Assembly: GCA_963697125.1 (NCBI GenBank) | Contig: CAVOMW010000006.1 | Coordinates: forward strand, 79,354 to 143,353 | Length of the DNA: 64,000 bases | Origin: an uncultured Actinomycetes bacterium | GTDB taxonomy: Bacteria; Actinomycetota; Acidimicrobiia; IMCC26256; DASPTH01 | Direction of reading: 5' to 3' | The notes under the pieces: generated by a model | The model's database searches: none | What the model was told of the DNA's origin: nothing | What the model saw: the letters and a program-made list of their open reading frames with translations, nothing else | Program-made: the position numbers and the translations under genes | In this document: in pieces, positions 1-64,000 of the stretch | Numbering within the stretch: position 1 is the first letter of the stretch | Layout: each line of letters opens with the position of its first letter

Positions 1-157
1 CGAAGGCGAGCACGGAGATCAGGATGAGCGTTCCCGAGATGATCGCCCACCGCCGCGAGTGCTTGATGAACTCGAAGTGCGTGCGCTCGTGGTAGAGGTC
101 GGCCCAGGTGTGCCGCTGCTTCTTCGGCTGCACGGGCGCGGGCGCGGTGGCGGTCAT
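1..157 (-). CDS. secF: Protein translocase subunit SecF, N-terminal 52 codons (gene runs off left edge)
   Basis: Minus-strand translation from ATG 157-155: MTATAPAPVQPKKQRHTWADLYHERTHFEFIKHSRRWAIISGTLILISVLAF, a typical SecF N-terminus and TM1, directly after secD. Absent from the ORF track because it is open at the window edge. Confidence 0.8.
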   Translation of the reverse strand, partial: MTATAPAPVQPKKQRHTWADLYHERTHFEFIKHSRRWAIISGTLILISVLAF

Positions 158-1714
158 GCTCCCACCCCTGCCTTCGGGCGCGGAGGGTGCCGGCGGATCG
201 GCGTGCGGCGCGTCGAGACCGGCTTCGATGCCGATGCCCTTCATCTTCACGAGGCGCGGGCGGCGCGCCATGAGCGACACCACCGGGTGCATGAAGAAGT
301 AGGCGACGATCAGGTCGAGGATCGTCGAGATCGCGAGGAAGAGCGCGAAGCCGCGGACGGAGCCGATGGCGAGCACGTAGAGCACCACCGCGCCGATCAG
401 CGACACCAGGTCGGCGGCGACGATGGTGCGGAACGAGCGGGTGAACGACCGGTCGACGCAGGAGCGCACCGTCGCGCCCGCGCGCACTTCGTCCTTCATG
501 CGTTCGTAGTAGACGATGTACGAGTCGACGGTGATACCGACCGACACGATGATGCCGGTGACACCGGCGAGGCTCAGCACGATGGTGATGTTGAGCACGT
601 CGGGCAGGAACCACGCGATCAACGTGTAGAGCGCCATGCCGCTGAGCAGGATCCCCGCGATCACCACGAGGCCCAACAGCCGGTAGAAGACCAGCATGTA
701 GATGGCCACCAGCGCGAGCCCGATGAGGCCGGCGAGGATGCCGGCGTGGAGCTGGTCGTTGCCGAGCGTCGGCGACACGTTCTCGACGTTGACCTGCTTC
801 AGGGTGACGGGCAGCGCACCGAAGCGGATGAGCTTGGCCAGGTTGTCGGCTTCGTCCTGCGTGAAGCTTCCCGAGATCACGGCCGTGCCACCGAACGACG
901 TGAAGGCGGCGTCGGTGGGCTGGATGGTCGGCGCCGACTGCACCAGGCCGTCGAGGACGATCGCCACCTGCTTGTGGAACTGCTGCTGGGCGAGCGCGTC
1001 CCACTTGCTGCTGCCGGAGTCGGTGAGGTCCATCTTCACCGTCCAGCCCTGGCTGGGCACGAACTCCGACTTGGCGGTGTCGACGGTCCCCTTGCCGGTG
1101 AGCGCGGCCTTGCCGAGGTAGTACCGGCCGGCCTTCTTGCCGCCCGGCTTGTCGGGCAGGACGACGCACGCGTTGCGCTGGTCGCCGGCGCGTGCCGTCG
1201 TGGGGATCACCTTGAGCGTCTCGACCGTCGGTCGTCGTCACACGACGCGATCGCGGCCTTCGCCTGCGGCGTCGGTCGGCTGCGGGGTCGTCGGTGGTCG
1301 TGGTCGCGCCCGGCGCGGTCGTGGTGGTGGTCGTGGCCGCTCTTCGCCTGCGCGGCTTCCGACGGCAGCGGACCGAGGCACCGGGCGGAACCGCAGCTCG
1401 GCGGTCTTGCCGACCAGCGCGATCGCCTTCTCGCGGTCCTTCACGCCGGGGAGGTCGATGACGATGTCGCTGCCCTGCCGGGTGATCTCCGGCTCGAGCG
1501 TGCCGAAGGTGTCGACGCGGTTGCGGATGATGTCGATGGCGACGTCGAGGGTGTCGCTCTTGAACTTGCCGACCGGCGACAGCACGACCGACGTGCCGCC
1601 CTGCAGGTCGAGACCGAGGACGGGCTCGTGGCCGGCCTGGACCGTGTAGAGGAAGGTCCCCACGACCACCACGAGGGTGACGACGAGGAAGATGACGTTG
1701 CGACGGACGTTCAT
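158..1714 (-). CDS. secD: Protein translocase subunit SecD (reading frame disrupted in the Thr/Pro linker)
   Basis: ORF 1238..1714 gives the SecD N-terminus (TM1, LGLDLQGG, ELRFRPV). The same frame resumes after an in-frame TGA (1240-1238) with [48 protein letters not shown] and FFMHPV (P1 head plus TM2-6). The stretch 1240-1390 is frame-scrambled. Confidence 0.9.
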
Positions 1715-2025
1715 TCGCCGACTTCACCGTCGTCGACACGACCATCATCGAGGGCTTCGCTCGTCGGGTCGGACGCGGGCTGGGCCATCTGGGCGATCGC
1801 GTTGCGGGCGACGGTGATCACGACCCCGGGCGCGACCTCGAGCTCGATCTTCTCGTCGGTGAGCTCGCGGATGGTGCCGAGGATCCCGCCGATGGTGATG
1901 ACCTCGTCACCGATCTGCAACGAGGCGAGCAGGAGGCGGTGGGCGGTCGTCCGGCGCCGCTGCGGGAGCACGATCAACAGGAAGAACGCCAGCGCGATGA
2001 CGGCGAAGTAGACGAAGATGACCAT
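1711..2025 (-). CDS. yajC: Preprotein translocase subunit YajC
   Basis: Intact 104-aa ORF with a single TM (VYFAVIALAFFLLIV) and the YajC core LQIGDEVITIGGILGTIREL. ATGA overlap with the secD start. Confidence 0.9.
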   Translation of the reverse strand: MVIFVYFAVIALAFFLLIVLPQRRRTTAHRLLLASLQIGDEVITIGGILGTIRELTDEKIELEVAPGVVITVARNAIAQMAQPASDPTSEALDDGRVDDGEVGE

Positions 2026-2101
2026 GGCGTCGAGCGGGTTCCTGACGTTTGCACGGAGCGCGCGGGAGGGGCGCAGACCGGTCGCGGATGCTAGCGGGCC
2101 G

Positions 2102-2786
2102 TCACCGGCCGACCGGGGCAGCGGGGACGGCCGTTGGCCCGAACTTCACCGCCCGTTGGCGGGTCGGGCGAGGAGCGCCAGCGCCTCGGCCTGCTTGCGG
2201 TTGAAGCTCCCGCTGATCACGGCGGTGCCGCCGAACGAGGTCGAAGGTGGCATCGCTGGGCTGGATGATGGGAGCCGACACCACCTTCCCCGACGCGGTG
2301 ATCGCCACCTGCTGGTGGAACTGCTGCTCGGCGAGGGCGTCCCACGGCCTTCGACCCGGCCCGGGTGAGGTCGAGGTGGACCGTCCACCCCTGGCCGGCT
2401 GACGAACTCGGCCCGCGCCCGCCGATCGCGTCGGTCGTGACCCCGGCCGGTCCCAGGTAGTAGCGGCCGGCCGTGTCCGCCGGACGGTCGGGAAACACGC
2501 ACGCAGTGCTCGAGGCCGTCGCGGTGCGCATCGGGTGGTGGGGACGACCGGGAGCTGCGCGACCGCGGCGACGTCGCACGACCGCCACCGTCGGCCGCGG
2601 CGGCGTCGGGCGTCGAGGCGGCCGGTCGTCGGTGGCAGATGCTCGAGCACGGGCCGGAACTCGACGGTCGACGCAGGAGTCCGAGCTGCGGCACCGGCAC
2701 CGGCCCCATCGCGGCCGAGATGCGTCGCGACCAGCGGCGACGACGACGACCGCGAGTCGCGACGCACGTGACCCCAGCCTGGTCAT
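2102..2786 (-). pseudogene. SecD-like periplasmic P1-head paralogue, frame-scrambled and lacking TM2-6
   Basis: The three minus frames carry pieces colinear with SecD: [99 protein letters not shown]. Recognisable nucleotide similarity to 840-1130. At least 5 frame switches. ATG 2786 forms ATGA with the TGA at 2785-2783. Confidence 0.5.
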
Positions 2787-3813
2787 TCGTCGGTGACGTG
2801 AACAGGCTGGGCAGGACGTGGGGCGCGGGCAGGTGCAGGTGCGCGTAGGCGCCGGGGGTGGCGATGCGCCCTCGGGGCGTGCGCTGCAGCAGCCCCGCTT
2901 TGAGCAGGAACGGCTCGTAGACCTCTTCCACCGTCTCGGGCTCCTCGGCCACCGCCACCGCCAGGGTGTGCAGGCCGACCGGTTGACCGCCGAACGTCTC
3001 GCACAGCGCGGCGAGGATGGCGCGGTCGACCTTGTCGAGACCGAGCTCGTCGACCTCGAACAGCTCCAGCGCGAGCCGCGCGTTCTCGGTGGTGACCGCG
3101 CCGTCGGCGCGCACCTCGGCGTAGTCGCGCGTGCGCTTCAGCAGCCGGTTGGCGATGCGGGGCGTGCCCCGGGCGCGGCGGGCGATCTCCTGCGCGCCTT
3201 CCGTCTCGAGCGGCACGCCGAGGATGCCGGCGGCGCGCTCGATGATGGAGACGAGGTCGTCGGTGTCGTAGTAGTCGAGGCGGGCGATGAAGCCGAAGCG
3301 GTCGCGCAGCGGGCCGGTGATCAGACCGGTGCGGGTGGTGGCACCGATCAGCGTGAAGCGTGGGAGGTCGAGGCGGATCGATCGCGCCGCCGGGCCCTTG
3401 CCGATCACGATGTCGAGCTGGAAGTCCTCCATCGCGGGGTAGAGCACCTCTTCGACCGGGCGCGGCAGGCGGTGGATCTCGTCGATGAAGAGCACGTCGC
3501 CGTCGTCGAGGTTGGTGAGGATGGCGGCGAGGTCGCCGGCGCGCTCGAGCGCGGGACCGCTGGTGATGCGCAGCCCGACGCCCATCTCCTCGGCGACGAT
3601 GCCCGACAGCGTGGTCTTGCCCAGGCCCGGCGGACCGGCGAACAGGATGTGGTCGGCGGCCTGGCCCCGGCCGCGGGCGGCGCCGAGGAGGATCTCGAGG
3701 TGCTCCTTGAGGCGCGGCTGGCCGACGAACTCGTCGAGCCGGCGCGGCCGGAGCGTGACCTCCTCGGCCTCCTCGACCGGGTCGGCCGACGCGTGCAGCA
3801 GTTCGTCTCTCAT
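2783..3813 (-). CDS. ruvB: Holliday junction helicase RuvB
   Basis: First ~340 aa of ORF 2146..3813: Walker [10 protein letters not shown], Walker [18 protein letters not shown]-terminal LLQRTPRGR. There is no stop in this frame. The TGA at 2785-2783 is reached only after a late 1-nt shift, so the 3' end is approximate. Confidence 0.9.
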
Positions 3814-3825
3814 GAGTCGCTCGTC

Positions 3826-4414
3826 CTACGCATGCGACACCGACAGCAGCTTGAGCGCCTCGCGGAGGAGGTCCTCCACCGAGCCCTCTTCGGGCAGCTG
3901 CGCCACGACGTCGCGCACCTCGTCGGGCGCGTAGCCGAGGCCGGCGAGCGCGGCGCGCACCTCGGCGCGCGGCGCGGGCGTTCCGCCGGTTTCGGTGATG
4001 TCGAGCTCGGGCACCGCCAGGCGAGCCTTGAGCTCGACCAACAGGCGTTGGGCCGTGCGCTTGCCGACGCCCGGACACCATCGTGAGCGCGGCGAGGTCG
4101 TCTTCGAGCAACGCGCGCCGCAGCGCCGCGGGTGAGTGCACCGAGAGCATGGCGAGCGCGAGCTTGGGTCCGACGCCGGTGGTGGCGATCAGCGCCTCGA
4201 ACGTGTCGCGCTCGTCGCGCGTCAGGAAGCCGTAGAGCACCATCGCGTCTTCACGCACGTGCAGGTGGGTGAACAGGAACGCCGTGTCGCCGGGATGCAG
4301 CGCGGGGAGCGCGCTGGCGGGCACGAACGCCCGGTAGCCGACCCCTCCCACCTCCACCAGGACCTCGCCGGTGGACGTGCGCTCGATCACCGTGCCGCGC
4401 ACCGAACCGATCAC
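3826..4414 (-). CDS. ruvA: Holliday junction DNA helicase RuvA
   Basis: N-terminus VIGSVRGTVIERT..GVGYRAFVP..VLYGF and HhH GVGPKLALAMLS lie in the frame of ORF 2783..5152. The C-terminus is ORF 3826..4041 (VELKARL..GLGYAPDEV). One frame break near 4075. GTG 4414 is preceded by GGGAGG. Confidence 0.85.
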
Positions 4415-4982
4415 CGAGCACCTCCCTGCGAGGAGGAGGCCTTCGCGAGTGCAGCCGCGATCGCGTCGTCGAGCTTCGACGATCGCGCCCCGGCGACCGC
4501 GCCCTGTGCCGCGAGCGGCGCGCCGCCACCAGTGGCACAGCGCGAGCGCGAGCGCGTCGGCGGCGTCGGGCGGATCGGGGAGCTCGCGCAGCTGCAGGAG
4601 CCGCATCACCATCTGTTGCACCTCGAACTTGCCCGCGCCACCGTCGCCGGCGACTGCGAGCTTGACCTCGTTGGGGCTGTAGTTGACCACCGGGATTCCG
4701 GCGCGCCCGGCCAGCGCGAGGGCGAGGCCGCTGGCCTGACCGACCGACATCGCGGTGCGCGTGTTCACCTGGAACAGCACCCGCTCGACGGCCAGCGCGA
4801 TCGGCGTGAACTCCTCGATGAGGGCGTTGATCTCGTGGAGCAGCGTCGCCAAGCGCGGTCGGCAGCTCCTCGCTCGGGGGCGTGCGGATGACGCCGTAGG
4901 CGACGGCCCGGAACTGCGACCCGTCGCGGCGCACCACGCCGTACCCACAGCGCGACACGCCCGGGTCGATGCCCAGGACCAG
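4411..4982 (-). CDS. ruvC: Crossover junction endodeoxyribonuclease RuvC
   Basis: LVLGIDPGVSRCGYGVV lies in the frame of ORF 4251..5756. LHEINALIEEFTPIALAVERVLFQVNTRTAMSVGQASG..NEVKLAVAGDGGAGK..DAADALALALCH lies in the frame of ORF 2783..5152. The tail ends at TGA 4413-4411, overlapping the ruvA GTG. At least 3 frame breaks. Start unclear: CTG 4982 after GGAGGGGGAG, or GTG 5012 inside the SOS box. Confidence 0.8.
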
Positions 4983-5004
4983 CTGGTCTCCCCCTCCGGC
5001 CGGA

Positions 5005-5020
5005 TCGAACACGAGTTCGA
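5005..5020. promoter_or_regulatory. LexA (SOS) box TCGAAC-ACGA-GTTCGA at the ruvC 5' end
   Basis: Exact match to the actinobacterial SOS box TCGAAC-N4-GTTCGA. The palindrome extends to GGATCGAAC/GTTCGATCC (5002-5023). It lies immediately upstream of or overlapping the ruvC start. It is the only full match I found in the window. Confidence 0.8.
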
Positions 5021-5022
5021 TC

Positions 5023-5756
5023 CTAGAAGGCTCAGTCGGCGTCGTGGCGGATGCTGCGGCGCCTCGCTTGCGGCGCTTGAAGATCGAGCGGACCGCCACC
5101 ACCACGACCAGTCCGGCCACGATCGGCACCAGCCGCTTCCCCACCGAACCACCGGCCGCGTCCATGAGGTCGATGGGCTCGGCCTCCTTGGAGTCGATCT
5201 TGCGAACCCCGGCCGCCTCTCTGGCGCCTCCGTCCGTCGGCGCAGCGCCCGCGTCCTCGGGACTCTCCGCCGCTGGCGGCGCGATCGTCGGTTCGGTGGG
5301 AGTCTCCGATCCCGACAGCACGTCCTTCTTGAGGTTGTCGGCGAACTGGCCGAGCAGCTTGCTCGACACGTCGGCCATCACGCCTCGGCCGAACTGCGCC
5401 ACCTTGCCGGTGATGTTGAGGTCGGTGTCGATGTTGACGGTGGTCGCGGCGTCGCCGTCGGCCACCAGCGTGGCGACGACGGTCGCCGACGCGTTGCCCT
5501 GCCCGCGGGTGTCGCGGCCCTCGGCCTGCAGCACCACCTTGCGGTTGGCCTCGTCGGCCTCCTCGATCTTGGCCACGCCCTTGTACTGCGCGGTGATGGG
5601 ACCGACCTTGATCTTCACCGTCCCGCGGTACTCGTCGCCCTCCACCTCGGTGAGCTGCGCGCCGGGGAGGCAGGGGGCGATGCGCTCGAGGTCGAGGAGC
5701 ACCTTCCAGGCCTCGTCGACGGGTACTTCCACCCGGAAGCTGTCTTCGATCTTCAC
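5023..5756 (-). CDS. SRPBCC/CoxG-family protein with C-terminal TM anchor
   Basis: First ~245 aa of ORF 4251..5756: FRVEVPVDEAWKVLLDLERIAPCLPGA..GTVKIKVGPI..ITGKVAQFGRGVMADVSSKLLGQFADNL, then TM LVPIVAGLVVVVAV. The listed frame reads through into ruvC. TAG 5025-5023 and TGA 5034-5032 lie in the other frames, so the 3' end is approximate. Confidence 0.7.
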
Positions 5757-6379
5757 TGGTCCTCCTGCTGCAGTCGTTCGAGGTCTTCGAGGGTGTCGAC
5801 GTCGGCGGCGCTGCCCGTGTCGGTGCAGTCGATCCGGACGGCACGATCCCGGGCCAGCGCCCGGGCGCCCACGTCGCCGCGGAGCTCCAACGCTTCAGGC
5901 CAGAGGCTACGCGCCAGCTTGACCGGATTGCCGGGCTGCCCGCGTACGTCGGGACCACGAGATCCCCACTGGTCGCCGCGACTCGCGCGGTAGGCCTCGG
6001 CGCTCACGCGGGGCTGGTCGGCCAGGCCCACGCACACGGCGTCGACGTCGGCGCGGGGGATGAGCGTCGTCAGCACCGCACGCAGACTCGACGCGATCCC
6101 CTCTTCCCACTGCGGGTTCTCGACCACTTCCACCGCGACCATCTCGGAGTTGACCCCCACATGCGTACGCGAACTTTGAGATGTTCGGGAGAGCGCGGCG
6201 CGGACCTCGTCGCCGCGGTACCCGACGACCACGAGCACGGGCCGGAGTCCGGAGTCGCGCGCGGCGTCCACCGCCCACGCGACCAGCGGTCTCCCCCGCC
6301 ACTCGAGCAACGGCTTCGACGCGTCACCGCCGAGTCGCGACCCACGACCGGCGGCGAGGACGGCAACGGCGACGCTCAA
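5753..6379 (-). CDS. MobA/MocA-like nucleotidyltransferase (molybdenum cofactor cytidylyltransferase family) carrying an in-frame 16-codon repeat insertion
   Basis: Intact 208-aa ORF: AVLAAGRGSRLG (NTP-binding loop), VVVGYRGDEV, VENPQWEEGIASSL, GLADQP. ATGA overlap with the coxG-like gene. Confidence 0.75.
   Translation of the reverse strand: MSVAVAVLAAGRGSRLGGDASKPLLEWRGRPLVAWAVDAARDSGLRPVLVVVGYRGDEVRAALSRTSQSSRTHVGVNSEMVAVEVVENPQWEEGIASSLRAVLTTLIPRADVDAVCVGLADQPRVSAEAYRASRGDQWGSRGPDVRGQPGNPVKLARSLWPEALELRGDVGARALARDRAVRIDCTDTGSAADVDTLEDLERLQQEDQ
6140..6188 (+). repeat. 49-nt palindromic repeat, copy 1 (inside the mocA-like CDS)
   Basis: catctcggagttgacccccacatgcgtacgcgaactttgagatgttcgg. 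43/49 identical to the reverse complement of 23207-23255 and 39/49 identical to 24193-24241. Arms CATCTCGGAGTT/AACTTTGAGATG can pair (12 bp including G-U). Confidence 0.85.
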
Positions 6380-6786
6380 CCGGCGCGGTCCGGACCGGCG
6401 CGCTCGGGCGTGATGCGCACGACGACGCGCTGGTCACGCACCATCGCGGCGCGGTAGTCGTCCCAGTCGGGGTGCTCGCCGCTCGTGGTGCGGTAGTAGT
6501 CGACGAGCCGTTCCATCGCCTCGGGCAACGACACGATCTCGGCGGTGCCCTCGATCTGGATCCAGTCGCCGAAGAACCCGTCGGAGAGGACGCACAGCGC
6601 GACCCGCGGGTCCCGGCGCAGGTGCGTCGTCTTCATCGCGGTCTCGCGGGTGCTCACGACGATGAGCCCGTCGGCGTCGACGTTGCACGCGATCGGCGAC
6701 ATCTGCGGCGACCCGTCACGCCGGTAGGTCTGCATCACCGCGTGGTGGTGCTCCCGCACGAAATCGAGCGCGCGATCGATGTCCAT
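6376..6786 (-). CDS. PPOX-class (pyridoxamine 5'-phosphate oxidase-like) probable F420-dependent enzyme
   Basis: Intact 136-aa ORF: ALDFVREHHHAVMQTYRRDGSPQMSPI..VVSTRETAMKTTHLRRDPRVALCV..WIQIEG. This is the split-barrel PPOX pattern. Confidence 0.7.
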   Translation of the reverse strand: MDIDRALDFVREHHHAVMQTYRRDGSPQMSPIACNVDADGLIVVSTRETAMKTTHLRRDPRVALCVLSDGFFGDWIQIEGTAEIVSLPEAMERLVDYYRTTSGEHPDWDDYRAAMVRDQRVVVRITPERAGPDRAG

Positions 6787-6822
6787 GGTCTGACCGTACC
6801 GGACGTGCGTCGCGGACGCGAA

Positions 6823-7137
6823 CTACGACTCGGGCGTGACCTGCAGCGGGACGTCGTCGAGCTGGTGGACGCTGCCGGCCACCTCTCGGACCTCGACCGA
6901 CTGGACGGTCACGAAGTCGTTGAACTCGCGCCCGGGCGGCATCTGCTCGGCCATCGCCCGCGCTTCGCCCTCGGTGTCGAAGATCAGGATCTCCAGACCG
7001 ACGCCGTCGACCGGCGCCAACCAGTGCCCGGACACGAAGCCGGGGATGTCACTGACCGTCGGGAGCACGTCGTCGTGCAGGATCCGACGCGCGTGCTCGT
7101 AGTCGGTGATCGAGACGGTGGCCAGGCATGCATACAT
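6823..7137 (-). CDS. Small hypothetical protein (possibly ABM/dimeric alpha-beta barrel-like)
   Basis: ORF 6823..7152. Likely start is Met6 (MYACLATVSITDYEHARRIL..). No motif I can name with certainty. Confidence 0.45.
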   Translation of the reverse strand: MYACLATVSITDYEHARRILHDDVLPTVSDIPGFVSGHWLAPVDGVGLEILIFDTEGEARAMAEQMPPGREFNDFVTVQSVEVREVAGSVHQLDDVPLQVTPES

Positions 7138-7250
7138 CTCGCACCTCCACATTCAGTCCGGCACCAGCGGCGCGCAGGATGGTCGCGGTCGAGCGTGACC
7201 GCTCGACGCCGCGGCGTCAAGCGCGCTGAACCGCGCCGGCCACCCGAACC

Positions 7251-8004
7251 TCAGGCGTAGACCGACTCGAGCACCGATTCGGGGATGTCGAAGTTGGCGT
7301 AGACGTTCTGGACGTCGTCGTGCTCTTCGAGCGCGTCGATCACGCGCAGCACCGACTTCGCCTTGCTGGCTTCGTCGAGCTCGACGGTGGTGCTCGGCAA
7401 CATGGTGAGGTCGATGCTGGTGACCGTCATGCCCGCCTCCTCGAGCGCGGTGCGCACCGCGTGCACGTCGGTCGGAGCGGTGGTGACCTGCCAGGTGTCG
7501 CCGAGATCGGCGATGTCCTCGGCGCCGGCCTCGAGCGCGGCGAGCATGAGGTCGTCCTCGGTCGGCGGCGTCGTGCGGGAGGATGACCACGCCCTTGCGC
7601 TCGAACTGCCACGCCACCGCGCCGGGCTCGGCCAGCGAGCCACCGTTGCGGGTGAACACGTTCTTGATCTCGGCGCCGGTGCGGTTGCGGTTGTCGCTGA
7701 GCGTCTCGACGTAGACCGCGACGCCGTTGGTGGCGTAGCCCTCGTACGTGATGTTCTCGTAGGTGACGCCCTCGAGCTCGCCGGTGCCGCGCTTGATGGC
7801 GCGCTCGATGTTGTCCTTGGGCATCGACGCGTCGCGCGCCTTCTGGATCATGGTGCGGAGCGTGGGGTTGCCCTCGATGTCACCACCACCGCTGCGCGCC
7901 GCCACCTCGATCTGACGGGCCAGCCGCGCGAACTGCTTGCCGCGCGCGGCGTCGGCCGCACCCTTGGCGTGCTTGATCGAATGCCACTTGGAATGTCCGC
8001 TCAT
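7251..8004 (-). CDS. yebC: YebC/PmpR (TACO1) family transcriptional/translational regulator
   Basis: [65 protein letters not shown] lies in ORF 7153..8034. The C-terminus is ORF 7251..7643 (..[12 protein letters not shown]). One frame break near 7570. ATGA overlap with pdxT. Confidence 0.9.
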
Positions 8005-8607
8005 CTCTCGTCTCCATTGCCGTGCAGGAACCACTCGTGCAACCGGAGGTCGCCCGAGAGCTCGGGATGGAAGCTGGCCACCACGACCGTGCCTTGGCGA
8101 ACCAGCACCGGGACGTCGTCGTGACGGGCGAGCACTTCGACGCGCTCCCCCACCGTCTCGATGCGGGGCGCGCGGATGAACACGCCCGGGAACGCACCGC
8201 CACCGAGGCCGTCGACCTCGAGGGGCGCCTCGAACGAGTCACGCTGGCGGCCGTACGCGTTGCGGCGCACCGCGATGTCGATCGCGCCGAACGACTGCTG
8301 GTCGGGACGGCCGTCGACCACGTCGCGCGCGAGCAGGATCATCCCCGCGCAGGTACCGAACACCGGGAGGCCGTCGGCGAGCAGGTGACCCAGCGGGCTC
8401 GCGCACGCCCGACGAGTCGAGCAGCTTGCTCATGGTCGTGGATTCGCCCCCGGGCAGGATCAGCGCGTCGAGCGCGCCCAGCTCGGCCGGCGTGCGCACC
8501 TCGACCGCCTCGACGCCGAGCGCGTCGAGCACCTCACGATGCTCGCGGAACGCTCCTTGCAGGGCCAGACACGCCGACTTTCCATGGGCTGGGGGCCTCG
8601 CGGTCAT
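8001..8607 (-). CDS. pdxT: Pyridoxal 5'-phosphate synthase glutaminase subunit PdxT
   Basis: N-terminus [28 protein letters not shown] lies in the tail frame of ORF 8239..9252. [20 protein letters not shown] is ORF 8001..8363. One frame break near 8390. Confidence 0.85.
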
Positions 8608-8615
8608 CGACGATC

Positions 8616-9512
<897 letters not shown>

Positions 9513-9550
9513 GCTCGTCAGGTTACCGGGCGTCCCTGAACCGGGCGCCG

Positions 9551-10640
9551 CTACTTCTTCTTCTTGGCCGTCGTGGGCGGCGGGGTGGTGACGGGAGCGA
9601 CGGTGGTGGCGGGCGCGGGCGCCGCGGTCACGTCGACCGCCGAGCCCACCGGGAGCAGCTCCACCCAGGTGCGACCGGGCCGCAACAGGATCGGGGCGCC
9701 GGCGGCGTCGACGTACTTGGCCGGCTGCGCCTTGTCCGGACGCTTCCACGTGCCCTTGCGCAGCACGCCGTCGGTGAACACCCACACGTCGCCCTCGCCG
9801 ACGGTCTGCGCCTCGCCCTCACCGGTGTAGGTCGTGAACTGGACCACGACGTTGGCGGGCGAGATGTGGCCGCTGCCGGTGACGAGCGACGGCGAGCCGT
9901 CGATCGAGCGGTCCCAGGTGCCGGTGGCGGCGTTCCAGGTCCACGTCGGGTCGTAGCCGGGGTCGAAGCCCACGTGGAAATTGAGGACGCCGTCTCCGGT
10001 CACGCCCGGCGCGCCGGCCGGCAGGTACTCGAACAGCGCCGGCGGCGGCTTGGGGTCGCCGCCGAGGTCGAACAGGGGCTGCCCGAGGCCGTAGAGGTTG
10101 TGCGGCGCGTCACGAGCCGGCTGGTCGGGCTGGTTGCGCTGCATGGCGGCGCCGGCGGCGTCCTCGTCGACCGCGTGGACGGGCGCCGCGTTGATGGCAT
10201 CGACGTTGACCGGTGCACCACCCGAGTAGGCGAAGATCCCGCCGACGGGCCACACGATGTCGGGGTCCTCCGCGCGCACCGAGCGCACGGGTCCGATCAC
10301 GCTGGGCACCGTCGAGTTGAACATGGCGACGAAGCGCGTGATGCCGCCCTCGACGACCTCTTCGTAGAGCACGTCGGCCTGGTCGATGCCGGCCTGGGGT
10401 CGTGCGGCGTCGGTGTTCTCGACCTTGACCGACAGCGCCGGGCGGGTGTGGCTCGCCGCGGAGGGATCGGGCAGGCCGGTGAGCGGCGCCGTCGGCGGCG
10501 CCACGGTCGTGGTGGTCGGCGCCGGCGTGGTGGTGGTCTTCGCCGGCTTCTTCTCGTTGCCGCCGGCGCCGCTGCAGGCGGCGAGCAGGGTCGCGAGCGC
10601 GACCACGACGGCGCATGCCGCGCTCGGCGCGGCGGGTCAT
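9551..10640 (-). CDS. DUF3048-family secreted lipoprotein
   Basis: ORF 9551..10606 has the lipobox LLAACSG, a Thr/Pro linker, and [40 protein letters not shown] proper signal peptide ([10 protein letters not shown]..) starts at ATG 10640 in another frame, implying a 1-nt break near 10612. Confidence 0.75.
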
Positions 10641-10742
10641 TCCGTTCACTCCAACTCCTGCGCTTCGCCGCCCCGGAGGCGGACACGAAGCGCACAGACT
10701 AGGGAGTCGGCACCCCGGAAACGGGGCACGAGGAGCTGCTCG

Positions 10743-11651
10743 TCACATCTCCTGCAGGCGCTTGATGCGGTCTTCCAGCGGCGGGTGGGTGTCGAAGAGC
10801 TTGTTGAACTTCGAGCCCTGCTTCTTCTCGTCGGTCTCGAGCGGCTGCTCGATCCACATCTGCGCGGTGGCCTTGGTGGCGTTGTGCACGACCGCGTGGT
10901 CGTCGCGCAGCTTCTCGAGCGCCGAGATCAGGCCCGGCGGGTAGCGGGTGAGCTGCACCCCGCTGGCGTCGGCCAGGTACTCGCGGTTGCGGCTCATCGC
11001 CATCTGCATCAGATAGCCCGCGAACGGCGCCAGCATGAGCACGGCCAGCGACGCGATGGCGATGACCGCGCCGAGCGGGCCGGAGTCGCCGTTGTTGTCA
11101 CGCCGTCCGCTCAGGCTGCCCCAGAACGCGAACCGCAGTCCGATGTCGGAGATCAGCGCGATGGTGCCGACGGCGGTGACCGCGATCGTGGTGACGAGGA
11201 TGTCGTAGTTCTTCACGTGCGACAGCTCGTGCGCGATCACCCCTTCGAGCTCCACCCGGTTCATGACCTCGAGCAGGCCGGTGGTGACGGCGAGCGCGGC
11301 GTGCTTGGGGTTGCGACCGGTCGCGAACGCGTTCGGGGCCGGGTCGTTCACCACGTAGAGCTTGGGCTTCGGGAGCCCGGCCGCGATGCAGAGGCCCTCG
11401 ACGAGGTTGTGGTAGCGGCGGTACTCGGTCTCGTCGGCGGGCTTGGCCCGGCTGGCGGCGATCGCGATCTTGTCGGAGTTGTAGTACGAGCCCCACGCCA
11501 GTGCGAGGGCGATCACGAAGGCGATGACGATGCCGGGCCAGCCGCCGCCGAAGAGCAGCACCAGGGCCGTCGCCACCAGGACGATGACGACGACGAAGCC
11601 GAACAGCATCAGGAACGTGCGGCGCTTGTTCGCCGCGATCTGCTCGTTCAC
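10743..11651 (-). CDS. htpX: M48-family zinc protease HtpX
   Basis: Intact 302-aa ORF with TM segments, HELSHVKNYD (HExxH) and C-terminal FDTHPPLEDRIKRL. Confidence 0.9.
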   Translation of the reverse strand: MNEQIAANKRRTFLMLFGFVVVIVLVATALVLLFGGGWPGIVIAFVIALALAWGSYYNSDKIAIAASRAKPADETEYRRYHNLVEGLCIAAGLPKPKLYVVNDPAPNAFATGRNPKHAALAVTTGLLEVMNRVELEGVIAHELSHVKNYDILVTTIAVTAVGTIALISDIGLRFAFWGSLSGRRDNNGDSGPLGAVIAIASLAVLMLAPFAGYLMQMAMSRNREYLADASGVQLTRYPPGLISALEKLRDDHAVVHNATKATAQMWIEQPLETDEKKQGSKFNKLFDTHPPLEDRIKRLQEM

Positions 11652-11737
11652 GGGATGCGACCTGTCTGGGAACTGGGCCCCGTCGCCATGTTGCTGCGGC
11701 GCCGAGGGGCGAGAGCTTGGGAGTTAGCGACTACCAA

Positions 11738-12290
11738 CTAGAACTGCACCTGCGGCGTCTCGGTCTCTTCGGGAGCGGCGTCGAAGAACTCGCGCTTGTC
11801 GAAGTTGAACATGCCGGCGAGGAGCACCGTGGGGAACTTCTGGATCTGCGTGTTGTAGCTGAGCACGCTGTCGTTGTAGTACTGCCGCGCGTACGCGACG
11901 CGGTCTTCCGAGCTGGTCAGCTCCTCCTGGAGGTTCAGGAAGTTCTGGTTGGCCTTCAGGTCGGGGTACGCCTCGGCCACCGCGAACAGGCTCTTCGAGC
12001 GCGCCGCTCAGGACGTTCTCGGCCTGGGCCTGGTCGGCCGGCGTCTGCGCGTTGATCGCGTTGGCGCGGGCCTGGGTGACCGCCTCGAAGGTGCCCCGCT
12101 CGTGCGCGGCGTAGCCCTTGACCGTCTCCACCAGGTTGGGGATGAGGTCGTGGCGTCGCTTGAGCTGGACGTCGATCTGCGACCAGGCGTTGTCGACCTG
12201 GTTGCGCCGCTTGACGAGGCCGTTGTACCCGAGCCAGAAGAACAGCCCGATCAGGACCACGATGACGACGATCACGATGACGGCGATCAT
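11738..12290 (-). CDS. lemA: LemA family membrane protein
   Basis: N-terminus TM plus [43 protein letters not shown] lies in ORF 11724..12290. C-terminus [34 protein letters not shown] is ORF 11738..11980. One frame break near 11990. Confidence 0.85.
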
Positions 12291-12300
12291 GCGGTCGATC

Positions 12301-13416
12301 CTACTGGCGCGACGCCCCGGTCAGACGACGACCGCTGGGCGGCGGGGCGGCGATGGCCTGCTCGTACAGGGGCAGGAACTGCTCGGCGAGGTGCGCCATC
12401 GAGAACTCGTCGGCACGGCGGGCGCCCTCGGCCACCAGCTGGCTGCGCCGGGCCGGGTCGTCGAGGAGGGCGCGCAGCGAGTGGCGGAGCGCGTCGACGT
12501 CACCCGGCGGGACCAGGAGCGCCTCACGGTCGGCCCTCGACACCGTGCGGTAGCCGTCGATGTCGGACGCCACCAACGCGGTGCCGGCCGCCATCGCCTC
12601 GAGCAGGACCACGCCGAACGACTCCCCTTCGAGGGCGGGGAAGCAGGCGATGGTCGCGCCGCGGAGGCGGGCCTGCTTCTCCTCTTCGCTGACCCGTCCG
12701 AGCCACTGGACCCGCCCGACCCCACGAGCGCGCAACGAATCCGTCTCGGGCCCGTCGCCGATCACCCACAGGTCGGCGTCGCGTTCGAGCCCGGCGAACG
12801 CGTCGAGCAGCACCTCGAGTCCCTTGCGGCGCTCGTGCCGTCCGACGAAGACGATCGCCGGCGCGGGCGACGGGGTGACGCGCCCCGAGGCGAGTGAGGG
12901 CACGTCGACGCCGTTGGGCAGGATCACGCAGTCGGTCTCGAACGTGAGGCTGACCTGGCGCTTGGCGTCCTCCGACACCGCGGTCGCGACCGCGAGCCGG
13001 CGCATCATCGGTTTGAGCCCGGGTCGGAAGGTCTCGTACCAGCCGTTGCGACCGGTGCGCGCGGAGTGGAACGTCCCCACCGCGGGGATGGTGGTGCCGA
13101 CGAGCGCGGCGTGGTTCGGACCCGGCGAGAGCGGTTCGTGCAGGTGCAGGACGTCGGGTCGGAACGTGCGCAGCGCTTCGATGGTGCGGCGCGCGACGGC
13201 GCGACCGCTGGCGATGGGCGCGACCGACCCGTTGCTCGGCACGCGTGCGCTGGGCCCGACGGTGGTGATGCCCGGCTCGGGCGGCGGGCCGTCGCACGGG
13301 GCGACGATGCGGGCGTCGACGCCGTCGGCGCGCAGGGCGCGCGCGAGCCCGAGCACCTGACCCTGGACCCCGCCGAAGAGCGTCAGCGAGTAGGGGCACG
13401 AGAGCATGACCCTCAT
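12301..13416 (-). CDS. pimA: GT4 glycosyltransferase, PimA-like phosphatidylinositol mannosyltransferase
   Basis: From Met238 of ORF 12301..14127: [59 protein letters not shown] (EX7E region). Synteny pgsA/acyltransferase/pimA matches the mycobacterial Rv2612c-Rv2610c operon. Confidence 0.75.
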
Positions 13417-14327
13417 GGACACCGACTCGATCATCCCACCACCGCGCGTGTCGCTGGGCCAGTTGGGCTGGAGCAGGTGCCAGTGCGTGGGTTCGACCCG
13501 GATCAGCTCCTCGTAGGCGTGGGCGAGGTCCTGGGTGACCCGGGCGAGGTCGTCGCGCAGGCGCCCGGTGCGAGCCGTGGGGAGCGAGGGGCGGATCTCG
13601 GCCCGACTGTCGCCGTGGTCCATGAAGTAGCAGCCCACCGGGAGCAGTGGCGCGCCGCCGCGGAGCGCGGTCAGCGCCGGGCCGCCGGGCAACGTGGTGC
13701 GCTCGCCGAAGAACTCGACGCCGATGCCGTCGCCGGTGAGGTCCCGGTCGGCGAGGAGGCACACGACCTCGTTGGCCCGCACCGCCTTGAGCACGTCGGT
13801 GCCGGCCGACGGCGACAGCGGGATCACGCGCATGCCGAGACGGGCGCGCGTCTCGACGAACCACTCGAACAGCTCGGGCGGCTCGACCGGCTCGGCGACG
13901 ACGGTCACGGTGAAGCCCTGGAGCGCGAGCCACGCGCCGGCGAAGTCCCAGTTGCCGAGGTGCGGCAGTGCGAGCACCGCGCCGTGGCCCGCGTTGACGC
14001 CCGTCCCAGACGTGCTCGATGCCGATGCAGTGGAAGTGCGCGTTGATCCACTCGGGGGTGAGCGTCGAGAGGCGGAACAGCTCGTAGAAGTAGCGACCGT
14101 ACGAGTCGAACGTGGCGGCGACGTCATGACGCATCGCGGCGCCGCCGTAGTCGGCGCCGTGGATGCGCCGCAGGTTGCGCTCCACCTGCGCCCGGCGCGA
14201 GCGCCATGACCGTCGGCGCGAGCTGCGCGATCCCTCGCGCCGCGGGCGCGCCGATCGCGGGTGGCACCAGCCGCGCCACCGTCTCGCCCGCGCGGTACGC
14301 GAAGTACGACGCGCGCGAAGGAAGCAT
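13417..14327 (-). CDS. patA: Lauroyl/PIM acyltransferase (HtrB/LPLAT family, PatA-like)
   Basis: MLPSRASYFAYRAGETVARLVP lies in ORF 14124..14645. QVERNLRRIHG..FDSYGRYFYELFRL lies in the frame of ORF 12524..14806. GAVLALPHLGNWDFAGAWLA..ADRDLTGDGIGVEFFGERTTLPGGPA lies in ORF 12301..14127. At least 2 frame breaks. No stop before pimA in the listed frame. Confidence 0.7.
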
Positions 14328-14352
14328 CGACACTCGCTGCTCGCTGCTGCGG

Positions 14353-15069
14353 TCAGCGACGACGCGACGCGGAGCGCGACCCGGCGGAGCGCTCGGTCTG
14401 CGGACGGTGCGCCGCCCACCACTGCGCCAGGCTCCCGGCACGCGGCTCCTCGGTGCCCGACCCGCGGTGGTGACGGGCGCGACGCGGCCGCGACGGCGTG
14501 GCCTGGCGCCACACCTTGACGAAGCGCTGCACCGCGGTGATCGCGGTGAGCACGAGCATGATCCAGAGCACCGGCACGAGGATGTCGAACGCGAGGCCCA
14601 CGCCGAGGAGCACGAGGCGCTCGGCGCGTTCCATGAGACCACCACGCGCCTGGAACCCGAGCGATTCCGCCCGGGCGCGCTCGTAGGTGATCAGCATCGA
14701 CATCGCGAGCACGGCCATGGCCAGCACCGCTTCGCCGGACGTGCCGGTCTCGGACAGGTACCACGCGACGCCGATGAACAGCGCGGCGTCGGCGACCCGA
14801 TCGCACACCGAGTCGAAGAACGCGCCGCGAGGGCCGGCCCGGCCGCTCTGGCGCGCCACCGAACCGTCGAGGATGTCGGGCAACCCGGTGAGGATCACGC
14901 CGAACACGCCGAGCAGCAGGTGGCCGTCGGCGATCAGCAACGCGGTGCCGATGGCGAAGACGAGCCCGATGATGGTGAGACCGTCGGCCGTGATCCCGGC
15001 TCGGTGCAGGCCCTGGCCGACTGGCTCGAGCCCTCGCTCGACTGTCGCGCGCCAGCGTCCGTCGAGCAT
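14353..15069 (-). CDS. pgsA: CDP-alcohol phosphatidyltransferase (phosphatidylinositol phosphate synthase-like)
   Basis: From Met70 of ORF 14353..15276: ITADGLTIIGL..DILDGSVARQSGRAGPRGAFFDSVCDRVAD. This is the D(x)2DG(x)2AR..G(x)3D(x)3D motif, with multiple TMs. Confidence 0.85.
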   Translation of the reverse strand: MLDGRWRATVERGLEPVGQGLHRAGITADGLTIIGLVFAIGTALLIADGHLLLGVFGVILTGLPDILDGSVARQSGRAGPRGAFFDSVCDRVADAALFIGVAWYLSETGTSGEAVLAMAVLAMSMLITYERARAESLGFQARGGLMERAERLVLLGVGLAFDILVPVLWIMLVLTAITAVQRFVKVWRQATPSRPRRARHHRGSGTEEPRAGSLAQWWAAHRPQTERSAGSRSASRRR

Positions 15070-15238
15070 GTGCAGGGGTCCTCGGTCGGCGGGCAGAGCA
15101 GGTGGAGCGGTCGGGATCAGGCTAACACCCGCCGCGCGGGGCTCCGGGCCCGAGCCCCGTCGCGGACCCCGGACATCGCACAGAGTGACGTGCGTAGACT
15201 CCTTCGCACAGAACCGTTCTCTGCACTGGGGGGTGCCA

Positions 15239-17258
15239 GTGGCGGCCAAGACGTACCCGACGGAGAAGATCCGCAACGTGGCCCTGGTCGGTCACGGCGG
15301 CTCGGGGAAGACCTCCCTGGCCGAGGCCCTCCTCTACGACGCCGGCGCCATCAGCCGCCTGGGCCGGGTCGAGGACGGCACCACCGTCACCGACTTCGAC
15401 CCCGAGGAAGCGCGGCGGCGCATCTCGGTGTCGCTGGCGATGGCGCCGTTCGAGCACGACGGTCACAAGGTCAACGTGATCGACACGCCCGGCTACGCCG
15501 ACTTCGTGAGCGACGTCGCTGCCGCGTTGCGCGCCGCCGACCTCGCGGTGTTCGTGGTGTCGGCGGTCGAAGGCGTCGAGGTGCAGACCGAGCTGGTGTG
15601 GCGCATGGCCGAGGAGCTCGGTCTCCCCCGCGCCGTGTTCGTGAACAAGCTCGACCGCGAGCGGGCGTCGTTCGCGCGCACCCTCGACCAGCTCAAGGAC
15701 AAGTTCGGCGCCGGCGTCGCGCCGCTGCAACTCCCCATCGGCGAGGAGGCCGACTTCCACGGGGTGGTCGAGCTGCTCGACGACCACGCGGTGCACTACG
15801 TCGACGGCACCGCCACCGAGGGACCGATCCCGCCCGAGATGGAGATGGAGGAGCACTCCATCCACGACGCGCTCATCGAGGGCATCGTGGTGGGCGACGA
15901 CGACCTCATGGAGCGCTACCTCGCCGACGAGACCATCCCGGTCTCGGAGCTCGCGCACGCGCTGGCCGACGGCGTGGCGTCGGGCTCGGTGTTCCCGGTG
16001 CTGTGCGGCAGCGCGACCAAGCTCATCGGCGTCGACCGCCTCGCGCAGTTCATCACCGAGGAGGGACCGGCGCCGACGCCGAACGCAGGTGACGGTCCGC
16101 CGGTCGCGTTCGTGTTCAAGACCATCGTCGACCCGTACGTCGGCCACGTGAACCTGTTCAAGGTGCTGCAGGGCACGGTGAAGGCCGACGCCACGCTGGT
16201 GAACGGCCGCACGATGCACGACGAGCGCCTGCACCAGCTGTCGATCCTGCGGGGCAAGGAGCAGGAGTCGGCGTCGGAGGTGCCGGCGGGCGACATCGCC
16301 GCCGTCGCCAAGCTCGCCGACACCACCACCGGCGACGTGTTCGGCGCGCGCGGCGCCGACATCGACGTCGAGCCGTTCGAACCGCCGGCACCGGTGCTCG
16401 CGGTGGCGATCCGGGCCAAGTCGAAGAGCGACGAGGACAAGCTCGCCAACGCGCTGCACCGTCTGCTCGACGAAGACCCCGCGCTCAAGCTCGAGCGCAA
16501 CCCCGAGACCCACCAGACGTTGCTCTGGGGTCAGGGCGAGACCCACCTCGGCATCGCGCTCGGCGCGGCTGCACTCGAAGCTCGGCGTGGAGGTCGAGAC
16601 CGAGGACGTGAAGGTCGCGTACCGGGAGACGATCACCCACGAGGCCGAGGCCGAGGGCAAGTACAAGAAGCAGACCGGCGGACACGGGCAGTTCGGCGTG
16701 GCGTTCGTGAAGGTCGAACCGCTCGAGCGCGGCGGCGGCTTCGAGTTCGTCGACCAGATCGTGGGTGGCGCGATCCCCCGTCAGTTCATCCCCGCGGTGG
16801 AGAAGGGCGTGATCGAGACGATGGAGCACGGGGGCGTGTTCGGTTTCCCCGTGGTCGACGTGCGGGTCACGTGCTTCGACGGCAAGTACCACTCGGTCGA
16901 CTCGTCGGAGATGAGCTTCAAGATGGCGGGGTCGATCGGGTTCAAGGAGGCGATGGCCAAGGCCGAGCCGATCCTGCTCGAGCCGGTCACCGAACTGGTG
17001 GTGCTCGCGCCCGAATCGCACCAGGGCGACATCATGGGCGACCTCAACGCCAAGCGCGGCCGCATCCAGGGGTCGAGCGCGGCGGGCAACGGCGAGGTCG
17101 AGGTGGTGGCGCTGGTCCCCACGTCGGAGGTGCTGCGGTACACGATCGACCTGCGGTCGATGACCGGCGGGCGCGGGCGCTTCGAGGCGTCGCACTCGCA
17201 CTACGACCCGGTGCCCGCGCACCTGCTCGGCAAGGTCAAGGGCGCGTCCGCGGACTGA
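15239..17258 (+). CDS. Elongation factor G paralogue (EF-G2-like translational GTPase)
   Basis: From GTG 15239: IRNVALVGHGGSGKTSLAEALL (G1), DTPGYADF (G3), NKLD (G4) in the frame of ORF 14687..17305. Domains IV-V are in ORF 16587..17258 (KYKKQTGGHGQFG..). One frame break near 16558. About 673 aa. Confidence 0.85.
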
Positions 17259-17312
17259 ACGGAGTGGGGCCGGCCGGAATAGACGTGCCGGGGGTCACGT
17301 TGTGATGCGTAG

Positions 17313-17328
17313 GCCCGCCGTGGCGGGC
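17313..17328 (+). terminator. Weak GC hairpin downstream of the EF-G2 gene
   Basis: GCCCGCC-GT-GGCGGGC, about 55 nt after the stop. No U tract. Confidence 0.25.
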
Positions 17329-17462
17329 GTCGAAGACGGGAGTCCCTGCCCCTCCCCGCCCTCCGCCTGCCCAGCGGGCCGTCAGGTGTCCAGCCCTCTC
17401 GGCCCGCCGACGCGGAGCGCACCGGCCTAGCCTGCTGCTCCTTCTGGCCCGAGGGGCGGTGC

Positions 17463-18145
17463 ATGGTGACGTCAGGGCCGGAAGCCGGCTGGTATCGAGA
17501 TCCGTCGGGACGTCACGACCACCGTTGGTGGGACGGCACGACCTGGACGCCGTACGTGCTGACGCTCGGGTTGCGGTCGGTCGACTACGGCGACCCCGAC
17601 GATTCGGGCGCGGCTGACACCGAGGAGGCCGACCTCCCGGACGCCGGCGCGCCGGACGCCGAGACACCGGACCCCGAGGTGCCGGAGCCAGAGGTGCCGG
17701 TCGCCACTGCGACGTCGCGGCCCCTTGCGGCGTGGGTCGTGGTGTTCGTCGGCGCCGCGCTGCTGGTGGTGGGCGCACTGCTCCCGTGGGGCGAGGCGAC
17801 GTCCAAGACCGCGTCCTTCTCGAGTGACGGCATCGACGGCAACGGCGCGATCACGCTCGTCGCCGCGGTCGTCCTCGTGCTCCTGTTCGTCGTCGTGCAG
17901 CGAACGACGACTGCCGCGTGGCTCGTCATCGCGACGGCCGTGGTCGCCGGCGCGATCGGTGTGCGTGACGCCGTCGACCTCTCGGACAAGGCCGCGCGGC
18001 TGGTGGATCAGGGGCCGCCCGGCGTGTCCGCGAACGTCGGCATCGGCGTGTGGGTGACGATCGCGGGGGCGGTGATCGCGCTCGTCGGCGGGATCATGGC
18101 GCTGGCGATGTCGTCGCGCGGCATCGGGTCGCGCACGGCGCTGAC
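17463..18145 (+). CDS. DUF2510-domain membrane protein
   Basis: N-terminus GWYRDPSGRHDHRWWDGTTWT (DUF2510 signature), an acidic/Pro linker, then 4 predicted TMs. The listed ORF runs on to 18614 through the convergent gene. A TGA at 18142-18144 in the +1 frame suggests the true end, so the 3' end is approximate. Confidence 0.6.
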
Positions 18146-18160
18146 GTCAGAGCGCCGAAC

Positions 18161-18693
18161 TCAGGTGGACGGCGCGACCTCGTCGAGTCCGTACTTCGAC
18201 CAGTCCTCGGGGTTCGGCTCGGTGTACTCCCCCATCACCGTGCCGTCGACCGCGTCGACCTGCACGAGACCGCGCATGGTCGGCGGTGCGTCGGCGCTGT
18301 ACAGCAGGATGCGCCACACCGGACGCGAGCGCAGGCCGTGCCACGCGAGCTGCGCGCTCGGAGTGCCCGACCGCGAAGCCGACCGTGCGCGACGCGATCG
18401 AGCAGCGCTTCGGTCTGGTCGATCTCGAGCGGCCACGCGCACGCGTAGTGGTACGCGGCGACGAGCGCGAGCACGATCGCCGCAGCCAGCAGACCGGCGT
18501 TCGACGACAGTGCGTAGCCGCCCAGGCACAGGAGCGCGAGGACGAGGTACATCGTGGCCGGGATGCGCCGCCGGGTCATCGGCGGGAAGAGATACGGGCC
18601 GACGTAGCCGGTGACGTCGAGGTCGGCCGGCAGCTCGTCGCGGTACTGATCAGGCTGCTGTTCCGGCTGCTCGTCAGGCTGGTCGTCGGCCAT
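18161..18693 (-). CDS. Conserved actinobacterial membrane protein (2 TM plus C-terminal soluble domain)
   Basis: MADDQPDEQ..YLFPPMTRRRIPATMYLVLALLCLGGYAL..AAIVLALVAAYHYACAWPLEIDQTEAL lies in ORF 18235..18963. The C-terminus QLAWHGLRSRPVWRILLYSADAPPTMRGLVQVDAVDGTV is ORF 18161..18529. One frame break near 18400. Confidence 0.55.
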
Positions 18694-18719
18694 GGCGAGC
18701 ACGGTAGCGCCCGGGTCGG

Positions 18720-19228
18720 TCAGGTCGGCCAAGCGGCGCGGAGCTTCTCGTAGCCCTTCGAGAGCGGCTCCGGGAGCACGCGGGCCTCCGCGATCGTGGT
18801 CATGAAGTTGGTGTCGCCGACCCAGCGCGGCAGCACGTGCACGTGCACGTGACCGGGCACGCCCGCACCCGCCGGCGCGCCCGATGTTGGCGCCGACGTT
18901 GATGCCGTCGGGGGTGTAGGCCGCGAGCACCGCGATGTTCGCGTCCTGCACCAGCGCCATCACCGCCGCGGCCTCGGCGCGCGACGAGACCGGCGAGCGT
19001 GGACTCGTGCCGCAGCGGCGCGACCATGAGGTGACCGGACGTGTAGGGATACGCGTTCATCACCGCGAAGGCGTGCTCGTTGCGAGCGAGCACGAGCGAC
19101 ACGTCGTCGGGTTCGCGGCTCAGCCGTTCGAAGAGGCACTCGTGCTCACCGTCGGGCGGTGGCGGCTGCGTGGCGACACCGTCGATGTAGGTGGTGCGCC
19201 ACCCCGCCCAGAGGCGTTCGAGACTCAC
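18720..19228 (-). CDS. HIT-family nucleotide hydrolase/phosphorylase (Rv2613c-like)
   Basis: [78 protein letters not shown] (histidine triad), spread over three frames. GTGA overlap with the thrS stop. Confidence 0.8.
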
Positions 19229-21257
19229 GTGATCAGGTCGGCGACGTGCCCAGCGATGTGGCTGGTGACGTCGGCGGCGAGGCGGGTGACGAACTCGTCG
19301 AGCGCGACGCCACGCTCGGGCGCGTCGCTGCCGCGCTCGTTGACCCCGACCGTGCGGTGCTCCACGTCGTCGTCGCCGACGACGAGGATGTACGGCACCT
19401 TCTGCATCTTCGCGTTGCGGATGCGGGCACCGAGCGTGTCGGCGTGCGCGCTCAGGACCTCGACCCGTCGGCCGTCGGCCTTCAACGTGGCGACGACCTC
19501 GGCGGCATAGTCCTCGTGGCGGTCGGCCACGGGGACGACCGTCACCTGCACCGGCGCGAGCCAGGTGGGGAACGCGCCCGCGTAGTGCTCGGTGAGGATG
19601 GCGAAGAAGCGCTCGATGGTGCCGAACAGCGCGCGGTGGATCATCACCGGGCGGTGGCGCTCGTTGTCGGCGCCGACGTACTCGAGCTCGAAGCGCTGCG
19701 GGAGCTGGAGGTCGAGCTGGATGGTCGACATCTGCCAGGTGCGGCCGATGGCGTCGCGCGCCTGCACGGAGATCTTCGGTCCGTAGAACGCGCCGCCGCC
19801 TTCGTCCATCACCAGCTCGTGGTCGTCGGCCTCGGCGACGACGCGCAACGCCTCGGTGGCCTCCTCCCACTCCTCGTCGGTGCCGACCGCCTTGCCCTCG
19901 GGCTTGGTCGACAGCTCGAGGTAGAAGTCGTCGAGGCCGTAGTCGCGCAGCACGCTGATGCACGAACTCGAGCGCGCGCTTCAGCTCGGGGACGATCTGC
20001 TCGCGCGTGCAGAAGATGTGCGCGTCGTCCTGCGTCATGCCGCGCACGCGCGTCAGCCCGTGCACCACTCCCGACTTCTCGTAGCGGTACACCGTCCCGA
20101 ACTCGAACAGTCGCAGCGGCAGCTCGCGGTACGAGCGCATGTTGCTGCGGTAGATCAGGATGTGGAACGGGCAGTTCATCGGCTTGAGGTAGTAGTCGGT
20201 GCCGCCGTCGAGCTCCATCGGCGGGTACATGCCGTCGGCGAACCAGTCGAGGTGCCCGGAGATCTCGAAGAGGTGCGACTTGGTGATGTGCGGCGAGTTG
20301 ACGAACTCGTAGCCGGCTTCCTCGTGCCGGCGGCGCGAGTAGTCCTCCATCACGCGGCGGATCGCGCCGCCCTTCGGGTGGAACACGGCGAGGCCGGAGC
20401 CGATCTCGTCGGGGAACGAGAAGAGGTCGAGCTCCTGGCCGAGCTTGCGGTGGTCGCGCTTCTCCGCCTCTTCGATGCGGTGGAGGTGCTCCTCGAGCGC
20501 GGCCTTCGACTCCCACGCGGTGCCGTAGATGCGCTGCAGCATCGGGCGCTTCTCGTCGCCGCGCCAGTACGCGCCCGCGACCTTGGTGAGCTTGAACGCG
20601 CCGAGGCGCTTCGGTGGACGGCACGTGCGGCCCGCGGCAGAGGTCGACGAACTCCGTCGAGCCGCCGTACCGCGGATCGGGAGTGTGCGGGTTGCGGTAC
20701 ACCGAGATGACCGTGCCGTCGCCGACCTCGGCGGAGTCCTCGGGGTCGACGCGCTCGATGATCTCGATCTTGTAGGGCTGCTCGGCGAACGTGGCGATGG
20801 CGTGCTCGCGGTCGAGCTCCTCGCGCACGAAGGGCTCGTCGGCCTTGACGATCTCGCGCATGCGCGCCTCGATGCGCTCGAGGTCGTCGTCGGAGAAGTG
20901 CGCGCCGTTGGGGAGCTCGAAGTCGTAGTAGAAGCCGTCGGCGATGGCGGGGCCGATGGCGTACTTGGCCCCGGGGAACAGGTCGCTGACCGCCTGCGCC
21001 ATCACGTGCGCGGTGGAGTGGCGGAGCACCTCACGGCCGTCGTCGGAGTCGGGGGTGATGATGGCGACCGTGCGCGTCGTGGTCGATCGGACGGTTCAGG
21101 TCGTACCACTCAGCCTTCGCCGTTCGTCGGTGGCGACCTTGGCCGCGAGCGCGGCCTTGGCCAGACCGCGGCCGATCGACGCTGCGATCTCGCCCGCGGT
21201 GACGCCCTGCTCGTGCTCGCGCGTCGAACCGTCGGGCAGCGTGATCGTGATCGTCAT
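19225..21257 (-). CDS. thrS: Threonine--tRNA ligase
   Basis: TGS domain [14 protein letters not shown] (ATG 21257). Editing-domain [11 protein letters not shown] lies in ORF 19809..21029. Class II core [33 protein letters not shown] lies in ORF 18800..20542. The anticodon domain is ORF 19225..19953. About 4-5 frame breaks. Confidence 0.9.
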
Positions 21258-21294
21258 GGGGCGCCGACGTTACCAGTGGCGTTTGGGGCGCTTC

Positions 21295-22503
21295 TCAGCT
21301 GTTTCCCGCGACATCGAGACGCGCGTTGAGCGGACGGTCGAGGTCGATGCCCAGCAGCCCGCCGAGCTCGCGCAGCACCGCAGGCGCAGTCGTGTCGCTC
21401 CCGCCCGAGAGCACCGCGCTGGCGAGGTCGTCGAGCGCCTCGAGCGCGCTCGGCGCGTCGAGGTCGTGATCGATGGCGGCGCGGACGCGTGCTGCGTAGG
21501 GGCGCGGATCGGCACCGTCGGGGCGCTCGGCGGCCGCGACCAGTCGGTGCAGGAGCGCGGTGCCGTCGTCGAGATCGGTGTCGTGCCACTCGAAGCCGGC
21601 GCGGTAGTGGTGCTGCATCAACGCGAGGCGGATGGCACGCGGGTCGGCCGTCTTCAGGAGGTCGCTCACGAACACGAGGTTGCCGAGCGACTTCGACATC
21701 TTCTCGCCCTCGTAGCTCACCATCGCCGAGTGCACCCAGTGCCGCGAGAACGGCTCGCCGGTGATGCTCTCGCTCTGCGCGACCTCGCACTCGTGGTGCG
21801 GGAAGATGAGGTCGGTGCCGCCGCCGTGGAGGTCGAGCGTGGGACCGAGCTCGTGCATCGCCATCACCGAGCACTCCACGTGCCAGCCGGGACGGCCCAC
21901 GCCGAACGGGGCGTCCCACGACGGCTCGTCGGGCAGCGAGGGCTGCCAGAGCACGAAGTCGAGCGGGTCGCGACGGTGCGGGTCGTCGGGGTTGCCGCCC
22001 CGCTCGCGCGCCAGGTGCACCATCTCGTCGCGGGAGTAGTGCGACACCTCGCCGTAGCGAGGGAACGTCGACACGTCGAAGTAGACGGTGCCGTGCGGCT
22101 CGTAGGCATGACCGTCGTCGAGGAGGGCGTTGACCATCTCGATCATGCCGTCGATCGACTCGGTGGCGCGCGGCTCGGCGAGCGGCGGGCGGGTGTCGAG
22201 CGCGTCCATGTCGGACCGGAAGCGCGCCAGCTCGGCCTCGGCCAGCTCGAGGTAGGGCACGCCGAGCTCGCGGGCCTTGGGCAGGATCGAGTCGTCGACG
22301 TCGGTGACGTTGCGCACCATGCGGACCTCGTGGCCGAGCTCCTCGAGCCGGCGGATGAGGAGGTCGTAGGTGAGGTAGGTGGCGGCGTGGCCGAGGTGGG
22401 TGGAGTCGTAGGGCGTGATGCCGCACACGTACATGCGCACGACCGGCCCGACCTCGAAGGGGACGACGCTGCGTTGCGCGGTGTCGAAGAGCTCGATCGT
22501 CAT
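21295..22503 (-). CDS. mshC: Cysteine:1D-myo-inosityl 2-amino-2-deoxy-alpha-D-glucopyranoside ligase (MshC; CysRS paralogue)
   Basis: Intact 402-aa ORF: MYVCGITPYDSTHLGHAATY (HIGH), GRPGWHVECS, KMSKSLGN (KMSKS), HYRAGFEW. The length and the absence of a CysRS anticodon domain favour MshC over CysS. Confidence 0.75.
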   Translation of the reverse strand: MTIELFDTAQRSVVPFEVGPVVRMYVCGITPYDSTHLGHAATYLTYDLLIRRLEELGHEVRMVRNVTDVDDSILPKARELGVPYLELAEAELARFRSDMDALDTRPPLAEPRATESIDGMIEMVNALLDDGHAYEPHGTVYFDVSTFPRYGEVSHYSRDEMVHLARERGGNPDDPHRRDPLDFVLWQPSLPDEPSWDAPFGVGRPGWHVECSVMAMHELGPTLDLHGGGTDLIFPHHECEVAQSESITGEPFSRHWVHSAMVSYEGEKMSKSLGNLVFVSDLLKTADPRAIRLALMQHHYRAGFEWHDTDLDDGTALLHRLVAAAERPDGADPRPYAARVRAAIDHDLDAPSALEALDDLASAVLSGGSDTTAPAVLRELGGLLGIDLDRPLNARLDVAGNS

Positions 22504-22513
22504 AGCTGGTTGA

Positions 22514-23176
22514 TCATGTCGCGCGGGGTCCGACGCCTTCGATGCGGAGCGATCCCTCGCCCTTGTGCCGGAGGTTGACGGTGAGCAGCGCCGCCGAGAA
22601 GGTCTCGAGGCCGATCGCGTTCTCGAGCGTGCCGGCGTCGAAGGCCCGCAGGTCGGGGATGGCGTCGACGAGGTCGAGGACGGTCGTGCGGCCCTCGTCG
22701 TCGCCGACGACGAGGACGTCTCCCTTGAGCGGTTGGCTGATGTCGGCGAGCGCGGCGGCGGGGACCAGGTGGAACGCAGCCACCACGTACGCCGCGGGCG
22801 CCACCGCCTTCACCTCGGCCGCGATCGAGCCCGCGGGCGACGGTACGGGTACGAACTGACGGCCCCGCTTCTCCAGGCCGTTGGCCATGGAGATGACGAT
22901 CTTGCCGGCGAGCTGGTCGGCGTGGGCCTTCGCCGTCGGGACCGCGGCGTCCCAGACGGTGGCGAGCACCACCAGGTCGGCAGCGGCGGCGTCGTGGTTG
23001 CTACCGGGCTCGAGGCCGGCCACCCGGTCACCCCAGCGAGCACGGACCTCGTCGACGACCTGGGCCGCGCGTTCCCGGTCGCGCGACCCCACGGTCACGC
23101 GGTGACCGGTCGCGGCCAGCCGGGTGGCGATTCCCCGCCCGGCCGGTCCAGTCCCCCCCAACACGCCGATGTGCAT
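22514..23176 (-). CDS. npdG: NADPH-dependent F420 reductase
   Basis: Intact 220-aa ORF: MHIGVLGGTGPAGRGIATRLA (Rossmann), VGSRDRERA, and the C-terminal dimerisation region typical of Fno/NpdG. Confidence 0.8.
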   Translation of the reverse strand: MHIGVLGGTGPAGRGIATRLAATGHRVTVGSRDRERAAQVVDEVRARWGDRVAGLEPGSNHDAAAADLVVLATVWDAAVPTAKAHADQLAGKIVISMANGLEKRGRQFVPVPSPAGSIAAEVKAVAPAAYVVAAFHLVPAAALADISQPLKGDVLVVGDDEGRTTVLDLVDAIPDLRAFDAGTLENAIGLETFSAALLTVNLRHKGEGSLRIEGVGPRAT

Positions 23177-23206
23177 GCCCGAGAGCTTCGCACATGGCCG
23201 CGACCA

Positions 23207-23255
23207 CCGAACATCTCAGGATGCACGTACGCATGTGGGGGTCAAGTCCGAGATG
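23207..23255 (-). repeat. 49-nt palindromic repeat, copy 2 (left terminal inverted repeat of the DUF559 cassette)
   Basis: The reverse complement is catctcggacttgacccccacatgcgtacgtgcatcctgagatgttcgg, 43/49 identical to copy 1 including an exact 20-nt core. It lies in the npdG/DUF559 divergent spacer. Confidence 0.85.
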
Positions 23256-23300
23256 CTCGCGGGGGTGTGACTCTCCGGCGACCGCTGCGTCAGTTCCTCG

Positions 23301-24206
23301 GTGACCACTTCGTCCCTCTTCGACCTCGCCCGCCGCCAACACGGGCTGATCACGCGCCAGCAGGCGCTCATGGCGGTGTCGGCCAACACACTCGATCGGC
23401 GGATCAGAGCCCGACTCCTGGAACCCGTGCGGCGAGGGGTGTACCGCCTGGGAGGAGTCCCCGAGACCTGGGAGCAGCAACTGCTCGCGGTGTGCTTGTC
23501 CGCAGGACCGGAGGTTTGTGCATCCTTCAGATCAGCCGCCGCGCTGGACTCGTTCGAAGGATTCCCACGCGAAGGGCTGGAGGTCACGCACTTCGGGAGT
23601 CGGCCGTCGGCGATCGAGGGCGTCGTCGTGCACGAGTCGGCGGTGTTCGACCCCAGGCACCTGAGGCGAGTCGCTGGCATCCCGACGACATCGGTCGCAC
23701 GCACCCTGTGCGACCTCACCGCCGTCGTGCCGAAGTGGACCGTCGAACGTGCCGTCGACGAAGCGTTGCGGCGCAAGATCGTGCGGCTCGGCGACATCGT
23801 CGCGGTCGCTGAGCTCCTCGAAGGCCGAGGACGACTCCGGTGCACGGTGATGCGCGAGATCCTCGAGCACAGGCGGCCCGGCTACGAACCCGGCGACAGC
23901 GACCCGGAGCGGCGGATCGCGGAACTGCTGGTCCGAGCCGGTCTCCCCGAGCCCACCAGGCAGCACCGCGTCGAGATCGGGGGACGCCGATTTCGGATCG
24001 ATCTCTGCTACCCCGAGTTCAAGATCGCGATCGAGTACGACGGATGGGAGTGGCACTCGGGGCGTCGAGCCTTCGATGAAGACCGTGCACGCGCGAATCA
24101 GCTCGTGGTGCTGGGCTTCGCGGTGCTGCGCTTCACCTCGAAGTCGACCGAGCAGTCGATCGTCGATACGGTGAGCGCCGCGATCGAGCGAGCATCGCGG
24201 GGATGA
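23301..24206 (+). CDS. AbiEi-like wHTH / DUF559 (Vsr-like endonuclease fold) domain protein
   Basis: Intact 301-aa ORF. N-terminus LARRQHGLITRQQALMAVSANTLDRRIRARLLEPVRRGVYRLGG. C-terminus ERRIAELLVRAGLPEPTRQHRVEIGGRRFRIDLCYPEFKIAIEYDGWEWH..ARANQLVVLGFAVLRF (DUF559 signature). Confidence 0.8.
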   Translation: MTTSSLFDLARRQHGLITRQQALMAVSANTLDRRIRARLLEPVRRGVYRLGGVPETWEQQLLAVCLSAGPEVCASFRSAAALDSFEGFPREGLEVTHFGSRPSAIEGVVVHESAVFDPRHLRRVAGIPTTSVARTLCDLTAVVPKWTVERAVDEALRRKIVRLGDIVAVAELLEGRGRLRCTVMREILEHRRPGYEPGDSDPERRIAELLVRAGLPEPTRQHRVEIGGRRFRIDLCYPEFKIAIEYDGWEWHSGRRAFDEDRARANQLVVLGFAVLRFTSKSTEQSIVDTVSAAIERASRG

Positions 24207-24241
24207 CCCCCATATACGTACGTCAACTCTGAGATGCTCGC
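24193..24241 (+). repeat. 49-nt palindromic repeat, copy 3 (right terminal inverted repeat of the DUF559 cassette)
   Basis: catcgcggggatgacccccatatacgtacgtcaactctgagatgctcgc, 39/49 identical to copy 1. It overlaps the DUF559 stop (24204-24206) and ends 3 nt before the dnaE stop. Confidence 0.8.
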
Positions 24242-24243
24242 TC

Positions 24244-27200
24244 TCAGGTGATGCAGTCGGCGCCGAGGAGGATGCGGAGCTCGGCGTAGAGGCCGGTGCC
24301 GGCGTCGACGAGGTGGTCGTCGCCGAGGCGCAGGACGGTGGTCTTCTCCGGGCTCTCGAGGTGCACGTAGACCGGGCTGTCGCCGGGGTGCTCGGAGAGG
24401 ATGTTCTTCAGCTGGCCGACCTTGGCGTCGGAGAGCAGGTTGAGCTTCACCTTCACCCGCACCGGCGGCCCGGTGTCGACCGACAGCTCGGGGCGCACGA
24501 CCTCCATGGCGATGATCTTGGGCTGGTCCTCGCGGACGTCGAGGCGACCCTTGATCACGACGATGGCGTCGTCCTCGAGGAGATGGCCGTACTGCTCCAT
24601 CGTCTTCGGGAACACCATCACCTCGAGCGCGGCCCCGAGGTCCTCGAGCGTGAACGTGGCCATGAGGTCGCCGCGCTTGGTGTAGCGGCGGTTGAGCGCG
24701 GTGACGATGCCGCCGACCGTGCGCATCTCACCCTCACGACTGTCGCGCAGCTCGGCGAGCGTGCCGTCGGTGTACTTCCGCAGCGCACGTTCGGCGCCCA
24801 TCATCGGGTGGTCGCTCACGTAGAGGCCGAGCATCTCCTTCTCGAACGTGAGTCGTTGCGACTTCGGGAACTCGGTGTCGGGGATGTCGGTGCGGTGGCC
24901 GACCACCGACTCGGGCGCGGGATCGTCGACGGCGGAGAAGAGGTCGAACTGACCTTCGGCCTCGTTGCGACGACGGCCGAGCACGGTCTCGATGATGGTC
25001 TCGTGCACGAACACGAGCCCCTGGCGCGGGTGGCCGAGCGAGTCGAACGCGCCCGCCTTCGCCAGTGACTCCACGCAGCGCTTGTTGAGCACCGACGGGT
25101 CGACCCGGTCGCAGAAGTCGTAGAAGTCGGTGAACGGGCCGCCCTCCTCGCGCGCCGCGACGATGTGCGCGACCACGCCTTCGCCCACGTTGCGGACCGC
25201 GGAGAGCCCGAACCGGATGGCACTCCCCCGGTCGGGGTGGGTGCGCACCGAGAAGTCGGAGACCGACTCGTTGACGTCGGGGACGAGCACCTCGATGCCC
25301 ATCTGCCGGCACTCGTTGAGGAAGACCGCGGTCTGGTCCTTGTTGGTCTTGACCGAGGTGAGCAGCGCGGCGAAGTACTCGGGCGGGTAGTTCGCCTTGA
25401 GCCACGCGGTCTGGTACGTGACGTAGCCGTAGCCGAACGAGTGCGACTTGTTGAACGAGTAGTCGGCGAACGGCTCGATCATGTCGAAGAAGTCGTTGCC
25501 GAACGCCTCGGTGTGCCCGTTGGCGACGCACCCCTCGACGAACTTCGTGCGCTCCTTGGCGATGAGGGCGCGGATCTTCTTGCCGGTGGCCTTGCGGAGG
25601 TTGTCGGCCTCCTCCAGCGAGTAGCCGGCGAGCCGCTGCGCGACGCGCATCAGCTGCTCCTGGTAGATCATCAACCCGTAGGTGGGCTCGAGCACCTCGC
25701 GCAGGTCCTCGTGGGGGTAGCTGACCGGCTTGCGACCGTTCTTGCGGTCGGCGTACTCGTTGTGCCAGTTCTGCGCCATCGGACCCGGGCGGTACAGGGC
25801 GATGAGCGCGGCGACGTCTTCGAACTCGGTGGGCGCGAGCGAACGCAGCAGCGCGCGCATGGGTCCGCCTTCGAGCTGGAACACGCCCACGGTGTCGCCG
25901 CGGCGGAGCAGGTCGAACGTGGCCGGGTCGTCGAGGGGGACGCGGTCGATGTCGGGGCGGGCGCCGGTGTTCTCGGCGATGAGGTCGAGCGCGATCTCGA
26001 GGACGTCGAGGTTGCGCAGCCCCAGGAAGTCCATCTTGAGCAGGCCGAGGTCTTCGACCCCGTGCATCTCGTACTGGGTGACGATCGGCGCGTCCTCGAT
26101 GCGGCCCCCGGCTTCGGGCTTGCGCTGGATCGGGAGGTACTCGGTGAGCGGATCGCGCGTGATGACGACGGCGGCGGCGTGGATGCCGTCCTGGCGGCGG
26201 AGGCCTTCGAGGCCGCGGGCGACGTCGATGACGCGCTTGGCGTCGGGATCGGACTCGTAGAGCGTGCGCAGCTCGGTGGCCATCTTGTAGCCGTCTTCGT
26301 GGCCGGTGACCTTCTCGAAGCACGCGCGCAGCGGCGTGTCGCGACCCATGATCAGCGGCGGCATGAGCTTCGCGATCCGGTCGCCGATGAGGTACGGGTA
26401 GCCGAGCACGCGCGCGGAGTCGCGCACCGCGGCACGCGCCTTGATGGTGGAGAAGGTGACGATCTGCGCGACGTGGTCCCACCCGTAGCGCTCGGCGGCG
26501 TACTTGATCATCTCGCCGCGGTAGCGAGAGTCGAAGTCCATGTCGATGTCGGGCATCTGCTTGCGGCCGGGGTTGAGGAACCGCTCGAACAGCAGGTCGT
26601 ACTTGATCGGGTCGATGTCGACGATGCGCAGGCAGTAGGCGACGCAGGACCCCGCCGCACTCCCCCGGCCCGGCCCGACGCGGATGCCCCGCGAGCGCGC
26701 GTAGCGCACGAGGTCCCACACGATCAGGAAGTACGCCGAGAACCCCATCGTCTTGATGACGCCGAGCTCGAACTCGATGCGCTCGAGCACCTCCGGCCCG
26801 GGCGAGATCCCGTAGCGCTCCTTCGCTCCCTCGATGCACAGCTCGCGGAGGAACGAGTCTTCGTCGTGCCCGGGAGGCGTGGGGAACGACGGGAGCACCG
26901 CGTTGCCGAACTCGATCTCGACCGCGGCGCGCTCGGCGATGAGCAGCGTGTTGTCGCACGCCTCCTCGTAGTCGGAGAACAGCGCGCGCATCTCCGACGC
27001 GGTCTTGAGGTAGAACTCGTCGGCGTCGAACTTGAAGCGCTTCGGGTCGGACTGCAGCGCGCCGGTCTGCACGCACAGCAGCGCGTCGTGCGACTCGGCG
27101 TCGTGGCGATGCGTGTAGTGCGAGTCGTTCGTCGCCAGCAACGGTGCGCGCATGTCGCGCGCGAGCTTGATCAGCTGCGGATTGACCTGCAGCTGCTCGG

Positions 27201-27771
27201 GGAGCCCGTGGTCCTGCAGCTCGACGAAGAACGAGTCGCGACCGAAGATCGACTGGAAGCGCTCGACGTGCTGCTGCGCGAGCGTGTAGTTGCCCTCGAG
27301 GATGGCCTGCGACACCGCGCCGCCCAGGCAGCCGGTGGTGCCGACGAGACCCTCGTGGTGCTGCTCGAGCAGGTCGAAGTCGACGCGGGGCTTCTGGAAG
27401 AAGCCGTCGAGGTACGCGCCCGACGACACCTTGATGAGGTTCTTGTACCCCTGCGTCGACTCGGCGAGGAGCGTGAGGTGGTAGATGTCGTGCTCGTCAC
27501 GCCGCGGGCGATCGTGACGCGACGTGGTGACCATGTACGCCTCGGTGCCGATGACCGGCGTGAGGTCGAGGTCGCGCGCGGCGCGGTAGAAGTCGAGGAC
27601 GCCGTACATGTTCCCGTGGTCGGTGATGCCCACCGCGGGCTGGCCGTCGGCCGCGGCCGTGGCCACCACCTCGGCGATCCGCGCAGCACCGTCGAGCATC
27701 GAGAACTCGGTGTGCAGGTGGAGGTGGACGAACGACTTGGCCAACGATGCCCTTATCCACACGTCCTCCAC
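24244..27771 (-). CDS. dnaE: DNA polymerase III alpha subunit (DnaE1 type)
   Basis: Intact 1175-aa ORF: PHP domain FVHLHLHTEFSMLDGA, palm GPGRGSAAGS..DIDMDF, OB fold, C-terminal tau-binding region. The start may be GTG 27771 or TTG 27744 (after AAGGG). Confidence 0.97.
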   Translation of the reverse strand: MEDVWIRASLAKSFVHLHLHTEFSMLDGAARIAEVVATAAADGQPAVGITDHGNMYGVLDFYRAARDLDLTPVIGTEAYMVTTSRHDRPRRDEHDIYHLTLLAESTQGYKNLIKVSSGAYLDGFFQKPRVDFDLLEQHHEGLVGTTGCLGGAVSQAILEGNYTLAQQHVERFQSIFGRDSFFVELQDHGLPEQLQVNPQLIKLARDMRAPLLATNDSHYTHRHDAESHDALLCVQTGALQSDPKRFKFDADEFYLKTASEMRALFSDYEEACDNTLLIAERAAVEIEFGNAVLPSFPTPPGHDEDSFLRELCIEGAKERYGISPGPEVLERIEFELGVIKTMGFSAYFLIVWDLVRYARSRGIRVGPGRGSAAGSCVAYCLRIVDIDPIKYDLLFERFLNPGRKQMPDIDMDFDSRYRGEMIKYAAERYGWDHVAQIVTFSTIKARAAVRDSARVLGYPYLIGDRIAKLMPPLIMGRDTPLRACFEKVTGHEDGYKMATELRTLYESDPDAKRVIDVARGLEGLRRQDGIHAAAVVITRDPLTEYLPIQRKPEAGGRIEDAPIVTQYEMHGVEDLGLLKMDFLGLRNLDVLEIALDLIAENTGARPDIDRVPLDDPATFDLLRRGDTVGVFQLEGGPMRALLRSLAPTEFEDVAALIALYRPGPMAQNWHNEYADRKNGRKPVSYPHEDLREVLEPTYGLMIYQEQLMRVAQRLAGYSLEEADNLRKATGKKIRALIAKERTKFVEGCVANGHTEAFGNDFFDMIEPFADYSFNKSHSFGYGYVTYQTAWLKANYPPEYFAALLTSVKTNKDQTAVFLNECRQMGIEVLVPDVNESVSDFSVRTHPDRGSAIRFGLSAVRNVGEGVVAHIVAAREEGGPFTDFYDFCDRVDPSVLNKRCVESLAKAGAFDSLGHPRQGLVFVHETIIETVLGRRRNEAEGQFDLFSAVDDPAPESVVGHRTDIPDTEFPKSQRLTFEKEMLGLYVSDHPMMGAERALRKYTDGTLAELRDSREGEMRTVGGIVTALNRRYTKRGDLMATFTLEDLGAALEVMVFPKTMEQYGHLLEDDAIVVIKGRLDVREDQPKIIAMEVVRPELSVDTGPPVRVKVKLNLLSDAKVGQLKNILSEHPGDSPVYVHLESPEKTTVLRLGDDHLVDAGTGLYAELRILLGADCIT

Positions 27772-27785
27772 AGGTGCCTGTGGAG
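27766..27785. promoter_or_regulatory. Perfect 20-bp palindrome CTCCACAGG-TG-CCTGTGGAG at the dnaE 5' end
   Basis: 9-bp arms. It lies 27 nt after the stop of the upstream phosphatase gene and overlaps or precedes the dnaE start candidates. It could be an operator, attenuator or terminator hairpin. Confidence 0.3.
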
Positions 27786-27811
27786 AATCACACGGGTGTA
27801 GTTCGACGACG

Positions 27812-28918
27812 TTAGCGCGCGCGACCGCGAGAGGCCACGAGTGGGACCTCGACTTCGGCCGCGGTGATCGAACCGTGTGCGCCCATCAGGTTCGCCTCGT
27901 ACGGCAGGGTGGGATCGATGAAGCCGACGGGGCCGCGTGCGGCGAGGATCACGTCGCCGACGCGCCGGTAGACCGCAGGCACGGGATCGGGACCGAGCCA
28001 CCCTTCGTCGAGGAGCTGCTCACGTCGGAAGACCCAGGCTTCTCCACTTCCGGCTCGACCGTGGAGCTCCTCGGCGGCGGCGTGGAGCTCGGACGCGCGG
28101 CCGGGCTTGGCGTGCAGGTAGCGGAAGCGACCGTCGCCCGCGTAGGTCTCGACGAGCTCGTGCAACGGTGCGAGCGTGCGCCACCCGTCGGGGCCGACCT
28201 CGACCTGGCCGTGGTCCGCGGTCACCACCAGCGCGGTGTCGTCGGGCAACGCGTCGAGCAGGTCACCCACCAACCGGTCGGTGGCCGCGAGCTCGGCCGG
28301 GTAGAACGCCGACTCGAGCCCGTGTGCGTGCGCGACCTCGTCGACGCCGGAGTAGTAGGCGTACACGAACGGCGCGCCGCCGGCGACGAGGGCGCGGACC
28401 TCCTCGACCAGCACGGAGGTCGTCTGCCAGCCGTGGAAGTCGGTGCCGCGCATGTGCGCGGCGGTGAAGCCGGTGGTGCGGAACATGGCCTTGGTGACCA
28501 CGGGAACGGACTGCCCGCAGAACACCCGCTCCTTCTGCACGTGCGCGGGCTCGGGCGGACGCCCGCCGTCGGCGAGCTGCCAGCGGATGGCGTTGAGCAC
28601 GCCCTTCTCGTGGCGGATGCGGAACCCGGTGATGCCGTGGCGGGCGGGCGGCAGCCCGGTCGTGATCGAGGTGAGGGCGGCGGGCGTGGTCGACGGGACG
28701 ACGGTGGTCACCGGCCCCCCGGAGAACGCCCGCAGCTCGGGGAGGCGGTCCGGGAAGGACTGCAGGGCCTCCCAGCCGAGGCCGTCGAGCACCAGCAGCA
28801 CCGTCGACCGGGCCCCGGCGACCGGGGCCGGCATCCAGTCCACCGGCCGCACCCCCAACAGGGCAGGCACGACGCCGGTGACGTTGGGCCCCGAATAGTC
28901 CGGTTTGACAGGCTCCAC
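27812..28918 (-). CDS. Alkaline-phosphatase superfamily protein (nucleotide pyrophosphatase/phosphodiesterase or PglZ-like)
   Basis: Intact 368-aa ORF: LLVLDGLGWEAL, TTVVPSTTPAALTSITTGLPPARHGI, VVTADHG, GAHGS. These are metal-ligand motifs of the AP superfamily. Confidence 0.7.
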   Translation of the reverse strand: MEPVKPDYSGPNVTGVVPALLGVRPVDWMPAPVAGARSTVLLVLDGLGWEALQSFPDRLPELRAFSGGPVTTVVPSTTPAALTSITTGLPPARHGITGFRIRHEKGVLNAIRWQLADGGRPPEPAHVQKERVFCGQSVPVVTKAMFRTTGFTAAHMRGTDFHGWQTTSVLVEEVRALVAGGAPFVYAYYSGVDEVAHAHGLESAFYPAELAATDRLVGDLLDALPDDTALVVTADHGQVEVGPDGWRTLAPLHELVETYAGDGRFRYLHAKPGRASELHAAAEELHGRAGSGEAWVFRREQLLDEGWLGPDPVPAVYRRVGDVILAARGPVGFIDPTLPYEANLMGAHGSITAAEVEVPLVASRGRAR

Positions 28919-29042
28919 GGGCCCAGGCTACGAGGACGCGAGGTACCCGGCTCGCGGCGCGACCAACCCGGGCACCGGCGCCGTGACGCGCGACAATGCC
29001 GAGATGCACGCGGGCCAACGCCGAGCGGCAGCGAGGCCAGAG

Positions 29043-29551
29043 TGAAGGTGTCTCGACCCGAGGTGACTACGCGGCGCGGGCGCTGCTGTCGCTCGCGCTG
29101 CACGGCTCCGAGCGGCCCACGTCGGTCAAGGAGATCGCCGAGCGCACCGGTCTCCCCCAGCCCTACCTCGAGCAGATCCTGCTGGCGGTGAAGGGCGCCG
29201 GGCTCGTGCGCTCCAAGCGCGGCGTCGGCGGCGGCTACGTGCTCGCCCGTGCCGCCCGAGGAGATCACCCTGGCCGACATCCTCGCCGCGGTCGACGGCC
29301 CGCTCACCACGCTGCTCGGCGAGCACGACCACTGCGAGGGCCACTGCATCCTGCAGGAGGTGTGGGTCGGCGTGTCCGAGGAGACCCGCCAGATCCTCGA
29401 GCGCTTCACGCTCGCACGAGCTCGTCGAACGCACGCGCATCGGTCACCCCGACGCCGTCTCCATCGACGATGGCTCGATCAACGAAGGCACGACCAACGA
29501 AGCACGATCAGCGGTGTTGTCGTCCCTCAGGTGGCGGCGGTCGAGAACTGA
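29043..29551 (+). CDS. Rrf2-family transcriptional regulator
   Basis: VSTRGDYAARALLSLALHGSERPTSVKEIAERTGLPQPYLEQILLAVKGAGLVRSKRGVGGGYVLAR lies in ORF 28996..30012. PPEEITLADILAAVDGPL..CILQEVW lies in ORF 29249..29551. At least 2-3 frame breaks; both ends are approximate. Confidence 0.75.
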
Positions 29552-30968
29552 CGCTCGCGCGGTGGTGCCGGCACGTCGCTCCGACGTATGCGCACCACGA
29601 CTTCGAGTCCGCCGGTCGCCGACGGCTCGAGCGCGACGTCGCCGCCATCACCCACCACCAGCTCGCGCACGATCGAGAGGCCGAGGCCGAAGTGGCCGTT
29701 CGGGCGCCCGTCCTTGCGGGCGCCGCCGGACTGCCAGAAGCGGTCGAACGCGCAGGCACGCTCTTCGGGGGACATGCCAGGACCCTCGTCGCTGACCCGC
29801 AGCTCCACCCAGGCGCCGCGATCGGCGGCGGCGACCCGGACCGCGCTGCCCTCGGGCGCGACCTCGAGCGCGTTGTTGAGCAGGTTGTCGACCACCTGCT
29901 CCAGACGTCCGGGCGTCGCACGCGCGACGGGGGAACCGTCGATGTCGGCGGCGATGCGCACGTGCTTCTCGGCCGCGAACGCGTCCCCACGCGTCGCAGC
30001 GGCCGTCGATGACGGCGTCGACCGCAATGGCCGACGGTGACGACGGCGACTGCTCGGCGCGCGTGAGTGCGAGCAGCCCGTCGACCAGCCGGGAGAGCCG
30101 CGCGACCTCGTCGAGCGCGCCTTCGAGGTCTTCGGCCGCGGCCCCGTGCACGTCGGGCTCGAGGTTCTCGAGCCGGAGCCGCATCGCGGCCAGCGGCGTG
30201 CGGAGCTGGTGTGACGCGTCGGCGACGAACGCGCGCTGCGTACCGACCAGCTGCTCGAGCCGCGCTGCGGTGGCGTTGAACGACTCGGCCAGCACGGTGA
30301 GCTCAGCCGGGCCCTTCGGCACCTCCGCGCGCGGCGAGGTCGCCCGCGCCGAGGTGCTCGGCGGCGGCCTCGAGGTCGTCGATGGGCTTGGTCACCGAAC
30401 GCGCCAACAGCAAGCTGGCGAGGAACACGATGCCGAGCACGACACCGCCGGTCGCCGCGAGGAGCCACCAGATGTGTTGAATCTGCTGGTCGATCACCGA
30501 CGCCGGATACGTGATGCGCACCGCGCCCTGGATGCCGTCGACGGAGCCGATCGGCAGCGCGACGTACAGCAGGTCGGTACCGAGCGTCTTCGACGAGCGC
30601 GTGCCGCTCACCTCGGCGCCGTGCAACGCGCGGTCGATCTCGGGTCGGCTGGAGAAGTCGCGCCCCACCGGGCTGCCGGAATCCGAGTCGGCGATGCTGC
30701 GACCGTCGGCGTCGACGATGACCACGCGGCCACCTGCCGAGTCGCTGTACCGCGCCGCGAGCTCCTGGAGCGCGCGCGTCGGTTCGACCGATGCGCCGGC
30801 GGCGAGCGGTTCGCGAGCGCGGGTCGCGAGCGCGAACGCGTCGTGCTGGAGGTCACTCGTCAGTCGACGCTCGACCGAGTTCGAGTACGACACCCCGAGC
30901 GGGATCGCGAGGACGAGCAGCACGAAGGCGGTGATCGAGAGGTAGCTGACGAGCAGCCGCCGCTTCAC
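29527..30968 (-). CDS. Sensor histidine kinase (HAMP-HisKA-HATPase)
   Basis: TM plus periplasmic domain plus HAMP lie in ORF 30303..31073 from GTG 30968. The H-box FVADASHQLRTPLAAM lies in ORF 29648..30322. The N/G boxes NLLNNALEVAP, DEGPGMSPEE and GLGLSIVRELV lie in ORF 29527..30468. 2 frame breaks. Confidence 0.85.
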
Positions 30969-30984
30969 CGTGCCTCCCTGTTCG

Positions 30985-31717
30985 TCAGTCGGCGAGCGCG
31001 CGCAGGCGGAACCCGACGCCGCGCACGGTCTCGATCCACCCGGGATCGCCGAGCTTCTTGCGCAGCGACGCAACGTGCACGTCGAGCGTCTTCGTCGGCC
31101 CGTACCAGTGCGGGTCCCACACGTTCTCGAGCAGCTCCTGGCGCGGTCGCACCGCGCCGGCGTCGTCGGCCAGGAACGCGAGCAGGTCGAACTCCTTCGG
31201 CGTCAGCGCGACGAGGTCGTCGTCGACGGTGACGCGACGCGTGCGGCGGTCGACAGTGAGGGCCCCGACCTCCACCACCGAGACCGCGTGGTCAGCGCCG
31301 TGCCCGTTGCCATTGCCGTTGCCGTTGCCGTTCAGCGGTGCCGTCGTCGGCGGCCGCGGGCGTGCGGCGACGCACGACGGCACGGATGCGCGCCACGAGC
31401 TCGCGCAGACCGAAGGGCTTGACGATGTAGTCGTCGGCGCCGAGCTCGAGGCCGACGACGCGGTCGACCTCCTCGGAGCGCGCGGTCACCACGATGATCG
31501 GCACGTCGGAGCGGGCACGGAGCTCGCGGCACACGTCGAAGCCGTCGCGGTCGGGCAGGCCGAGGTCGAGCAGCACCACGTCGAACGATCCGGCCGCGCT
31601 GCGCTCGAGCGCGTCCGCGCCGGTCTCGACGCGATCGACGGAGAGGCCCTCGCGTTCGAGGCCCTTGGCGAGCGGCGTGGCGATGGCGTCGTCGTCCTCG
31701 ACGATCAGGACTCGCAT
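30985..31717 (-). CDS. OmpR-family response regulator
   Basis: The receiver MRVLIVEDDD..VVLLDLGLPDRDG..ADDYIVKPF lies in ORF 31292..31777. The wHTH LTPKEFDLLAFL..TLDVHVASLRKKLG..VRGVGFRL lies in ORF 30985..31383. One frame break next to the (NG)n linker. Confidence 0.9.
31303..31332 (-). repeat. Hexanucleotide tandem repeat (GCCGTT-like x5) encoding the (Asn-Gly)5 linker of the response regulator
   Basis: cccgtt gccatt gccgtt gccgtt gccgtt. On the coding strand this is AAC GGC repeats, read as NGNGNGNGNG. Confidence 0.9.
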
Positions 31718-31905
31718 GTGGTCGACAGCTCCTCTGAGGCGGGGTGCGGGGCGGCGCCCTCCGAAGAGTTTCGACACCCAGGCCGTTTCCCTTGACGAGA
31801 TATCGGTCGTGCGTCACATCCCCTTCACCCGCCTGCGCTTCGAGCCGATAGGGCGGCGGAAGCACCTACGTCCGGGGCAGCAGCCGACGTCGGGGAGGCG
31901 GGGCA

Positions 31906-32130
31906 GTGCGACGACGCAAGTTGGTGGCGACGGCCGGGGCACTGAGCGTGACTGCGTTCGCGGCCACGGTGGCGATCGGCGCCAACTTCGGTCTGGTCGG
32001 TCAGGCCGAGCCCAGCTCCCCCGTCGGCCGACTCGACGACCGCCATCGGGTGGCCGCCGTCTCCGCGTCGGCTTCCGGCACCGCGGTCGCCGTGACCACG
32101 CCGGCCCTCGGACCCGACGCCGACGACTGA
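31906..32130 (+). CDS. Small secreted hypothetical protein (74 aa)
   Basis: Signal-peptide-like N-terminus MRRRKLVATAGALSVTAFAATVAIGA. Divergent from the response regulator gene. No homology I can recognise. Confidence 0.4.
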   Translation: MRRRKLVATAGALSVTAFAATVAIGANFGLVGQAEPSSPVGRLDDRHRVAAVSASASGTAVAVTTPALGPDADD

Positions 32131-32135
32131 CGCCG

Positions 32136-32155
32136 GGCTCCGCGGATCAGGAGCC
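32136..32155. terminator. Hairpin between convergent small ORF and rluD
   Basis: GGCTCC-gcggatca-GGAGCC. 6-bp stem, no U tract. Confidence 0.2.
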
Positions 32156-32160
32156 TCAAC

Positions 32161-33076
32161 TCACGTGCTGGAGAGCGTCTCCAGCAGGGCGGCCAGCTCG
32201 GGAGCCAGCGGCTCCTCCACCGCGATGCGGTCACCGGTGACCGGGTGCGCGAACGCGAGGCCGCCGGCGTGGAGGAACGGGCGGTCGAGGGTGAGTCCCG
32301 GGTCGCTTGCCGCCGTACGCGGCGTCGCCCACGACGGGATGGGCGATGGCGAGCAGGTGCACGCGGATCTGGTGGGTGCGTCCGGTCTCGAGGCGGCACA
32401 CGAGCCGGGCGACGTCGGGTTCGCGGTACGTGGCGACGACCTCGTACGCGGTGCGCGCCTCCCGTCCGCCTTCGCGCACCGACATGCGCGTGGGTCGACG
32501 AATGGAACGACCGATCGGCGCGTCGATCACGCCGCGCGGCGAGTCGGGCACGCCCCACACCAACGCGTCGTAGCGACGCTCGACGTCGTGGGCGGCGAGC
32601 ATCTCGACCAGCCCGTCGTAGGCGGCCGCCGAGCGCGCGACCACGAGCAGACCGCTGGTGTCGCGGTCGAGCCGGTGCACGATCCCGGGCCGCGCCGGGT
32701 CGCCGACGTCGGCGATCTCGGGGTAGCGAGCCAGGAGCCCGTTGACCAGCGTGCCGTCGACGTGCCCGGCACCGGGATGCACCACGAGCCCCGCCGGCTT
32801 CGCGACGACCACGAGGTCGTCGTCCTCGTAGCGCACCACCACGTCGATCGACGGGTCGGCCACCGGCCGGCCCGCCACCTCGGGCTCGGCGAGCACTTCG
32901 ACCACGCTCCCCGCTTCGAGCTTGCGGCTCTTGGGCACCCGCTCGCCGTCGACGAGCACCGATCCCGCTTGCACGAGATCCTGGACCTCACGGCGCGTCC
33001 ACCCGGTGAGCAGCGCGACGGCGCGGTCGAGCCGCTCCCCCGCCAGCGCGTCGGGCACCACGAGCTGCTCAGACAT
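32161..33076 (-). CDS. rluD: 23S rRNA pseudouridine synthase, RluD family
   Basis: S4 domain ERLDRAVA.., catalytic HRLDRDTSGLLVVA, THQIRVHL (ORF 32231..33076). The C-terminus LTLDRPFLHAGGLAFAHPVTGDRIAVEEPLAPELAALLETLSST is in another frame and ends at TGA 32163-32161. One frame break near 32290. Confidence 0.9.
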
Positions 33077-33598
33077 CGGTCACGCGCGCTCTCGCTGTCG
33101 CGCTCCTCGCGGCGTTCGCGCAGATCGGCACGCACCGCCCAGATCACGATGAGGATCGCGCCGATGGTGATCGCCGAATCGGCGACGTTGAACGTGGGAA
33201 AGTCGCTCACGTGCACGAAGTCGACCACGGCACCGCGGAGGAAGCCGGGCGCGCGGAACAGCCGGTCCATCAGGTTGCCGAGTGCGCCGCCGAGCACCAA
33301 CGACAACCCCACGACCATCAACGTGTCGCGGGTGCGGCGGACCGTCCGCACGAGGATCACCGCCACCACGATGGCGACGATGGCCAGCAAGGGCGTGAAC
33401 GCCTGGAAGAGGCTGAACGCGCTGCCCGTGTTGCGCACCACCACGAACCCGATGTCGTCGCCGATCAACCGGACGGGATCGTTCGGCAGCTGCTCGACCG
33501 CCCACCACTTGCTCAGCTGGTCGAGCGCCACGACGCCCAGGACGATCGCGGTCGCGAGGAGCGGGCGCCCGGTTCGTACCGGACCGGGCGGTCGGCAT
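33069..33598 (-). CDS. lspA: Lipoprotein signal peptidase II
   Basis: ATG 33598 (MPTARSGTNRAP), then LLATAIVLGVVALDQLSKWWAV..VVRNTGSAFSLF..GGALGNLMDR..VVDFV..FPTFNVADSAITIG (ORF 32527..33531). A break near 33560 and another at the 3' end, so the stop is approximate. Confidence 0.85.
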
Positions 33599-33621
33599 GG
33601 CCCGGGTCGCTCCCGGTGTCG

Positions 33622-34490
33622 CTAACGGCGTCGCTCGGCACGAGCCTTGCAGTCGACGCAGGTCTCGGCGTAGGGAAGCGCCTCGAGGCGCTCGAGGGTG
33701 ATGCGGCGGCCGGCCGGGAGGCAGACGCCGTAGGTGCCGTTGGCGATGCGCTCGAGCGCGCGGTCGATCTCGTCGACGATCTGCTGCGCCGACGCCGACA
33801 GCAGCAGGTCGCGCTCGCGCTCGATGTTGATGGTGTCGCCCTCGCCCGACTCCTCGTCGAACTGGGTGTCGCCGCCCTCGCGCTCGGCCGCGAGCTGGTC
33901 GGCTTCGGCCTGGAGCTCGGCGGCCGGACTGGACGTGACGCGCCCGCTCCTCGCGCAGGCTGGCCTCCAGCCGCTCGAGCGTCTTGGGTGACAGACCGGG
34001 CTTCTCGGGCTTGACCTCGAAGCCCGACAGCGGGCAGATCACGGTGGTGGGCTTGCGGGGCGCCTTCTTGACCGGTTCGGCCTTGGCTGCGGGCGCCTTC
34101 TTGGCCGGGGTCGCCTTCGCCGGCGCCGCCTTCTCCGCCGAGCCCGCCTTCTGGGGGGTCGCCTTCTTGACCGGGGCCTTGGCCGCCGCCTTCTTCGCCG
34201 GGGCCGCCTTCGCCGCCGAGCCCGCCTTCTCCGCCGAGCCCGCCTTCGGTCGGGGCTCGCCTTCTTGGCCGAGGGCGCGCCTTCTGCCGGCGCCGCCTTC
34301 TTGGCCGGCGCGGGCCTTCTTCGCCGGCGCCGTCTTCGGTGGCCGCCTTGTCCGCCGAGCCCGTCTTCTTGGCTGCGGGCGCCTTCTTCACGGGGACGGC
34401 CTTCTTCGCCGCGACCTTGGCCGCGGCAGGCTTGGCGGCGGCGGGCTTGGTCGCCGTCTTGCGTGCAGGCGGTTTGGGTGTTGCGGCCAT
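33622..34490 (-). CDS. TraR/DksA-family zinc-finger protein with N-terminal Lys/Ala/Pro-rich histone-H1-like repeats
   Basis: N-terminus MAATPKPPARKTATKPAAAKPAAAKVAAKKAVPVKKAPAAKK.. followed by more AKKA-type repeats in shifted frames. Coiled-coil EADQLAAEREGG..DEESGEGDTINIERERD. C-terminus RIANGTYGVCLPAGRRITLERLEALPYAETCVDCKARAERRR. Several frame breaks. Confidence 0.7.
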
Positions 34491-34499
34491 GACTTCCCC

Positions 34500-34616
34500 C
34501 GGGGAGCGAGCGCCGGATTGTAGTGGTCGGCCGTCGCGCGGCGGCGCACCACTCGGGGTGGTGCCCGCGCGTCAATCAGCGGAAGGGCTGCAGGTGGGCG
34601 CCGGTACGATCCCGGG
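34500..34616 (+). promoter_or_regulatory. Candidate ileS leader with a T-box-like element
   Basis: GGGGUGGUGCCCGCG (34555-34569) matches the T-box core GGGUGGUACCGCG at all but 2 positions, directly upstream of ileS. Alternative pairings: GCACCAC/GUGGUGC (34546-34564) and GCCCGC/GUGGGC (34563-34599). Stem I and the specifier were not convincingly identified. Confidence 0.35.
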
Positions 34617-37600
34617 GTGACCTTCGATCCCGTCGCGCCGTCCCTCGATCTCGTGGCGCTCGAGCACGCCGCACTCGACCGCTGGGACGTCGACGACGTC
34701 TTCGCCGAGAGCCTCCGCCGACGGGTCGGCGCCCCGGAGTGGGTGTTCTACGAAGGGCCCGCCCACCGCCAACGGCCGGCCCGGGATCCACCACGTGTGG
34801 GCCCGCCTCTTCAAGGACCTCTACCCGCGCTTCCAGACCATGCGGGGCCACCACGTCGCCCGCAAGGGCGGGTGGGACTGCCACGGCCTCCCGGTCGAGG
34901 TCGAGGTCGAGAAGGAGCTCGGCATCCACAACAAGCACGAGATCGAGGCGTTCGGCATCGGCGAGTTCAACCGGCGCTGCCGGGAGTCGGTGCACCGCTA
35001 CGTCGAGCGACTGGTCGAGTCGCTCACCAACGCGCATCGGCATGTGGCTCGACACCGACCGACGCCTACTGGACGCTCGACAACTTCGTACATCGAGACG
35101 GTGTGGTGGCTGTTCCGCCAGATGTGGGACAACGGCGACATCTACGAGGGCCACAAGGTGGTCCCGTACTGCGGCCGCTGCGGCACCGCGCTGTCGAGCC
35201 ACGAGCTCGGCCAGCCCGGCGCGTACCAGGACGTCACCGAGCCGTCGGTGTACGTGCGCTTCCCCGTCGTCGACCGCGACTTCGACCTGCTGGTCTGGAC
35301 CACCACGCCGTGGACGCTGGTGTCCAACGTCGGCGCCGCGGTCGGGACCCGAGGTCGAGTACGTGCGCGTGCGCGGCGCCCGACGGGCGGCCGCGACCTG
35401 GTGATGGCGTGCAGCGCGCGTCGCCGACGTGCTGGGCGACGACGCCGAGGTCGCTCGGTCCGGTCGCGGTCGACGAGCTCGTCGGCCTGCACTACGAGCG
35501 ACCCTTCGACCTCCTCGACCTCGACGCCGGCTCCGTGCGAACGGCGGGCGGTGGCGCGCGGATCGTCGCCGCCGACTTCGTGACCGTCGACGACGGTTCG
35601 GGCATCGTGCACCTCGCCCCCGCGTTCGGCGAGATCGACCGCGAGGTCGCCGAGCGCCGAGGGCCTCCCGATGCTCAACCCCGTCGGACCCGCGGCCGCG
35701 TTCGTCGACACGCCGCTCGGCAGCACGCCGTGGGCGGGCATGTTCGTGAAGGACGCCGATCCCGCGATCATCGACGCGCTCGCCGCCGCCGGGAAGCTCG
35801 TGACCGTCGTCGACTACACGCACTCGTACCCGCACTGCTGGCGCTGCGGCACCCCGCTCATCTACTGGGCCAAGCCCACCTGGTTCGCGCGCACCTCCGC
35901 GCACAAGGACGAGCTGCTGCGCGAGAACGAGACCATCGGCTGGCACCCGGCGCACATCAAGCACGGCCGCTTCGGCGACTGGCTCGAGAACAACGTCGAC
36001 TGGGCGCTCTCGCGCGACCGCTTCTGGGGCACGCCGCTGCCCGTGTGGCGCTGCGACGACTGCGGCACCGACACGTGCATCGGCTCGGTGGCCGAGCTCG
36101 CCGAGCGGTCCGGGCGCGACCTCGCCGAGCTCGACCTGCACCGGCCCGACGTCGACGACGTCACCATCGACGTGCCCGAAGTGCGAACGGCCCGGCGCAC
36201 GTCGCGTCGAACCCGTGCTCGACGCGTGGTTCGACTCCGGCGTCGATGCCGGCGGCGCAGTTCCACTACCCGTTCGAGACCGGCGCCGACGGACCGTTCG
36301 AGCGCCGCTTCCCCGCCGACTTCATCTGCGAGGCGATCGACCAGACGCGCGGCTGGTTCTACTCGCTGCTCGCGGTCAACACGCTGGTGTTCGGCGCGCA
36401 CGCCCTACCGCAACGTCGTGTGCCTGGCGCTGCGTCGTCGACAAGGACGGCCAGAAGATGTCGAAGTCGACGCGGCAACGTCATCGACCCGTGGACGGTC
36501 CTCGACACGCGCGGCGCCGACGCGCTGCGCTGGTACTTCTTCTCCGCCGGCTCGCCGTGGACGCCGCAGCGCGTGTCCGTCGAGGCGCATCGACGAGTCG
36601 ACGCGCCAGTTCCTCGCTGACGCTCTGGAACACGTACTCGTTCTTCGTCACCTACGCGAACCTCGACGGCTGGGCGCCCGGCGCCGACCGCGGCCGCGCA
36701 CCGACGCACGTGCTCGACCGGTGGGTGCGCTCGCGGCTGCACCGCACCGTCGCCGCGGTCACCGAGTCGCTCGAGGGCTTCGACGCGCTGCGCGGCGCGC
36801 AGGCGCTCGACGGCTTCGTCGACGACCTGTCGAACTGGTACGTGCGCCGTTCACGCGCCCGCTTCTGGAACGTCGGACGACCGCGTCGGCGCACGCCACC
36901 CTGCACGAGTGCCTCTCGACGCTCGCGCTGCTGCTCGCGCCGTTCTGCCCCGTTCGTCGCCGACGAGCTGCACCGCAACCTCGCCGGCGCCGCGCGAGTC
37001 GGTGCACCTGGCCGACTGGCCCGCCGTCGACGACGGCGCGCTCGACGACGCGCTCGAAGCCGAGATGGAGCGCGCCCGCGCGGTCGTGTCGCTCGGTCTG
37101 TCGGCCCGCAACGAGGCGAAGCTCGAAGGTGCGCCAGCCGCTTCGACGGGCGCTGGTGCTCCTGCCCGAGGGCGGTGCGTTCTCCGACGCGGTGGCCGCC
37201 GAGGTCGCCGACGCGCTCAACGTGAAGCAGCTCGAGGCGGTCACCGACCTCGAGGGCCTGCTCGAGTACTCGGTGCTCCCCAACTTCAAGGCGCTCGGCC
37301 CGCGCGTCCGCGGCCAGATGCCGCTGGTGAAGGAGGCGCTTGCAGACGCCGACGGCGGCGCGGTCAAGCGCGCGCTCGACGCCGACGGCGCGCTACGACC
37401 TCGTGCTCGCCGACGGCACGACCGTGCACGCTCGGGCCCGACGACGTCGAGGTGCGCGCGCGAGTCGCACGCCGAGCTCGCGCTCGCGCAGGAAGGCGGC
37501 TACGCGGTCGCCCTCGACACGCACCGTCGACGACGAGCTCCGCGCCGAGGGCATCGCCCGCGACCTCATCCGCCTGCTCAACGACCAGCGCAAGGCCGCG

Positions 37601-37825
37601 GGCCTGGAGATCGCCGACCGCATCCGCGTGCGCCTCGGCGCGACCGGCCGGGTCGAGGCCGCCGCGCACGCGCACCGCGACTGGATCGCGCGCGAGGTGC
37701 TGGCGGTCGAGTTCGACGTGGTGGCCGGAGTGACCGACGACGCGCCGCGCGTCGATGTCGACGGCGATGCGGTGTCGGTGGAGTTCGACGCGTCGAACGC
37801 TGACGTCAGCGACAAAGGCGGCTGA
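34617..37825 (+). CDS. ileS: Isoleucine--tRNA ligase (heavily frame-broken)
   Basis: Conserved peptides hop among all three plus frames: EWVFYEGP / PTANGRPGIHHVWARLFKD / GWDCHGLPVE / YIETVWWLFRQMW / PYCGRCGTAL / WTTTPWTL / SYPHCWRCGTPLIYWA / WALSRDRFWGTPLPVW / EAIDQTRGWFYS / DGQKMSKS / ..VSVEFDAS. About 25 frame switches. Confidence 0.9.
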
Positions 37826-37836
37826 CGAGCGTCAGC
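37821..37836. terminator. Hairpin between convergent ileS and divIVA
   Basis: GCTGAC-GAGC-GTCAGC overlapping the ileS stop. 6-bp stem, no U tract. Confidence 0.2.
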
Positions 37837-37845
37837 GACGCAGCT

Positions 37846-39114
37846 TCAACGACGACGGCGGAAGCGCCGGCGGTCCTGCTCGGAGCTGTTGTCGAAGAAC
37901 TGCGCCTGCTCGTCGTCACGTGGACCGAGCGGCGCGTCGTCGCGGACTGCTTCGCGCAACGACGCGAAGAACGCGTCGTCGTCGAGCGAGTCGGTGTCGA
38001 TCGCGTTGGCCTCCATCGGCACGTCGGACGCGAACGACTCGGCGGGCGGCGGCGCGGCCGCAGTGGCTGCGCCGTCGCGCTCCCACGGTGCCGGTGCATC
38101 CCACACTTCGCTCGACGACGCCCACTCGGAGTCGGACGACGACGACAGCCAGGAATCGCCCGCCGGCGCGCCTGCGGCGACGCGGCGGCGTGACGTTGCC
38201 GACGGCGCGGGCGCGGCTTCGGCGGTGGGTGCGGGCGGCGGCCACTCCGCGGGCTCGGGCCGCGGCGGCGCGGCGACGGGCGACCGGGGCGCCGACGCCT
38301 CGGCTGCGAACGGGCTGGGCTCCGCACCGCTGTCGCCACCGCCGGCGAGTCCGCCGATGGCACGCGTCGCGGGTCCGGAGTCCCAGGCGTCGTCGCCCGA
38401 AGACCCGCCGGAGTCGCGCGTGTCGGTGAGGTCGACCTCGGGCGCGGCCGCCGGCACCGGCGCGGGTGCGGGCGCCGGATGCGTCTCGATCACCGCGGCC
38501 ACCGCGGCGGTGGGGGCCGGGTCACGCTCGACCGGGATCTCGACGTCGTGGAGCTCGGGACGCTCCGTCGGCGGCTCGACGTCGCCGCCGAGCTTCGCCA
38601 GGTCGCCCTCGATCGCCGACCGGATGCGGTCGCGGTAGCCGGCGACGTACTCCTCGAGTGCGTCGGCGTCGGAGCGCAGCTGCTCGCGTCGGGCGGAGAG
38701 GTCGAGCAGCTCGGTCTCGAGCCGGCGACGCTCACCTTCGGCGATGCGGCGGGCGGTGGCCTCGGCGTCGCTGACGAGGGTCTGCGCCTTCGCCTCCGAC
38801 TCCTCGAGCAGTTGCTTCGCTCGCGCCTGCGCCTCGTTCACCGCGTCGTCGGCGGCGCGCTGCGCGAGCAGCAGCGTGCGCTGCAGCATCTCGGCGTCGT
38901 CGCGACTCGACGGCAGCGGCACCTCGGCGGGCGGCGCGGCCGCAACCGCGGCGGCGACCGGTGCAGGGCGACTCTGCGCTTCCTGCACCTCCTGCGTGAG
39001 GCTCTCGATCGTGACTGCTGCACGCTCGAGCAGGTCGTCGACCTCGTCGCGGTCGTACCCCCGCCACGAGTCCTTGATCTCACTGCTGCGAAGTTCCTGG
39101 GGCGTCACGTCCAT
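37846..39114 (-). CDS. divIVA: DivIVA-family cell-division/polar-growth protein with long disordered C-terminal extension
   Basis: From Met94 of ORF 37846..39393: MDVTPQELRSSEIKDSWRGYDRDEVDDLLERAA (DivIVA N-terminal domain), a coiled coil, then ~250 aa rich in Pro/Ala/Ser/Asp. Intact. Confidence 0.85.
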   Translation of the reverse strand: MDVTPQELRSSEIKDSWRGYDRDEVDDLLERAAVTIESLTQEVQEAQSRPAPVAAAVAAAPPAEVPLPSSRDDAEMLQRTLLLAQRAADDAVNEAQARAKQLLEESEAKAQTLVSDAEATARRIAEGERRRLETELLDLSARREQLRSDADALEEYVAGYRDRIRSAIEGDLAKLGGDVEPPTERPELHDVEIPVERDPAPTAAVAAVIETHPAPAPAPVPAAAPEVDLTDTRDSGGSSGDDAWDSGPATRAIGGLAGGGDSGAEPSPFAAEASAPRSPVAAPPRPEPAEWPPPAPTAEAAPAPSATSRRRVAAGAPAGDSWLSSSSDSEWASSSEVWDAPAPWERDGAATAAAPPPAESFASDVPMEANAIDTDSLDDDAFFASLREAVRDDAPLGPRDDEQAQFFDNSSEQDRRRFRRRR

Positions 39115-39215
39115 GGGAGGCCATGGTAGCGAGGACCCACCCGCCGGGCTGACCCCTCGACCCTCGTCGCTCCGCTCCTGCGTCCCGACCGGGGACGGAG
39201 CGAGCCAGCGACGGG

Positions 39216-39461
39216 CTAGGACGCCAGGAACGAATAGAGGAAGAAGAGGACGAAGAAGACGATCATGAACGAGACGTCGAACATGCCGACGGGCGGGATG
39301 ACCCGACGCACCGGGCGCAGCACCGGCTCGGTGAGCTCGAACAGCAGCGTGTTGACCTGCGCGAGGAACGTGCCGCCCCGCACCGGGAACCACGACAGCA
39401 CCGCGCGTGCGGCGAGGATGATCAGGTAGATGAGGACGATGTAGGCGAGGGCGTGGGCCAC
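39216..39461 (-). CDS. yggT: YggT-family membrane protein
   Basis: Intact 81-aa ORF with 2 TMs and LAARAVLSWFP. Canonical position between sepF and divIVA. Confidence 0.85.
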   Translation of the reverse strand: MAHALAYIVLIYLIILAARAVLSWFPVRGGTFLAQVNTLLFELTEPVLRPVRRVIPPVGMFDVSFMIVFFVLFFLYSFLAS

Positions 39462-39488
39462 GGGATCAGGGTGTCAGGCGTGGCACGG

Positions 39489-40134
39489 TCAGGGCTGGAA
39501 GAGGCCCCGGGCCTGCAGCCGCTCCTTCTCCTCTTGGGAGACCTCGACGTTGCTCGGCGTGAGGAGGAAGACCTGGTTGGCGACGCGCTGCATGTTGCCG
39601 GCGACCGCGTAGGCGAGGCCGCTCGAGAAGTCGATCAGGCGCCGCTGCAGCTCGCGCGGCAGCCCTTGCAGGTTCAGGATGACGGGCTGGTTCGCCTTGA
39701 GGCGGTCGCCGACCTCCTGCGCGTCGTTGAAGCCCTGCGGCTCCACGACGTGGACCCGGGCTGCGGTGGTGGGGCCGATGGTGCGCACGACGCTCGGGCG
39801 CGGCGCCGACATCCCTGACGGCTCCTCACGCGGTGCGGCAGCCCGAGGCGGCGCCGGTGCGGGCGCCGGGGCCGGTTCGGCGGGTGCGCCGTAGCTCGGC
39901 TCCGTAGTCGGTGGCGTACTCGGTCTCGGAGGGACGGGTGCGCACGGTCCCGCTGTCGCGCGAGACGCGACCGTCGGGGGCCTCGCCCCCGGCCTCACGA
40001 CGCGGGCGCGCGGCCTGCGGCTCCTCGGCGGGATCGCCGTAGTCGCCGTAGGTCTCGTACTCACCCCCGTAGTCGAGCTCGTCGTCGTCCTGGAGACCCA
40101 GGTAGACCATCGCCCGACGCCACATCGATGCCAT
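39489..40134 (-). CDS. sepF: Cell division protein SepF
   Basis: N-terminal amphipathic MASMWRRAMVYLGL lies in ORF 39826..40134. The core VHVVEPQGFNDAQEVGDRLKANQPVILNLQGL..LIDFSSGLAYAVAGNMQRVANQVFLLTP lies in ORF 39489..40064. Frame break(s) in the linker near 39850-39900. Confidence 0.9.
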
Positions 40135-40166
40135 GCGCGTCTGCCTCCCTCGACAGGCCAGTCAGC

Positions 40167-40947
40167 CTAGGAGATGGAGCGGATGCCGACAGCCCGGCGG
40201 TGGACGCCGTGCCGGCGGCGCCGGTCGTCGCGGAGCGCAGCGGAGGCGGCGGATCGGGCGGGTGCCGGACCGGCGACGGCGGCACTGAGGTCACCGCCGT
40301 GACGCAGCTCGGGTCGTGCGCGGGCGCCGAACAGGGCCCGGCCGACCCGCACCATCGTCGCCCCCTCCTCGACCGCGATGTCGAAGTCGTCGGTCATGCC
40401 CATCGACAGCTCCGCGAGCTCGAGGGCGACGGCCTGCTCGCGCGAGCCGCGCGAACCAGCGCCGGGGGTCGTCGTCGTGGGGCGGCACCGTCATGAGCCC
40501 GGCGACGTCGAGGCCGTCGACGCGCAGGGCATCGACGAGCGCCGGCACCATCGCCGGCGGGCAGCCGCCCTTCTGCGGCTCCTCCCCCACGTTCACCTCC
40601 ACGAGGACGCGTGCGCCCGGGGCGCGCCGGGCGATCTCGGCGCCGAGCTCGGCCCGATCGACCGACTGCCAGCAGCTGACCCACGGCGCGAGCTGGCGCA
40701 CCTTGTTGCGCTGGAGCTGTCCGAGGAAGTGCCACTGCGCGCCCTGCACCGCGGTCTTCGCGAGCAGCTCCTGGGCGCGGTTCTCGCCGACGTTCACCAC
40801 GCCGGCATCGACGACCTGCTGCACGCGCTCGACGTCGACGGTCTTGGTCGCCGCGACCAGCGTGATCGTTGCCGGGTCGCGACCGGCGCGTGCGGCAGCG
40901 GCCGCGATGCGGTCGCGCACTTCGGCGACGCGCTCCTCGACGGTCAC
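40167..40947 (-). CDS. yggS: YggS/YlmE-family PLP-binding (PLP homeostasis) protein
   Basis: From GTG 40947: [30 protein letters not shown].. lies in ORF 40291..41283. [28 protein letters not shown] lies in ORF 40167..40403. One break near 40410. The 3' end could be 40291 or 40167. Confidence 0.85.
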
Positions 40948-40957
40948 CCGGCGACGC

Positions 40958-41698
40958 TCACGAGGTGCGCACGACGACGACGGCCTGGCGACCGGTGACG
41001 CCGTCGCGGCGATGGGAGAAGAGGTCGGGTGACTCCGCCGTGCAGAGGTCGACGTCGGTGAGGTCGTCGACACCGGCACGCGCGAGCGACACGCGCACCG
41101 CGGTCGGGATGTCGAGCGCAGGCGTGCCCGCGGGGGTCGTCGACGCCACCTCGGGGCCGAGGCGCGCGACGAGCCGTTCGAGGAGATCGGCGCCGAACTC
41201 GTAGTGGTCCGGGTGCACGCACGGACCCAGCCAGGCGCGCACCGGTCCCGGTGCGACGGCCCGGAGCGCATCGACCGCGGCACCGAGCACGCCCTGCTCG
41301 AGCCCGGGCCACCCGGCGTGGACCACGGCGACGCCGCCCGGGCTCGCCAGCGCGACCGGGGCGCAGTCGGCGGTGAGCACGACCAGGGGAAGCCCGACCG
41401 CGGTGGTGACCGCAGCGTCGGCCTCCGGCGGTGCGGCGGGCGCGGTGGGAGCGGTGTCGACCGTCACCACCGCCCGGCCGTGCACCTGCCGGAGCCAGAC
41501 CCAGGCGGCCGGATCGGCGGGACGCCCGTCGAGTTGGGACGCGAACAGGGTCGCGAGCCGGGCGCGGTTCTGGGTGACCACATCGGGATCGTCGCCGACG
41601 TGGTCACCCAGGTTGAGCGATGCGTAGGGCGCGGCGGACTCGCCGCCGTGGCGGTCGGTGAAGACGACCCGGACGCCCGGCGCCTCGACCTCAATCAA
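40958..41698 (-). CDS. pgeF: Laccase-domain (YfiH/PgeF) purine nucleoside phosphorylase / peptidoglycan editing factor
   Basis: Intact 246-aa ORF: FTDRHGGES..YASLNLG..QVHG..TADCAPV..HAGW.G. This is the DUF152 signature. Confidence 0.85.
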   Translation of the reverse strand: MIEVEAPGVRVVFTDRHGGESAAPYASLNLGDHVGDDPDVVTQNRARLATLFASQLDGRPADPAAWVWLRQVHGRAVVTVDTAPTAPAAPPEADAAVTTAVGLPLVVLTADCAPVALASPGGVAVVHAGWPGLEQGVLGAAVDALRAVAPGPVRAWLGPCVHPDHYEFGADLLERLVARLGPEVASTTPAGTPALDIPTAVRVSLARAGVDDLTDVDLCTAESPDLFSHRRDGVTGRQAVVVVRTS

Positions 41699-41725
41699 GC
41701 GAGGTCTCGATCAGCGCGGACCGGC

Positions 41726-42820
41726 TTACCGAAGGAACTCGGGCACGTCGAACTGGTCGTCGCCGTCGCCGTCGTCGTCACCCGCGGAGCCGAAGTCGAT
41801 GCCGTCGCCGAGGTCGTCTTCGTCGTCGAGACCGAGCGACGTGAGCCCGCGCGACGGGCGCTTCTCGCCCTCGTAGCGGTCGAAGCCGGCGGCGATCACG
41901 GTGATGCGGACCTCGTCGCCGAGGCTGTCGTCGATCACCGCACCGAAGATGATGTTGGAGTCGGGGTGCGCGGCCTTGGCCACGATCTCGGCCGCCTCGT
42001 TGACCTCGAACAGGCCGAGGTCGGACGGGCCCGACACGTTGAGCAGCATCCCGCGCGCACCTTCGACGCTCGCCTCGAGCATCGGGCTCGAGATCGCGGC
42101 GCGGGCCGCGTTGACCGCGCGCCCGTCGCCCGACGCGTAGCCGATGCCCATGAGCGCGCTGCCGGCGTTGCTCATGATCATCCGCACGTCGGCGAAGTCG
42201 GTGTTGATGAGACCCGGCGTGGTGATGAGGTCGGTGATGCCCTGCACACCCTGGAGCAGGACCTCGTCGCAGGTCTTGAACGCGTTGAGCATCGACGTGC
42301 GCTCGTCGGCCACGGTGAGCAGCCGGTCGTTGGGGATGACGATGAGCGTGTCGACCTTCTCGCGCATCTTCTGGATGCCGTTCTCGGCCTGCACGCCGCG
42401 CCGGCGCCCCTCGAAGCTGAACGGGCGGGTGGCGATGCCGATCGTGAGCGCGCCGGCAGCCTTGGCCACCTCGGCCACGACCGGGCCCGCGCCGGTGCCG
42501 GTGCCGCCGCCCTCGCCGAGGGTGATGAACACCATGTCGGCGCCCTTGAGCACCTCTTCGATCTCCTCGCGGTGGTCCTCGGCGGCCTGACGGCCGATCT
42601 CCGGGTCGGACCCCGCACCGAGACCGCGGGTGATCTCGCGGCCGATGTCGAGCTTCACGTCGGCGTCGCTCATGAGCAGCGACTGCGCGTCGGTGTTCAC
42701 CGAGATGAACTCCACACCCTTCAGCCCCGCGTCGATCATCCGGTTGACGGCGTTGCATCCACCTCCGCCGACCCCGATGACCTTGATCACCGCCAGGTAG
42801 TTCTGCGGCTCGCCCAGCAT
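41726..42820 (-). CDS. ftsZ: Cell division GTPase FtsZ
   Basis: From Met39 of ORF 41726..42934: [38 protein letters not shown] (tubulin signature), C-terminal DVPEFLR. Intact. Confidence 0.97.
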
Positions 42821-43041
42821 GCTGTTGTGTCCTTTGCTCGTCCCGCGGACTCGTCCGCGCCATTGTGGCGGCGGACCGCCAGTTCTACGGGGATATGGGC
42901 CCCTGCATCTCGCTGCTTCAGGGGCTCCCGGCACAACCCTGAACCTCCAGTCGAGGTTGAGAGTTATGTCAAGCTGTACTTTCGGTGCAGACTTTACTCT
43001 CGCAACATTCAGTGGTCAACTCATCACGCTCCACAACCGGT
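42821..43041 (-). promoter_or_regulatory. ftsQ-ftsZ spacer, probable ftsZ promoter/5'UTR region
   Basis: A 220-nt spacer visibly less GC-rich than its surroundings, with small hairpins (CGCGGAC-TC-GTCCGCG near 42843-42858; AACCTC-CAGTC-GAGGTT near 42940-42956). No promoter hexamers could be assigned confidently. Confidence 0.3.
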
Positions 43042-43848
43042 TCACCCCGCCACCGGATTGGTCGGCACGCTGACGTCGACGTACGCCGGGGGCGCGTCCG
43101 GCAGCGCGTTCAGGACCGCGAGCGCGGCGCGGATCTTCACGCCGACCTGGGTCGCCGTCCCCCATCCGCACCTCGGGACCCGCGGCCAGGTGCAGCACGA
43201 TCCCGTGGTCGGTGACCTCGACCGACGTCGTGGCCGCGGCGGCGAGACCGGTGAGCGCGCCTGCGACCCGAGCCGCCCCGACCGCGTCGACGGTGCCACC
43301 CGGCGGTGGCACGACCTTCGCCCCGAGCAGCTGCGGCATCCCCGGCGGCGCGGCGGTCAACCGTCTCGAGCACGCGCCCGGTGCGGTCGACCACGGCCTT
43401 GCCGGCCGGACCGTCGATCCATGCCGCCGGCGTGCGCTCGTGCACGGTGATGCGCACGGTGTCGGGCCACTCCCGGGTGAGGCTCGCGTCGCGCACGTAG
43501 GGCAGCGCGTCCATGCCGTCGACGGCGGCCGTCGTGTCGATCCACACCATCGGGTCGCCCTCCTGGACGCCGGCGGCGTCGACCACCTGGGCGGCGGTGA
43601 GGTGGGAGGTGCCCCGCACCTGGAGGGTGTCGACGGCGAGGAGCGGTGAGCGCGTCACGCCGTAGGCGATCGCCGCCAGCACCACCACGACGATCCCGAC
43701 GACCAGCAACCGTCGACGGCGCACCGACGCGTGCTTCGACGCCTTCCGCGACTGCGCCCGTGAGCTCGTGCGCGCGGGCGGCGTGGGTGCGGATCGCGCC
43801 CGACGACACGGCCCGCGCCCCGGACTGCGACGTGGCGCGGGTGCTCAC
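43042..43848 (-). CDS. ftsQ: Cell division protein FtsQ (POTRA domain)
   Basis: GTG 43848 forms a GTGA overlap with the murB stop. TM RRRRLLVVGIVVVVLAAIAYG and POTRA LLAVDTLQVRGTSHLTAAQV..VRITVHERTPAAW lie in ORF 43137..43724. C-terminal pieces lie in ORFs 43016..43360 and 43042..43299. At least 3 frame breaks. Confidence 0.8.
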
Positions 43849-44819
43849 CGCGACACCCCCTCGTCAGCTCCCGGGTCGTCAGACACCTGGTCGTCGAAGC
43901 CCACCATGCGCAGCTCGGGGACGAGTGCGATGCCGGTGGCGTCGAGGACCCGTCGGCGCACCTCCACCACGAGGCGGCGCACGTCGTCGGCGGTGGCGCC
44001 GGCCTCGGCCTGGAAGAAGTTGGCGTGCTTGGGCGAGACCACCGCACCACCGACCCGCAGGCCCTTGAGCCCGAGCGAGTCGACCAGCCGACCGGCCGAG
44101 TCACCCGGCGGGTTGGCGAAGACCGAGCCCGCGTTCGAGCCCCCGGGCTGGTGCTCGCGACGCCAGCGGACGATCGCCGCCACCTCGGCCTCGGCCGCGG
44201 GCGCGTCGCCGTCGACCACCCGGAAGGTGGCGCCGGTGACCACCTCGGTCGGGGCCAGGGCGGAGCACCGGTACCCGAACCCCAGTGCGGCGAGGGGCCG
44301 GGACGACGGCGTGCCGCCGGTGGCGAGGTCGGCGACCTCGGCGTCGACCAGGACGTCGGCGGTCTCGCGACCGTGGCCACCCGCGTTCATGCGGACCGCG
44401 CCGCCGACGGTGCCGGGGATCCCGACGTAGAACTCGAGCCCGGTGCGTCCCGCGCCCGCGGCCCGTCGGGCCAGGACCGGGAGCGCAACCGCGGCTCCCG
44501 CCCGCACGGTGACCGGACCGGCGTCGAGCTCGACGGTGTCGTACTCCCCGTCGAGGACCAGACCGAGCCCGGCGAAACCGGTGTCGGCGACGAGCAGGTT
44601 GGAACCTCGACCGACCACGAGGAGCGGCGGCGACGGTTCGCCGTCGGCGGTGCCGTCGTACGCGGTCGCGAGCGCGGCGAGCTCGGCCGGCGAACCGACG
44701 CGCGCGAGCACCGCGACCGGACCACCGACGTGGTACGTGCTGAGGTCGGCCACGGGGACGTCACGCTCGACGCGCACACCGGCCGCGGTGAGACGCGCCG
44801 CGAGGGCGTCGGGGTTCAC
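43845..44819 (-). CDS. murB: UDP-N-acetylenolpyruvoylglucosamine reductase
   Basis: From GTG 44819 in ORF 43845..45167: LSTYHVGGPVAVLA, VVGRGSNLLV, IPGTVGGAVRMNAG, GSVFANP, SPKHANF. Intact. Confidence 0.9.
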   Translation of the reverse strand: MNPDALAARLTAAGVRVERDVPVADLSTYHVGGPVAVLARVGSPAELAALATAYDGTADGEPSPPLLVVGRGSNLLVADTGFAGLGLVLDGEYDTVELDAGPVTVRAGAAVALPVLARRAAGAGRTGLEFYVGIPGTVGGAVRMNAGGHGRETADVLVDAEVADLATGGTPSSRPLAALGFGYRCSALAPTEVVTGATFRVVDGDAPAAEAEVAAIVRWRREHQPGGSNAGSVFANPPGDSAGRLVDSLGLKGLRVGGAVVSPKHANFFQAEAGATADDVRRLVVEVRRRVLDATGIALVPELRMVGFDDQVSDDPGADEGVSR

Positions 44820-46229
44820 GGTCGCGGCGCCAACCACTCGTCGGGGGCGGTGGTGAGGTCGCCGGCGCCGAGCGTCAGCACGACGTCGCCGGGGCGGGCG
44901 AGGCGCGGCACGTGCGCGACGAGGTCGGCGCGGCGGGGCAGGTAGGTGACGGCCTGTTCGGGGTGCGCGTCGAGCACGGCGCGCAGGACGAGCCGACCCG
45001 ACACGCCGGGCTGGGGCTGCTCCCCGCCGCGTACACGTCGGTGAGCACGAGCGCGTCGGCGCCCGAGAACGCGTCGGCGAAGTCGCGCCACAGCGCTGCG
45101 GTGCGCGTGTAGCGGTGCGGTTGGAACACCGCCACGACGCGCTCCCAGCCGCCTTCGCGGGCGGCACGGATCATGGCGTCGACGTCGCTCGGCAGGTGCG
45201 CGTAGTCGTCGACGTAGGTGACGCCGTCGCGCTCACCCCGGAACTGGAACCGGCGCGCCACCCCGGCGAAGCCGCCGAGCGCGCGCGTCACCGCGTCGAA
45301 GGGCGCACCGAGCTCGAGCGCGATCGCGGCCGCGCCGGCGGCGTTCACCGCGTTGTGGCGTCCGGGTACCGGGAGCTGCACGAGCCCGAGCACCTCACCG
45401 CGACGCGACAACGTGAACTGCGTGCCGCCTCGATTGCCCTCGTAGTCGTGCATGCCGTAGTCGGCTGATTCGGCGAACCCGTAGGTGACGACGCGGCCGA
45501 CGGCGTCGCCGCGCGTCACGATGGTGGCGGCGATGTCGGCGGCGACGTCATCGTCGGCGCACACCGCGCACACCCCGGGGATGCGGGCGACGAACGTCTC
45601 GAACGCGGCGACCAACGCGTCGAAGTCGCCGTAGTGGTCGAGGTGGTCGGGCAGCACGGAGGTGACGACGGCGTCGTGCGGCGCGAGCTCGAGGAAGGTG
45701 CCGTCGCTCTCGTCGGCTTCGACGACGAGCCACTCGCCGGAATCGAACACCGCGTTGGTGCCGACCTCGTTGAGATCGCCGCCGATGAGGAAGCTGGGGT
45801 GCCAACCGGCCGCCCGCAGGATCAGCGCGAGCATCGACGAGGTGGTGGTCTTGCCGTGGCTGCCCGCCACCGCGACCGTCGTGCGGGTGGCGACGATGGC
45901 GCGCAGCGCGTCGGCGCGTCGCAGCACCGGGATGCCGCGCTCGCGTGCGGCGACGACCTCGGGGTTGCTCTCGGGGATCGCGGTGGAGATCACGACCGCG
46001 TCGAGCCGGTCGGGCAGGTGCTCGGCGGCGTGTCCGATGTGCGTGGTGACCTCGAGGAGCCCGAGGCGTTCGAGGGCCGGCGACTCACGCAGGTCGGAGC
46101 CGCTCACGCTGTGCCCCATGCCGCGCGAGCACGGTGGCGATCGCGCTCATCCCCGCGCCGCCGACGCCGACGATGTGGATGGCGTGCGGTTGCGTCGAGA
46201 TCGAGGTCGAGGTGCGAGCTCGCGGTCAC
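44816..46229 (-). CDS. murC: UDP-N-acetylmuramate--L-alanine ligase
   Basis: HIVGVGGAGMSAIA is in a shifted frame near 46150. The main body ORF 44875..46119 has GSHGKTTTSSM and DESDGTF. The C-terminus is ORF 44816..45091 (..LTLGAGDL). About 3 frame breaks. GTGA overlaps at both ends. Confidence 0.9.
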
Positions 46230-47344
46230 GTGCGGTCATCGCGACCACCGGGACGGGTCGTCATGCGCGACTCCACCAGGTCGGCGAAGCGCGCGGTGGC
46301 GTCGGGACGGCCGAGCGCGCGTGCGGCGGCGCTCATCGCGGCGAGCCGAGGAGGGTCGGCGAGCAGCGCGTCGAGCTCGGTCGCCAGGCGGGCGGGATCG
46401 AGCTCGGCGTCGGGGATCTTCACCGCGGCGCCGGCGGCGACCAGCGCATCCGCGTTCGCGGTCTGGTGGTCGCCGGGCGCGCCCGGGAGCGGCACGAGCA
46501 CCGACGGCATGCCGACGGTCGTGAGCTCGGCGGTCATCCCGCCGGAACGGGACACCACCACCGTGGCTTCGGTGTACACGACCTCCATGTGCTCCTCGAA
46601 GGGGACGAGCTGATACGACAGCCGATCGCCCGCGCCGCGCTGCGCCGCCAGCTTCGTGCTGCACCCTTGGTAGTCGCGGCTCCCGGTGACATGGTGGATC
46701 GTGAGGTCGGTGCGATCGCGCCAGCGGTCGTAGAGGCCGAGCACCGCTTCGTTCAGCGAGCGGGCACCGAGGCTCCCGCCGACGACCGCGATGCGGGGTG
46801 GGGCCACCGGGGCCCGTTCCACCGCGGCGATGGCGGGCCGGATCGGGTTGCCGGTGACCACGGCTCCCCGGAGCGGGGTGCCCGCGAGGGTGACGGCGGG
46901 TGTCGCCCCCAGACGGACCGCGATCCGGTTCGCCAGGCCCGGGTGCGCGTCGGACTCGTGGACGACGGCGGGGATCCCGCGCGCCCGCGCCGCGACCAGG
47001 GCCGGCAACGACGCGTAGCCGCCGACGCCGACGACCACACGAGGTCGCAGCCGTCCGACCAGCGACCACGCGCGCGCGAACGCGACTGCGGTGTCGTAGG
47101 TCGTGCGCAGGTTGCGACGGATCGCGGCGGGCGACGTGCTGCGCTCGAGGCCGCGTCCCGGCAGGAGGTCGACCGCGAACCCGGCCGCCGGCACCGCGGA
47201 CGCCTCCAGGCCGCGGGCCGCGCCCACGAAGCGGATGCGGTCGCGGTCGTGGCCACGCGCGACGAGCTCGTCGGCCAGGGCGAGCGCAGGGAAGACGTGG
47301 CCGCCGGTGCCGCCCCCGCTGATCAGGACGTCGGTCGTGGTCAC
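46226..47344 (-). CDS. murG: Lipid II glycosyltransferase MurG
   Basis: Intact 372-aa ORF: SGGGTGGHVFPALALA, VGGSLGA, RSGGMT.ELT. Confidence 0.93.
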   Translation of the reverse strand: MTTTDVLISGGGTGGHVFPALALADELVARGHDRDRIRFVGAARGLEASAVPAAGFAVDLLPGRGLERSTSPAAIRRNLRTTYDTAVAFARAWSLVGRLRPRVVVGVGGYASLPALVAARARGIPAVVHESDAHPGLANRIAVRLGATPAVTLAGTPLRGAVVTGNPIRPAIAAVERAPVAPPRIAVVGGSLGARSLNEAVLGLYDRWRDRTDLTIHHVTGSRDYQGCSTKLAAQRGAGDRLSYQLVPFEEHMEVVYTEATVVVSRSGGMTAELTTVGMPSVLVPLPGAPGDHQTANADALVAAGAAVKIPDAELDPARLATELDALLADPPRLAAMSAAARALGRPDATARFADLVESRMTTRPGGRDDRT

Positions 47345-47372
47345 CGGTGCTCGATCAAGTCGCGCGCACGGG

Positions 47373-48590
47373 TCATCGGCGCGCGGCGGCGCGGGGTGCC
47401 GTGCGCGGCGCGGTCCGGGCTGCGCCGTGCCCGGGGTTGCGACCCTGACGGGCGACGTTCACGAGGATGCCGGTGGCGAGCATGGTGGTGATCAGCGCCG
47501 ATCCGCCGAACGACACGAACGGGAGCGGGATGCCGGTGACGGGCAGCAGCCCGACGACCGCGCCGATGTTGATGACCGCCTGCCCGACGACCCACACGGT
47601 GGCGCCGGCGGCGATGAGCGAGCCGAACCGGTCGGGCGCCCGCAGCGCGGCGCGTGCCCCGAGCACCGCGAACGCGATGAACAGCCCCATCACCAGGAAG
47701 CAGCCGATGAGGCCGAGCTCCTCGCCGATGATGGCGAAGATGAAGTCGGTGTGCGCGTTCGGGAGGAAGTTCCACTTCGCGCGGCTGGCACCCAGCCCCA
47801 CGCCGGTGAAGCCGCCGCTCCCGAGCGCGATCAGCGACTGCGAGATCTGGTAGCCGGTGTTCTTGGCGTCGGCGAAGGGATCGAGGAACGTGAGCATCCG
47901 CGTGCGTCGGTACGGCTCGGCGAGCGCGAGGAACGTGACCGCAGTGATCCCGAGACCGAACACCACTGCGAGGTGCCGCTTCTTCACGCCACCGGCGACG
48001 AGCACGGCCAACACCACGATGGCCAGCACCATGGCCGAGCCGAGGTCGGGCTCCTTCATCACGAGCGCGGTGCAGAGCCCGAGCACGAGCATCACCGGGC
48101 GCACGACGCGCCGCCAGTCGTGGAGCTCGCCGGCGCGCCGGCTCACGAGATCGGCGGAGTACAGCAGGAGGGCGAGCTTGGCGATCTCGCTCGGCTGGAA
48201 GCGGAACATGCCCATGCCGAGCCAGCGGCGCGATCCCGACACGTAGACCCCGATGCCCGGGATGAGCACCACGACGAGCAGGACCACGCTGGCGATGAGC
48301 AGCGGGCGGATCAGCGTCCGCCACTTCCGGTAGTCGAAGCGCACCGCGAGCACGAACGCGCCCAGCCCGAGCACGGTCCACATGATCTGCCGGAAGAAGA
48401 AGTACCAGGGCGAGCCGTAGTCGGTGAGCGACGACACCGACGACGCCGACAGGACCATCACCAGACCGACCACGTTGAGCACGACGACGGTGGCGACGAG
48501 GAGCACCGCGGTCGATGACCGGCCGGTAGCTGCCTTCGGCGCGCGGTCCGCGTGACTGCGGACGCGCAATGGGTTGGTCAACGCGGTCAT
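47373..48590 (-). CDS. ftsW: SEDS-family peptidoglycan polymerase FtsW
   Basis: ORF 47373..48614. ATG 48590 forms an ATGA overlap with the murD stop. About 10 TMs, with QPSEIAKL and PLPFVSFGGSAL. Intact. Confidence 0.92.
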   Translation of the reverse strand: MTALTNPLRVRSHADRAPKAATGRSSTAVLLVATVVVLNVVGLVMVLSASSVSSLTDYGSPWYFFFRQIMWTVLGLGAFVLAVRFDYRKWRTLIRPLLIASVVLLVVVLIPGIGVYVSGSRRWLGMGMFRFQPSEIAKLALLLYSADLVSRRAGELHDWRRVVRPVMLVLGLCTALVMKEPDLGSAMVLAIVVLAVLVAGGVKKRHLAVVFGLGITAVTFLALAEPYRRTRMLTFLDPFADAKNTGYQISQSLIALGSGGFTGVGLGASRAKWNFLPNAHTDFIFAIIGEELGLIGCFLVMGLFIAFAVLGARAALRAPDRFGSLIAAGATVWVVGQAVINIGAVVGLLPVTGIPLPFVSFGGSALITTMLATGILVNVARQGRNPGHGAARTAPRTAPRAAARR

Positions 48591-49963
48591 GCCGGCTCTC
48601 CCCCGTTCCGGCATCCTGCCGGTTCGTCCGCCAACGACGTCACTTCGCGCGCGAAGTCGTCACCCCGCGCGGCATAGCTCTCGTACCAGTCGAACGACGC
48701 ACACGCGGGCGACAACAGCACTGCGTCGCCCGGCTGCGCGTGCGTCGACGCGACGCGCACTGCCTCGCGCATCGAGTCGGCGCGCACGACGGGCACCGCG
48801 CCCGCGAACGCCGCTTCCACTTCACCGGCCGCCTCACCGATGGCGACGACTGCGCGCAGTTGCGGCGCGTGCACGCGCAGCCCACCGAGGTCGAGGCCCT
48901 TGTTGCGGCCGCCGGCGATCAGCACCACGTGCTCGAAGCCCGCCAGTGCGCCGGCGGTGGCGTGGGGGTTCGTGGCCTTGGAGTCGTCGTACCAACGGAC
49001 CCCGCCGCGCTCGGCCACGAGCTGCACGCGGTGCGCGAGGCCGCCGAAGCCGTCGAGGGCACGCGCCACCGCGTCGATGTCGGCGCCGACCGCCAATGCA
49101 GCCGCCGCGGCGGCGAGCGCGTTGGCGGTGTCGTGGGGTGCACCCGAAGCCGGCACCGCCGCGAGCACCCCGGGCGGCCCGACCAGATCGTTGCCCACCA
49201 CGCCGTAGTCGCCGGGAGCAGGCAGGCCGGTGCCGAAGCGCACCACCGGCGCGGGCGCACCGGCGGCGAGCGCCAGCGCGACCGGGTCGTCACGGTTGAC
49301 GACGACCAGCCCCGACGCACCCTGGTGACGGAAGAGCTCGGCCTTGGCCTGCGCGTACGCATCGACCGAGCCGTGCCAGTCGAGGTGGTCTTCGGCCACG
49401 TTGAGCAGCACCGCGACATCGGGGGCGAACGCGTCGGTGGTGAACGCGAGCTGGAACGACGACACCTCGGCCACCACGACCTGCACGTCGTCGCCGGCGG
49501 CGTCGAGCAACGGACGACCGATGTTGCCGGCGGCGGCGCTGGTGATGCCGGCCTCGCGCAGGATGGCGTCGATCAAGGTGGTGACGGTGGTCTTGCCGTT
49601 GGTGCCGGTGACCGCGACGAGCTTGGGCGCGTCCGGACGCGCCCGCAGGCGCGCGGCGGCGAGATCGATCTCCGACCGCACCGGCACGCCGGCGTCGTGG
49701 GCGGCGACGAGCGCGGGATGGTCGGGACGCACCCCGGGGCTGGGGACGACGAGATCCGCGGCGCGGCCCTCGGCTGCGGCCGCGGCGGCGTCGGGACGTT
49801 CGATCACGCGGGCGCCGTCGAACTCGGCGCGCGCGACTCGTGCCGCGTACGCCTCGCCGCCGCCGGGGGCGTCGTCGAGCACGGTGACGTCGTGGCCCGC
49901 AGCGCGGGTGTACGACACCACCGACGCGCCCGTCGTCGCCAGGCCGACCACGAGGACGCGCAT
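48587..49963 (-). CDS. murD: UDP-N-acetylmuramoylalanine--D-glutamate ligase
   Basis: From Met193 of ORF 48587..50539: MRVLVVGLATTG, VTGTNGKTTV, and C-terminal SPACASFDWY. Intact. Confidence 0.92.
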   Translation of the reverse strand: MRVLVVGLATTGASVVSYTRAAGHDVTVLDDAPGGGEAYAARVARAEFDGARVIERPDAAAAAAEGRAADLVVPSPGVRPDHPALVAAHDAGVPVRSEIDLAAARLRARPDAPKLVAVTGTNGKTTVTTLIDAILREAGITSAAAGNIGRPLLDAAGDDVQVVVAEVSSFQLAFTTDAFAPDVAVLLNVAEDHLDWHGSVDAYAQAKAELFRHQGASGLVVVNRDDPVALALAAGAPAPVVRFGTGLPAPGDYGVVGNDLVGPPGVLAAVPASGAPHDTANALAAAAAALAVGADIDAVARALDGFGGLAHRVQLVAERGGVRWYDDSKATNPHATAGALAGFEHVVLIAGGRNKGLDLGGLRVHAPQLRAVVAIGEAAGEVEAAFAGAVPVVRADSMREAVRVASTHAQPGDAVLLSPACASFDWYESYAARGDDFAREVTSLADEPAGCRNGGEPA

Positions 49964-51009
49964 CAGTCGAGCACCCCGGGGATGCGGATGAAGTCGGCGT
50001 AGAAGAAGCCGAGCCCGAGCGCCACGAGCAGGCCGCCGAGCAGCCAGAAGCGGACGATGACGGTGAACTCGGGCCAACCTCCCACCTCGAAGTGGTGGTG
50101 GATCGGCGCCATGCGCAACACGCGTCGGTGGAACACGCGGAAGGAGATCACCTGCGCGATCACCGACAGGGTCTCGAACACGTAGAGCCCGCCGAGGAGC
50201 GGCAGCAGCAGGATGGTGTTGGTGAGGAGCGACAGGCCGGCCATCGCCGCGCCCAGCGCGAGCGAGCCGACGTCGCCCATGAACACCTGCGCCGGCGCTG
50301 CGTTCCACCACAGGAAGCCCAGGCAGGCGCCCATCATCGCCGCCGCGACGATGGCGAGGTCGAGGGAACCGGCGGGGAGCACGTGGTAGACGCCCGGGTG
50401 GCGGAACTGCCAGAAGGCGATGATCACGAACGCGGCGAAGACCATGGCGGCGGAGCCGGCCGCGAGACCGTCGAGGCCGTCGGTGATGTTGACCGCGTTC
50501 GAGAACCCGTAGACCCAGAACACCGCGAGCACGAACCACAGCGCGGTGGCGAGGTGCACGTCGAACACGCGCGTGAACGAGAGCTGCGTCGACACGTTGA
50601 CGTAGTTGAGGGCGAGCAACGCGAAGCCGGCGGCGACGACGATCTGACCGCCGGTCTTGCCCCGCTTGCGCAGGCCCATGTTGCGACCGCGCCGCACGCC
50701 CAGGTAGTCGTCGACGAAACCGACGACGGCCATCCCCACCACGAGCGCCATGAGGGTGATGCCGGTGCGCGCGAACTTGGTCTGCTCGGTGCTGACGTGC
50801 GCGACGAGGTAGCCGAACAGCGCGCTCGACACGATGGCGATGCCGCCCATCGTCGGGGTGCCGGCCTTCTTCTCGTGCGGGTGCGCGAACGGGCCGTCGT
50901 CGCGGATCTGCTGGCCGATGCCCTTGGCCTTCAGCACCTTGATGAGCGCCGGCGTCGTGAAGATGCAGAGCACGAAGGCGGCGCCGGTGCCGACGAGCAG
51001 CGCGATCAC
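49963..51009 (-). CDS. mraY: Phospho-N-acetylmuramoyl-pentapeptide transferase
   Basis: Intact 348-aa ORF: KAGTPTMGG, DDYLG, NAVNITDGLDGLA, APIHHHFE. Confidence 0.95.
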   Translation of the reverse strand: MIALLVGTGAAFVLCIFTTPALIKVLKAKGIGQQIRDDGPFAHPHEKKAGTPTMGGIAIVSSALFGYLVAHVSTEQTKFARTGITLMALVVGMAVVGFVDDYLGVRRGRNMGLRKRGKTGGQIVVAAGFALLALNYVNVSTQLSFTRVFDVHLATALWFVLAVFWVYGFSNAVNITDGLDGLAAGSAAMVFAAFVIIAFWQFRHPGVYHVLPAGSLDLAIVAAAMMGACLGFLWWNAAPAQVFMGDVGSLALGAAMAGLSLLTNTILLLPLLGGLYVFETLSVIAQVISFRVFHRRVLRMAPIHHHFEVGGWPEFTVIVRFWLLGGLLVALGLGFFYADFIRIPGVLD

Positions 51010-52414
51010 GCGCCGCCGCCTTGGGTCCGACTGCCGCGCAACGCGGTGGCCACCAGCTCGAGGCCGACCGCGCGGCTTCCCTTCACCAGCACCGCGTCGC
51101 CGTCGTGGACGAAGCCGGTGATGGCGTCGAGCGCGGTGGCGGCGTCGGGCACCTCGGTGACGGCGACCCCGGCGGCACGGGCATGCTCGGCGAGTGGTGC
51201 CGCTTCCGGTCCGACCGCAACGAGCGCGTCGACCGACGTGGCACCGACGAGGTCCCCCAACGTGGCGTGCTCCGGCACGCTGAACTCACCCAGTTCGAGC
51301 ATCTCGCCCAGGACCGCGATCCGGCGACCCGACACCTCGACGCGGGCGAGCGCCTCGAGCGCGGCGGCCATCGACGACGGGTTGGCGTTGTAGGCGTCGT
51401 CGAGCACGACGACACCGTCGGCGCTGCGCGCCACCTCCATGCGCCACGGTGCCGGCGCCACGCCGGCGAGCCCGGCGGCGACGTCGGCGAACGGTGCTCC
51501 ATGCGAGAGCGCGACCGCGGCGGCGAGCGACGCGTTGACCACCTGATGGGCGCCGCGGACCGCGAGCGCGATCGGGCCGCTCCCCCACGGCGTCGACAAC
51601 GTGAAGCGGGGGCGCAGCTCGGCGTCGAGCACCACGTCGGTCGCCCGGACGTCGGCGGCGGCGGAACTGGCAACGACGGGCCCGGCGGAGACGAGGAGCA
51701 CGGTGGCCGACGTGCGGGCGGCGAGACCGGGCGTCGCCGGGTCGCCGGCGTCGAGCACCGCGGTGCCCGCGGCGGGGAGCGCCTCGAGCAGCTCGCCCTT
51801 CACGCGCGCCACGCCCTCGCGGCCGCCGAGTGATCCTGCGTGCGCGAGGCCGATGTTGGTGATCACACCGACGTCGGGCTCGCCACCGCGCAGAGCGCGG
51901 CGATGTCGCCGGGGGCTCGCGCACCCATCTCGAGCACCAGCGCCTCGACGCCGGTCGGCGCGCTCAGCAGCGTGAGCGGGACTCCGGCTTCGTTGTTGTA
52001 GGAACCCGGGCTCGCGTGCACGGCGAAGGTGGACGCGAGCGCGGCCGCGGTGAGGTCCTTGGTGCCGGTCTTGCCCGCCGAGCCCGTGATGCCGACGACG
52101 ACGACGTCGCCGAGTGCAGCGCGCGCGGCGCGGCCGAGATCGGCGAGCGCGCCGAAGGCGTCGTCGACGCGCACGACCGCGGTGCCCTCGGGCGCGGGGT
52201 GGTCGCGGTCGTCGGTGACGACCGCGACGCGTGCGCCACGCGCGAACGCGTCGGGAACGAAGTCGTGGCCGTCGCGTTCGGCCACGAGCGCAACGAAGCA
52301 CGCGCCGGGCTCGATCACGCGCGAGTCGATGGCGAACGACGTGGCGCGCGCGTCGGGCGCGCCGATCAGGGTGCCGCGTGTGAGGGCTGCGAGATCGGCC
52401 GCACTCAGCTCCAT
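51006..52414 (-). CDS. murF: UDP-N-acetylmuramoyl-tripeptide--D-alanyl-D-alanine ligase
   Basis: The N-terminus is ORF 51863..52414 (GITGSAGKTGTKD, LEMGA). The remainder is in the frame of ORF 51006..52301 (ITNIGLAH, DAYNANP, GEMLELG). One frame break near 51880. Confidence 0.9.
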
Positions 52415-53959
52415 CCGAGCGCCCCCAGCTCCTCGCGGGCGACGACGCGGTCGTCGAACGGCACGTTGCGCTGGTGGGCGAAGGTCTGACCGGTCTCGTG
52501 TCCCTTGCCGGCGATCACGACCACGTCGCCGGGCGCGGCCGCGGCGAGTGCGTCGGCGATGGCCGCACGCCGGTCGAGCTGGACCCGCACCGCGGGTGCG
52601 TCGGCGAGACCGGGGAGCACGGCGTCGGCGATGGCCTGAGGGTCCTCCGAGCGGGGGTTGTCGGAGGTGAGGACGGCGACATCGGCTCCGGCGGCGACGG
52701 CCGCGCCCATGAGGGGTCGCTTGCCCGGGTCACGGTCGCCGCCGCAGCCGAACACGCACACCACCTTCCCGTCGCCTCTCCCGTCGGCCCGAGCCAGGGG
52801 CCGGGCGGCGGCCAGCACTCGGGTGAGGGCATCGGGCGTGTGGGCGTAGTCGACGAGGACGGCGAAGGGCTGGCCGGCGTCGACCCGCTCCATGCGTCCG
52901 GGCACGACCAGGGGGGCGCCGAGCCCGGCGACCACGGCCTCGAACGGGAACCCGGCGGCCCGAGCGGTGGCGGCAGCCCCGAGGGCGTTGGCCAGGTTGA
53001 ACGACCCGACGAGGGACAGTTCGACCACCGCATCGGTGCCCGAACGCCGATCGACGATCGTGGCTCGCGTCGCAGCAGCGCCGAACACCACGTCGGTGGC
53101 GCCGACGTCGACGGTCGGGGCGTCGGTCGCGTACGTCCACACGTCGATGCCGTCGCTCGCCGCGCGCGCCGCAAGCTCGGCCCCACGTGGATCATCGACG
53201 TTGATCGCGGCCGCGCCGGTGCGCGCACGCGTGAACAGCGACGCCTTCGCCTCGAAGTACTCGTCGAGGGTGCCGTGGTAGTCGAGGTGCTCGTGGCTCA
53301 GGTTGGTGAAGCACACCGCGGCGAACTGCACGCCGTCGACGCGGTGCTGGTGCAGCGCGTGCGACGACACCTCCATCGCGACCGTGCGCGCGCCCGCGTC
53401 GCGCATGCGCGCGAGCAACTCCTGCAGGTCGCTGGCCTCCGGCGTGGTGTGCGCGCGCGGTGCTCGATGCGGTGATCGGCTCACCCGCGACCCGTGCACC
53501 GACGGTGCCGACCACACCGGCGCGGTCACCCGCGGCCTGCGCGATCATCTCGAGCAGGTAGGTGGTGGTCGTCTTGCCGTTGGTACCGGTGACGCCGAGC
53601 ACGCGCATCGACGCCGACGGGTGGTCGAACAGCGTGGCGGCGACGGGTCCCAGCGCAGCCCGCACGCTGGGCACCTGCGCCTGGGCGACGTCGAGCGGCA
53701 ACGGACGTTCGACGAGCAGCGCCACCGCACCCCGGGCCACCGCGTCGGCGGCGTGCTCGTGGCCGTCGGTGACGGCGCCGGGGATGCACGCGAAGCACGC
53801 CCCCGGGCTCGCCTGGCGGCTGTCGTGGGTGATCGCGGCGATCTCGAGGTCGGGATCGCCGGCCCGAACGACCTGGTACCCGACCCGGTCGAGACCGGCG
53901 AGCAGGTCGTGCCAACGCACGCGCGGGCGTCCTCTCGGGTCGGTCACGGGATTGGACAC
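52405..53959 (-). CDS. murE: UDP-N-acetylmuramoyl-L-alanyl-D-glutamate--2,6-diaminopimelate ligase
   Basis: The N-terminus is in the frame of ORF 53192..55894 (DSRQASPGACFACIPG, GVTGTNGKTTTTYL). The remainder is ORF 52405..53529 (MEVSSHAL, NLSHEHLDYHG, DYAHTPDAL, GCGGDRDPGKRP, DNPR). One break near 53460. Start GTG 53959 is tentative. Confidence 0.9.
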
Positions 53960-54018
53960 CGAAGGGTACCGGGCACCGGTTGTCGGATTCGTGACGACAC
54001 CCGTCGCTCCAGGTCGAT

Positions 54019-55894
54019 TCACGAGGTCGGCACCCGCTCGTAGGTCAGCGCGAACTGCATGATCTGCTGGAACACGGGCGCGGCGGCGTCGGCGCCGAAG
54101 ATCGAGCCCTGGGGCGAGTCCATCACCACGATCGCGGCCAGCCGCGGGTTGTCGGCCGGCGCGAACCCGGCGAACGACGCGTTGTACTCGTTCAGGTCGT
54201 AGGGCACCTTCTTCGCCGTGCCGGTCTTGCCCGCCACCGGGTAGCCGGGGATCTGGGCCTTCACGCCCGTCCCGTCGGTCACCACCTTCTTCAGCATGCC
54301 GGTGACCGCGTCGGCGGTCGCCGCCGAGACCACCTGGTGCGGCGCCGGCAGCGGCTCGTCGTGACGCTGGCCGTTGGCGTCGACGGTCGCGTCGACCAGC
54401 CGCGGCGGGCGCGCCACGCCGTGGTTGGCGATGGTCGTGTAGACGTCGAGCATCTGCATGGGGGTCACCGCGATCCCGTAGCCGATCGGGATCGACCCCA
54501 TGCTGGTGTCCGTGTAGTCCTTCTTGACGTCGAACGACGACCCGGCCGACTCTCCCGGCAGGTTCAGGCCGGTCGGCTGCCCGTAGCCGAACGCGTCGAG
54601 GTACTGGGACAGCTTCGTCGCGCCCAGCTCGTGCGCGATCTCGATCGTCCCCACGTTCGACGACTGGGCGAGGATGTCGGCGACGGTCATCGTCGACGAG
54701 TGCTCTTCCACGTCCTCGTAGTTGGTGCCGCCGACGTTGATGCTCTGGCCCACGTTGTCGAACACGGTGTCCGGGTTGACGAGCCCTTCCTGGATCGCGC
54801 CCGACATGGTGATGACCTTGTTCGTCGAACCCGGCTCGTACACGTCGGTGACGGTCCGGTTGTTCTCGGTGGCGGCGGCGACGTGCGCAGCTTCGGTGTC
54901 GCTGGCACCGTCGACGACTGCCATCGCGAGCACGTCGCCGGTCTGCACGTCGACGATGACCGCGGTGCCGCCCTTGGCGTTCATCGATGTGACGCCCTGC
55001 AGCAATGACTGCTCCGTCTTCCACTGCAGCGACGAGTCGATGGTCAGCACGACGTCCTGACCGCGCTTCGCGGGCGACACCTGGCGCTCGCCGCCGGGGA
55101 TGTCGTTGCCCTGCGGGTCGCGCTCGACCTGCGCGCTGCCGGGCTTGCCGGTGAGCAGCGAGTCGTAGTGGTACTCCATGCCGCCGAGCCCGGTGTTGTC
55201 GGTGCCGACGAAGCCGACCACCGGTCCCGCGACCGCGCCGTCCGGGTAGAAGCGGCGCGACTCGTCCTGGAACGAGATGCCGACCAGGTCGAGGTCGCGC
55301 ACTCGCTTGGCCGTGGCGTCGTCGACCTTGCGCGCCACGTACGCGAACGCGCTCTTGCGGTTGGCGAGGCGCGCCTCGAGCTCCGCCTGGTCGACCTGCA
55401 GGATCGGCGCCAGCTTCGCCGCGTACACCAGCGGCTCCTTGATCACGCGCGGGTCGGCGACGATCGTGGTCTGCGGCACCGACACTGCCAGCAACTTGCC
55501 GGTGCTGTCGAAGATGTTGCCCCGCTCGGCCGGGATGGTCACGGTACGGACGCGCTGCCCGAGCCCGAGCGACGCGAGGTGGGTGCGGTCGCGCGCTTGG
55601 AGATCGAAGAGGCGAACACCGATCGCGGCGAACGCGAGCACGGTCGACGAGGACGATGCCGAGGACGCGCGCGCGGATGGGCGGGAGCGGGCGGCTCGGC
55701 TCGCGCTTGGGGCGCGTCGTCGTGCGCGGTCGCGCCGGCGCCTGCCGGGCGACGGGCCGACCGTGACGGGCCGGCGCGCGGAGAGGAACCGGCGCAGGTC
55801 GCGCTACGGGCGCGCGCGCGGACCCGCGCGCCGGGCGGCGCGCGGGTGCGGGACTGCGGCGGACGCCGCGCGGATCACGGCTGCTGGGGGCCAA
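54019..55894 (-). CDS. ftsI: Class B penicillin-binding protein (FtsI/PbpB transpeptidase)
   Basis: ORF 54019..55641 has the dimerisation domain, STNK (SxxK), SSN (SxN) and KTGTA (KTG). The Arg/Pro-rich cytoplasmic tail and TM start are in the frame of ORF 53192..55894 (ATG 55894). One break near 55650. Confidence 0.9.
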
Positions 55895-56416
55895 GGCTCG
55901 GCTTCGTCTTCGACCAGTCGGTGATGGTCTCGGCAGTCGATCCGTCGTTGGCCTTCGGCATGGGGGCGTTCGGGACCCAGAGGTACTGCGCAGGCTCCGG
56001 GGGAACCACGAGGCCGAGTCGCTCCGCCTCTTGGATCACGCGCTCCGGGGATGCGAGCAGCGACGAGGTGAGGCGGCGCTGCTCGTAGACGCGCTGCTCC
56101 TGGGCGATCCGCACGTTGAGGCGATCGAGTTCCATCTGGTGCTGCGCGAGGACCACATGGAACACGACTGCGGTGACGAGGGCGAACACGGTGACGACCG
56201 CGAGCAGCGTGCCGACACGGCCGATCGCGAACGGATGCGCCTCCACACGCGGCTTCGCCGCCACACGCGGCTTCGCCTCCACCGCGGCTTCGCGTCCACA
56301 CGCGGCTTCGCCGTCCGCGCGCGTGCGCCAGCGCCCGCCGCGTCGCGCGCGGGTCGCCGGGCCGTCGTGCGCTGCGTCGAGCGCGCGCGGCGAGGGGGTG
56401 CAGCAATGGTGGTCAC
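55875..56416 (-). CDS. ftsL: FtsL-like septation protein with tandem AKPRVx repeats
   Basis: GTG 56416 forms a GTGA overlap with the rsmH stop. The basic N-terminus with AKPRVD/AKPRVE repeats lies across ORFs 56036..56416 and 55875..56483. TM GTLLAVVTVFALVTAVVF, coiled-coil MELDRLNVRIAQEQRVYEQRRL. One break inside repeat unit 3. Confidence 0.75.
56241..56311 (-). repeat. 18-nt tandem repeat x4 (one unit is 17 nt) inside ftsL
   Basis: ctccacacgcggcttcgc / cgccacacgcggcttcgc / ctccac-cgcggcttcgc / gtccacacgcggcttcgc. The third unit lacks one base, and that is where the frame breaks. Confidence 0.9.
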
Positions 56417-57357
56417 GAGCCGAGCCGCTCCACTGCGCGCAGGCGGGCGCTCTTGGCGCGCGGGTTCGCTTCGACCTCGGCATCGGACGGCTTCACCGCG
56501 CGCCGCGTGATCAGACGCGTGATCGGGTTGCGGGTCCGGCGCGGGAGCCCCGTGGGCACGTAGCCCGGCTCCTCGGTGCGCGACCAGTCGGTGAAGCGCT
56601 CCTTGACGATCCGGTCCTCGAGCGAGTGGTACGCCAGCACGACGACGCGGCCCTCCGGCTTCAGGAGGTGCACCGACTCGTCGAGACCGGTCTCGAGGTT
56701 CGGGAGCTCGCGGTTGACCTCCATGCGGATGGCCTGGAAGGTGCGACGCGCGGGGTGGCCACCGCGCCGGCGGGCGGGCGCCGGGATGCCGCGCTTGACC
56801 GCTTCCACCAGCTCACCGGTCGTGCGCACGGGACGGGCGGCGACGATCTCGGCCGCGATGCGGCGCGCGTAGCGCTCCTCACCGTTGCGGGCGATCAGCG
56901 CGGCGAGGTCGGACTCGGTGTACTCGTTCACCACCGTCTCCGCGGTCAGCGTCTGCACGCTGTCCATGCGCATGTCGAGCGGGGCCGCATCGGCCCAGTA
57001 CGAGAACCCCCGCACGGGGCGATCGAGTTGGGGGCTGCTCACACCAAGGTCGAACAAGATCGCCACGAGCTCCTCGTTTCCCACGAATTCGGCGACTCGT
57101 TCGAAGCCGCCCTGCACGATGCGCACCCGGTCCCCGAAGGGTTCGAGTGCTGCACCCGCCGCTGCCACGGCGGCGGGGTCCCGGTCGATGCCGAGGAGAC
57201 GGAGGTCGGGGCGAGCCGTGAGCAGCAACCGGGAATGGCCCCCGCCACCCACCGTCGCGTCCACGACCAGACCCGTCGGCACCGGAGTCAAGAGGTCCGT
57301 GACCTCCGCTGCCATCACCGGGAGGTGTGCGAAGTCGCCGGCCGACTCTTCAGTCAT
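56413..57357 (-). CDS. rsmH: 16S rRNA m4C1402 methyltransferase RsmH (MraW)
   Basis: Intact 314-aa ORF: HLPVM..E, DATVGGGGHS, DLGVSSPQLD, SYHSLEDRIVK. Confidence 0.95.
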   Translation of the reverse strand: MTEESAGDFAHLPVMAAEVTDLLTPVPTGLVVDATVGGGGHSRLLLTARPDLRLLGIDRDPAAVAAAGAALEPFGDRVRIVQGGFERVAEFVGNEELVAILFDLGVSSPQLDRPVRGFSYWADAAPLDMRMDSVQTLTAETVVNEYTESDLAALIARNGEERYARRIAAEIVAARPVRTTGELVEAVKRGIPAPARRRGGHPARRTFQAIRMEVNRELPNLETGLDESVHLLKPEGRVVVLAYHSLEDRIVKERFTDWSRTEEPGYVPTGLPRRTRNPITRLITRRAVKPSDAEVEANPRAKSARLRAVERLGS

Positions 57358-57394
57358 CCGCCGACTCCCCCTCCCGGTCCGTGTCTCCTCGAGA

Positions 57395-57480
57395 CCGCCA
57401 CCGGCCCCCCGGACGCATCGGCGAAAGCGAAGCGGGCGGAAGGGGCGCTTGCGCCGCGCCGCCCGGGGGGCTGGTGGCGG
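57395..57480 (-). promoter_or_regulatory. Long GC-rich hairpin in the mraZ-rsmH spacer (candidate mraW-type 5'UTR RNA motif)
   Basis: 18-nt arms CCGCCACCGGCCCCCCGG (57395-57412) and CCGGGGGGCTGGTGGCGG (57463-57480) pair with one mismatch. They enclose nested GGGCGG..CCGCCC and GGCGC-AA-GCGCC helices. The spacer is 190 nt, unusually long for this tightly packed cluster. Confidence 0.4.
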
Positions 57481-57547
57481 GCCCGCAGGCTCACCGTTGT
57501 CAATGTGTCGCCGTCTGCTCTGTCTTGATCAGATGCCGGAGCCGGGA

Positions 57548-57976
57548 CTAGATCCCGAAGTCCGGGAGGTCGTCGGATTCGGTGAGGGCCTCTGCCCCCA
57601 GCCGGTCGAGCTCGAGCCACCGGTCGCGGTCCCAGATCTCGATCCGGGAGTACAGGCCGACGACCATCACCTCTCGTTCCAGGTGTGCGAACTCCCGGAG
57701 GTTCCCGGGCAACGCGACCCGACCCTGCTTGTCGGGCTGGATCTCGCTGGTGCCGCCGAAGAACACCCGAGCCGCATTGAGCTCCTTGGGTCCCCGCTTC
57801 GACTGCTCGCGGATCTCGGTCGCCACCTGCTCGAACTCCTCCGGTGTGAACACCGAGAGGCAGCCGCCCTTGCCCTTCGTCACGAACGCGCCGTCAGCGA
57901 GCTGGTCCCGGTACCTCGCCGGGAGGATGACCCTCCCCTTGGTGTCCAGGGAGTGCTGGAACTCTCCCAGGAACAT
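57548..57976 (-). CDS. mraZ: Transcriptional regulator MraZ
   Basis: From Met16 of ORF 57548..58021: MFLGEFQHSLDTKGRVILPARYR .. DKQGRVALPGNLREFA. This is the duplicated SpoVT-AbrB/MraZ DxxGR motif. Intact. Confidence 0.93.
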   Translation of the reverse strand: MFLGEFQHSLDTKGRVILPARYRDQLADGAFVTKGKGGCLSVFTPEEFEQVATEIREQSKRGPKELNAARVFFGGTSEIQPDKQGRVALPGNLREFAHLEREVMVVGLYSRIEIWDRDRWLELDRLGAEALTESDDLPDFGI

Positions 57977-58021
57977 CCGGAATCCCTCGCCTCTCGGTCC
58001 TCGTCCGCCCCCTCGGGGCAT

Positions 58022-58280
58022 CTCGTCCGCCCCTTGCGGGGCGATTCCAGGGCGGTGACCTCCCGCTCACTCCACTCGGTCACCACTTCACTCCATTTCG
58101 TGGCACCCTACACCCCTCTCCCCCACTCTTCAACCCACATCGCTCCCTTTTTCGCCCCGACCTCCCACTCGGCATCCACGGCGTGTCCGACGACGCGTCC
58201 GACGCCGCGCCTTGCGTTCCACCCGTCGGACACGGAGACTCCTCGGCGGGGGTCACTCACACACCGAAGGGGACGACGAC
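58022..58280. promoter_or_regulatory. Divergent promoter region (dcw/mraZ promoter and PEP-utilising gene promoter) with G/T-rich direct repeats
   Basis: On the mraZ coding strand: GAGTGGGAGG, ATGTGGGTTG, GAGTGGGGGA, GTGTAGGGTG, then TGGAGTGA-N14-TGGAGTGA. These are GTGGG/GTG-type direct repeats reminiscent of MraZ boxes. The strand is strongly purine/pyrimidine skewed. Confidence 0.3.
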
Positions 58281-59924
58281 ATGGCGGACGCGAGCACGGG
58301 GCCGGGCTCCGAGGGACTGGTCTTCGAGGCGCCCGGACCGGGGAACTGGAACCGTGACCCGGTGCACTTCCCCCGACCGGTCACGCACTACTGGACCGAG
58401 ATGCACCCGGAGCCGTTCAAGCAGGGCACCAACAACTTCGCCCGCTACTACGGGCTCCTGATCGACGGGCTCCAGACCGCCTACATCAACGGATTCGCCT
58501 ACAACCAGGTGCGCCCGGCCCCCGAGGAGGAGATCCCGCAGCGCTTCGCACGCGCCGACGAGGTCCTCGCCGGGAAGCTGTGGCGGGACCAGCTGCGGGA
58601 GTGGGACGCCGAGGTCAAGCCCGCCGGGATCGCCAAGCACCGCGAGATCCAGGCCGTCGACCCCGACGCGCTCTCCGACGACGAACTGGCCGCGTACCTC
58701 GTGCGGTGCCGCGACCACCACGCGTCGATGATCGTGCAGCACATGACCTACACCGCGGGGGCGATGATCCCCACCGGCGACTTCCTCGCCCACGCCGGCG
58801 ACTGGACGTCGCTGCCGCACGCCGAGCTGCTGGGTCTCCTGCGGGGCTCGGCCGAGGTCTCGGCCGGCGGGTCCGACGAGCTCGAGCGGTTGAAGACCAT
58901 CGCCGACGACCCCGAGGCGGTGCGGATCCTCGCGTCCGACGACGACCCCGCCGAGGTGCTCGCGCAGCTGCGCGCGCTCCCCGGCGACACCGGCGCCGCG
59001 GTCAACGGCTACCTCGACCTCGTCGGCTTCCGTCCGCTCGACGGCTTCGACATCTCCGAGCCCGGCGCGCTCGAGCTCCCCGACGCGCTGCTGCAGGCGA
59101 TCAAGATCACCATCGAAGGTCGTGACCTCACCGGCGCCGACGTCTCCGAGCTCACCGCGCAGGTCCGCGCCCAGGTGCCCGAGGAGCACCGCGAGGAGTT
59201 CGACGAGATCCTCGGCGAGGCGCGCCTCATGTATCGCCTGCGCGACGAGCGCGGCGTCTACAGCGACATCTGGGCCTCGGGCCTCATGCGCCGCGCCGCG
59301 CTCGCCGCCGGTCGACGCGTCGCCGCGCGCGGCGACATCGCCGAACCGGTGCACATGGTCGACGCGAGCATCGACGAGATGTGCGCGCTGGTGACCGGCA
59401 CCGGCGGGCCGTCGAGCGACGAGCTCGCGGCGCGCGCCGAGTACCGCGCCACCCACGGCCAGCACGACGCACCGCCGTTCCTCGGCGACCCGCCGCAGCC
59501 CCCGCCCGACCCGTCGGGCCTGCCTCCGGGCATCGGCCGCGTCATGCGCGCCACCGGCATCGCACTCGACTCGTTGTTCGGCAGCTCCGACGCCGAGCAC
59601 TCGCACGACGTGCTGCGCGGCCTCGCCGCCAGTCCCGGCATCTACGAAGGTCCGGCGCGTCTGGTGGCCGGTCCGTCCGAGTTCGGACGCATCCAGCAGG
59701 GCGACGTGCTGCTCACGCCCGCGACCACCGAGGCATTCAACATCCTGCTGCCGCTGCTCGGCGCCATCGTCACCGACAACGGCGGCCTGCTGTCACACTC
59801 GGCGATCGTGGCGCGTGAGTACGGCATCCCCGGCGTGGTGGGCACGCGTGAAGCCACCGAGCGCATCGCCGACGGCACCCTCGTCCGCGTCGACGGCGCC
59901 GCCGGCGAGGTGACGGTGCTGTGA
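58281..59924 (+). CDS. PEP-utilising-enzyme mobile (swivelling His) domain protein with large helical N-terminal domain (PEP synthase/rifampicin phosphotransferase-like C-terminal half)
   Basis: ORF 58212..59924, with likely start ATG 58281 after GAAGGGGA. The C-terminal ~90 aa are GIYEGPARLV..GDVLLTPATTEAFNILLPLLGAIVTDNGGLLSHSAIVAREYGIPGVVG (GG..SH.AIVARE phospho-His motif). Intact. Confidence 0.8.
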   Translation: MADASTGPGSEGLVFEAPGPGNWNRDPVHFPRPVTHYWTEMHPEPFKQGTNNFARYYGLLIDGLQTAYINGFAYNQVRPAPEEEIPQRFARADEVLAGKLWRDQLREWDAEVKPAGIAKHREIQAVDPDALSDDELAAYLVRCRDHHASMIVQHMTYTAGAMIPTGDFLAHAGDWTSLPHAELLGLLRGSAEVSAGGSDELERLKTIADDPEAVRILASDDDPAEVLAQLRALPGDTGAAVNGYLDLVGFRPLDGFDISEPGALELPDALLQAIKITIEGRDLTGADVSELTAQVRAQVPEEHREEFDEILGEARLMYRLRDERGVYSDIWASGLMRRAALAAGRRVAARGDIAEPVHMVDASIDEMCALVTGTGGPSSDELAARAEYRATHGQHDAPPFLGDPPQPPPDPSGLPPGIGRVMRATGIALDSLFGSSDAEHSHDVLRGLAASPGIYEGPARLVAGPSEFGRIQQGDVLLTPATTEAFNILLPLLGAIVTDNGGLLSHSAIVAREYGIPGVVGTREATERIADGTLVRVDGAAGEVTVL

Positions 59925-59955
59925 GCGCAGCGAGCAGCCCCATGGAGTCGGTGCT

Positions 59956-61248
59956 TTGAGCGAGAACGACATCGTCCCGCTGGTCGAGGCGAGCGACGTC
60001 TCGATCTTCGGCTCGAAGGCGATCGGCCTCGGCGACGCCATCCGCGACGGCCTGCCGGTGCCGCCCGGGGTGGCGCTCGCGGGCCCCGTGGTCGAGGCGG
60101 TTGCCGGCGAGGACGCGGCGACGATCGAGCGGGTGCTGTCGGCGATTCGCGACCTGCCCACGCCGCTCGCGGTGCGCTCCTCGGCGGTCGACGAGGACGG
60201 CGAAGGCGCGAGCTTCGCCGGCCAGCACCTCACGCTGCTGAACGTGCCCACGATCGACGACGTGCCGTCCGCGCTGCGGGAGATCTGGTGGTCGGCCAAC
60301 TCCGACTCTGCGATCACGTACCGCCAGCGCGTCGGGTTGTTCACCCGCCCGAGCGTCGGCGTCGTCGTGCAGTCGTTGCTCGACGCCCGACGTCGCCGGC
60401 GTGATGTTCACCGCAGAACCCGGTCACCGGCGCCGAGGAGAGCCTCATCGAAGCCGCGTGGGGTCTCGGCGAAGCCGTCGTCGCCGGGCTCGTGATCCCC
60501 GACACGTACCGCGTCGCGCGCGACGGCGACGTGCTCGAGCGCACCGCCGGGCTGAAGCGCATCGCGATGCGCTCGCGGTCCGACGGCGGCACGTACGAGG
60601 AAGACATCGACAAGGTGCGCGCCGAAGCACTCACCCTCGACGACGACCAGCTCGCGCAACTCGACCGGCTCGCGCAGCACTGCGAGCAGGTCTACGGCAA
60701 CGCGCGCGACATCGAGTGGGCGATCTCGGACGGCACGCTCTACCTGCTGCAGTGCCGCGCCGTCACCACGTCGACGTCGAAGTCGGCCGCGATCGACCCC
60801 ACCGCCGCCGTCGCCGACCAGCGACCCCGCCGACGTGCTCCCCGCGGTGCCGTTGTTCGCGGGGATGTCCGACGCCGAGGTGGAGCAACTGGCGACGCTG
60901 TTCAAGGCGCGGCGGTTCGAAGCCGGTGAGACGGTGATCCGCGAGGGATCGGGCGGCGCCGCGTTCTACGTGATCGACACCGGCGAGGCGCACGTGACCA
61001 TCCGCGGCGACGAGGTGGCCACGCTCGGACCCGGCGACCACTTCGGCGAGATCGCGCTGATCGACGCGGGCGAGCGGCTCGCCACCGTCACCGCCACCAC
61101 CGACCTCGTGTGCCACGGCGTCACGTACTGGGAGTTCCGACCCCTGGTGCAGGAGAACGGGTCCCTCGGCTGGAAGCTGCTGCAGTCGATGGCGAAGATG
61201 CTGCGCGACGCCCAGCACCAGCCCGAACCGGCTCAGGCGGGGAGGTAG
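59956..61248 (+). CDS. PEP/pyruvate-binding ATP-grasp (PPDK_N) domain followed by a cyclic-nucleotide-binding domain (one fused gene or two adjacent genes)
   Basis: GSKAIGLGDAIRDGLPVPPG, AVRSSAVDEDGEGASFAGQH and VVVQSLL lie in ORF 59956..60495. AGVMFT / NPVTGAEESLIEAAWGLGEAVVAG / DIEWAISDGTLYLLQCRAVT follow in shifted frames. CAP_ED FAGMSDAEVEQL..FGEIALIDAGERLATVTA is ORF 60835..61248. At least 3 frame breaks. Confidence 0.75.
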
Positions 61249-61724
61249 GGCTCCCAGTCGGGATCGATGGAGCCCGCGCTGGCCACGATCCAGAGGTTGG
61301 CCTGGGGCTCACGGGGTGGGTGAGGAAGACGCAGCCCGGCCTCGGAGAGCAGGCGGTCCTCCTTGCGCGAGTTGCACGAGCGGCACGACGCGACGACGTT
61401 GTCCCAGGCGTGGGGTCCGCCGCGCGACCGTGGCACCACGTGGTCGATGTTCTCGGCGGCGCGGTTGCAGTACTGGCAGCGATGGCCGTCGCGCGCGAAC
61501 ACCGCCCGCCGGGAGAGCGGCACCCGGTTGCGGTACGGCACGCGCACGAAGTGGTGCAGCCGGATCACGGACGGGATCGGGAGCTGCGCGCGTTCGGAGT
61601 GCAGGACCGCGCCGTTGCGGACGATGATCTCCGCCTTCTCCTTGAGCACGAGCACCACGGCCCGGCGCATGGGCACGACGCAGAGCGGCTCGAAGCTGGC
61701 GTTGAGCAGCAGGGCTCTTCCCAA
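61233..61724 (-). CDS. HNH endonuclease (small conserved actinobacterial type)
   Basis: C-terminal 164 aa of ORF 61233..62120, from TTG 61724 after GAGGAGG: ALLLNASFEPL..RRAVFARDGHRCQYCNRAAENIDHVVPRSRGGPHAWDNVVASCRSCNSRK (HNH with CxxC..CxxC). Confidence 0.85.
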   Translation of the reverse strand: MGRALLLNASFEPLCVVPMRRAVVLVLKEKAEIIVRNGAVLHSERAQLPIPSVIRLHHFVRVPYRNRVPLSRRAVFARDGHRCQYCNRAAENIDHVVPRSRGGPHAWDNVVASCRSCNSRKEDRLLSEAGLRLPHPPREPQANLWIVASAGSIDPDWEPYLPA

Positions 61725-61738
61725 GCGTCGGCACCTCC

Positions 61739-62068
61739 TCACGGTGCACCGCAGAACGTGGCGTGGTCGGCGAGCGAGTCTACCGGGGCACTTTCGTCGC
61801 ACCAATCGAGATACTCGACCAGGTCGTGGGGGTCGGGTCGACCGTCGGCGCCGTACTGGGTCTCGAAGCGGAAGCGCAGGTAGTCGGGGTCGGGCAGCGG
61901 CAGGAACGGAGCCCGCGTCCACCATCGGCGCCGGGCCAGCCGCAGCGCCTGCTGGAGCGCGGTCCACCACAGTCGCGGGCGCGCCAGCACGAGCAGCGTG
62001 GCCCGCCACCAGAACGCCGGGCCGGGCAACGACACTCGTGGCAACGGGGGCGACGGCTCGTGCGTCAT
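61739..62068 (-). CDS. Hypothetical protein (Trp/Arg-rich, 109 aa)
   Basis: From Met81 of ORF 61739..62308: MTHEPSPPLP..FWWRATLLVLARPRLWWTALQQALRLARRRWW..DPDYLRFRFETQYG. Its stop TGA is embedded in the HNH Shine-Dalgarno sequence. Confidence 0.45.
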   Translation of the reverse strand: MTHEPSPPLPRVSLPGPAFWWRATLLVLARPRLWWTALQQALRLARRRWWTRAPFLPLPDPDYLRFRFETQYGADGRPDPHDLVEYLDWCDESAPVDSLADHATFCGAP

Positions 62069-62158
62069 GTGTGCGCACGGTACCCGGCTCCGGCGTCGAC
62101 CCCGTGTTGACGCTGAGCACACAAGGCGCTCTGGTACCGTCGTGAGCCCGCTCTGGAG

Positions 62159-63146
62159 GTGTTCGTGGTTCAGCCCGCCACCGCGCCGAGCCGCGACTCG
62201 TCGTTCGGCCGCCTGTTCTCCGCCCTGCTCGGCAACGTCGAGCGCGTCATCCAGGGCAAGCGTGAGCAGGTGCACCTCGCACTCGTGTGCCTCCTCGCCG
62301 AGGGCCACCTCCTCATCGAGGACGTCCCCGGCGTGGGCAAGACCTCGCTGGCCAAGGCGATCGCGGCGTCGATCGGCGGCACCTGCACCGCATCCAGTTC
62401 ACGCCCGACCTCCTCCCGTCCGACGTGACCGGCGTGTCGGTGTGGAACCGCGCCGCCGACGAGTTCCAGTTCCGCCCCGGTGGCGTCTTCGCCAACGTCG
62501 CTGCTGGCCGACGAGATCAACCGCGCCTCCCCCAAGACGCAGTCGGCGTTGCTCGAGGCGATGGAGGAGCGCCAGGTCACCGTCGACGCCCACACCTACC
62601 GGCTGCCGCGGCCGTTCATGGTGATCGCCACCCAGAACCCGATCGAGCTCGAGGGCACCTATCCCCTTCCCGAGGCCCAGCTCGACCGCTTCCTGATGCG
62701 CCTGCCCATGGGCTATCCCGCCCGCGACGCCGAGGCGGCCATCCTCGACTCGCAGGGCGAGCCCAACGCGTCGGTCGACTCCCTCTCGGCGGTCGTGTCC
62801 GCCATCGACGTCGCCGAGGCCGCGTCGATGGTGCCGTCGGTGCACGTGGCGCCGGAGGTGCGCGACTACGTGCTCGACGTCGTCGCCGCGATCGCGCCGT
62901 CATCCCGATCTGATGCTCGGCGCGAGCCCGCGTGGATCCCTCTCGTTGCAGCGCGCCGCACGCGCGCTGGCCGCCAGCTTCGGCCGCAACTACGTGCTCC
63001 CCGACGACGTGAAGCGGGTGGCACCGTCGGTGCTCGAACACCGGCTGATCCTCGCGCCCGACGCCCAACTGCGGGGCGTGAGCGCCGACGACGTCGTGCG
63101 CGGGATCCTGGCATCGGTCTCGGTGCCGGGCGCCACCGGCGTCTGA
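62159..63146 (+). CDS. moxR: MoxR-family AAA+ ATPase
   Basis: [19 protein letters not shown] (Walker A), [40 protein letters not shown] (Walker B/sensor), [16 protein letters not shown]. Spread over 4 ORF-track entries with at least 3 frame breaks. Confidence 0.9.
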
Positions 63147-63170
63147 GCAGCAGCCCGACGTGACCGCGCC

Positions 63171-64000
63171 GTGATGCGTCTGCCCGTCGTCCCGGTCGTT
63201 CCCGACGCGGGGACCCGCACCACCACGCTCACCCGTCGGGGTTGGTCGCTCACCGGTGCCGCCTTCGGCCTGGTGATCGGCAGCTACCTGCTGGGCACGA
63301 GCGAGATGCTGGTGGTGGGGATCGCCGCGCTGGTGCTGGTGGTCGGCGGCGGCGGGCTGGCTGCGGTTCCAGGCCCCGCCCACGCTGGCGGTGAGCCGGC
63401 GCGTGCACCCCGACCGGCTGCACGTCGGGTCGGAGGGTCGCATCGACCTGCTGGTCGAGAACCTCGGCACCCGCGGCCACTCCCCTGCTCGCGGCCACCG
63501 ACTGGTTCGACGAAGGCCGCCGTGCCGCGCGGTTCCTCGTGCCGCCGCTCGCGGCCGGGGCGACGGCGCGCGCCGCGTACCGCATCCCGACGCGACGGCG
63601 CGGCCGGTACCGCGTCGGTCCGCTCGCGATCGCGGTCACCGATCCGTTCGGCGTGGCCCGCCGCAGCGAACCCAGCGCGGGTGAGGCCGAGCTCGTCGTG
63701 CGACCGCGCGTCCACGACATCGTCGCTCCGGTCGCCGTCGGGAGCCGCATCAGCGCCGAGCACGAGGCCAGTGCGGCGCGCGCGGTCGTGAGCGACCTCG
63801 GTGACGAGTTCGTCACGTTGCGCGACTACGAGCTCGGCGACGATCTGCGCCGCGTGCACTGGCGCTCGACCGCGCGCACCGGTGAGCTGATGATCCGCCA
63901 GGACGAAGCGCGCTGGCGCTCGCGCGCCGCGGTCGTGCTCGACGTGCAGCCGGGCGCCCACGACGCGGCGTCGTTCGAGGTCGCGGTCGAGGCCGCGGCG
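63171..64000 (+). CDS. DUF58-domain protein (MoxR partner), runs off the right edge
   Basis: N-terminal TMs (LTGAAFGLVIGSYLL..), then FVTLRDYELGDDLRRVHWRSTARTGELMIRQDE (DUF58 signature) near 63800-63900. At least 2 frame breaks. Open at the window end. Confidence 0.8.

What the first reader, a model, noticed from the sequence alone, without database searches (positions are those of the whole stretch)
6140..6188. The same palindromic repeat is inserted in-frame inside a mocA-like coding sequence (RPE-like behaviour)
Copy 1 of the repeat is catctcggagttgacccccacatgcgtacgcgaactttgagatgttcgg. It is 43/49 identical to copy 2 and 39/49 identical to copy 3, and shares an exact 20-nt core with copy 2.

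It lies entirely within the otherwise intact nucleotidyltransferase ORF 5753..6379. There, 48 nt of it are translated without a stop as RTSQSSRTHVGVNSEM. This places it between the conserved GYRGDEV and VENPQWEEG blocks, where it lengthens a normally short connector.

The arms CATCTCGGAGTT/AACTTTGAGATG can form a 12-bp RNA or DNA stem. In-frame colonisation of ORFs by palindromic mini-elements is classically known from Rickettsia palindromic elements. I am not aware of it being described for this kind of actinobacterial repeat.
Basis: partly seen in the sequence, partly recalled or inferred. Interest (0 to 1): 0.65.

Follow-up and report, generated by a model that had tools for sequence, protein, structure and literature searches.

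The report
Nuclease-linked palindrome inserted in MocA gene
A 58-bp palindromic DNA unit, whose usual place is as an inverted pair around a conserved DNA-binding nuclease gene, also sits in frame inside a housekeeping enzyme gene as a floppy 16-residue loop, pointing to an undescribed partnership between a nuclease and its own repeat in Acidimicrobiia.

Summary
Copy 1 (6140-6188) is 43/49 and 39/49 identical to copies at 23207-23255 and 24193-24241. It lies in frame in a MobA/MocA-type ORF and encodes RTSQSSRTHVGVNSEM.

About half of the close orthologues lack the segment, and presence and absence are intermixed even between sister sequences. The AlphaFold model places it in the one low-confidence loop. 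Between two insert-bearing orthologues all 16 third-codon positions are identical, against 62% in the rest of the gene, so the constraint acts on DNA, not protein.

The other two copies bracket, in inverted orientation, an AbiEi-like DNA-binding protein fused to a Vsr/I-Bth0305I-type nuclease. This arrangement recurs in 7 of 7 related genomes. The arms change by compensatory substitution, and the two copies evolve in concert (1 of 5040 pairings does as well). The unit has the geometry of a known AbiEi operator.

The family is rare: 3 copies in 64 kb, and 3 hits in 185,579 species' genomes. MocA is the only recurrent in-frame host, so it is not a prolific RPE-like coloniser.

Most likely it is a dispersed copy of the nuclease's cognate site. 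How it spreads is inferred, not shown.

The parts
6134..6191 (+). Bases 6140-6187 are read on the minus strand as RTSQSSRTHVGVNSEM.
   Evidence: Exact sequence. Covariance-model hit of 77.6 bits, E 4.7e-20. Codon alignment.
5753..6379 (-). Host gene: MobA/MocA-like NTP transferase, 208 aa, in the conserved order PNPOx, MocA, CoxG, RuvCAB.
   Evidence: Pfam PF12804, E 2.5e-26. 1261 homologues. Synteny in L001, L002, L003 and L041. AF2 model with pLDDT 84.5; residues 71-80 fall below 50.
23204..23261 (-). Upstream 'home' copy of the unit, in the 124-nt divergent gap between the F420-oxidoreductase gene and the nuclease gene. It ends 39 nt before the nuclease start codon and 28 nt from the oxidoreductase ATG.
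   Evidence: Model hit of 68.5 bits. The same position and orientation in 7 of 7 genomes.
23301..24206 (+). Gene for a 301-aa fusion protein: an AbiEi-like DNA-binding module (about residues 1-190) plus a DUF559/MTES_1575 Vsr-type nuclease domain (about residues 200-300).
   Evidence: Pfam AbiEi_4, DUF559, MTES_1575. PADLOC AbiEi at E 7.5e-25 over residues 4-186. Foldseek: 6y8q AbiEi (TMt 0.68) and 3r3p I-Bth0305I catalytic domain (TMt 0.67). D234, E245, D247 and H252 are invariant in 48 homologues.
24187..24244 (+). Downstream 'home' copy of the unit. Its left arm encodes the last six residues (ERASRG) and the TGA stop of the nuclease gene. It fills the whole 37-nt gap up to the dnaE stop codon on the other strand.
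   Evidence: Model hit of 60.8 bits. The stop codon ends at unit position 20 in 6 of 7 genomes. Nearly all of 120 homologues end in RAS[RAQV][SGTV]* or read through as ..STPPHSTDY.
22514..23176 (-). Neighbour: F420-dependent NADP oxidoreductase-like gene, divergent from the nuclease gene. Its promoter region shares the gap with the upstream unit.
   Evidence: Pfam PF03807. Conserved synteny. A conserved GTGTGCGAAGCTCTCGG lies between the unit and the ATG.
24244..27771 (-). Neighbour: dnaE (DNA polymerase III alpha), convergent with the nuclease gene. Its stop codon abuts the downstream unit.
   Evidence: ORF and translation. Pfam families of the orthologous genes.

Best explanation
The 58-bp element in the MocA-like gene is a dispersed copy of a palindromic unit (two arms of about 19-22 bp around an asymmetric centre of about 14 nt).

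Its home is an inverted pair bracketing a vertically inherited gene for an AbiEi-type DNA-binding module fused to a Vsr/I-Bth0305I-type nuclease.

Shown here:
- The unit is the same in all three places.
- The pair is conserved in position and orientation in 7 of 7 genomes.
- The arms are maintained by compensatory changes, with no strand bias.
- The two home copies evolve in concert.
- The MocA copy is an in-frame, presence/absence-polymorphic insertion in a disordered loop, and its DNA, not its peptide, is conserved.

Inferred:
- The unit is the cognate binding site of the fusion protein, with one monomer per arm, as for AbiEi-family operators.
- The upstream copy acts as an autoregulatory operator.
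- The downstream copy acts as a second site and as a hairpin that ends both convergent transcripts.
- The nuclease, bound at units, occasionally provokes breaks. Templated repair or gene conversion between units then homogenises copies, seeds new ones at ectopic sites, and removes them precisely.

On this reading the MocA copy survives because it fell in an open frame in a surface connector, and it is kept near consensus by protein binding and/or conversion from the home copies.
For: - **Same unit, three copies:**
- **Home pair in 7 of 7 genomes with fixed geometry:**
- **Overlap with the gene's 3' end across 120 homologues at 56-100% identity:**
- **Covariation:** 13 of 19 pairs change on both sides. 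85.5% of cells pair, against 30-38% when the partner is slid, and 0 of 500 shuffles reach this.
- **No strand bias:** G-T versus A-C mismatches are 26 versus 20, p 0.46, as expected for a dsDNA site.
- **Concerted evolution:** within-genome up/down identity is 0.80, against 0.58-0.62 between genomes. Only 1 of 5040 pairings does as well; for the loop alone, 2 of 5040.
- **Protein architecture:** a full AbiEi fold plus a homing-endonuclease-type nuclease domain with invariant acidic and His residues.
- **Operator geometry:** AbiEi and its actinobacterial homologue Rv2827c bind inverted repeats in their own promoters. For Rv2827c these are 23-bp repeats 13 bp apart within 131 bp of the start codon (PMC7319586). 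The unit here matches: 58 bp, ending 37-52 nt upstream of the start.
- **MocA insert is polymorphic:** 54 with, 64 without, 3 remnants, intermixed down to sister pairs.
- **DNA-level conservation:** window versus L003, the insert is 43/48 identical and third positions 16/16. The rest of the gene is 75.5% identical and third positions 61.8% (Fisher p 0.0015). Yet the insert-less L041 gene is closer to the window, at 86.4%.
- **Dispersal:** solo copies sit at different, non-orthologous loci in different genomes.
- **Independence of the home system:** it exists in a genome whose MocA lacks the insert. P0094 (insert-less MocA) and P0154 (nuclease) both list a 188,691-bp contig, inferred to be the same one from the identical length.
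Against: - No binding, cleavage or mobility was observed; all of that is inference from anatomy.
- Copy number is very low, so there is little sign of active spread.
- The C-terminal residues encoded by the left arm lie in a predicted terminal helix. Part of the arm's conservation may therefore be protein-coding constraint rather than site recognition.
- Solo copies were found with a pattern based on this genome's core. I could not test whether solo copies track the home-copy variant of their own genome.
- No target-site duplication or clean boundary could be defined from the empty versus filled comparison.
- Patchy presence on the MocA tree could also come from one old insertion plus recombination between alleles.
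- The NJ tree rests on only 189 columns.
Confidence: 0.45

Rival explanations
1. Regulator only. The units are operator sites for the AbiEi-like domain: autoregulation at the upstream copy, and perhaps a small regulon or roadblock sites elsewhere. Copies arose by ordinary duplication or illegitimate recombination. The nuclease domain has an unrelated job, and nothing about the unit is mobile. The MocA copy is conserved because the protein binds there, for example to modulate transcription into the downstream coxG-ruvCAB genes.
For: - The AbiEi fold and the operator-like geometry and position.
- No strand bias in mismatches.
- Very low copy number.
- DNA-level conservation of the MocA copy.
Against: - It does not explain why solo copies sit at different loci in different genomes, mostly between convergent genes where an operator has no obvious target.
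- It does not explain the repeated presence/absence of the MocA copy among sister sequences.
- It does not explain the decayed remnants.
- It does not explain why the two home copies are homogenised in the loop as well as the arms.
Confidence: 0.27
2. A passive structural palindrome: a REP/MITE-like hairpin that acts as a terminator or mRNA stabiliser, or is simply selfish. It happens to have landed on both sides of the nuclease gene and has no functional tie to it.
For: - Intact copies fold strongly (-28 to -30 kcal/mol, z -4.7 to -5.0).
- Most solo copies lie at gene 3' ends or between convergent genes.
- The downstream home copy fills the gap between two convergent stop codons.
Against: - The bracketing is conserved in 7 of 7 genomes, with fixed geometry, down to 56% protein identity.
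- The two copies co-vary within genomes.
- There are no GTAG or CGTC REP heads.
- There is no T-tail terminator signature.
- There is no strand bias of the kind an RNA hairpin would leave.
- The upstream copy sits in a promoter region, not at a 3' end.
Confidence: 0.13
3. The 16 residues are a protein-level adaptation of MocA, for example a regulatory or interaction loop. The nucleotide similarity to the other copies is secondary.
For: The segment has been retained in about 45% of close orthologues with a recognisable motif, R[TA]S[QR]SSR..VGVNSEM.
Against: - The substitutions between orthologous inserts are amino-acid-changing, while all 16 third positions are identical.
- The segment is predicted to be disordered.
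- It is freely absent in sister sequences.
- The same DNA occurs in non-coding places.
Confidence: 0.05
4. The inverted pair defines an invertible cassette. Recombination between the two copies flips the nuclease gene as an on/off switch, and the MocA copy is a by-product.
For: - Inverted repeats about 925 bp apart flank the whole gene.
- After inversion the coding sequence would regain an almost identical C-terminus and stop codon from the other copy (sequence).
- DUF559 proteins are enriched among predicted programmed-inversion targets (PMC9881135).
- Inversion or conversion would homogenise the copies.
Against: - All 11 loci with gene order show the same orientation.
- No recombinase gene lies next to the cassette.
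- It does not account for the solo copies.
Confidence: 0.06

Closest known systems
Rickettsia palindromic elements (RPE)
   Same: A palindromic repeat inserted in frame in a housekeeping gene and translated as an extra segment that the fold tolerates at its surface (RPE description in PMC10969869).
   Different: RPEs are about 150 bp, fall into ten families, and inserted 44 times in R. conorii, nearly half of them in ORFs. Here the unit is 58 bp and very low-copy, and only one host gene carries it internally. No nuclease gene is known to be tied to RPEs (my knowledge). This unit has a conserved home around one.
REP sequences with their RAYT transposase (REP/RAYT units)
   Same: A single-copy, vertically inherited enzyme gene always flanked by two copies of its palindromic repeat in inverted orientation. 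Gene and repeat co-evolve, and further copies are scattered in the genome (PMC2817692; here).
   Different: - The enzyme is not an IS200/IS605-type HUH tyrosine transposase. It is an AbiEi DNA-binding module fused to a PD-(D/E)XK Vsr-type nuclease.
- The units are longer (58 bp versus 20-40 bp) and lack the GTAG or CGTC heads.
- They number a handful, not more than 100 per genome.
- They show no strand bias suggesting single-strand recognition.
AbiEi-family antitoxin operators (S. agalactiae AbiEi; M. tuberculosis Rv2827c)
   Same: A protein with the AbiEi fold. Its own promoter region carries a pair of inverted repeats of about 23 bp, 3 or 13 bp apart, within about 130 bp of the start codon, giving a total span of about 59 bp for Rv2827c (PMC7319586; here).
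   Different: - There is no DUF1814/AbiEii toxin gene downstream. A nuclease domain is fused in its place.
- A second copy overlaps the stop codon.
- Extra copies lie elsewhere, including inside a coding sequence.
- Binding has not been tested.
Homing endonuclease I-Bth0305I and Vsr/DUF559 nucleases
   Same: The fold of the C-terminal domain (3r3p, TMt 0.67, 24% identity), in the Vsr/DUF559 clade of PD-(D/E)XK enzymes (PMC3424549). The patchy presence, decayed remnants and clean absence of the MocA insert resemble a homing cycle.
   Different: The gene is not inside an intron or intein and does not move; it is syntenic in every genome. The element that comes and goes carries no gene. The recognition site and any cleavage are unknown.

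Membership tests
Rickettsia palindromic elements (RPE-like ORF colonisers) | A palindromic repeat inserted in frame within a coding sequence and translated | tested here: met
   Orthologue alignment, codon alignment and ORF.
Rickettsia palindromic elements (RPE-like ORF colonisers) | Many copies per genome, with a large fraction inside many unrelated ORFs | tested here: not met
   3 copies in 64 kb, 1-2 per MAG and 4-5 in 241 million metagenome records. Peptides of the other four frames find no protein. Only MocA carries it internally. Whole-genome counts for the source genome were not available.
Rickettsia palindromic elements (RPE-like ORF colonisers) | Sequence relatedness to RPE families (about 150 bp) | not tested
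   No RPE sequences were compared. The unit is 58 bp and comes from Acidimicrobiia, so homology is not expected.
REP/RAYT units | The enzyme gene is flanked by two repeats in inverted orientation that co-evolve with it | tested here: met
   7 of 7 genomes. Concerted evolution at 1 of 5040 pairings.
REP/RAYT units | The enzyme is an IS200/IS605-related HUH tyrosine transposase | tested here: not met
   Pfam, PADLOC and Foldseek give AbiEi plus a DUF559/Vsr-type nuclease.
REP/RAYT units | Short (20-40 bp) repeats with a GTAG or CGTC head, usually more than 100 copies per genome | tested here: not met
   The unit is 58 bp. 20 of 21 copies lack both heads. Copy number is low.
AbiE type IV toxin-antitoxin (AbiEi antitoxin with its operator) | A protein with the two-domain AbiEi fold | tested here: met
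   PADLOC AbiEi at E 7.5e-25 over residues 4-186. Foldseek 6y8q, prob 1.00, TMt 0.68.
AbiE type IV toxin-antitoxin (AbiEi antitoxin with its operator) | Inverted repeats of about 23 bp in its own promoter, bound by the protein | tested here: inconclusive
   Position and geometry fit. Binding cannot be tested with these tools. No sigma-70-like promoter was detected by the simple scan.
AbiE type IV toxin-antitoxin (AbiEi antitoxin with its operator) | A partner DUF1814 nucleotidyltransferase toxin (AbiEii) encoded directly downstream | tested here: not met
   The next gene is convergent dnaE in every locus. A DUF559 nuclease domain is fused instead.
Miniature inverted-repeat transposable elements (MITE) | Terminal inverted repeats plus a target-site duplication, derived from an IS with a matching transposase | tested here: inconclusive
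   The unit is one long palindrome. No duplication could be defined from the empty (L041) versus filled comparison at 75-86% identity. No IS-type transposase is associated.
Homing endonuclease systems | A nuclease domain of a known homing-endonuclease fold | tested here: met
   3r3p I-Bth0305I catalytic domain, TMt 0.67, 24% identity. Weak PADLOC HEase hit.
Homing endonuclease systems | The nuclease gene lies within the mobile insertion (intron or intein) and cleaves the empty allele | tested here: not met
   The gene is at a fixed syntenic locus 17 kb from the MocA insert, and the insert carries no gene. Cleavage specificity is not testable here.
MobA/MocA-like NTP transferases (host gene) | A match to PF12804 above the curated cut-off, with the N-terminal LAAGxGxRxG motif intact | tested here: met
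   93.2 bits against a cut-off of 27. G11, R12, G13, R15 and L16 are invariant in the 52-sequence alignment.

The most novel reading that the evidence does not exclude
A conserved AbiEi-Vsr-type nuclease and its 58-bp palindromic site form a long-lived, vertically inherited nuclease-repeat partnership. It would be analogous to RAYT-REP but built on a PD-(D/E)XK nuclease acting on double-stranded DNA. The nuclease acts in trans to copy, homogenise and precisely erase units by break-induced gene conversion. In doing so it writes and removes a 16-residue loop in a housekeeping enzyme: a homing-like cycle for an element that carries no gene of its own.
Probability: 0.25. Interest if true: 0.8.

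Novelty: new variant of a known kind. Interest (0 to 1): 0.62.

Why it matters
- If the fusion protein recognises and acts on these units, this is a second, mechanistically different route to the 'enzyme gene bracketed by its own palindromes' arrangement, so far known only from RAYT-REP. It would also give a first functional lead for the large, uncharacterised class of AbiEi_4-DUF559 proteins of Actinomycetota.
- It provides a clean natural example, outside Rickettsia, of a palindromic DNA element translated as a protein loop. Filled, empty and decayed alleles occur side by side in related genomes, so gain and loss of such inserts can be studied directly.
- For annotation: the unit donates stop codons and C-terminal residues to at least two unrelated genes. 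It also seems to confuse gene callers at both loci.

Tried and rejected
- **Rfam, whole window at gathering thresholds:** no hit, so the unit is not a described RNA family.
- **My early idea that one strand forms the better hairpin** (G-U on the GACCCCCA strand, A-C on the other). Over 21 copies, G-T versus A-C is 26 versus 20 (p 0.46), so I dropped it.
- **Strict core plus arm pattern on genome contigs:** only 3 hits, and the source genome is not in that collection, so no genome-wide count was possible.
- **Core-only pattern on metagenome contigs:** 29 loci, about 24 of them chance matches without arms.
- **tblastn of the nuclease protein against plasmids,** to test whether bracketing is general for this architecture: only two stand-alone DUF559 domains in Proteobacteria, so a dead end.
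- **PDB sequence search with the family profile:** nothing. The fold search was needed.
- **Promoter and terminator consensus scan of 22900-24500:** nothing, which is uninformative for a 71% G+C actinobacterial genome.
- **REP membership:** GTAG/CGTC heads are absent.
- **Target-site duplication from empty versus filled MocA alleles:** the sequences are too diverged to place the boundaries within 1-3 nt.
- **Peptides of the four other frames against 5.8 billion proteins:** no hit, which argues against wide ORF colonisation. Short queries have limited power.
- **Variant MocA insert core (GGGGATCGACCCC, L002 type):** not found anywhere else in the fetched DNA. It is not a simple flip of the standard loop, and its origin stays open.
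Full report
**1. The observation**

The 49-mer is at 6140-6188 exactly as quoted. Its best ungapped partners are 23207-23255 on the opposite strand (43/49, with a 20-nt exact run) and 24193-24241 on the same strand (39/49). The pair 6130-6188 / 23207-23265 is the longest inverted repeat in the whole window (59 nt, 86%). No other place matches within three mismatches, and no shuffle does.

ORF 5753..6379 (-) is 208 aa and a clear MobA-like NTP transferase (PF12804, E 2.5e-26). Bases 6140-6187 are read as RTSQSSRTHVGVNSEM. Rfam has nothing in the window. The window is 71.5% G+C. The nearest named relatives are Acidimicrobiia MAGs.

**2. Is it an insertion?**

Yes. Of 121 close MocA sequences (72-91% identity; 120 homologues plus the window's own), 64 run directly from RAAL-x to VEVVENP. 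Another 54 carry a segment at the same position, and 3 carry short remnants. Gene order (PNPOx, MocA, CoxG, RuvCAB) is conserved, so these are orthologues.

On an NJ tree built without the insert columns, insert-bearing and insert-less sequences are intermixed down to close sister pairs: P0022/P0066, P0001/P0040, P0013/P0067, P0010/P0082. The insert-less L041 gene is 86.4% identical to the window gene at DNA level. The insert-bearing L003 gene is only 75.5% identical. So the insert is a presence/absence polymorphism. Either it has been gained or lost repeatedly, or it has one origin that recombination has shuffled. Some lineages hold shortened remnants (L001, P0028-30, 37, 41, 42, 48) or a variant core (L002, P0021, 36, 53, 70).

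**3. What constrains it?**

Between the window and L003 the insert is 43/48 identical, with all 16 third-codon positions identical. The five differences change amino acids. In the rest of the gene, third positions are 61.8% identical (Fisher p 0.0015). That is the reverse of protein-level selection.

The AlphaFold model (pLDDT 84.5, pTM 0.84) puts residues 71-80 in the only stretch below pLDDT 50, between helix 56-69 and strand 83-87. On the mRNA strand the copy folds no better than shuffled sequence (-17.1 kcal/mol, z -1.0), while intact copies elsewhere reach -30 kcal/mol (z -4.95). The unit is open in four of six frames in most copies, so landing in an open frame is not improbable.

**4. 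Where the unit really lives**

Copies 2 and 3 are in inverted orientation around ORF 23301..24206 (+). That ORF encodes an AbiEi_4 winged-helix domain plus a DUF559/MTES_1575 nuclease domain.
- PADLOC matches residues 4-186 to full-length AbiEi (E 7.5e-25).
- The AlphaFold model (pLDDT 86.2) matches the S. agalactiae AbiEi structure 6y8q over about 200 residues (TMt 0.68). It matches the catalytic domain of homing endonuclease I-Bth0305I, 3r3p, over the last about 100 residues (TMt 0.67, 24% identity).
- D234, E245, D247 and H252 are invariant in 48 homologues.

The gene is syntenic (thrS, cysS-like, F420 oxidoreductase, this gene, dnaE) in all 11 loci examined, so it is vertically inherited and not itself mobile.

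In all seven genomes with DNA (protein identity down to 57%) the gene is bracketed in the same way:
- An upstream unit ends 37-52 nt before the start codon.
- A downstream unit's left arm encodes the last residues and the TGA stop, and the stop ends at unit position 20 in 6 of 7.
- The units are 914-932 nt apart.
- Nearly all of 120 homologues end in RAS[RAQV][SGTV]*, the translated arm. The longer ones read through CCC-CCA-CAT of the core as PPH.

**5. The unit is a maintained palindrome, and the pair evolves in concert**

In an alignment of 21 copies, a 19-pair helix has 85.5% of cells paired, against 30-38% when the partner is slid. Thirteen pairs change on both sides, and 0 of 500 shuffles reach any measure. 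Examples of arm pairs:
- window: CATCTCGGAG/CTCCGAGATG
- L038: CATCCGTCAG/CTGACGGATG
- L039: GAGCATGTGGCGATCGGG/CCCGATCGCCACATGCTC

G-T and A-C mismatches are equally common (26 versus 20, p 0.46). There is therefore no sign that one strand is the folded one. A double-stranded, two-fold symmetric site fits best.

Within genomes the two home copies are 0.80 identical. Orthologous copies between genomes are 0.58-0.62 identical. Only 1 of all 5040 possible pairings does as well, and 2 of 5040 for the loop alone, where symmetry imposes nothing.

**6. Abundance and other contexts**

The family is rare.
- The covariance model finds three copies in the window and nothing else above 18.5 bits.
- A specific pattern finds 3 places in one genome each of 185,579 species. 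One is the orthologous MocA insert (L003). One lies between clpB and purA (L004). One donates the last codons and the stop of an amidohydrolase-like ORF (L005).
- A looser core pattern finds 29 places in 241 million metagenome records. Only L012, L018, L028 and L033 (and perhaps L011) have arms. These lie in short gaps, mostly between convergent genes.
- Peptides of the other four mostly open frames match no protein among 5.8 billion.

So MocA is the only recurrent internal host. The home system also exists where MocA is empty. P0094 (insert-less MocA) and P0154 (nuclease) both list a 188,691-bp contig, which I take to be the same contig from the identical length.

**7. Mechanism**

The steps shown are listed in sections 1-6. 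What follows is inferred.

The unit is the cognate site of the fusion protein. AbiEi represses its own operon by binding inverted repeats in its promoter. The actinobacterial homologue Rv2827c binds 23-bp repeats 13 bp apart within 131 bp of its start codon (PMC7319586). The 58-bp unit, placed 37-52 nt upstream of the start, has that geometry.

Why should a binding site occur as an inverted pair around the gene, be homogenised, turn up at new loci and vanish cleanly? The simplest account is that the attached nuclease makes breaks at bound units, and repair copies from another unit. This resembles REP-RAYT units in layout: the gene is always flanked by two inverted repeats, and gene and repeats co-evolve (PMC2817692). 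It resembles a homing cycle in the pattern at MocA. I put this at 0.45.

The binding-only reading (0.27), a passive hairpin element (0.13), an invertible cassette (0.06) and a protein-level adaptation (0.05) are the rivals. Evidence for and against each is given in its own section. For the cassette rival, DUF559 is enriched among predicted inversion targets (PMC9881135), but 11 of 11 loci have one orientation.

**8. Comparison with what is known, and novelty**

It behaves like an RPE at one gene. It is not an RPE-type coloniser: those are about 150 bp, with 44 insertions in R. conorii, nearly half in ORFs (PMC10969869). It is laid out like a REP-RAYT unit but fails the defining enzyme class, size, head motif and abundance. 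It has an AbiEi operator's geometry but no AbiEii toxin. Full-text searches found no paper tying DUF559 or AbiEi-DUF559 proteins to a cognate flanking repeat, and none describing in-frame palindromic insertions in Actinobacteria. The library is incomplete.

I rate it a new variant of a known kind, with interest 0.62. The in-frame insert alone is a modest curiosity. The conserved, co-evolving nuclease-palindrome pair behind it is the more surprising result, and it is directly testable.

Noticed in passing
window 23177-23206, and the same place in L035-L040: A conserved GTGTGCGAAGCTCTCGG lies between the upstream unit and the ATG of the F420-oxidoreductase gene in all seven genomes. TGcGAAGCT ends 7 nt before the ATG, which looks like an extended -10 element of a leaderless transcript. 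If so, the unit abuts the -35 region of that promoter too.
   Followed up: partly
L005 2137-2194 (MAG Acidimicrobiia SMAG_U2501): A solo unit supplies the last five codons (RASRS) and the TGA stop of an amidohydrolase-like ORF (441..2156). This is the same frame and stop that end the nuclease gene, so the unit can rewrite C-termini as well as insert loops.
   Followed up: partly
L002 10189-10246, and proteins P0021, P0036, P0053, P0070: A variant MocA insert has recognisable arms, but its 15-nt centre is replaced by GGGGATCGACCCC (peptide G.DPV). It occurs in sequences from separate branches of the MocA tree. It is not a simple flip of the standard loop, and it is absent from all other fetched DNA. 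Its origin is unexplained.
   Followed up: partly
window 5753-6379 and 23301-24206: The database products for the window's own genes are truncated: P0004 is 161 aa against a 208-aa ORF with the conserved N-terminal LAAGRGSRLGG motif, and P0121 is 278 aa against 301 aa in the homologues. The gene caller appears to have chosen internal starts (a TTG and a GTG start were missed).
   Followed up: no
window 34049-34424: A run of imperfect 15/18-nt tandem repeats (CTTGGCCGGGGTCGCCTTCGCCGG...). On the minus strand they would encode an Ala/Lys/Pro-rich, histone-tail-like segment (..AAKPAAAKVAAKKAVPVKKAPAAKK..) at the start of an ORF beginning near 34490.
   Followed up: no
L028 918-975: A second, weaker covariance-model hit (22.9 bits, E 5e-4) lies on the same short contig as a true unit at the contig end. 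It may be a diverged copy.
   Followed up: no
window 45806-45876, 49548-49618, 53529-53599: Three 71-nt stretches are 69-72% alike, spaced about 3.7-4.0 kb apart. They are probably the conserved ATP-binding motif of paralogous Mur ligase genes in a dcw-type cluster rather than a repeat element.
   Followed up: no

What the first reader, a model, noticed from the sequence alone, without database searches (positions are those of the whole stretch)
23207..24241. Single DUF559/AbiEi-like gene bracketed by 49-bp terminal inverted repeats, wedged between npdG and dnaE
A 49-nt sequence at 23207-23255 and an inverted partner at 24193-24241 flank exactly one gene (23301..24206). That gene has an AbiEi-like wHTH N-terminus and a DUF559/Vsr-like nuclease-fold C-terminus. 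Both repeats have the TGACCCCC end facing the gene, so they are true terminal inverted repeats rather than a direct duplication. The right repeat overlaps the gene's stop codon.

The 1035-bp unit fills the whole spacer between two core genes: the npdG start at 23176 and the dnaE stop at 24244. By eye its codons are less GC3-biased (aga, tca, gga, tgt, gaa) than those of its neighbours.

DUF559 genes are multi-copy and patchily distributed in actinobacteria. I know of no described TIR-bounded mobile unit for them, so this could be a minimal nuclease-associated mobile cassette. Alternatively, the hairpins could be operators or bidirectional terminators for the gene.
Basis: partly seen in the sequence, partly recalled or inferred. 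Interest (0 to 1): 0.7.

Follow-up and report, generated by a model that had tools for sequence, protein, structure and literature searches.

The report
Nuclease gene bracketed by matching palindromes
A gene for a DNA-binding nuclease sits between two inverted copies of a 55-base hairpin-forming palindrome, the same three-part unit appears at other genomic places in related bacteria, and lone copies of the palindrome occur elsewhere, so this looks like an undescribed protein-plus-cognate-site module rather than a jumping cassette.

Summary
Arms 23208-23260 and 24188-24240 are 79% complementary and bracket one gene (23301-24206) that fills the npdG-dnaE spacer.

Three things change the picture:
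- Each arm is itself a hairpin-forming palindrome. A third, solo copy (6134-6189) is a 51-nt in-frame insertion in mocA that many orthologues lack. Five more solo copies in other genomes have no DUF559 gene nearby.
- In five related Acidimicrobiia-like genomes the gene sits at the same place with a hairpin on each side. Stems differ between genomes but match within each genome.
- Two roughly 50%-identical family members at two other genomic contexts are also bracketed by their own inverted hairpin pair. In all seven loci checked the stop codon lies inside the downstream hairpin.

The protein is an entire AbiEi-like DNA-binding region fused to a Vsr/EDxHD-type nuclease domain.

Best reading: this is a conserved hairpin-gene-hairpin module whose palindromes are the protein's cognate sites, with the upstream one an AbiEi-style autoregulatory operator. 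It is fixed in this lineage and is not a currently mobile cassette. A REP/RAYT-like relationship remains possible. I found no prior description.

The parts
23208..23260 (-). Upstream palindromic hairpin element (U). Its TTGACCCCC loop orientation reads on the minus strand. It lies 40 nt upstream of the gene's GTG start and 31 nt upstream of the divergent npdG start.
   Evidence: The covariance model scores it 68.4 bits. A hairpin occupies the same position in L011-L015.
23301..24206 (+). Gene for a 301-aa protein: an AbiEi-like wHTH plus AbiEi C-terminal domain (about residues 1-200), fused to a Vsr/DUF559/MTES_1575-type nuclease domain (about residues 200-300).
   Evidence: Pfam. PADLOC AbiEi, E 7.5e-25. 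AlphaFold2 model with pLDDT 85.7. Foldseek hits to 6y8q AbiEi and to 3r3p, the I-Bth0305I catalytic domain. Invariant D234, E245, D247, H252 and D261 in 55 homologues.
24188..24240 (+). Downstream palindromic hairpin element (D). Its 5' arm encodes the last residues (R-A-S-R-G) and the TGA stop of the gene. It ends 3 nt before the dnaE stop codon.
   Evidence: (-38.6 kcal/mol, z -3.9). The covariance model scores it 61.5 bits. C-terminal R[AT][SC]xx tails occur in 79 of 120 homologues.
6134..6189 (+). Solo copy of the same element. It is a 51-nt in-frame insertion in mocA (ORF 5753-6379, minus strand) and encodes RTSQSSRTHVGVNSEM.
   Evidence: nhmmer E 1e-18. Covariance model 77.3 bits. The insert is present in about half of 120 MocA orthologues and absent in the rest. 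Filled and empty alleles were compared at the DNA level.
22514..23176 (-). npdG (NADPH-dependent F420 reductase), the left neighbour, divergent from the gene.
   Evidence: TIGR01915, 161.5 bits.
24244..27771 (-). dnaE (DNA polymerase III alpha), the right neighbour, convergent with the gene.
   Evidence: Pfam.

Best explanation
The two 'terminal inverted repeats' are two copies of a roughly 55-bp palindrome. This palindrome is the cognate cis-element of the gene it brackets.

The gene encodes a complete AbiEi-like DNA-binding unit (wHTH plus AbiEi C-terminal domain) fused to a Vsr/EDxHD-type PD-(D/E)XK nuclease. The three parts form one module, hairpin-gene-hairpin, which is a family-level architecture.

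What is shown:
- The module is conserved.
- The two hairpins of a genome evolve in concert.
- Their stems show compensatory change between genomes.
- The stop codon is always embedded in the downstream hairpin.
- In the window's lineage the module is a fixed, vertically inherited resident of the npdG-dnaE spacer.

What is inferred:
- The protein binds the two arms of the palindrome through its wHTH, as AbiEi binds inverted repeats in its own promoter.
- The upstream copy, which lies roughly 10-40 nt before the annotated start codon where one could be placed, therefore acts as an autoregulatory operator.
- The downstream copy acts as a second binding site, a 3'-end structure, or both, keeping a potentially toxic nuclease tightly controlled.

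Rare solo copies elsewhere are either products of the palindrome being copied or scars left when the gene was lost. Loss could occur by recombination between the directly repeated arms of the two hairpins. The mocA insertion and the copies at gene 3' ends in other genomes are examples of such solo copies.
For: Module conservation:
- Six of six genomes at the npdG-dnaE site have both hairpins.
- L018 and L019, at other contexts, have arms of 56 nt (82% complementary) and 63 nt (79% complementary), and each arm is a hairpin.

Structure:
- On 19 copies, 84.8% of cells are paired, against 28-40% when the partners are slid.
- 13 of 19 pairs show changes on both sides, and 0 of 500 shuffles reach the observed score.

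Concerted evolution:
- Stems and loops are genome-specific but shared by U and D. Examples are the window loop TTGACCCCC and the stems L013 CATCCGTCAG and L014 CATGTGKCG. In L012 the two copies are 100% identical over 40 nt.

Stop codon inside D:
- This holds in 7 of 7 loci checked.
- Protein tails act as a proxy. 79 of 120 orthogroup members end in R[AT][SC]xx. 65 of 108 outgroup members end in M or K, against backgrounds of 1.5% and 1.3%.

Protein:
- PADLOC AbiEi, E 7.5e-25, over residues 4-169.
- Foldseek hit to 6y8q AbiEi, TM 0.69 over about 200 residues, and to 3r3p, TM 0.64.
- Catalytic-type residues are invariant.
- AbiEi-family proteins autoregulate through inverted repeats in their promoters (PMC7319586).
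Against: - No binding or expression data exist.
- The downstream copy is not required by a simple operator model.
- The solo copies are mostly at 3' ends of convergent genes or inside a coding region, which are odd places for regulatory sites.
- Covariation of a palindrome cannot tell a dsDNA dyad site from an extruded or transcribed hairpin. G-T versus A-C counts (26 versus 18) give no clear strand preference.
- Only 8 module loci from 3 lineages were examined, out of a family of more than 21,000 clusters.
Confidence: 0.5

Rival explanations
1. REP/RAYT-like system. The nuclease is a domesticated, single-copy, vertically inherited enzyme that recognises its flanking palindromes. It disperses or maintains solo copies of them around the genome, as RAYT transposases are thought to do for REP/REPIN sequences, but with a wHTH-PD-(D/E)XK nuclease in place of an HUH tyrosine transposase.
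For: - The gene has no second copy in the 64-kb window and is flanked by inverted palindromes. It is vertically inherited in 6 of 6 genomes.
- The repeat type is specific to each genome and shared with its solo copy. The window's U, D and C all have the TTGACCCCCAYATRCGTACG loop.
- There are solo copies at six different non-orthologous sites.
- One of them is a presence/absence insertion.
- These features mirror the RAYT features listed in PMC3337134.
Against: - Copy number is very low. There is 1 solo in the 64-kb window and none in about 130 kb of relatives. Only 2 exact-loop copies were found in one reference MAG.
- The mocA solo is old and inherited, not recent.
- No mechanism is known by which a Vsr-type nuclease would copy a 51-nt palindrome.
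- The search for solos was biased towards the window's loop type.
Confidence: 0.2
2. One reading: a minimal, currently mobile cassette bounded by terminal inverted repeats, with the DUF559 nuclease acting as its mobilising enzyme.
For: - The same gene-plus-inverted-hairpin unit is found in three unrelated genomic contexts across the family.
- In L018 and L019 the inverted repeat extends 7-17 nt beyond the hairpin on the outer sides.
- The gene has a slightly low GC3.
- It diverges faster than its neighbours: 58-73% aa identity, against 90-93% for CysS.
Against: - The position is identical in 6 of 6 genomes.
- There is no second copy in the window.
- No target-site duplication is visible.
- There is no DDE, HUH or serine/tyrosine recombinase.
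- PD-(D/E)XK nucleases are not known to carry out strand transfer on their own (established knowledge; compare TnsA, which needs TnsB).
- No empty site was found.
Confidence: 0.1
3. The hairpins act purely in cis as RNA or DNA structures (3'-end stabiliser, terminator or insulator) and have no relationship to the encoded protein. Solo copies are ordinary REP-like intergenic hairpins.
For: - The downstream hairpin folds better on the sense strand in 5 of 6 orthologous loci.
- The window's D has z -3.9.
- Most solos lie just after stop codons between convergent genes.
Against: - The upstream copy lies between divergent genes, where a terminator is not needed.
- There is no T-run.
- U shows no stability excess over shuffles (z +0.3 and -0.3).
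- Concerted evolution of U and D, and their co-occurrence with this gene family at three different contexts, is not explained.
- There is no Rfam match.
Confidence: 0.12
4. Free-standing homing-endonuclease-like selfish gene. The nuclease cuts palindrome-containing sites that lack the gene, and repair copies the gene in.
For: - The closest solved nuclease fold is the homing endonuclease I-Bth0305I (PMC3239194).
- There is a weak PADLOC 'homing endonuclease' hit.
- The gene and the adjacent npdG are more diverged than the surrounding genes.
Against: - Both flanks carry complete palindromes rather than the two halves of a split target.
- No gene presence/absence polymorphism appears in 6 genomes.
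- Divergence drops sharply at the dnaE boundary, with no co-conversion gradient.
Confidence: 0.08

Closest known systems
AbiE type IV toxin-antitoxin systems (AbiEi antitoxin autoregulating through inverted repeats in its promoter; PMC7319586, PMC3985639)
   Same: Residues 1-200 are a whole AbiEi: wHTH plus C-terminal domain by sequence (PADLOC, E 7.5e-25) and by fold (6y8q, TM 0.69). A dyad-symmetric sequence lies immediately upstream of the gene.
   Different: - There is no AbiEii/DUF1814 nucleotidyltransferase partner. A Vsr-type nuclease is fused to the same polypeptide instead.
- The palindrome is much longer (about 55 bp) and hairpin-capable.
- A second copy overlaps the stop codon.
- Solo copies exist elsewhere.
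REP/REPIN-RAYT systems (PMC3337134, PMC3116915)
   Same: The gene has no second copy in the 64-kb window and is vertically inherited. It is flanked by palindromic repeats in inverted orientation. The repeat type is specific to the gene copy of that genome. Dispersed copies lie in intergenic 3' regions.
   Different: - The enzyme is a wHTH-PD-(D/E)XK nuclease, not an HUH/Y1 transposase.
- Copy number is very low rather than tens to hundreds.
- The units are single 55-nt hairpins with a long conserved loop, not 20-40-nt REPs with a GTAG or CGTC tag.
EDxHD (Vsr-like) homing endonucleases, prototype I-Bth0305I (PMC3239194)
   Same: The nuclease domain is the best structural match (3r3p, 25% identity, TM 0.64). 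An N-terminal sequence-specific DNA-binding region is joined to a C-terminal Vsr-like catalytic domain.
   Different: - It is not in an intron, an intein or a phage.
- The DNA-binding part is AbiEi-like, not NUMOD/HTH.
- It is fixed at one chromosomal site in all relatives examined.
Rickettsia palindromic elements and other small palindromic insertions that land in frame in coding genes (from my own knowledge, not tested here)
   Same: The solo copy in mocA is a short palindrome inserted in frame. It is tolerated as an extra peptide segment and inherited by descendants.
   Different: It is 51 nt rather than about 100-150 nt. Copy number is very low. It is linked to a specific protein-coding gene that carries the same palindrome on both sides.

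Membership tests
AbiEi (type IV TA antitoxin) | N-terminal wHTH (AbiEi_4) plus AbiEi C-terminal domain | tested here: met
   Pfam AbiEi_4, 31.5 bits against a cutoff of 25. PADLOC AbiEi, E 7.5e-25, residues 4-169 matching profile positions 28-185 of 216. Foldseek 6y8q, E 5.9e-6, target-normalised TM 0.69 over 202 columns.
AbiEi (type IV TA antitoxin) | Bicistronic operon with an AbiEii/DUF1814 nucleotidyltransferase toxin | tested here: not met
   The neighbours are npdG and dnaE. No DUF1814 gene lies next to the gene in L011-L015, L018 or L019.
AbiEi (type IV TA antitoxin) | Binds inverted repeats in its own promoter and represses transcription | not testable with these tools
   A palindrome lies 40 nt upstream of the start in the window, and roughly 10-25 nt upstream of the annotated start in three of the other loci. 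Binding itself is only inferred.
Vsr / DUF559 / MTES_1575 PD-(D/E)XK nucleases | Sequence match to the family models | tested here: met
   DUF559 scores 25.3 bits against a cutoff of 20.6. MTES_1575 scores 35.0 bits, just below its cutoff of 38.2. Precomputed PF18741 and PF04480 assignments appear on most homologues.
Vsr / DUF559 / MTES_1575 PD-(D/E)XK nucleases | Conserved catalytic acidic and histidine residues | tested here: met
   D234, E245, D247, H252 and D261 are invariant in 55 homologues. Their equivalence to Vsr D51/H69/D97 is inferred from the motif, not from superposition.
Vsr / DUF559 / MTES_1575 PD-(D/E)XK nucleases | T:G mismatch nicking coupled to a cognate C5 methyltransferase | not tested
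   No methyltransferase gene is adjacent to the gene. No activity data exist.
REP-RAYT / REPIN | Single-copy gene flanked by palindromic repeats in inverted orientation | tested here: met
REP-RAYT / REPIN | The gene encodes an HUH/Y1 (IS200-like) transposase | tested here: not met
   The only families found are AbiEi and DUF559/MTES_1575.
REP-RAYT / REPIN | Many dispersed copies of the same repeat in the genome | tested here: inconclusive
   There is one solo in 64 kb and none in about 130 kb of relatives. The complete genome was not available.
REP-RAYT / REPIN | Vertical inheritance and a repeat type specific to the cognate gene | tested here: met
   Synteny holds in 6 of 6 genomes. Sequence types are shared within a genome.
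TIR-bounded transposon / MITE | Target-site duplication at the outer ends | tested here: not met
   No direct repeat is visible at the outer ends in the window, L018 or L019. There was no empty site to compare against.
TIR-bounded transposon / MITE | Presence/absence or multiple copies of the whole unit | tested here: not met
   The unit is present at the same site in 6 of 6 genomes. There is no paralogue in the window. Across the wider family, however, the unit occurs in 3 contexts.
Intrinsic terminator | G+C-rich stem with a short loop, followed by a T-run | tested here: not met
   The scan found none in 22900-24500. The loops are about 14-25 nt.
EDxHD homing endonucleases | Residence in an intron or intein, or free-standing in a phage, with polymorphic presence | tested here: not met
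   The gene is chromosomal and intergenic, and is fixed in 6 of 6 genomes. Viral contigs hold only relatives of the nuclease domain alone.

The most novel reading that the evidence does not exclude
This would be a second, independent kind of REPIN/RAYT-like partnership. A vertically inherited wHTH-Vsr-type nuclease, an AbiEi-nuclease fusion, would co-evolve with a private palindromic repeat that brackets its gene and is seeded at other sites, including in frame inside genes. The module would be general to a very large actinobacterial protein family of more than 21,000 clusters at 50% identity.
Probability: 0.2. Interest if true: 0.85.

Novelty: new variant of a known kind. Interest (0 to 1): 0.66.

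Why it matters
AbiEi_4 plus DUF559 proteins are numerous in Actinobacteria. This search found 21,605 clusters at 50% identity with E <= 1e-3. They are annotated only as 'very-short-patch-repair endonuclease' or 'hypothetical protein'.

If these genes really come packaged between two copies of a co-evolving palindrome, with the stop codon built into one of them, three things follow:
- The family gets a concrete, testable DNA target.
- A function is suggested: a self-regulated, possibly selfish or defensive nuclease.
- There is a new example of a protein gene and a short repeat evolving as a pair.

It also explains practical artefacts:
- Gene callers start or stop these genes, and mocA, wrongly.
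- Short-read contigs break exactly at the hairpins.

Tried and rejected
- Rfam at gathering thresholds found nothing in the window.
- The promoter and terminator consensus scan found nothing around the gene.
- Exact look-ups of the window's own proteins failed, so the source genome could not be read beyond the window.
- Genome and metagenome scans with the exact loop motif returned only 5 loci each, because the loop is lineage-specific.
- The plasmid database held only a DUF559-domain protein. Viral contigs held only relatives of the nuclease domain.
- A profile search against PDB sequences gave no hit. Only the fold search did.
- I tested strand preference through G-T versus A-C mismatches. 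The result, 26 versus 18, is not decisive.
- I looked for a divergence gradient around the gene as a sign of homing co-conversion. Identity drops only over the gene and npdG and recovers abruptly in dnaE, and other variable genes in the region dip as low.
- dN/dS is 0.16-0.37 with saturated dS, so there is no evidence of positive selection.
- The covariance model found no further solo copies in 290 kb of held DNA.
Full report
OBSERVATION

The reported inverted repeat exists. The repeat finder gives arms 23208-23260 and 24188-24240, 53 nt long and 79% complementary. The arms bracket the only credible ORF in the spacer, 23301-24206. This ORF lies between npdG (22514-23176, minus strand, TIGR01915) and dnaE (24244-27771, minus strand).

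The TGA stop at 24204 is part of the repeat's TGACCCCC motif. A 20-nt core of the repeat, allowing up to 3 mismatches, occurs three times in the window against 0.02 expected.

GC3 of the gene is 0.815. The two neighbours have 0.905 and 0.958, and the window mean is 0.887 +/- 0.045. GC3 is therefore low but within range.

Each arm is itself a stem-loop. The stem is 12-16 bp (GAGCATCTCGGAG...CTCYGAGATGYTC), and the loop of about 24 nt is also conserved (TTGACCCCCAYATRCGTACG..).

Because each copy is palindromic, the two copies are also partly direct repeats (23241-23260 and 24222-24241, 90% identical).

A third full copy lies at 6134-6189 (nhmmer E 1e-18; 77 bits with the covariance model).

THE REPEAT ALSO OCCURS WITHOUT THE GENE

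The third copy sits inside a MocA-type cytidylyltransferase ORF (5753-6379, minus strand). There it encodes RTSQSSRTHVGVNSEM.

I aligned 120 MocA orthologues. About half carry this 16-25-residue insert, in diverged and sometimes partly deleted forms. The rest, 191-197 aa long, lack it cleanly.

At the DNA level the insert is a 51-nt in-frame insertion. It is filled in the window and in L017 and empty in L016. The palindrome was therefore inserted into, or left in, a coding gene and has been inherited since.

Scans of reference genomes and metagenomes with the loop motif found five further full copies:
- L002, between clpB and purA.
- L003, between a convergent amidohydrolase and an alcohol dehydrogenase, overlapping the stop codon.
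- L007, after a prenyltransferase gene.
- L009, between convergent FMN-dehydrogenase and SDR genes.
- L010, between a convergent hydrolase and a cystathionine-synthase-type gene.

None of these has a DUF559 gene nearby.

THE GENE AND BOTH HAIRPINS ARE CONSERVED TOGETHER

The protein has more than 460 homologues, mostly from soil metagenomes and Acidimicrobiia MAGs.

All five orthologues I could place on contigs lie in the same position, cysS-npdG | gene | dnaE. Their identities to the window protein are 73, 68, 63, 61 and 57%. All five have a hairpin of about 55 nt on each side.

The stems differ between genomes but match within a genome:
- Window: CATCTCGGAG.
- L013: CATCCGTCAG.
- L014: CATGTGKCG.
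- L015: CCGTCAGTA.

In L012 the two copies are 100% identical over 40 nt.

On an alignment of 19 copies, 84.8% of cells pair, against 28-40% when the partners are slid. Thirteen of 19 pairs show changes on both sides, and no shuffle in 500 reaches the observed score. Because these are palindromes, this supports dyad symmetry under selection. It cannot say whether the symmetry acts as duplex DNA, as extruded DNA or as RNA. G-T versus A-C mismatches (26 versus 18) give no clear strand.

These genomes are close relatives: CysS is 90-93% identical. The gene is only 58-73% identical, so it is one of the fastest-evolving genes of the region. dN/dS is 0.16-0.37, so the gene is still under purifying selection.

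THE ARCHITECTURE REACHES BEYOND THIS ORTHOGROUP

Two family members from a sister group, whose representative P0243 is about 51% identical to the window protein, sit in different genomic contexts:
- L018, after rpsA and a small ORF and before flp/coaE.
- L019, an Acidimicrobiia MAG (GCA_040879835.1), between a VWA-domain gene and hypothetical genes.

Each is bracketed by its own inverted pair. The arms are 56 nt (82% complementary) in L018 and 63 nt (79% complementary) in L019. Each arm is a hairpin: GCATGTGACACTGAGCCACAAC/... in L018 and GAGCAAGTGACG...CGTCACTTGCTC in L019.

In all seven loci checked, the TGA stop lies inside the 5' arm of the downstream hairpin. This leaves a protein-level footprint:
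- 79 of 120 orthogroup members end in R[AT][SC]xx, and 11 more end in the L015-type tail.
- 65 of 108 members of the sister group end in M or K, against backgrounds of 1.5% and 1.3%.

THE PROTEIN

- Pfam finds AbiEi_4 (residues 6-50) and DUF559/MTES_1575 (residues 206-291).
- PADLOC finds AbiEi over residues 4-186 across its best-scoring AbiEi models (best E 7.5e-25 over residues 4-169).
- An AlphaFold2 model (pLDDT 85.7) matches the whole AbiEi antitoxin 6y8q over about 200 residues (TM 0.69). [quoted passage not shown]
- D234, E245, D247, H252 and D261 are invariant in 55 homologues, so the nuclease is probably active.
- No AbiEii/DUF1814 partner is adjacent in any locus.
- The family is large: 21,605 clusters at 50% identity with E <= 1e-3, and 1,143 with E <= 1e-30.

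INTERPRETATION

Shown:
- The hairpin-gene-hairpin unit is a conserved module.
- Its two hairpins evolve in concert.
- It has occupied at least three genomic contexts in the family.
- In the window's lineage it is fixed.
- The palindrome also exists as rare solo copies, one of which is a presence/absence insertion.

Inferred: the palindromes are the protein's binding sites. AbiEi-family proteins bind inverted repeats in their own promoters to autoregulate (PMC7319586). The upstream copy lies 40 nt before the start codon in the window and roughly 10-25 nt before the annotated start in three of the other loci. The downstream copy could be a second operator, a 3'-end structure, or both.

A currently active TIR transposon is unlikely, for four reasons:
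- Synteny holds in 6 of 6 genomes.
- There is no paralogue in the window.
- I saw no target duplication.
- No recombinase is present.

A classical terminator is also unlikely. There is no T-run, the upstream copy lies between divergent genes, and there is no Rfam family match.

The arrangement resembles REP/RAYT systems in several defining respects (PMC3337134):
- The gene has no second copy in the 64-kb window.
- The flanking palindromes are in inverted orientation.
- The repeat type is private to each genome.
- Inheritance is vertical.

It differs in the enzyme class. Copy number also appears very low: one solo in 64 kb here, and none in about 130 kb of relatives.

Solo copies may instead be scars of gene loss, produced by recombination between the directly repeated arms of the two hairpins. 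This is inference and has not been tested.

NOVELTY

Full-text searches gave nothing relevant:
- DUF559 with inverted repeats returned three unrelated papers.
- DUF559 with AbiEi returned none.
- The Pfam names returned no paper describing such a module.

I therefore rate it as a new variant of known kinds: an AbiEi-type autoregulated module, and a REP/RAYT-like pairing of gene and repeat.

LIMITS

- Only eight module loci from three lineages were read.
- The source genome outside the window could not be accessed.
- No outgroup lacking the gene was found, so the empty-site test remains open.

Noticed in passing
window 5753-6379 (mocA), insert at about 6135-6187: A 51-nt palindromic insertion is read in frame as 17 extra residues in a MocA-type cytidylyltransferase. 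About half of 120 orthologues carry it, in diverged or partly deleted forms. The public annotation of this genome (P0124, 161 aa) starts the gene at a later, internal start codon, about 47 residues downstream of the 208-aa ORF's start.
   Followed up: yes
L005 660-692 and L006 1107-1139: A 33-nt stretch is identical to the loop plus the 3' arm of the element (GTGACCCCCACATGCGTACGTCTACTCTGA). It lies inside a trypsin-like protease ORF of a Rubricoccaceae MAG, a different phylum, and in a metagenome contig. There is no matching 5' arm. Its origin is unexplained.
   Followed up: partly
L020 and L021 (996-bp Logan contigs): Two independent short-read contigs carrying the L019-type gene begin inside the upstream hairpin and end inside the downstream hairpin. 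This is what is expected if the inverted repeats break the assembly graph. Many of the metagenome contigs carrying this family are only 1-2 kb long, which is compatible with this.
   Followed up: no
window 22514-24206 compared with L011-L015: Nucleotide identity to relatives falls to 66-79% across the gene and to 72-87% across npdG. cysS, thrS and dnaE stay at 84-96%, with a sharp recovery at the dnaE stop codon.
   Followed up: partly
window 23301 compared with public protein P0001: The public annotation of this genome calls the gene 23 codons short (278 aa, starting at M24). Homologue alignment supports the GTG at 23301, because the AbiEi_4 domain begins at residue 6.
   Followed up: yes
L011-L015 (ENA ERZ250394xx/ERZ250395xx assemblies): dnaE, thrS and other long genes are split into two or three called ORFs in these contigs. 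These are probably frameshift errors of the assemblies, so gene lengths and some start or stop positions in these loci should be used with care.
   Followed up: no
L018 1281-1889: A phage-integrase-family gene fragment lies about 8 kb upstream of the L018 module. Whether that module sits in an integrated element was not examined.
   Followed up: no
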